From Thermoproteaceae archaeon (GTDB taxonomy: Archaea > Thermoproteota > Thermoprotei > Thermoproteales > Thermoproteaceae), in NCBI GenBank assembly GCA_020833025.1, contig JAJHRB010000022.1:1-22591 (forward strand): a stretch of 22,591 nt of DNA, given 5' to 3'. The notes beneath the pieces are model-generated. The model saw nothing but the letters and a program-made list of their open reading frames with translations, ran no database searches and was not told where the DNA came from. Of this stretch, positions 1-22,591 are shown piece after piece. The position numbers were made by a program, and so were the translations under genes. Positions within the stretch are counted from its first letter, which is position 1; each line of letters opens with the position of its first letter.

Positions 1-3000
1 GAGAGGAGAGTGTACCACGTCCTGCAGCTCTACAGGGCACGGCCGGGCCCTGTCCGCGCCGCCTACGGCTTCTGGTGGCTCGGGGGCGGCGTGCCGAGAA
101 TCGCGCCGCGCGGCGAGAGCCTGCCGGACGCTATTGGCGGGAGCGCGAATGAGAGCGGCATCGGCTACACGCGGCTTCTCGAGGGCGCAGAGCACAACTT
201 TTACTGCGCTGCAGAGGTCTTGCCTGCGTCCGAGCCTGACTGGCGCGTCGTGCAGCATGCCGAGCGCAACCTGACGGCGCTGCTAGTAGACGATTACCTC
301 AACCGAGCAATCCTGCATAACTACACCAGGGCGTACCTCTCCCTCTACGGCGCAGGTGGCGCCTTCGCGCGCTCACAGGATCCTGTGCTGGAGGGGATCG
401 CGCGAACCGCGCGCGAGCTGCTAGACGCGCTTGAGAGAGCGCCGGACTCCCTGCCGATTTACTACACGGCCCCGACCTCCTACCAGGGCAGGAATGTTAT
501 CTTTGCGTGCGTGTCTTACGACTGGCAGGGTGCCGTGAGGGTTAACGGCTCGCTGGCTCTCACGCCAGCGAGGGAGTGGTGGGCGGCGCGGTACCCCGTG
601 GGGGACAGCCGCGTTGCGAGGCAGTACCGCGAGCTGGCAAGGGCCTACAGGCTCGCGCTCGCTAGCCCGCCGCCACCGCCGCCGGCAGAGCTAGGGCCGC
701 TGATTGGCACTAGGTGGGATATCCCGTGGGACAACCGCTCGCTGCCCTACCGGCCCCACTACCACCCTGGCATGAGAATGCCGCCGCGGGACAACAGAAC
801 CGGCGTGCCTCCCTGGGACGCCTCGCGCCTAACAAGCGCGCTTGCCGCTACGGCCGGCGTGGGCGCCAACGTACTTCACGTGCTCTTCATCTCGACTCTC
901 GCTACTGCTGCGGTCTTCGAGTTCATGGCGCTGCTTTTTGAATTTCCATCGCCGCTCCGATTCTTGTACTGCCTGACGACTAGGGTGATTCAGGAGTGGA
1001 CCTACTGGCTGCCCTTCAGGCTTTTCGTGCGCGCGCGTTTGCTCGCCCGCGTGTGGAGGGCCGTGAGGGCCCCGGCTCTGAGGCTTGCCGCCAGGGCCGC
1101 CGCGAGGGTGCATGCATTCCTTGCATCGCGGTCGCCAGGTCTCGCTCGCGTGCGCAGCGCGGCGCTTGGGCTGTACTTCAAGAGGCGCGTGCGCATTACT
1201 GGAGACCCCTCCGAGGCACTGCGCAAGGAAGTTCGCAGGAAGCTTCGAGAGGATGTGCTGAGGCGCATTAGCCATGCCCTCGAGAGAGCTGACTGGTACT
1301 GCGAGCTGCTGAAGTCGCGCGAGGAGGGAGGGCGCCGCCGCGCCGAGCTCGCGAGGCGCGCACGCGCGGCGCTGGGCGCGCGCGACGCCGTCGGCCTGGC
1401 GCGCGCGATTTTCGCGGGGCTCGACAAGAGACTCCGGGAGTTTGTCGAGTCGCGCAGGCACTCGCTCAGTTACTACCTCTTCTGGTGGAGACTTGACAGA
1501 TTGGGCCCTCTCGAAAGGGCATTTGCGCGATTGACACCAGCGGCGGTCCTGCGAGACTACCACGCAGGGAGGATAAGCGAGAGGGAGGCAGAAGAGCTGG
1601 CAAATCTCTACGAGCTTCTGAGAGCCCGCCTCGCCGAGGCGAGCGCCGGGGCGCTGAGGAAAGCCGCGGCGGGCCCCCGCGACGCGTACTGGACGCTCCG
1701 CGAAGCCGCGAGGAGGGCCTCGGAGCGCGGCCTCAAGGCCCTCGGGCAGTTCGCCCGCGAGCTCTTGAGAAGGGCCGACGACGTGAGGGCGCCCAACGCT
1801 GCCGTCAGGAGGCAAGCCGTGAGGGAGCTGGCAGGCCTCCTGAGGAGTGCCATTGCAGAGCTCTCCAAAGTCGACGCGGCTGCCCGCGCGAGAATAGTAA
1901 GCTCATTGAATGAGGCGCTCAGAGAGCGCGCCGAGAAAATACCGCGGCTCCCGCGCAGGGCCCCGCCGGAAGAGATAGTAGAGAGGCTGGCGGCCCTCGG
2001 CCGGAAGCTGGCGGCGGAAATAATGACGAGGTCTCTGGAGATGCTGAGGGCCCACTACGAGGTTGCCCCTGCAGTGCCTGACGCCAAGAGCGTTATCGCC
2101 GAGATCATCAGGGAGAGGGTGGCCGAGATGATTCCGACGCTCAAACTGGCAGGGCTTGCCCGCGGTATCGTCCTGGGCGCGCGGAATGTGAGAGAGGGCG
2201 AGCTGGCGCTGAGGGCGTGGTCCCACGCGCCGAGCCTTAGCCGCGTTGAGGAGGCGCCGTGGGAGGCGGTGGCTTATCGCTACAGCGAATTCAGATCCCA
2301 CGAGAGACTTGATGTAAGGCGGCTCGTCAAAATAGGGCCCGACGTCGTGCTGGCGTCAAAACGCGTCGAGTACCTCGCGCGCCCGCGCGTTGACGAGAGA
2401 GCGCTTAATGCCCTGCAGAAGGCAGTTGAGTACAGGCGCTTGCTAGACGCTGGGGCCGTTAGCGAGGCCGAGAGGCTTAAGCGCGAGGTTCTTAGGGAGA
2501 CCTGGGAGATCACCAGAGAGTTCTCAGAGAGCGTGGCGCAGACCCTCAACGCGCTGGAAGGACGGCGCGCTAGAGGAAATGCGCCGGAAATGGAGGAAGT
2601 AGCCAGGGCGTTTGAAGCATCGCTCGGAGACGCCCTCAGGGCGCCTCTTGATAAGCGCTCTGAAGCGTTCGCAGAACTGCTCCTGAGCCGCGCAGAGGAA
2701 ATAGCGAGACGCTACGAGCTCTTCGGTGCTGAGCAGGAGGCAGAGCGCGTGAGGAGGGTGACAGAGGAGCTGCTGCAGGTCATGAAAAAGGCAGGCTGGA
2801 GCGCTCCAGAGGAAGTGAAGGGGGTCAAGCTTGGCGAGAGCTTGGGAGAGGAGCTCGACGCGCTGGAGAGCCTGCGCCGCGAGCTTCTCGAGTGCGCAAG
2901 CGCGAAGAGGGGGTGCGAGATCGCTGGCAGGGCGCTGCAGCTCGCGAAATCTCTAGCCGGCAAGTATGGGCTTAAAGTGCCCGAGCCGCTCCCAGAGCCT

Positions 3001-6000
3001 GCCGGCAGGAGGCAGTTACTCAGAGCACTGCGGGATGTCGACAAGGCGCTCGAGCTCCTTAGCTCATTGCGCGACCTCGTAACATTCGCCGAGAGGCCAG
3101 CGCTCAATGCCGACTTGGCGCGACTGCTGCGGGCGGCCAGGCTGCTCGGGCTCGAGCAGACTGCGAGATTTCTGAGGGCCCTTGCTGAGGCTAGAGCTGC
3201 GCTCTGGCGCCGGGGCGCTCCGCCGCGCGGTCACCGGCAGTGGGAGCCCCTGGCGCTGGCACGCCGCGCGCGCCTCAGGGCGCTGATACGGGCGCCACTC
3301 TACAGCTATGTAATTGACGCGCTGGGGGAGTACGTCCTTAAATGCGTGTACACCAGGTGGCACGCAATTTTCGCCGAGTACGGGAAGTACATAGCCACCG
3401 CGTTCGACCACGCGAGGAGCAGCCCCGTGCGCGCGGCGGCGCCTGTATCGCTCAGGGGCTTCAGCTACGTCTCGGCAGTCATGAGGTGGCTCGGCGGTTT
3501 GAGCGACGACGCAGTCGCCGGAGGGCTGAGGGCGTACTACAGCGCCGACGGGAGGCCATTCAGGGAGCTCGCGAGGTTTACGCTGCTCGGCGCCAGGGCC
3601 GTGCTATTCGAGAGAGCTGCCGACGCGATTAAACGCGCGCTGGGAGGCGAGAAGGCGGAGCTGACTGCCGCCATTTTAAGGGCAAGGGCAGCGCTTGAGG
3701 AGCTCAAGCTCGCCCAGCTGTACCTAAACAGCGTCAGGAGGCGCGCCGAGGAGCTGCTCCGGGCGGCTGAGCTGATCTCCGACGAGGAGAAGGCGGCTAG
3801 ACTCAGGGGGGAGGCCGAGAGCGCCATCTCCAGGGCCGAGCGCGTTGTCGGGAGGATAACGGGCAGCGCGAGGGCGCGGTACGCGGAGAGCCTCCGCGCT
3901 GCAATGAGACATCTCTCCGACAGCCCGCTCACGGCGAGAATCGGGCACGCGCTCTACGGGCTGACCGCCCGCGCGTTTGTGGGAGACCCCGAGGAGGTTG
4001 CGACGAGAATGATCAAGTTCCTCGACGCGAGACGCCTTGCAGCGTGGGTAGACAAGCTCGTCCTTGATAAGGAGCTGGGAGAGCTGGCGGTGAGAATTGT
4101 AGAGGCCGAGAGACTGCTCCGCGGGCTCGAGAGGGCGCTCGGCAAGGGCGCGCAGGCGGCGGACTACGCCCCGGCGGTCGGCGCGTTGTCGTGCCTGGAG
4201 CGCTGCGAGCTCCCGGAGGTTAAAACAAGCGCTGTGGAGAGGGCCGTTGTCAGCGCGGTTAGGGATATTATCAAGCACTACGAGGGCGTGCTCCGCGAGC
4301 GCGCCATCAGGGCCGCGCCGTATTTGGCCATCGCCAGAGGGGATGCCAGATTTGCGAGCGGGCCGTTGGCAAGAGCCGCCGAGGCCCTGAGGCTTGCCGC
4401 GCGCGCCGGGAGCACGCCTGAGGCCTCCAGCGCGCTGCGGAGGGCAAGAGATGCGCTTAGGAAGCTCGGGATAGAGGTCGAGGGGGAGAGCCCGGCCGGT
4501 ATTGTCGGCGCTGTGGAGAGGGCCTTCAGGCAGGCATATGAAGACTACGTCGCCGCGGTGAGGGAGTTCGCGCACGCCATTAATGCACTCGCGGGATTTT
4601 CGTCTGAAGCCGCATTGGAGCTATACAGAGCGGCGAGGGCGTGCAGCCGCGACGCTGTCGGCAGGCTCGTCGCCGCGAGGCTCGCGGAGACTGCCAAGCG
4701 CGCGCTGCGCGAGTACGCGCCGCTGTGGAGGAGAGGCCTCGAAGGGCGCTGGGGCTCCCTGCCGCGCGAGATCAAAGAGCTCGTGGCCAGAAAGGAGCGG
4801 GAGGCAGTCGCAGCGCTGGCGCGCCGCGTGCTTAAGAGCGCTGGCATTCACGTGACTGCAGGCGATCTCGAGGGAGTGGCGGAGGCGCTCAGGAAGGCGC
4901 TCACGCCTGGCCCCCTCGACCCGCTCGCGGACAGAGTGCGAGCCCGGGTCGAGGACTTCACTGCGGCAGTCGAGCGCTTTGCGCGCGGAGAGGCAGGTGC
5001 GAGTGAGGTGAGAGGCGCTATTAAAGCGCTATTGAGAGAGCTCGGGAGCGCTATAGCAAGGCACGCTACCGCGGCGCGCCTTGAAGATGTGGTAAGACAG
5101 GCGCGCAGAGCTCTGCGAGCGTCTCTGAGGCGCGCCGCGGTAAGACTGGAGGGGAGGGTGCTAGCCATGGCATTCCTTCTGCACGTCGCGGAGATGCCCA
5201 GAGAGCTTGCCGCGTCGTTTGGCGATCTGCTCGCGAGAGGCAGAAATGCATTAAGGCCGTGGGTTGCGTACGAGACCGAGAGCTGGCGTCTCGCAAGACT
5301 GGCAGGCTCGCTTGGTATGAGCGTCATCCGCGCGAGAGCGCCCAGCAGGTTCGATGAGCGGGGCGCTCCCCTGGGCTCCTGGAAGTTTGTATACATCATA
5401 GTGCCGAGAGGCTTTGACTTGCCGGCTGTGGAGCGCGAGCTGCTGCGGCACGTCTACTCACAGCCCGGCGGCATTGCTCACATAGAGCCGGGGCACTGGC
5501 CAGTGCCGGAGTCTTTCATCTGGCACGTGCTGAAGGGCCTGAACCCCGTCAGGACCAGGACGGGCATAATAGTGGTCGCCCCGCAGGAGCGCCCTCTCAC
5601 GAGGGCGCTCTCTGAGTTCGAGCAGAGGCTGAGGGCGCTTGATAGCAGCGGGGCGCGCGAGATAGTAATGCGGCTGCTGGAGCTCGGGGAGCGCGCGCCC
5701 GACACCGCTCTCCGCATTTTATGGCACGAGGACCCCTCAGGTGCCCTGAGTGCCCTTCGCTTTGTCTCCGGCAGATACGGCGAGCCCCTGGAGCGCGCGT
5801 GGGAGAGAAGGGATGAGGTATTCCTCACGTGGCTCGCGTTTAGACTTGCCGGCGTGTTTGAGCGATTTCTCGCCAGCGGCGCTGGCAGAGGTCTCGGCAG
5901 GGAAGAGCTGCTGAGGGTTGCAGACCTCAGCTGGCTGCCGAACAAGCTCGCGGGTCCCTTCGCCCTGAGGCTTCTGGGAGACTCCGGGGGCCTGCGGACG

Positions 6001-6687
6001 TTTGCGGACATGTGGAGAGCGGCCGTGGCAGCGAGATTCGGCGAATTGGCGCCGAGATACGCGCCAGAGAGCGAGCGAGCCGCGAGAAGGACTATTGAAT
6101 TATTTTGCGCATTCACCGGGGCGCAGATCCACTACGAGGATACACTCAGCGCCGCCATGCCGCCAAGACGGCGCCCGGAGACTCGGTCGGAGATGAAGAC
6201 GGGGATGAAGACTACGCCGCGAACTCTTATGGCTCCTACTCCTGATGTAATACCGAGCTACGCGCCAGACCCCATTGAGTACCTAATTGCGCGCTTTGGC
6301 GCTGTCGCGCGCGGAGATATGGCGGAGAGGGCTAGAGAGCGCGCTCTCGCGGAAATCAAGTCGAGAGTGGAGCGAGTCGCCTTGAGAGATCCAGTGCTTG
6401 CCGCCATTTATGCCAGGCTTGCGGATTACGTCCTGGACAAATTCGGCAGACTCGTAGTATCGCGGGAGGCCGCCAGGCACGCGAGGGACGCGCTGCTGTA
6501 CTATTTCGAGGGATATCTGACAAGGGATGGCGCAAGACTTGCAGAGCGCATCGAGGATCGCCTGGCTGAGATTATTGCCGAGGCTGAGTCTGCTGGAATT
6601 CGCAATGCAGAGCGCCAAATTAAGCAGTGGGTCGTAGAATTGCTAGGCGTAATCTCAATGGCGGCCGAGGAGGCCGCAGGCGGCTGA
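1..6687 (+). CDS. Giant (>2225 aa) hypothetical protein, 5'-truncated by the window edge; probable single-pass membrane protein with a very long alpha-helical Ala/Arg/Leu/Glu-rich region
   Basis: Frame +1 is open from base 1 (GAG AGG AGA GTG...) to TGA at 6685-6687, so the GTG at 10 is probably not the true start. An uninterrupted 6.7 kb frame. Hydrophobic stretch at nt 841-945. No recognisable catalytic motif. Confidence 0.85.
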   Translation, partial: ERRVYHVLQLYRARPGPVRAAYGFWWLGGGVPRIAPRGESLPDAIGGSANESGIGYTRLLEGAEHNFYCAAEVLPASEPDWRVVQHAERNLTALLVDDYLNRAILHNYTRAYLSLYGAGGAFARSQDPVLEGIARTARELLDALERAPDSLPIYYTAPTSYQGRNVIFACVSYDWQGAVRVNGSLALTPAREWWAARYPVGDSRVARQYRELARAYRLALASPPPPPPAELGPLIGTRWDIPWDNRSLPYRPHYHPGMRMPPRDNRTGVPPWDASRLTSALAATAGVGANVLHVLFISTLATAAVFEFMALLFEFPSPLRFLYCLTTRVIQEWTYWLPFRLFVRARLLARVWRAVRAPALRLAARAAARVHAFLASRSPGLARVRSAALGLYFKRRVRITGDPSEALRKEVRRKLREDVLRRISHALERADWYCELLKSREEGGRRRAELARRARAALGARDAVGLARAIFAGLDKRLREFVESRRHSLSYYLFWWRLDRLGPLERAFARLTPAAVLRDYHAGRISEREAEELANLYELLRARLAEASAGALRKAAAGPRDAYWTLREAARRASERGLKALGQFARELLRRADDVRAPNAAVRRQAVRELAGLLRSAIAELSKVDAAARARIVSSLNEALRERAEKIPRLPRRAPPEEIVERLAALGRKLAAEIMTRSLEMLRAHYEVAPAVPDAKSVIAEIIRERVAEMIPTLKLAGLARGIVLGARNVREGELALRAWSHAPSLSRVEEAPWEAVAYRYSEFRSHERLDVRRLVKIGPDVVLASKRVEYLARPRVDERALNALQKAVEYRRLLDAGAVSEAERLKREVLRETWEITREFSESVAQTLNALEGRRARGNAPEMEEVARAFEASLGDALRAPLDKRSEAFAELLLSRAEEIARRYELFGAEQEAERVRRVTEELLQVMKKAGWSAPEEVKGVKLGESLGEELDALESLRRELLECASAKRGCEIAGRALQLAKSLAGKYGLKVPEPLPEPAGRRQLLRALRDVDKALELLSSLRDLVTFAERPALNADLARLLRAARLLGLEQTARFLRALAEARAALWRRGAPPRGHRQWEPLALARRARLRALIRAPLYSYVIDALGEYVLKCVYTRWHAIFAEYGKYIATAFDHARSSPVRAAAPVSLRGFSYVSAVMRWLGGLSDDAVAGGLRAYYSADGRPFRELARFTLLGARAVLFERAADAIKRALGGEKAELTAAILRARAALEELKLAQLYLNSVRRRAEELLRAAELISDEEKAARLRGEAESAISRAERVVGRITGSARARYAESLRAAMRHLSDSPLTARIGHALYGLTARAFVGDPEEVATRMIKFLDARRLAAWVDKLVLDKELGELAVRIVEAERLLRGLERALGKGAQAADYAPAVGALSCLERCELPEVKTSAVERAVVSAVRDIIKHYEGVLRERAIRAAPYLAIARGDARFASGPLARAAEALRLAARAGSTPEASSALRRARDALRKLGIEVEGESPAGIVGAVERAFRQAYEDYVAAVREFAHAINALAGFSSEAALELYRAARACSRDAVGRLVAARLAETAKRALREYAPLWRRGLEGRWGSLPREIKELVARKEREAVAALARRVLKSAGIHVTAGDLEGVAEALRKALTPGPLDPLADRVRARVEDFTAAVERFARGEAGASEVRGAIKALLRELGSAIARHATAARLEDVVRQARRALRASLRRAAVRLEGRVLAMAFLLHVAEMPRELAASFGDLLARGRNALRPWVAYETESWRLARLAGSLGMSVIRARAPSRFDERGAPLGSWKFVYIIVPRGFDLPAVERELLRHVYSQPGGIAHIEPGHWPVPESFIWHVLKGLNPVRTRTGIIVVAPQERPLTRALSEFEQRLRALDSSGAREIVMRLLELGERAPDTALRILWHEDPSGALSALRFVSGRYGEPLERAWERRDEVFLTWLAFRLAGVFERFLASGAGRGLGREELLRVADLSWLPNKLAGPFALRLLGDSGGLRTFADMWRAAVAARFGELAPRYAPESERAARRTIELFCAFTGAQIHYEDTLSAAMPPRRRPETRSEMKTGMKTTPRTLMAPTPDVIPSYAPDPIEYLIARFGAVARGDMAERARERALAEIKSRVERVALRDPVLAAIYARLADYVLDKFGRLVVSREAARHARDALLYYFEGYLTRDGARLAERIEDRLAEIIAEAESAGIRNAERQIKQWVVELLGVISMAAEEAAGG

Positions 6688-6747
6688 GCGCAGGCCTGCT
6701 GGCTGGGCAGGGATCGCGTGAAGAGCATACCCCGAACTAGCCGCCAG

Positions 6748-6754
6748 TTTAATA
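6748..6754 (+). promoter_or_regulatory. TATA-like box (TTTAATA) for the small gene starting at 6775
   Basis: Lies -27 to -21 from an in-frame GTG at 6775, the same spacing as other leaderless genes in the window. Confidence 0.55.
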
Positions 6755-6774
6755 TTGGGAGCATTGCATACTAC

Positions 6775-7029
6775 GTGGATCTACACGTCATTGCGAGACT
6801 CGTTTCCGCGAGAGTCAACGACACGCCGGCGGATCTTGATGAGATTCTCGAGTCGCTCGGGATCGAGATGTCGTGGAGCGACAAAATGGCCTTACTGCAA
6901 CAATTAGATGGCGTTGAGGCTGTCTACCACGCCGTGCGGGGCAAGATCCTGGTCAGGAGAGTTGTAAGGGGTGGGGCAAGCTCGGGAGCGGAGGCGGCCG
7001 GCGCCTCCGCTTTACCCCGGCAGGCCTAA
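6775..7029 (+). CDS. Small hypothetical protein (84 aa from GTG 6775; ORF track starts at 6718)
   Basis: Protein-like core MDLHVIARLVSARV...DLDEILESLGIEMSWSDKMALLQQLDGVEAVYHAVRGKILVRR. Start reassigned from the TATA spacing. Confidence 0.7.
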   Translation: MDLHVIARLVSARVNDTPADLDEILESLGIEMSWSDKMALLQQLDGVEAVYHAVRGKILVRRVVRGGASSGAEAAGASALPRQA

Positions 7030-7174
7030 CTCCTGCAGCCTGCACTGACCTCCGGCTGTTGCGCTCAAGCGCGCCTTACATGCCGACGGCGCTAGGCAGG
7101 TGCCGGCACGAGGGGTAGCTGCGTGCCGAGAGTTCCGGCGGGCTCCGGCGCCTCGACTATAAATTGCCGCGTAT

Positions 7175-7516
7175 CTATGTAATTACTATCTGCTTTTTGT
7201 GAAATCTTGCAACTGGTATCCCGCGCCTCCTAGCCTCCCTGCAGATCTCCGAGTCGCCGGCAAGCACTGCTGCGTTTAACTCTCTCGCCGCCTCCAAGAC
7301 CGCGAGATCGGCAGGACCCCCCCTCTCGTAAATTCTCGGCCTGAGCTGCGGGAGCAGCCTGAGCGCCAGTCCGGCCTTCCTATTCTTCGCGGCGAGCGCT
7401 CGGAGCTCCTCAAGAACTGCTGTTGGCACGTAAATCTCGTGCCCGAGGAGCTGCAGCACGTCAATTTTCATTTCAACTATGTAAATTATTGCAGACGTGT
7501 CCAGAACGATTCTCAC
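7175..7516 (-). CDS. PIN-domain ribonuclease (Fcf1/Utp24-like or VapC-like)
   Basis: N-terminal IVLDTS, VLEEL, ADLAVL and AGD supply the acidic PIN active-site residues. 113 aa. The GTG start overlaps the upstream TGA (GTGA at 7513-7516). Confidence 0.88.
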   Translation of the reverse strand: MRIVLDTSAIIYIVEMKIDVLQLLGHEIYVPTAVLEELRALAAKNRKAGLALRLLPQLRPRIYERGGPADLAVLEAARELNAAVLAGDSEICREARRRGIPVARFHKKQIVIT

Positions 7517-8543
7517 AATGCCACTGCGCTCATGCCGAGCCTCTCAGCCGCTCTCGCGAAGCCCTCCTCCTTGGCCGACACCACAACCTGAAGCCCGCGC
7601 CTGCGCGCCAGATCGGCTATGGTAGAGAGGAGGTCCTCTGCCTTGCACGCTGGCACTGCCAGATCCACGTCGTCGACAAACACAATCGCCAGCAGGACCT
7701 GAAGCAGCACGGGCAGCACTGCCTTAGTGTAGCTGCCCGCGTTGTAAATATTTGTCCACAAGCCTCCTGTTTTAACGTACACTGCAATTCTCCCGCTCCT
7801 CACGAGCCCCACCCTAATGTCCTCGATCTCTGCTAGCTTGAGGCACTCGCGCAGCGCACTCCTGCTGGTCTCGAATGCAGGATGTGTCAGGATTCTGGAA
7901 AGGTGGTGCGCGATAAACTGGCCCTCCGTGCCTATTCCCGTCTCCGGCATTAAGTCTACGTGAGTCTCGTAAGTGTACTTCCATGCCGACAGTCTTCTGC
8001 CGCTAATGTAGTAAAACTTGTCCTTCAGCTTGAGTCTCAACTTCAGCAGCACTCTCTCTGCAAGCTTTACCTTGCTGTCGCTCACTGGCTCGCACGTAAT
8101 TAGCAGGTCCTCATTCATAATGGCGTATGGCGCCGTGCGGAGTCTTGCGTGCAGCGGGTGCGTGATGATGCCCCCGTCCCCTCCCTCTTGACCCGAATGA
8201 GCGTCTCGCCATTCAGGCCCACCCACTGCTCCACGTAGCCCGTGCCGGCCGCGTACTTGTAGCCGTAGTTGACACTGCCGATGTCTAACTCAATGCCGAG
8301 CTCCACGGCGAATGGAATCTCGAGATTCCCGCCGTAGTGCAGGTCCTCTGGCTCGTGGACTATGAGATGCGGGCCCTCCAGCGCCAGCCAGTACTCGCCC
8401 CGGCTCTGCATCAGCAGCGCTACAGTCTCCATTACTGTTGTCTTTCCGGAGTTCGGCGGCCCGTGTATTACTGTCTGTCTCTCGAGACTCACGCACTTGT
8501 GTTTAAACGCGCGGAAGTGCTCAAGGCACACGCGCCTTATCAT
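7513..8543 (-). CDS. ABC/SMC-superfamily (AAA_15/AAA_21-like) ATPase, interrupted by an apparent 1-nt frameshift near 8171-8181 (about 343 aa if joined)
   Basis: The N-part (ORF 8115..8543) begins MIRRVCLEHFRAFK and has Walker A GPPNSGKT (8439-8462). The C-part (ORF 7513..8226) has Walker-B-like IVFVDDVD and a terminal LQVVVSAK strand. Adding one G to a G-run joins ...IRVKREG to (D/T)GGIITHP... Confidence 0.75.
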
Positions 8544-9010
8544 AGCGCGTCCCTGAGATCGCGCGCGAGCTTGACGAGTTCCTCATGCAGGTTTTCCGCG
8601 CGCATCTCAGTGTCCTTGGGAATCACGTGCAGATGTATGTGTTCCTCGAGCCCGGCGCCTGCTGCCCTCCCCACGTTAATTCCGATCACGAAGTCGCGCG
8701 AGCTCGCGACTGCCCTGAGGGCCCCTACCAGTTTTCTCAGTAGCGTCATCATTTCCACCCACTCGTTGCCGGCAAGCTCCTCAAACTGCGAGATATGTCG
8801 GTACGGCGCTATCATTGCGTGCCCCCAGGTGTATGGATACCTGTTCAAAATTACAAGCGCGTACGCGCCCCTAAGGACGACCAAGTTCTCATCGTCGCGG
8901 CCTGTCTCTTGCACGGCCTTGCACAGAAAGCACTCACGCTTGCCAGAAGCGCTCATGCTCTGTATGTATCTATAGCGCCACGGTGTTAACACTGGCCTAA
9001 AGCACGGCAT
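8540..9010 (-). CDS. HIT-family nucleotide hydrolase (Ap4A hydrolase/phosphorylase-like)
   Basis: HIT motif HIHLHVIP, N-terminal PWRYRYI and CFLC, LNRYPYTWGH, GINVGRAAGAG. Its stop overlaps the ATPase start (ATGA at 8540-8543). Confidence 0.92.
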   Translation of the reverse strand: MPCFRPVLTPWRYRYIQSMSASGKRECFLCKAVQETGRDDENLVVLRGAYALVILNRYPYTWGHAMIAPYRHISQFEELAGNEWVEMMTLLRKLVGALRAVASSRDFVIGINVGRAAGAGLEEHIHLHVIPKDTEMRAENLHEELVKLARDLRDAL

Positions 9011-9032
9011 CTAGAGAGACGGCATCGCTAGC

Positions 9033-9038
9033 TTTAAA
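9033..9038 (-). promoter_or_regulatory. TATA box (TTTAAA) of the HIT-ATPase-PIN operon
   Basis: -28 to -23 from ATG 9010, inside an AT-rich patch in otherwise GC-rich DNA. The motif is palindromic, so it could also fire on the + strand. Confidence 0.6.
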
Positions 9039-9137
9039 ATTAAAAAGTGCTTTGGCTGGCGCTAGCCCTCGGAGGGCCCGGGCAGCGCCCGCCCGGCCCG
9101 CTCCCGAGAGCAACCGCCGGCGAAGCGTGCGTTTTAC

Positions 9138-9669
9138 AAGCGGAAGCCTCGCCCCTCGGGGCAGGGATGTGGCAGCTCGCCAAATTTTTATGGCAGCTGG
9201 ATGCAGGGAGTGAATGAGGAGGGCGGTGGCCGTCAAGATAGAGAGCCCGCCGCCCGAGCTGTACGCCGTCGAGGAGGCGTATCAGAGAATCGTCGAGGCG
9301 GTGGCTGTCTACGTCGCCGAGAGGGGGAGGCTGGATAAGGAGAAGTACGACGAGCTGTATAGGCATTTTAGAGAGCTATACCCGCAGATGCCCGCCCAGC
9401 CCGCCCGGCAGGCCGTGGGCCAAGGCGCCGAAGTGGGGAGGTTGTTTCTGGAGCTGAGTAGAAATGGCCGTGTTTGCAAGGGCAGGAGCCCGCAGGAGGA
9501 GATGATAGGCGTTAAGGAAAACATCCCGCGGCCCGTCGTGCACGCGGTTCAGACCTTGCTGGCCAGCTCCCAGGGGCCTGCGATGCTGGCCCGGGCCAGC
9601 TCCACGACCCCCATCCGAGGGGCCGATGAGGGCAGGGCGGGGGAGCCTCCCCGCGGGGCGCTGCCTCAC
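9138..9669 (+). mobile_element. Internally deleted, tnpB-only IS200/IS605-family (IS1341-like) element remnant
   Basis: Left: TTAC (9134-9137), then GAAG plus the hairpin CCT-C-GCCCC-TC-GGGGC-AGG (9147-9165). Right: hairpin GCGGGG/CCCCGC (9637-9654) and TCAC (9666-9669). A TnpB-like N-terminal coding sequence lies between them. Confidence 0.55.
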
Positions 9670-9681
9670 GCAGCCACATGA
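9214..9681 (+). pseudogene. tnpB: Truncated TnpB (Cas12-ancestor) remnant, N-terminal WED/REC part only, RuvC core missing
   Basis: MRRAVAVKI...YDELYRHFRELYPQMPAQ...QA..QG.EVG..FLEL...GRV resembles archaeal TnpB N-termini. No GxDxG RuvC-I motif, no RuvC-II Glu and no CxxC zinc finger. The C-terminal 60 aa look non-globular. TTTTTAT at 9185-9191 is a plausible promoter. Confidence 0.62.
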
Positions 9682-10046
9682 GACTCGAAGAGGCCGCAGC
9701 GCTGCTCAAAGAGAAGCTCAATAGCAAGACCTTCAGGAGGGCAGTGGGCGCCAGAGCGGCGGAGGCAATAGAGACACTAGTTAGGGCATTCGAGTGCGGT
9801 GTGTGTTTAAACAACAAAGACGCCGCTGAGATTCTGCACAACTACTACGTTTTTGAGTCTCGCGTTAGGCAGATACTCGAGCTGTACAACAGGATAACGC
9901 GCGGCGCCCTCGGCGCGTTCGCGAGAGAGATGGTGGGGGAGCCCGTCGGCGCCGGGCCTCTTGACTACACGGCGTTACTGGGCGAACTTGAGAAATACAG
10001 AGAGTACGTGTTTTCTATCGCGAGGCGCGCGCTTAAATGCCGGTAG
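9678..10046 (+). CDS. Hypothetical protein (122 aa, helical)
   Basis: Clean ORF with protein-like composition. The ATG overlaps the stop of the tnpB remnant (ATGA at 9678-9681). Confidence 0.75.
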   Translation: MRLEEAAALLKEKLNSKTFRRAVGARAAEAIETLVRAFECGVCLNNKDAAEILHNYYVFESRVRQILELYNRITRGALGAFAREMVGEPVGAGPLDYTALLGELEKYREYVFSIARRALKCR

Positions 10047-10106
10047 CCGCTGCGCGGCCATCCGCGCCAGGTCTGGAGTCCGATAGCGTACGGCCAGTTA
10101 GCGGCT

Positions 10107-10331
10107 TCACTCCTCCCTCTCTAGCTCTACTGCATAGATTCCGGGCTTGCTGATATCCATCCTCTTGGCAATACATGACTTGTTGGGGTCTATTACCACA
10201 ATCATCCCCCGCCACTTGAGCGTGAAGTCCTCCGAGCCGCAGTTGGGACACTGAGTCGCGTCCTCGCGAACAACGAGCTTGCAGCGCTTGCAGGCCTTGT
10301 ACCCCACAAGTGTCCGGCGCCTGGAGCTCAT
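10107..10331 (-). CDS. spt4: Transcription elongation factor Spt4 (RpoE2 / subunit E'')
   Basis: KACKRCKLV...CPNCGS zinc ribbon and W.G..VVIDP.KS.IAK...I..PG.YA. Directly downstream of rpoE1. Has its own TTTAA at 10359-10355. Confidence 0.95.
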   Translation of the reverse strand: MSSRRRTLVGYKACKRCKLVVREDATQCPNCGSEDFTLKWRGMIVVIDPNKSCIAKRMDISKPGIYAVELEREE

Positions 10332-10387
10332 TCGCGCGCCACGCGAGGCCAGGCTTAAATTATTGCACCTTCCTGACCACGCGCCCC

Positions 10388-10960
10388 TCAGGCCTTCTTG
10401 GCCGGCTTCTTTTCTTTAAGCCACTCCAGCTTTCCAAGTCCTGGCGTCCTCATCGTCATTATTACCCTAAAGGTCAGGCTTGTGCTGTCTCTGGGAGTCA
10501 CGAGACTCACGCCCGTTATGCGGGCCCTTACGATATCGCCAACGCCGACCCGTCTCTTGCTGCGCCCCCCTATGTAGCTCCTGCCCGCCGCGTCGAAGAA
10601 GATGTCTGGCTCGTCCATTACGTGCACCTTATTGATAAAGCCGACTATGGGCCCTATCCTGACGAACATCCCTATTTCTCTGGCGCCCTCGACCACGCCC
10701 TCTACTATCTCGCCGTTTAGGGGCATGAATGCTAGCATCGTGAACGAGGTCTTGTGATAAGTGCCGCCGTCGCCGAAAATTATCTTGCCCTCTCGCTCAA
10801 CTCTCACTGACAGCACTGCGACTACGTAGCCGACGTCTCTAAGCACCCTGCTCTCGTACTTCTTTCTGAGCTGCTGAATCGCTATATCCTCAAGCGGCTT
10901 GCCGAATTCGGACGGCGGTACCCTTATGTAGTCCTCCGCCTCTACGAGTCTGAATGGCAC
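10388..10960 (-). CDS. rpoE1: DNA-directed RNA polymerase subunit E' (Rpo7), 190 aa from GTG 10960
   Basis: EDYIRVPP..FG, G.I..GDGGTY, GIFVRIGP-like motif, S1 domain with GDIVRARI, RxPGLGKLEW. The TTG at 10981 in the ORF track overlaps the TATA box, so GTG 10960 is preferred. Confidence 0.95.
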   Translation of the reverse strand: MPFRLVEAEDYIRVPPSEFGKPLEDIAIQQLRKKYESRVLRDVGYVVAVLSVRVEREGKIIFGDGGTYHKTSFTMLAFMPLNGEIVEGVVEGAREIGMFVRIGPIVGFINKVHVMDEPDIFFDAAGRSYIGGRSKRRVGVGDIVRARITGVSLVTPRDSTSLTFRVIMTMRTPGLGKLEWLKEKKPAKKA

Positions 10961-10980
10961 GCAGAGCGGCTGCGCCGGCA

Positions 10981-10986
10981 ATATAA
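10981..10986 (-). promoter_or_regulatory. TATA box (TTATAT) of rpoE1
   Basis: -26 to -21 from GTG 10960. Confidence 0.6.
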
Positions 10987-11077
10987 GCGCAGCGCCAGCG
11001 GCTTGCTGGCTTGTGGGCAGCCATGTGGGCCTCAGAGCGCCTTGGAGGGCCGCCCGGCCTCCGTCACAACAGAATCC

Positions 11078-11084
11078 TTATTAA
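11078..11084 (+). promoter_or_regulatory. TATA box (TTATTAA) of alaS
   Basis: -28 to -22 from ATG 11106. The same heptamer precedes ino1. Confidence 0.6.
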
Positions 11085-11105
11085 TCCTCATGCCCCAGCC
11101 GCGAC

Positions 11106-13880
11106 ATGGAGGGGCGCCCCCCGCCGGGCCGGCCACCCGGAGTTCCAGATCCCACGGGAGCGGCCGGGGCGGGAGGGGGGTATGCAGCGCTGACATCTAG
11201 GCTGTTCCGGGAGCTGGGTTTCGTGCGGAAACAGTGCCCGCGCTGCAAGTCATACTTCTGGACTCTCAATCGCGAGCAGGCCTACTGCGGGGATCAGCCG
11301 TGCGTGCCGTACGGCTTTATAAATAACCCGCCGGCAAGCAGGCTGCCGGAATCCGTCTCGCAGCTGAGGGAGAGATTCCTCCGCTTCTTCGAGGCGCGCG
11401 GCCACGCGAGAGTAAAGCGGTATCCTGTCGTTGCCCGGTGGCGTGATGATGTATATCTGGTCGGGGCCTCCATTTACGATTTCCAGCCGTGGGTTACCAG
11501 CGGGGCCGTGCCGCCGCCTGCCAACCCGCTAGTCATATCGCAGCCGTCTATCAGACTGACCGACGTGGACAAGGTCGGGCGGAGCGGGCGCCACTTGACA
11601 GGGTTTGAGATGATGGCCCATCACGCATTCAATTACCCTGAGAAGTATGTGTACTGGATAGATGAGACTGTGGAGTATGCGTACGAGTTCTTTGCAAAAG
11701 AGCTCGGCATAGCCCCTGAGGAGATAACATTCAAGGAGTCGGTGTGGGAGGGAGGCGGGAATGCAGGCGAGTGCTTTGAGGTGCTGATAAGGGGCCTTGA
11801 GGTAGCCACCTTGGTTTTCATGCACTACGAGGTGAGGGACGGCAGGTACGTGGAGCTCCCGCTCAGGATAGTGGACACAGGCTACGGTCTCGAGAGGATT
11901 TACTGGTTGCTAAGAGGCTCGCCGACAATCTACGACGCGGTCTTCGGCCAGTTCATAGACAGAGTCAGGATAGCTCTTGGTGTTGAGCGGCCGCCTGAGG
12001 ATGTGCTGGCGAGAGCAGCAGTGCACTTCGGCCGGCTGGATCCCGAGCTGATCGGGCTGAGCAAGGCCTACGAGCTCGTCGCGCAGAGCATAGGCGCCGA
12101 TCCGAGGTGGTTTGAGGGCGTGATGAGAGCGCAAGAGGCGCTTTACGTGCTCGCCGACCACGGGAGGTCAGTGGCGTGGATGATAGCGGACGGAGTGATA
12201 CCATCAAACGCCGGAGCCGGCTATCTCGCGCGGCTGCTGATAAGGCGCATGTTGCGGTACCTGAGATTTACAGGGGCGGAGGTCCCGCTGGCCGAGATAA
12301 TGAGCGTGTGCGTGAGGGAGCTGAGGCGCGAGTATCCAGAGGTAGGCGACGCGGAGAGCCTGATATTGGAGCTTGTAGAGATGGAGGAGCGGAAGTTTAG
12401 GGAGGTATTAAAGTCGGCGCCAGCTGCGGTGAAGAGAGCGCTTGAGGAGGCCAGACGCAGCGGGAGGGAGGCCCTGAGCGTTGACGACATAGTAGTGCTG
12501 TACGACAGTCACGGAATTCCGCCTGAGACTGCCGCCGAGGTGGCAAGACGGCTGGGAGTCGAGGTTAGAATCCCCGATGATTTCTACTCAAGACTCGCCG
12601 CGAGGCACGGCGCGAGAGGGAGGCGCCGCGAGAGGCAAGTAGTTGAGATGTCGGCGCTGGCCGAACTCCCAAGGACGCGCGAGTTGTTTTACGAGGACCC
12701 GTACATGAAATGCTTCAAAGCCAGCGTGCTGCGAGTGATTGGCGGCAAGTACGTCGTTCTTGACCAGACGGCATTTTATCCCGAGGGCGGGGGCCAGCCT
12801 GCCGACACGGGCGTGCTCAGACATGCCGGCGGCATTGCTAGGGTAGTTGACGTCCGGCGAGTCGGGCACGTGATAGTGCACGCCGTCGAGGGAAACGTGC
12901 CGCAGGAGGGCGCCGATATTATCGGCGAGATAGACTGGGAGAGAAGGTATGGCCTCATGAAGATGCACACAGGGACGCACATACTACTGCAGAGCATCAG
13001 GCGCGTGCTCGGCAGCCATATATGGCAGGCAGGCGCGCAGAAGGACCTGCCATTCAGCCGTCTCGACGTGACGCACTACAAGATGCCCTCAGCCGGGGAG
13101 ATTGCAAAAATAGAGAGGCTAGCGAACGAGATCGTTCAGGCAAATTTGCCCGTGCGTGTTAAGGTCATGCTGAGAAGTGAGGCTGAGTCAAAATACGGCT
13201 TCGTGCTTTATCAGGGCGGCGCCGCCCCGTCCAGAGATCTGCGAGTCGTCCAGATAGGAGACGAGGGGGGCGTGTTTGACGTGCAGGCGTGCGGCGGCAC
13301 GCACGTGAGGCTCACTGGAGAGATTGGCGTGATAAAAATAGTGAGAGTCGAGCGAATCGCAGAGGGGGCCGTTCGCTTCGTTCTCTCAACCGGGCTGCAC
13401 GTGCTTGAGTACGTGCAGAGGCTTGAGCAGCAGGCTGCCGAGGCGGCGAGTGTGGCGGGGGGCTCAAGGGATGAGCTCGTCGAGGCCGTTAAGAGACTGC
13501 TCCACAGGGCTGGGGAATGGGAGAGAAGGGCCCGGCGCTACGTAGAGCTATACGCATCGCTGCTCGCGGGGAGCCTCCGCACGGAGCGCGCCGGTAATTA
13601 CGAGCTTGCCGCGGTTGAGCTTGACGATGACGAGCTGGCAAGAAAGCTAGCGCTGGCGGCCACGAGCCGCAACAAGAGCCTCGTGCTTGTCGTGACAAGC
13701 GGGAAGCGCGTGAGTATATACACGGGCGGCCTCGACGTGGAGCACATAATGAGTGCGCTCAGAGAGGCAGGATTTAAGGGCGGCGGCTCCAAGACATTCG
13801 CGCAGGGAGTTTACGAGGGCAGCGTGGAGAGCTTGCTAGGGGCCGTCAAAGCAGCACTAACGCGCGCGGGGCAATTGTGA
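11106..13880 (+). CDS. alaS: Alanyl-tRNA synthetase (archaeal type); start position uncertain
   Basis: CxxC...FWT...CGD.PC, [34 protein letters not shown], [24 protein letters not shown], editing-domain HTGTH and ACGGTH, C-terminal GGGS. Confidence 0.97.
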
Positions 13881-14272
13881 ATATTCGCGAGTTTGAGAGA
13901 CTGCTGAGGCGAATGGGAGTCAGAGTGGAGGAGGTGGAGGCATCTCACGTCGAGCTTTACTTAAAGAGCGGCGAGGTCGTGCGGATAGAGAGCCCGACCG
14001 TGTTGCTATTGAGGGCGCCGGGCAAAGTAGTGGTGTACCAGGTTCAGGCTCACGAGAGCTCAATACGGCGCGAGACCCCCCGGGCGCAGGAACACGCCGC
14101 CCCCGCCGGATACACGCCGGACGAGGAGGATATAGCGCTAGTAATGGAGCAGACGGGGGCGTCCCGAGAGGAGGCTATCAGAGCGCTGATGGAGTCAGGA
14201 GGCGATCTAGTGCAGGCTGTGATGAAATTGCTCCCACAAAAGGGGCAGGGCCGGGCGGAACAGGGGACTTAG
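13877..14272 (+). CDS. nac: Nascent polypeptide-associated complex protein (archaeal NAC)
   Basis: N-terminal NAC domain (RRMGV..EEV...V) and C-terminal UBA-like [22 protein letters not shown]...GDLVQA. GTGA overlap with the alaS stop. Confidence 0.93.
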
Positions 14273-14439
14273 CCTAGCTCCAGCCCCGAAGCTGCACGAT
14301 TTGCCGACTTACGCGCATATCCTGAGAGCTCTTAATAAGCGCGCCGCGCGCAGCAATCCTAGGGCAGCCAGGCTGGGGCGCCGGAGGCAGGTCCCGCAGG
14401 GGACGGGGAAAGCTTAAAACTTGCGCCGCGCCGGGCACA

Positions 14440-15150
14440 GTGTCCCACCTCCCCATACTCCCGCGTGGACTGCCCGTAGGCAGGGCTCCCGGTAAGAAGC
14501 TGCCAGTGTACAAGAAAATACTGGAGGAGAATAAAAGAAAGTGGATGATCAAGGAGTTTCTCGAGCAGAGATTGAGCAGGTACGGGTACGTTGACTCAGA
14601 AATTCTGAAGACCCCACTGGGCACGCGGATTGTAATTTACGCCGAGAGGCCGTCGAGGATAATAGGCAGGAAGGGCGCCGTGATAAAGGAGATAAGCAAC
14701 ATCCTCACCTCAAAGTTCGGCATCGAGAATGTGCAAATTGACGTGATTGACATCTCGAGAATAGAGGCCCCCGAAATGTTCCCAAGGGTTATAGCCTACC
14801 GCATTGCAAATGCTATGGCTAAAGGGGTGAGACTTAGACGGGCTCTCTTTATTGCAACAAGACAGTTGACGGAGGCTGGGGTGAAGGGATTCGAGGTAGT
14901 CATAAGTGGGAAGCTCTCTACTGAGAGAGCCCGCTTTGAGAAAATAACCCACGGCAAGCTTTACAAAATAGGCCACGACGCAAAGAACGCGGTGAGGAGA
15001 GCCGTCGCGCCAGTGCTCTTGAAGCCGGGAATTTACGGCATAGAGGTCAGAATCGCGCCGGCGGGTATTCGCTACGCAGACGAGTACAGAATTAAGCTGC
15101 CCGTAAGGCCTGAAGCAGAAAGCACGGCCGAGCAGAAGACCGCGGCTTAG
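14440..15150 (+). CDS. rps3: 30S ribosomal protein uS3
   Basis: KTPLGTRIVIYAERPSRIIGRKG KH domain, G.KG.EVVISGKL..ERARFEK, LLKPGIYGIEVRI. TTAAAA at 14414-14419. Confidence 0.97.
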   Translation: MSHLPILPRGLPVGRAPGKKLPVYKKILEENKRKWMIKEFLEQRLSRYGYVDSEILKTPLGTRIVIYAERPSRIIGRKGAVIKEISNILTSKFGIENVQIDVIDISRIEAPEMFPRVIAYRIANAMAKGVRLRRALFIATRQLTEAGVKGFEVVISGKLSTERARFEKITHGKLYKIGHDAKNAVRRAVAPVLLKPGIYGIEVRIAPAGIRYADEYRIKLPVRPEAESTAEQKTAA

Positions 15151-15157
15151 AGCGCCA

Positions 15158-15385
15158 ATGCCTTTAAGCGTAGAGAGGTACAAGCTCAAGGCTGAGGCGC
15201 TGCGCAAGATGACGCCTGAGGAGCGGAGAGAGCTTCTGAACCAGCTGCGCGCAGAGCTTCTCAGACTTCAGACCCAGAGAGCCCGCGGCGTTGTCGAGAG
15301 CCCCGGCCTTATAAGAGTAATAAAGAGGGCCATTGCGAGAGTACTGACAATTGAGCGAGAGAGTCTAAAGAAGCCGGCACAGTAG
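15158..15385 (+). CDS. rpl29: 50S ribosomal protein uL29
   Basis: LRKMT.EE...L..LR.EL..L......G..E.PG.IR.IKR.IAR.LTI pattern. Follows rps3. Confidence 0.95.
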   Translation: MPLSVERYKLKAEALRKMTPEERRELLNQLRAELLRLQTQRARGVVESPGLIRVIKRAIARVLTIERESLKKPAQ

Positions 15386-15386
15386 A

Positions 15387-15683
15387 ATGCAGAAAGGGGC
15401 CTGCAATAGTAATAAACGGCGCTGCAGAGGGCGAGGATTCCAACGTTGTGTGGACCTGCTCGGCAGGGAGGTTATAGCGTACAAGTGCCCTTATAGCGCC
15501 AGCGGGCTCGCCGTCGGCGAAACTCACAACACGCTCCTCCTACTCATTCCAGATAGGGGTAAGGTGGTAACAATACCGAAGGCAGTATGTTATTTTTTCA
15601 TTAAAGACCTGGGAGTGCTGGTTAACGGCATTTACTTAGTCGGCTACCGCGACAGGAGGCTGTTCAGCTGCGGAATGATCTAG
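15387..15683 (+). CDS. rnp1: Ribonuclease P protein component 1 (Rpp29/Pop4)
   Basis: DLLG.EV.......SG..VGET.NTL......K...IPK....F...V.G..LVG..D.R, at the canonical position after rpl29. Confidence 0.82.
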   Translation: MQKGACNSNKRRCRGRGFQRCVDLLGREVIAYKCPYSASGLAVGETHNTLLLLIPDRGKVVTIPKAVCYFFIKDLGVLVNGIYLVGYRDRRLFSCGMI

Positions 15684-16341
15684 CGTCCTTGAGGAACTGC
15701 AAGAGTGCCGGGAAGTCGCCGGGCGCCGATATAATAACGCCGGGCACGAGCCCCTCCAGCCCTCTGACAAACTCGGCCGCCTCTCGCGGCTTGAATGCTG
15801 CGTGCCCGAGCCTCTCCAGCAGTGCCGTGTTTTTCTCCGTTGCTATGATAACGTAGGGGTAAATCGCCGCGTTCAGATCTGCGAGCTGCCAGGCGCTAGT
15901 TGCATGAAGCGCTAAGTAGAAGTCCGCGCCTAGAGTTTCAAGCCTTTTTCTGTAGTCCCGTCTTAAACTGAGTATAGCGCCGGTCACGAACCCCATCTTC
16001 TTGGCCTCCGCAACGGCCTCCTCTGTTGTCACCTCGCCGACGGGCCTGCCTTCGGCAGGCGGGTCTCCCTGCAGCAAGACAACATACTTTATTTCGAGCA
16101 GTTGGGCGCCGCCAAGTAGCGACTTAAAGCCGGTCTTGTTGAGGTCTGCGAGTCTCAAGTGTAGTATAGGCTCAAGACCCATCTGTTTTGCGAGTGCGCA
16201 CGCCGCAATGGAGTGGGCTATGGGCCTGCCGCAGGGCGCCTCTGGTATGTCCACTCTGTCAACCAGAGACTTTAGCGAGGAGAGCTTTTGCAAAAATGCT
16301 GTCTTGTTTCGCGACGGTACGACCTCTGCAATTATTTCCAT
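15664..16341 (-). CDS. Methylenetetrahydrofolate reductase (MetF)-family flavoprotein
   Basis: E..P, D.VDIPEAP.G, EPILHLR..DLN...F.S.L.GA....I..V.LL.GDP: the MTHFR TIM-barrel N-terminal pattern. Short (225 aa), so the substrate is not established. Confidence 0.75.
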   Translation of the reverse strand: MEIIAEVVPSRNKTAFLQKLSSLKSLVDRVDIPEAPCGRPIAHSIAACALAKQMGLEPILHLRLADLNKTGFKSLLGGAQLLEIKYVVLLQGDPPAEGRPVGEVTTEEAVAEAKKMGFVTGAILSLRRDYRKRLETLGADFYLALHATSAWQLADLNAAIYPYVIIATEKNTALLERLGHAAFKPREAAEFVRGLEGLVPGVIISAPGDFPALLQFLKDARSFRS

Positions 16342-18648
16342 TTAGGGTATCGCCAGTGGCGTGAAGGGGCGTCCGCCTGCCTCATAGAACTTAGATGCCA
16401 TCTCGTAGTACACCAGACGCAGCGATTGGATCAGTGACACGAAGCCCTCGGCGAATGCTATGAACAAGTGGAAGAATGCCGCGGCGGCGAATCCCAGAGG
16501 CATGCCAAGCGATATAGCAAACTCATTTGCCATCTTTGTGAACACGCCGTGCATTAGTATGATTATCAGCAGGCGTGAGTAGCTCGCTATGTTAGCGAAT
16601 GCCGCTATGAAGCCCTCGATAATGCCAATAATTGCTTCGTCCATGACGGGCGGCGCCTCCTCGTGGTGCCTGTATTTCATTCTGAGCGTAAGGGCCCCGC
16701 CAAAGCCCCACGCAATTGCCCCAAGGAGGACAAGATGCCACGGCACTTGCAGAACCGGCTCTAGGAAGTGCAGCCCTATCGACTCCTTGACGAGCGTGAA
16801 CAGTATCATGGCGAAGCACCAGAACGCTAGAACGTTAGGCAGGACGACGCCCAGCGCGACGTCTCTCTCGCCTTTCAGCATGAAGTTAACAACGCGTAGT
16901 GTGAAGCACACTAGCAGTAGAATGAGCGCCATGATGAAAATTGCCCTCAGCTGGAAGTAAACGCCCTCGTGCGCCGGGGCCCACCCATGCTCGAACAAGT
17001 GGAATACAGGCGGTACTGGCAACTTGACACCTAGCTCTTCAAAGCCGAAGCCGAAGATCTCATGGTAGACAAGAGCGCCGAACAACATGCAGACGGCGCC
17101 AGTCGTGGCCCAGAAAATTCCCCAGCTCTTATACTTGCCCCCGAACAGCCACTTCATTAGCAAGACGCCGAATATCGTCATCAGGAGCCCGTGCCCCAAG
17201 TCGCCGTACATCCACCCGTAGTAGAACACGAACATGAGGGCCAGGAATATCGTCGGGCTCACCTCGTCCGCCTTGGGCATGCCATACCAGTAAACGATGG
17301 TGGCCAGCTGCTTGATGGGCGTTGGTAGCTTTTCCAGCGTTGGCCTCCGCTTGGCGGGCACCGTTGACAGGTACTTGTACCGCACTCTCCTAATGATGTC
17401 AAGCTTAACGACATTGTGCTTAACGAACTCGGCCAGCGCATCGTCAATTCTCTTTACGTCTCTCTCGAGCACGTAAAACGTGATGGATGCTACGTCTCTG
17501 TGCTCCTCCCACCTCATATCGCCGTATACCGAGAACTCTCTGTACTGCCTCTTGGCTATTTCGAGCTCTCTCTTTAACCTGTGGATGGAGTGCTCGGTGG
17601 ACTTTATGGCGTCCTCTACAAGCCTCCTCCCGGTTTCCAGGCTGGACAGATACTCGGCGGGAATTTCAATTCCCCTGGCCTCGCCTCTCACTATTGCCAC
17701 CTTAATCCCGTCGATCTCCTGTATGGTGTGTGGCGCTGCTATTGGAGTCTCAGGCTCGATGTACAGCCTGAAGCCCTCAGGCAGCTTTAACCCCGCCTTC
17801 TCCGGAACTTTATCCAGAAATAACTTTATTTTCTTTAACCGGCTGAGCTGCTCCTCCATCCGCTCGATTTCCCTCTCGACGGTCCCGAAATAGCGCCCCG
17901 CCTCTACTCCCTCGTCTATTGCCGACCTGCTGAAGGTCTCTGCAATCAGCGCGACGGAGTTTCTGAGAGTGTAGGCGTAGTCTATCATGTCTCTGTGCCT
18001 AGAAATCGCCGACCTCAAGCCCTCCTCAGCCTTTCTGAGCCTGTCCTCCAGCGCCTCGGGAGGCTCTATCTCGGAGACCTCCTGCAGTGTGAACACCCTG
18101 GCGCCGAGCTTTTGAAGCGCAGACTTCAGCTGTTCTGCGACTCTGCGCTCTGCCGCGATCACCTGAACTCCGCCGTGCTGCACCAGCAGCGCATTGTAGG
18201 ACTTTGCAAGTTCGGCGGCCTCTCTCGCCGCCCTGCCCGGCAGCACGACATATACTTCCAGGGCCTCTGTCTTCGGCGGCACAGCCGCCCTAATTGCCGC
18301 TAGCTCTCTCGAAATTGCGAGCTTTGCTTTCAGCTCGTCAGCGAGCTGCAAGTAGTACATTACTTCCTTGTGCGCGGGCTCTAGTTGCTGCAGGATCCTG
18401 TCTATCTGTGCTTCCAGAGACTCGAGCGGGAGGCTGACCTGCCGCGGCTGCGCGTGGGGCACTATCGGGCTTATAAGCTCGTCTATTTTCCTGGCCTTCT
18501 GGAGAAGCGCGGGATCGCGCGGTCTCGGGAGCTTCTCGGGCCTCGATTCAAACATTGCGGCCTTCGTCTTTCCTATAAAGTATATCAGCTCGGGTAGTAC
18601 ATCAACATGGCACGCGACTTTAAACTCAACCACGCGCTCACGCGGCAC
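16342..18648 (-). CDS. atpI: A/V-type ATP synthase subunit I (a), about 768 aa from GTG 18648 (ORF track start 18657)
   Basis: Long soluble coiled N-terminus, then YG.P...EV.PT, F...YG.MYGD.GHG, several TM helices and N..SYSRL with the essential Arg, ending IQSLRL.YYE..SKFY..GG..F.P. TTTAAAA at 18674-18668 fits start 18648. Confidence 0.95.
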   Translation of the reverse strand: MPRERVVEFKVACHVDVLPELIYFIGKTKAAMFESRPEKLPRPRDPALLQKARKIDELISPIVPHAQPRQVSLPLESLEAQIDRILQQLEPAHKEVMYYLQLADELKAKLAISRELAAIRAAVPPKTEALEVYVVLPGRAAREAAELAKSYNALLVQHGGVQVIAAERRVAEQLKSALQKLGARVFTLQEVSEIEPPEALEDRLRKAEEGLRSAISRHRDMIDYAYTLRNSVALIAETFSRSAIDEGVEAGRYFGTVEREIERMEEQLSRLKKIKLFLDKVPEKAGLKLPEGFRLYIEPETPIAAPHTIQEIDGIKVAIVRGEARGIEIPAEYLSSLETGRRLVEDAIKSTEHSIHRLKRELEIAKRQYREFSVYGDMRWEEHRDVASITFYVLERDVKRIDDALAEFVKHNVVKLDIIRRVRYKYLSTVPAKRRPTLEKLPTPIKQLATIVYWYGMPKADEVSPTIFLALMFVFYYGWMYGDLGHGLLMTIFGVLLMKWLFGGKYKSWGIFWATTGAVCMLFGALVYHEIFGFGFEELGVKLPVPPVFHLFEHGWAPAHEGVYFQLRAIFIMALILLLVCFTLRVVNFMLKGERDVALGVVLPNVLAFWCFAMILFTLVKESIGLHFLEPVLQVPWHLVLLGAIAWGFGGALTLRMKYRHHEEAPPVMDEAIIGIIEGFIAAFANIASYSRLLIIILMHGVFTKMANEFAISLGMPLGFAAAAFFHLFIAFAEGFVSLIQSLRLVYYEMASKFYEAGGRPFTPLAIP

Positions 18649-18726
18649 GTGAGGCACGCTCTGCCGCTTTTAAAGTATTGGAGCATTACGGTTTCGGGCG
18701 AACTAACTAGCACCGATAAATAATCC

Positions 18727-18733
18727 ATATAAA
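18727..18733 (+). promoter_or_regulatory. TATA box (ATATAAA) of ppa, divergent from the atpI promoter
   Basis: -27 to -21 from ATG 18754. Confidence 0.6.
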
Positions 18734-18753
18734 GCTCGCGCTCGTACTGCCAT

Positions 18754-19290
18754 ATGGCAGCAGCGCTTGAGCGCATCAAGCCCAGGGCGCCGGACGACTT
18801 GTATGCAGTCATAGAGATACCGAAGGGCAGCAATATCAAGTACGAGCTTGACGAGGAGACGGGCGCCATAATGGTGGACAGGATACTCTACACGGCAATG
18901 TTCTATCCGTTTAACTACGGAGTAATTCCCGGGACTCTCGAGGAGGACGGCGACCCCCTCGACGTGCTCATAATCTCGCACGAGACACTCGCGCCCGGCA
19001 CCGCAATCAGGGTCAGGCCGGTGGGCGCGCTCGTGACGGAAGACGAGGAGGGACTGGACAGAAAGCTAATAGCGGTGCCCCACGAGAAGATAGACCCGAG
19101 ATTTGCAAATATAAAAGACATCAAGGACGTGCCAGAGGCCATTCTGAACCAGATTAAGCACTTCTTCGAGCACTACAAGGAGCTCGAGCCAGGGAAGTGG
19201 GTCAAGGTCAAGGAGTGGTGGAACAGAGAAAAGGCAATTGAGCTTGTAAAGAAGGCAATTGAAATGTACGAGAAGGAGAAGAAAAAGTAG
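18754..19290 (+). CDS. ppa: Family I inorganic pyrophosphatase
   Basis: EIPKGS.IKYE, DR.LY....[41 protein letters not shown]. Confidence 0.97.
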
Positions 19291-19401
19291 CCGGCGCGCT
19301 GGGCGTTAGCGCGAGCTCAAAACAGTATATTTTTGCGGATTCTGCGCCAAGAATCAAAAACTTCCAGCTAGAGACTTTAACAAGCCCGGCAACAGTGCAG
19401 C

Positions 19402-20112
19402 GTGGTGGAACTAATAGTGCCGCGGCCTATCTGCAGCGTCATTAAGTGCGACGACGTGAATAACATTGACTTAAAAAGCGCGCTGAAAGAACTAGAGCGG
19501 GAGCACGACGTGCATGAAATACTGCCCGGCATATACGCGTACAAGTACGACTTTAACCGCATCTCGCCATCCCTAATAAATGATTACAGCTTCTGCCCGC
19601 GCCTTCTCTGGATCCAGCAGAGGCTCGGCCTTAAGCTGCTGACGGAGAGACTGCTCGTGGCATTAGTGCGCGGCCGCATCCTCCACCAGCGTTACGAGCG
19701 AGCCGTAACAGTTTACGACAACGTCATCGCGGAATACAGAGTTGAAATCGGCAATCTCGTCGGCGTGATCGACGTAGTCGTGAGGCGCGGGCGCGAGTAC
19801 GTGCCCGTCGAGCTTAAAACAGGCGCGGCGGGCAGGGATGCCCATAGGAGGCAGTTGCAAGCATACATTCAGCTACTCGGCGCGTCTCGCGGCTATCTAG
19901 TCTACAGAGACAGAGTAGAAATAGTGAGGGAGGAGAGGAGCGCTCTTGCCCTCCTCGCCGAAATTGAGCGGGTAGTGAGAATGGAGAGTCCGCCGGACGT
20001 CACGTGCCGCGGATGTGCATTTATCAGCGTGTGCCGGCAACTCTCTGGCACGCGCCTCTCTCCAGCTCCCCGCCGCACTCTAGGGCCCAGCGGGGAGCGC
20101 CCCTCCATGTGA
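19402..20112 (+). CDS. cas4: Solo Cas4-family PD-(D/E)xK nuclease with Fe-S cysteines
   Basis: ISPS.I.DY.FCPR..W (Cys1), G.ILH, GVID, PVELKTG, H..QL..Y and C-terminal CxxC.....C. The N-terminus ELIVPRPIC resembles, from memory, the characterised Pyrobaculum calidifontis Cas4 Pcal_0546. Start may be 19405. Confidence 0.88.
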   Translation: MVELIVPRPICSVIKCDDVNNIDLKSALKELEREHDVHEILPGIYAYKYDFNRISPSLINDYSFCPRLLWIQQRLGLKLLTERLLVALVRGRILHQRYERAVTVYDNVIAEYRVEIGNLVGVIDVVVRRGREYVPVELKTGAAGRDAHRRQLQAYIQLLGASRGYLVYRDRVEIVREERSALALLAEIERVVRMESPPDVTCRGCAFISVCRQLSGTRLSPAPRRTLGPSGERPSM

Positions 20113-20329
20113 CAGGCTGGGCGGCGGAATTGACAAGCGCTCGGGGCGGCAAAAACCGGCGAGGTTTCAGTACCGCTGCCGGAGCGCAACCTCGCGGCGG
20201 CGCGAGCCCGCCAGCGGTCCCGGCGTGCGGCTCCTGCGAGTAAGAAAGGTGCGGACGCCCGGGCTTCCGGGTCCCGGAGGGCAGCGAGAGTTGAAGGGGG
20301 CACGCCGTCGGTAGCCGGCGTTAAACAGC

Positions 20330-20336
20330 TTATTAA
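20330..20336 (+). promoter_or_regulatory. TATA box (TTATTAA) of the ino1-padR operon
   Basis: -26 to -20 from GTG 20356. Confidence 0.6.
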
Positions 20337-20355
20337 CAGACCTGTTTAGATTGAC

Positions 20356-21411
20356 GTGACAATCAGGGTGGGTTTAGTGGGCGTCGGAAATTGTGCGTCA
20401 GCGCTTGTGCAGAGCGTGGAAATGCACAAGCACCAACCGAAGCTCGACCCGCCAGCAATCCTCGCACGCGTCAAGAATTACACTCCGCGCGATATAGTGT
20501 TCACTTCGGCATTTGATATAGACGCCAGGAAAGTTGACCTCGACCTCTCCGAGGCGATATTCCAGCCGCCGAATAACGCCGCGGTCATATTTAAGCCGCC
20601 GAGGCTCGGTGCGGTGGTACGCCCTGGACCTGTGTTAGACGGCGTGCCGGGAGGCGGGCTGGTATCAAAAATAGTGGAGGGCACGGTCGACGACGTCGTC
20701 CGCGAGCTTCACTCGACAAATACTGAGATTCTTGTGAACTACCTGCCCACGGGCGCGAGAAAGGCAGCCGAGGCCTACGCGGAGGCAGCGCTCAGAGCCG
20801 GCGTTGCATTTGTAAACGCAATGCCGGCGCCCGTAACATCGAGCGCGCACTGGCAGAAGAGGTTTGCAGAGCGCGGCGTGCCGCTTCTCGGTGATGACAC
20901 CCAGAACCAAATAGGCGCGACAGTGCTACACAAATCGCTCATAAGACTGCTGGCACTCAGGGGGGTGAGGGTAAGGCGCACGTATCAAATAAACATTGGC
21001 GGGACGCCCGACTTCCTGAACCTCATGTACAGGCACGACGACAAGGTAGCGTCAAAGACAGCAGCGGTGAAGACGATGGCGGAGGGGCAGGAGTTCGACG
21101 CCTATATTGCACCGGTTGCTTATATCAGGTTCCTCGGGGATAGAAAGATCGCACACATGCTAATAGAGGCCGAGATATTCGGCGGCCTCCCTGTTAGAAT
21201 TGAGGTAACGCTGGAGGTTCACGATGCGTGGAATAGTGTTGCCGTCGTGGTGGATGCCGTCAGGCTCGCGAAACTGGCGCTAGACAGAGGGATCGGCGGC
21301 CCCCTCCTGAGCGCGTCTGCGTGGTGCTTTAAGAACCCGCCCGTGCACATGAGCCCCGAGGAAGCCTACAGGGCCGTTCTTGAGTTCATCGACGGCAAGC
21401 GCGACAGATGA
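20356..21411 (+). CDS. ino1: myo-inositol-1-phosphate synthase
   Basis: GVGNCASALVQ Rossmann motif, AFDID..KV..DL.EAI, LVNYLP.G, F.N..P, GDD...Q.GAT..H, Q.N.GG..DF.N, SKT.AV, GD.K, D..NS, ...FK.PP. Confidence 0.96.
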   Translation: MTIRVGLVGVGNCASALVQSVEMHKHQPKLDPPAILARVKNYTPRDIVFTSAFDIDARKVDLDLSEAIFQPPNNAAVIFKPPRLGAVVRPGPVLDGVPGGGLVSKIVEGTVDDVVRELHSTNTEILVNYLPTGARKAAEAYAEAALRAGVAFVNAMPAPVTSSAHWQKRFAERGVPLLGDDTQNQIGATVLHKSLIRLLALRGVRVRRTYQINIGGTPDFLNLMYRHDDKVASKTAAVKTMAEGQEFDAYIAPVAYIRFLGDRKIAHMLIEAEIFGGLPVRIEVTLEVHDAWNSVAVVVDAVRLAKLALDRGIGGPLLSASAWCFKNPPVHMSPEEAYRAVLEFIDGKRDR

Positions 21412-21713
21412 AGGCATACCGGCGCTTCAAGCGCTGTATAGGCCAGGGAAATCTCTGGCTATACGTAGTGAGCCTCCTCAGCAAGCGAGGGCCCACGCAC
21501 GGCTACGCAATCATTCAGGAGCTCAGAAAACTCGGGTTCAAGATAAGCACAGTTTACGGTTACGTGCTGCTTAAGAGAATGGTAGCAGACGGCGTCTTGC
21601 TAGAAACTATACAGAATGGCAGAAAGCTTTATACTGTGTCAGAGACAGCTCAAGAAAATTTTAAGAGAGCAATAAATGACCTCCAAGAGCTAATTAAATT
21701 GCTCACAGAGTAG
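21408..21713 (+). CDS. PadR-family transcriptional regulator
   Basis: L.LYVV.LL...P.HGY.II.EL......S..Y..LKR....G.L.....GRK.Y.VSE.....F. ATGA overlap with the ino1 stop. Confidence 0.88.
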   Translation: MKAYRRFKRCIGQGNLWLYVVSLLSKRGPTHGYAIIQELRKLGFKISTVYGYVLLKRMVADGVLLETIQNGRKLYTVSETAQENFKRAINDLQELIKLLTE

Positions 21714-21819
21714 CAGTGGCGGCGCGGGTAGCGCTCGGGCGCCAGGTGGAAGTTTTTTAATTCTTTATACCATATTCAAACTGCCAGCCGGGGTGGCCGA
21801 GCGGCCCAAGGCGCGGGAC

Positions 21820-21834
21820 AGGCTCCCTCCCGAG
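21820..21834 (+). other. tRNA intron 1 (15 nt, position 32/33)
   Basis: BHB-type: central helix CGGG/CCCG with bulges AC|A and AG|T. Removal restores a 7-nt anticodon loop with U33. Confidence 0.8.
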
Positions 21835-21869
21835 TTGAGATCCCGTCCCCGTCAAGGGGGCGTGGGTTC

Positions 21870-21885
21870 AGGCCCTGCCGCCCAC
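21870..21885 (+). other. tRNA intron 2 (16 nt, position 56/57, T loop)
   Basis: BHB: central helix GGGT/GCCC, bulges TC|A and AC|A, inner stem GGC/GCC. Removal restores TTCAAAT. Confidence 0.8.
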
Positions 21886-21987
21886 AAATCCCACCCCCGG
21901 CGCCACTTCACCCCTTCCGACATGTATCAAGGTACTGGGAGATAGAGAACTGCGTAAAACGTATTTGCGACTTGGGTATACTAATTG

Positions 21988-22398
21988 TTATTGTGCAACT
22001 GCCGCTAAGTGGGATTTATAAGAGCGGTCAGTGTAGCTCACTGTGAACCTTTTCGGAGATAATTGCGATACAATGTAACGAAATGCAGCCATGGGGTCTG
22101 AGTGCTCGCCGCAAGTGTAAACGTCAACTGTAGCGTAGCTGTAGGCAGGCCATGTGTGAATTGCAATATGGCTCTCGACTACTAGCGCAATCACGGACAC
22201 CCCTCCCTTGTCCCCACCCTCGAATTTCCATGAATTCACCTCTACAATGTGCATTCTAGCAATGCGCGCTGCCTCAGTTACTATTCTCCTTAACTCTCTC
22301 TCGTCGTTTAACAGCGCGGGGTCAACACCATAGAGCTCGCCGTACACATGCTTGCCTATAATAGGCGCCTTGGACTGGGACTCTGACTCATCTCCCAT
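21988..22398 (-). CDS. Pyruvoyl-dependent decarboxylase proenzyme of the SAM-decarboxylase (SpeD/SpeH) family, possibly the crenarchaeal arginine decarboxylase paralogue; 136 aa from ATG 22398
   Basis: [19 protein letters not shown]|SHIAIHTWP self-cleavage site, [23 protein letters not shown] at 22429-22424 favours ATG 22398 over the ORF-track start at 22548. Confidence 0.9.
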
Positions 22399-22591
22399 TC
22401 CGTCTCGCGCGTTTCCTGGCATATTTAAACTTTTTGAGACAGCTGACACCGCCCCTTTTAGAGTGGGTGCTCTTGTGCTCGGGCAGCGCTGGCATCTCAA
22501 AGGAGAGGCGACATCGAGAGCTGTCCGGCGCGGCCTCAAGGAGCCCACAGCGCGCGTCGGAGCAGAGATCCAGTTTATGCAGAGTGCCGCG

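Follow-up and report, generated by a model that had tools for sequence, protein, structure and literature searches.

The spacer between cas4 and ino1 in this Thermoproteaceae archaeon is most probably a composite scar of TnpB-type insertion sequences (tnpB-only, IS1341-like; IS200/IS605 superfamily). It would hold two copies, both worn, of the segment that follows tnpB and extends to the right end of the transposon, a segment which in characterised elements encodes the scaffold of the omega (guide) RNA. The copies would be arranged with their tails outward: the tail of the forward copy (20288-20300) faces ino1, and the tail of an inverted, internally deleted copy abuts cas4. Two elements may have inserted on either side of, or within, a gene for an HdrD-like protein, and a later deletion would have taken this gene together with the bodies of both elements, the order of these events being the one we consider probable. 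The same deletion would have removed the stop codon of cas4, by which Cas4 gained 22 residues, and would have left the ino1 promoter intact. A composite scar of this kind explains the G+C content of the spacer, part of its stems and the Cas4 extension, and the relic itself probably no longer works. All coordinates given without a locus name refer to the window, i.e. the whole stretch of 22,591 nucleotides that was analysed. A preliminary description had interpreted positions 20065-20321 as a new structured RNA, possibly co-transcribed with and bound by Cas4, or else as an omega-RNA-like relic.

The window carries an inorganic pyrophosphatase gene (18754-19290, assigned by Pfam) followed by a cas4-like ORF of 236 aa on the + strand (19402-20112; Pfam Cas_Cas4, E 4e-14), the conserved part of which ends near 20043-20046. 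Downstream of the spacer is the ORF of ino1, encoding myo-inositol-1-phosphate synthase (20356-21411, + strand; Pfam Inos-1-P_synth, E 2e-28). Residues 2-214 of the window's Cas4 align with residues 1-214 of the 215 residues of a relative's Cas4 at 56% identity, and in TBLASTN searches homology to the Cas4 proteins of relatives stops at 20043. Since the alignment ends at residue 214 of the relative's 215, the last 22 codons (20047-20112, + strand) are new; they are read out of the inverted relic described below. The DNA is again homologous to that of relatives from 20330, 26 nt upstream of the ino1 start, and this conserved 26-nt upstream segment (+ strand) begins with an AT-rich box, CTTATTAA (20330-20337), which we infer to be the ino1 promoter. 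The limits of homology at 20046 and 20330 define a lineage-specific insert of 283 bp (20047-20329), and because it lies upstream of the presumed promoter it would not be an ino1 leader. The earlier statement that the element contains no credible ORF agrees with our finding that two mechanical ORFs (20004-20243, + strand, 79 aa; 19902-20303, - strand, 133 aa) have no Pfam match, and three-frame translations of the spacer and of its sister copy (discussed below) revealed no TnpB-like or other recognisable peptide; the statement needs qualifying for the cas4 ORF itself, which extends to 20112.

Comparison with the same genus shows what the insert replaces. The order of a GTPase-like gene, cas4 (214-237 aa), an ORF of 586-643 aa and ino1 was found at 8 of 8 same-genus loci, and the large ORF, in both of the two (of 8) tested by Pfam, is HdrD-like, with two CCG domains and a 4Fe-4S dicluster domain. 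A close homologue of the HdrD-like protein was not found in the window's genome, where the best TBLASTN matches have 19-23% identity and lie elsewhere. The 283-bp insert thus stands in place of an HdrD-like iron-sulfur oxidoreductase gene that is present in all 8 relatives examined. When the relatives' HdrD-like, Cas4 and GTPase-like proteins were used as TBLASTN queries against 20000-20400, the best E-value was 0.25, indicating that no trace of the lost gene persists in the spacer. The spacer DNA has no homologue in 17 same-genus genomes and returned two short matches only, one to the conserved segment upstream of ino1 and the other of 21-25 nt in genome G003, inside an apparent coding stretch without significant tnpB similarity. 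With no equivalent in the 17 genomes and another gene at 8 of 8 loci, the element is not a conserved companion of cas4.

The sequences to which the spacer is related form a family of modules, present about 25-33 times in this genome. A motif scan for the 13-nt tail GAGTTGAAGGGGG with at most one mismatch located 7 places, 6 of which are preceded by the same CCGGAG-type hairpin; nhmmer returned 17 genome matches at E <= 0.01, and the covariance model R1, described below, 33 at E <= 1. Beyond the G-run of the tail, similarity between the copies is lost within a few bases. At four loci (C98, C115, C21 and C89) the ORF that precedes the module ends in a CxxC...CxxC zinc ribbon, and PF07282, the TNB domain of TnpB/Cas12f, has 11 matches in the genome, of which 10 exceed the cut-off. 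At C89 the protein is complete, with 427 aa, and matches PF07282 with E 7e-10 (39.3 bits, cut-off 26.3); its match to NCBIfam NF040570 (guided_TnpB) has E 6e-12 and covers profile positions 171-388 of 389, with a score of 45.6 bits that is below the curated cut-off of 100, and a phmmer search of PDB sequences returned no matches. The score below the NCBIfam cut-off and the lack of a PDB match together indicate a divergent TnpB-like protein. A Y1 transposase (PF01797) was not found in the genome, the assembly of which is 93.9% complete, suggesting that the elements are of the tnpB-only, IS1341-like type. By analogy with such elements the module is presumed to be the right end together with the omega-RNA scaffold of an IS1341-like element (IS200/IS605 superfamily), and the intact module would be transcribed as an omega RNA in this organism.

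A tnpB-like coding sequence is present within 600 nt upstream, on the strand of the module, at 12 of the 33 matches, among them 7 of the 10 with the highest scores. In three of the 12 tnpB-linked copies (C10, C50 and C61:15519) only N-terminal and C-terminal pieces of tnpB are kept, i.e. they are internally deleted. Such similarity was not detected at 21 of the 33. For 3 of these 21 a contig end within 200 nt precludes a judgement; the remaining 18 lack a trace of tnpB despite at least 1 kb of contig upstream, and both pieces in the window are among these 18. A second pair of modules with tails outward, with a tnpB fragment between them, is located at C61:5143-5948. Outside this genome, TnpB homologues with 49-53% identity occur in three other genomes of the genus, and a related module with the tail GAGTAGAAAGGGGG or a near variant was present at 8 of 8 of these loci. 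In the alignment of the 8 modules, 4 of 35 pairs change on both sides. The corresponding fold has a long-range helix, P1 (9 bp, invariant), which encloses a variable hairpin, H1 (3 of its pairs change on both sides), and a short hairpin; the partner of the terminal G-run is a C-run located about 150 nt further upstream.

To search the window with the family we built the covariance model R1 from 17 copies of the module in the same genome, with the window and the two copies most like it excluded. The structure (P1, H1 and the hairpin H2) was set by hand, since a MAFFT alignment of 20 own-genome copies misplaced the 5' strand of P1 and so yielded a poor RNAalifold consensus. In the R1 alignment 84.9% of cells are paired, compared with 43-61% when the partners are slid. 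Covariation among the 17 copies is weak, 3 of 20 pairs changing on both sides, and the own-genome copies of the module are young paralogues. Calibration of R1 was shortened, so its E-values are rough. Searched with filters off, the window gave 42 matches, the best of which was 20217-20305 on the + strand (27.4 bits, E 2.9e-4). Genome-wide, R1 reported the same copy as 20187-20305 with 30.3 bits and E 0.005, at rank 24 of 33. The first match outside the spacer is the third in the window and scores 12.0 bits.

In the R1 alignment of the + strand match all 6 pairs of the H2 hairpin (20264-20280) are formed, the 3' strand of P1 lies at 20280-20287, with 7 of the 9 P1 pairs standard, and the tail GAGTTGAAGGGGG (20288-20300) agrees with the consensus at 13 of 13 positions. 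H1 is largely unpaired, only 2 of its 5 pairs being standard and 3 not. Since H1 is mostly unpaired and 2 of the 9 pairs of P1 are non-standard, only about 45-90 nt are demonstrably homologous. BLAST searches of the same genome showed that block 2 of the spacer (defined below) plus the tail matches C10:3911-3955 (82%, E 6e-4) and C98:1472-1507 (83%, E 7e-3). The window copy scores 27-30 bits with R1, compared with 65-94 bits for tnpB-linked copies. No tnpB-like coding similarity was detected by TBLASTN (E <= 1) within 600 nt upstream on the same strand, where the gene is cas4, indicating that the + piece is a relic or orphan and not part of an element. Judged from these similarities, 20217-20305 is probably a decayed copy of the right-end/presumed omega-RNA module of an IS1341-like element.

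The second match of R1 in the window is 20051-20135 on the - strand (19.9 bits, E 0.011); genome-wide it has E 0.72 and rank 32 of 33, and is not significant. Within it, 20085-20109 corresponds to a 5' box and 20066-20080 to the 3' strand of P1 and the start of the tail, which points at cas4. BLAST comparison with the complete element at C89 gave two colinear matches, one of 25 nt at 92% to element positions 1486-1510, a box in the 3' region of tnpB, and one of 15 nt at 100% to 1655-1669, the P1 3' strand and tail start, with about 140 nt missing between them in the inverted piece. These matches suggest, less strongly than for the + copy, that 20051-20135 is a decayed, internally deleted relic of the right-end/omega-RNA type.

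The genome has 62.6% G+C and is rich in CCGG and GGGG runs, so one has to consider that the spacer is simply GC-rich without transposon ancestry and that its likeness to the family is chance among low-complexity G/C runs. An nhmmer profile built from the 12 tnpB-linked copies finds 20218-20300 with just E 1.1 genome-wide, and R1 also produces many matches of 6-12 bits in GC-rich parts of the window, both of which are in keeping with chance. However, independent searches agree, BLAST outward from the spacer (E 6e-4 and 7e-3) and the model inward (E 3e-4 and 5e-3), both nhmmer and R1 end the match at 20300-20305, exactly at the tail of the family, and a second, colinear two-piece match adjoins the first. 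We regard a chance likeness as very unlikely.

The stems and the pseudoknot topology listed in the preliminary description are all present. The 8-nt strand GCGAGGTT (20159-20166) pairs with AACCTCGC (20188-20195), and the loop sequence ACCGCTG (20172-20178) is complementary to CAGCGGT (20212-20218). The variable centre of the spacer (20199-20257, + strand) has a GNRA-type hairpin, GGC-GCGA-GCC (20199-20208), and a bulged stem in which CCCGGCGT (20219-20226) pairs with ACGCCCGGG (20255-20263) with one bulge. Further downstream are the hairpin CTTCCGG-GTC-CCGGAGG (20264-20280) and an ACGCCG...CGGCGT stem (20302-20321), and GGCAGCG (20280-20286) can pair with CGCTGCC (20174-20180) in the loop of block 1. 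The G+C content is 0.70-0.74 in the spacer and 0.626 in the genome. The minimum free energy of 20065-20340 on the + strand is -130.8 kcal/mol, compared with -131.5 +/- 5.6 for dinucleotide shuffles (z +0.13; 108 of the 200 reach an energy at least as low), and on the - strand z is -0.35, with 68 of 200 at least as good, so that both values lie inside the shuffled distribution. Perfect complementary 7-mer pairs number 13 in 20065-20321, compared with 7.1 +/- 3.6 in 1000 dinucleotide shuffles (7.3% reach 13), and 8-mer pairs number 4, compared with 2.3 (24% reach 4). With so many 7-mer pairs, topologies resembling a pseudoknot are expected by chance. The stems of the spacer do not exceed chance. 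Those listed earlier are in part hairpins that survive from the scaffold (H2 and a possible long-range pairing) and in part of the sort found in any sequence with 72% G+C. Rfam 15 covariance models had no match at the gathering score in the whole window and none at E <= 10 over 19950-20420, and ARAGORN detected no tRNA or tmRNA in the window.

No RNA run was found to contain the locus. It was present in contigs of three DNA runs (X2, X4 and X5) from two other studies, which represent related hot-spring populations. In X4 the spacer (20047-20355) has 9-10 changes, two of them 1-nt deletions, compared with 3 in about 990 nt of flanking coding sequence, and in X2 it has 4 changes, compared with 5 in the flanking coding sequence. 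In X5, which is about 4.5% divergent, 20266-20300 is without a difference among those listed, a stretch too short to carry weight. Through one change, G20194A, the 8-bp stem loses a pair; none is listed at the partner position, 20160. These data give no indication that the spacer is constrained in related populations.

A new structured and possibly pseudoknotted RNA with a functional tie to the solo Cas4, the main proposal of the preliminary description, has in its favour the stems and topology just described and the position of the element, which does follow cas4 directly on the same strand. Against it are a fold no more stable than shuffled sequence, the lack of an Rfam match and the absence of the element behind the orthologous cas4 at 8 of 8 loci of relatives and, by DNA search, from 17 genomes of the genus; with no orthologous element there is no covariation to support the stems. 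In addition, the sister copy follows argG, which is not a cas gene, and G20194A breaks the main stem in a related population. An RNA of this kind, co-transcribed with and bound by Cas4, is in our judgement extremely unlikely.

This sister copy, C61:17066-17240, is the sole BLAST sister of the spacer in its own genome and lies directly behind an argininosuccinate-synthase-like (argG) ORF. Two blocks are common to both loci. Block 1 (20142-20198, + strand), which contains the hairpin 20159-20195, is 91% identical over 57 nt to C61:17066-17120, the only other place in the genome where it occurs, and its core of 39 nt reaches 97.4% (E 3e-13). Block 2 (20254-20291) is 90-91% identical to the sister copy (34 nt at 91%). 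The centre between the blocks, 67 nt here and 93 nt in the C61 copy, aligns poorly in a global alignment. Metagenome contigs break at block 1, and the depth at the 33-mer 20158-20190 is about double that of its flanks, as two copies per genome would give. A joined form in which 93 letters, not 67, separate the blocks corresponds to the sister locus. The 7-bp pairing 20174-20180/20280-20286 is kept in both copies, and the tail is lacking from the sister. The genes that flank the sister are not neighbours in relatives, so that both copies sit at synteny breakpoints.

Compared with 41 tnpB loci including their upstream flanks (144 kb), block 1 gave only chance matches of 12-17 nt at E <= 1. A 24-mer from the block had no matches in metagenome_contigs, a 19-mer had 4 in genome_contigs, all from unrelated bacteria, and an 18-mer had 30, the flanks of which agree at 7-20 of 50 positions, as expected by chance. 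We also considered and rejected an att site, a tRNA fragment and a C/D-box RNA: the block has two copies only in the genome, ARAGORN found nothing, and box motifs were not seen by eye. A composite scar leaves block 1 unexplained, about one fifth of the spacer including the main hairpin of the preliminary description. The alternative offered there, an omega-RNA-like relic, accordingly holds for 20217-20305, where BLAST and a covariance model built from other copies bear it out, and with less force for the inverted 20051-20135; it does not extend to the hairpin 20159-20195, which lies in this block.

Between the two copies the blocks are far better kept than the centre, an unevenness that simple neutral decay does not predict, so that room remains for a mini-element present in two copies, an orphan guide RNA still in use, or gene conversion. 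In the first case, the spacer and its sister would be copies of a non-autonomous element (a PATE- or MITE-like IS derivative) with block 1 as one end, block 2 plus tail as the other and a centre free to vary, which moved or was duplicated to the cas4-ino1 and argG loci. In its favour are the two copies, whose ends are well kept and whose centre is hard to align and which both lie at breakpoints of synteny relative to the genus, and the internally deleted derivatives that exist in this genome (C10, C50 and C61:15519). However, none of the left ends or tnpB 5' regions among the 41 loci is similar to block 1, so that only one end can be assigned to the family; there are two copies only, the second without a tail; no common flanking target motif is evident; and no transposase was found that could move such an element. 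We consider a mini-element unlikely.

The same pattern could be produced by a working stand-alone guide RNA of the omega type, transcribed by read-through from cas4 and loaded in trans by the TnpB-like proteins of the genome, with the 16-20 nt after 20300-20305 as guide. ISDra2, reportedly the solved example of a TnpB element of the IS200/IS605 superfamily, is relevant here, since the 7-bp pairing kept in both copies resembles the P1/pseudoknot pairings of the family and those of ISDra2, and the tail and H2 of the window copy are intact. Trans-acting stand-alone omega RNAs are moreover described (PMC10691335). Yet the score of the window copy, 27-30 bits where tnpB-linked copies reach 65-94, reflects an incomplete scaffold in which H1 is not preserved, the sister copy has lost its tail, no AT-rich promoter box is present in 20113-20160, and the spacer changes faster than its flanks in related populations. 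A functional guide RNA at this locus is quite unlikely. A bolder version would treat 20142-20305 (+ strand) and its sister C61:17066-17240 as a lineage-specific, domesticated two-gene family of small RNAs derived from omega RNA, in which a new and strongly preserved 5' hairpin block was grafted on an old 3' scaffold (H2 and the 7-bp long-range pairing of the hairpin loop with the segment ahead of the tail), expressed by read-through from the upstream gene and used in trans by TnpB-like proteins or independently of them; we hold this to be decidedly improbable.

As a composite scar, the spacer illustrates how easily a conspicuous, GC-rich and stem-rich spacer beside a cas gene may be mistaken for a regulatory or Cas-bound RNA. 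Here it would be transposon debris at the site where an HdrD-like gene was lost, which makes it a scar of an ordinary kind. The genome carries a divergent tnpB-like family in which presumed guide-RNA modules outnumber the genes, and the steps of module decay are recognisable, from complete elements to internally deleted ones to solo tails. Such relics shape the ends of genes, as in the 22-residue extension of Cas4, and sit at synteny breakpoints. The remaining point of interest is the well-kept 5' block common to two loci.

With regard to known systems, the closest is the right end and omega RNA of TnpB elements. According to PMC10097598, the omega RNA overlaps the 3' end of tnpB and the right end, and its guide-adjacent nucleotides pair with a 5'-proximal segment. 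The family module is similarly structured, non-coding and located directly behind a tnpB-like gene, with a sharp 3' boundary and a boundary-adjacent segment that pairs over a long range with an upstream segment, and the piece in the window is homologous to this module in sequence and structure. It differs in that the piece has no tnpB-like coding similarity within 600 nt upstream on its strand, has lost one helix and scores one third of intact copies, and in that the local TnpB-like protein is very divergent. An archaeal precedent for RNAs from the 3' end of tnpB is provided by the sotRNAs, which are reported at the 3' end of IS1341-type tnpB genes in archaea, namely Halobacterium and a few others (PMC4615843), in a paper that does not mention Pyrobaculum; a full-text literature search for Pyrobaculum and TnpB returned no paper with both terms in title or abstract. 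Stand-alone omega RNAs (PMC10691335) and the solo right ends of decayed IS200/IS605 elements are matched by the window in that it contains an orphan module in a genome with complete elements. The stand-alone omega RNAs described are intact and mobilised, whereas the window copy has degenerated, is fused to block 1 and forms a tail-outward pair with a second relic.

At its 3' end, the cas4 gene of the window has gained codons from the inverted relic of the module (the right end and presumed omega-RNA scaffold behind tnpB-like genes of the IS1341-like family): the antisense strand of the relic encodes an additional 22 residues at the Cas4 C-terminus (20047-20112), and the ancestral cas4 stop codon has been lost. 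On the upstream side of cas4 (18754-19401) the window carries a pyrophosphatase gene, whereas the relatives (loci L069-L076) have a GTPase-like ORF there; the cas4 locus has therefore been rearranged on both sides. A different species of the genus, G007, which has tnpB copies by the dozen, carries a 421-aa tnpB-like gene flanked by an HdrD-like gene and ino1 (positions 2387-3652 of locus L075, G007:C1:1553200-1559900). This gene occupies the same intergenic neighbourhood as the scar in the window.

We noted a second pair of modules with outward-facing tails in the window's own genome, at C61:5143-5948. One member lies on the minus strand and comes with a tnpB fragment (5204-5563); the other lies on the plus strand (5834-5948), and its 3' part is the closest relative of the plus-strand copy in the window. 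Three internally deleted elements, in which short N- and C-terminal tnpB pieces are retained together with a module, are apparently non-autonomous derivatives (C10:3570-3960, C50:14630-15088 and C61:15200-15593). Over the module region, C54:10755-10917 differs very little from the C50 copy, and a single weak mid-gene piece of tnpB remains upstream of it. A further module on the same contig, C54:18676-18758 (minus strand), scores 70 bits, within the range of intact copies; no tnpB-like similarity was found in the 600 nt upstream of it, despite 8.5 kb of contig on that side. Compared with the window copy, this module is the stronger candidate for a stand-alone omega-type RNA.

Elsewhere in the window, a 25-nt box (11105-11129) matches, without a single difference, the 3' region of tnpB in the copies at C89, C40 and C39. 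Within the region 11083-11190 it is preceded by an AT-rich box and followed by a G-run, and it lies at the extreme start of the alanyl-tRNA synthetase (alaS) ORF (11106-13880), the Pfam domain of which starts only from residue 87. This region is probably a further IS relic, giving the alaS ORF a false or new N-terminus.

Repeats of the CRISPR arrays at C89:65936-66558, C47:26214-30236 and C103:875-1216 end in GGGTTGAAAG or GGATTGAAAG. The octamer GTTGAAAG is also contained in GAGTTGAAAGGGGG, the tail sequence of the module linked to tnpB; this sharing may be a coincidence. The TnpB-like protein of the complete element (C89:55546-56826; L031:1330-2613, minus strand) gave no match against PDB sequences. 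It scores under the NCBIfam cut-off and has RD-VPAMWA as the motif past the zinc ribbon; it is a very divergent TnpB-like protein of the IS1341-like family.
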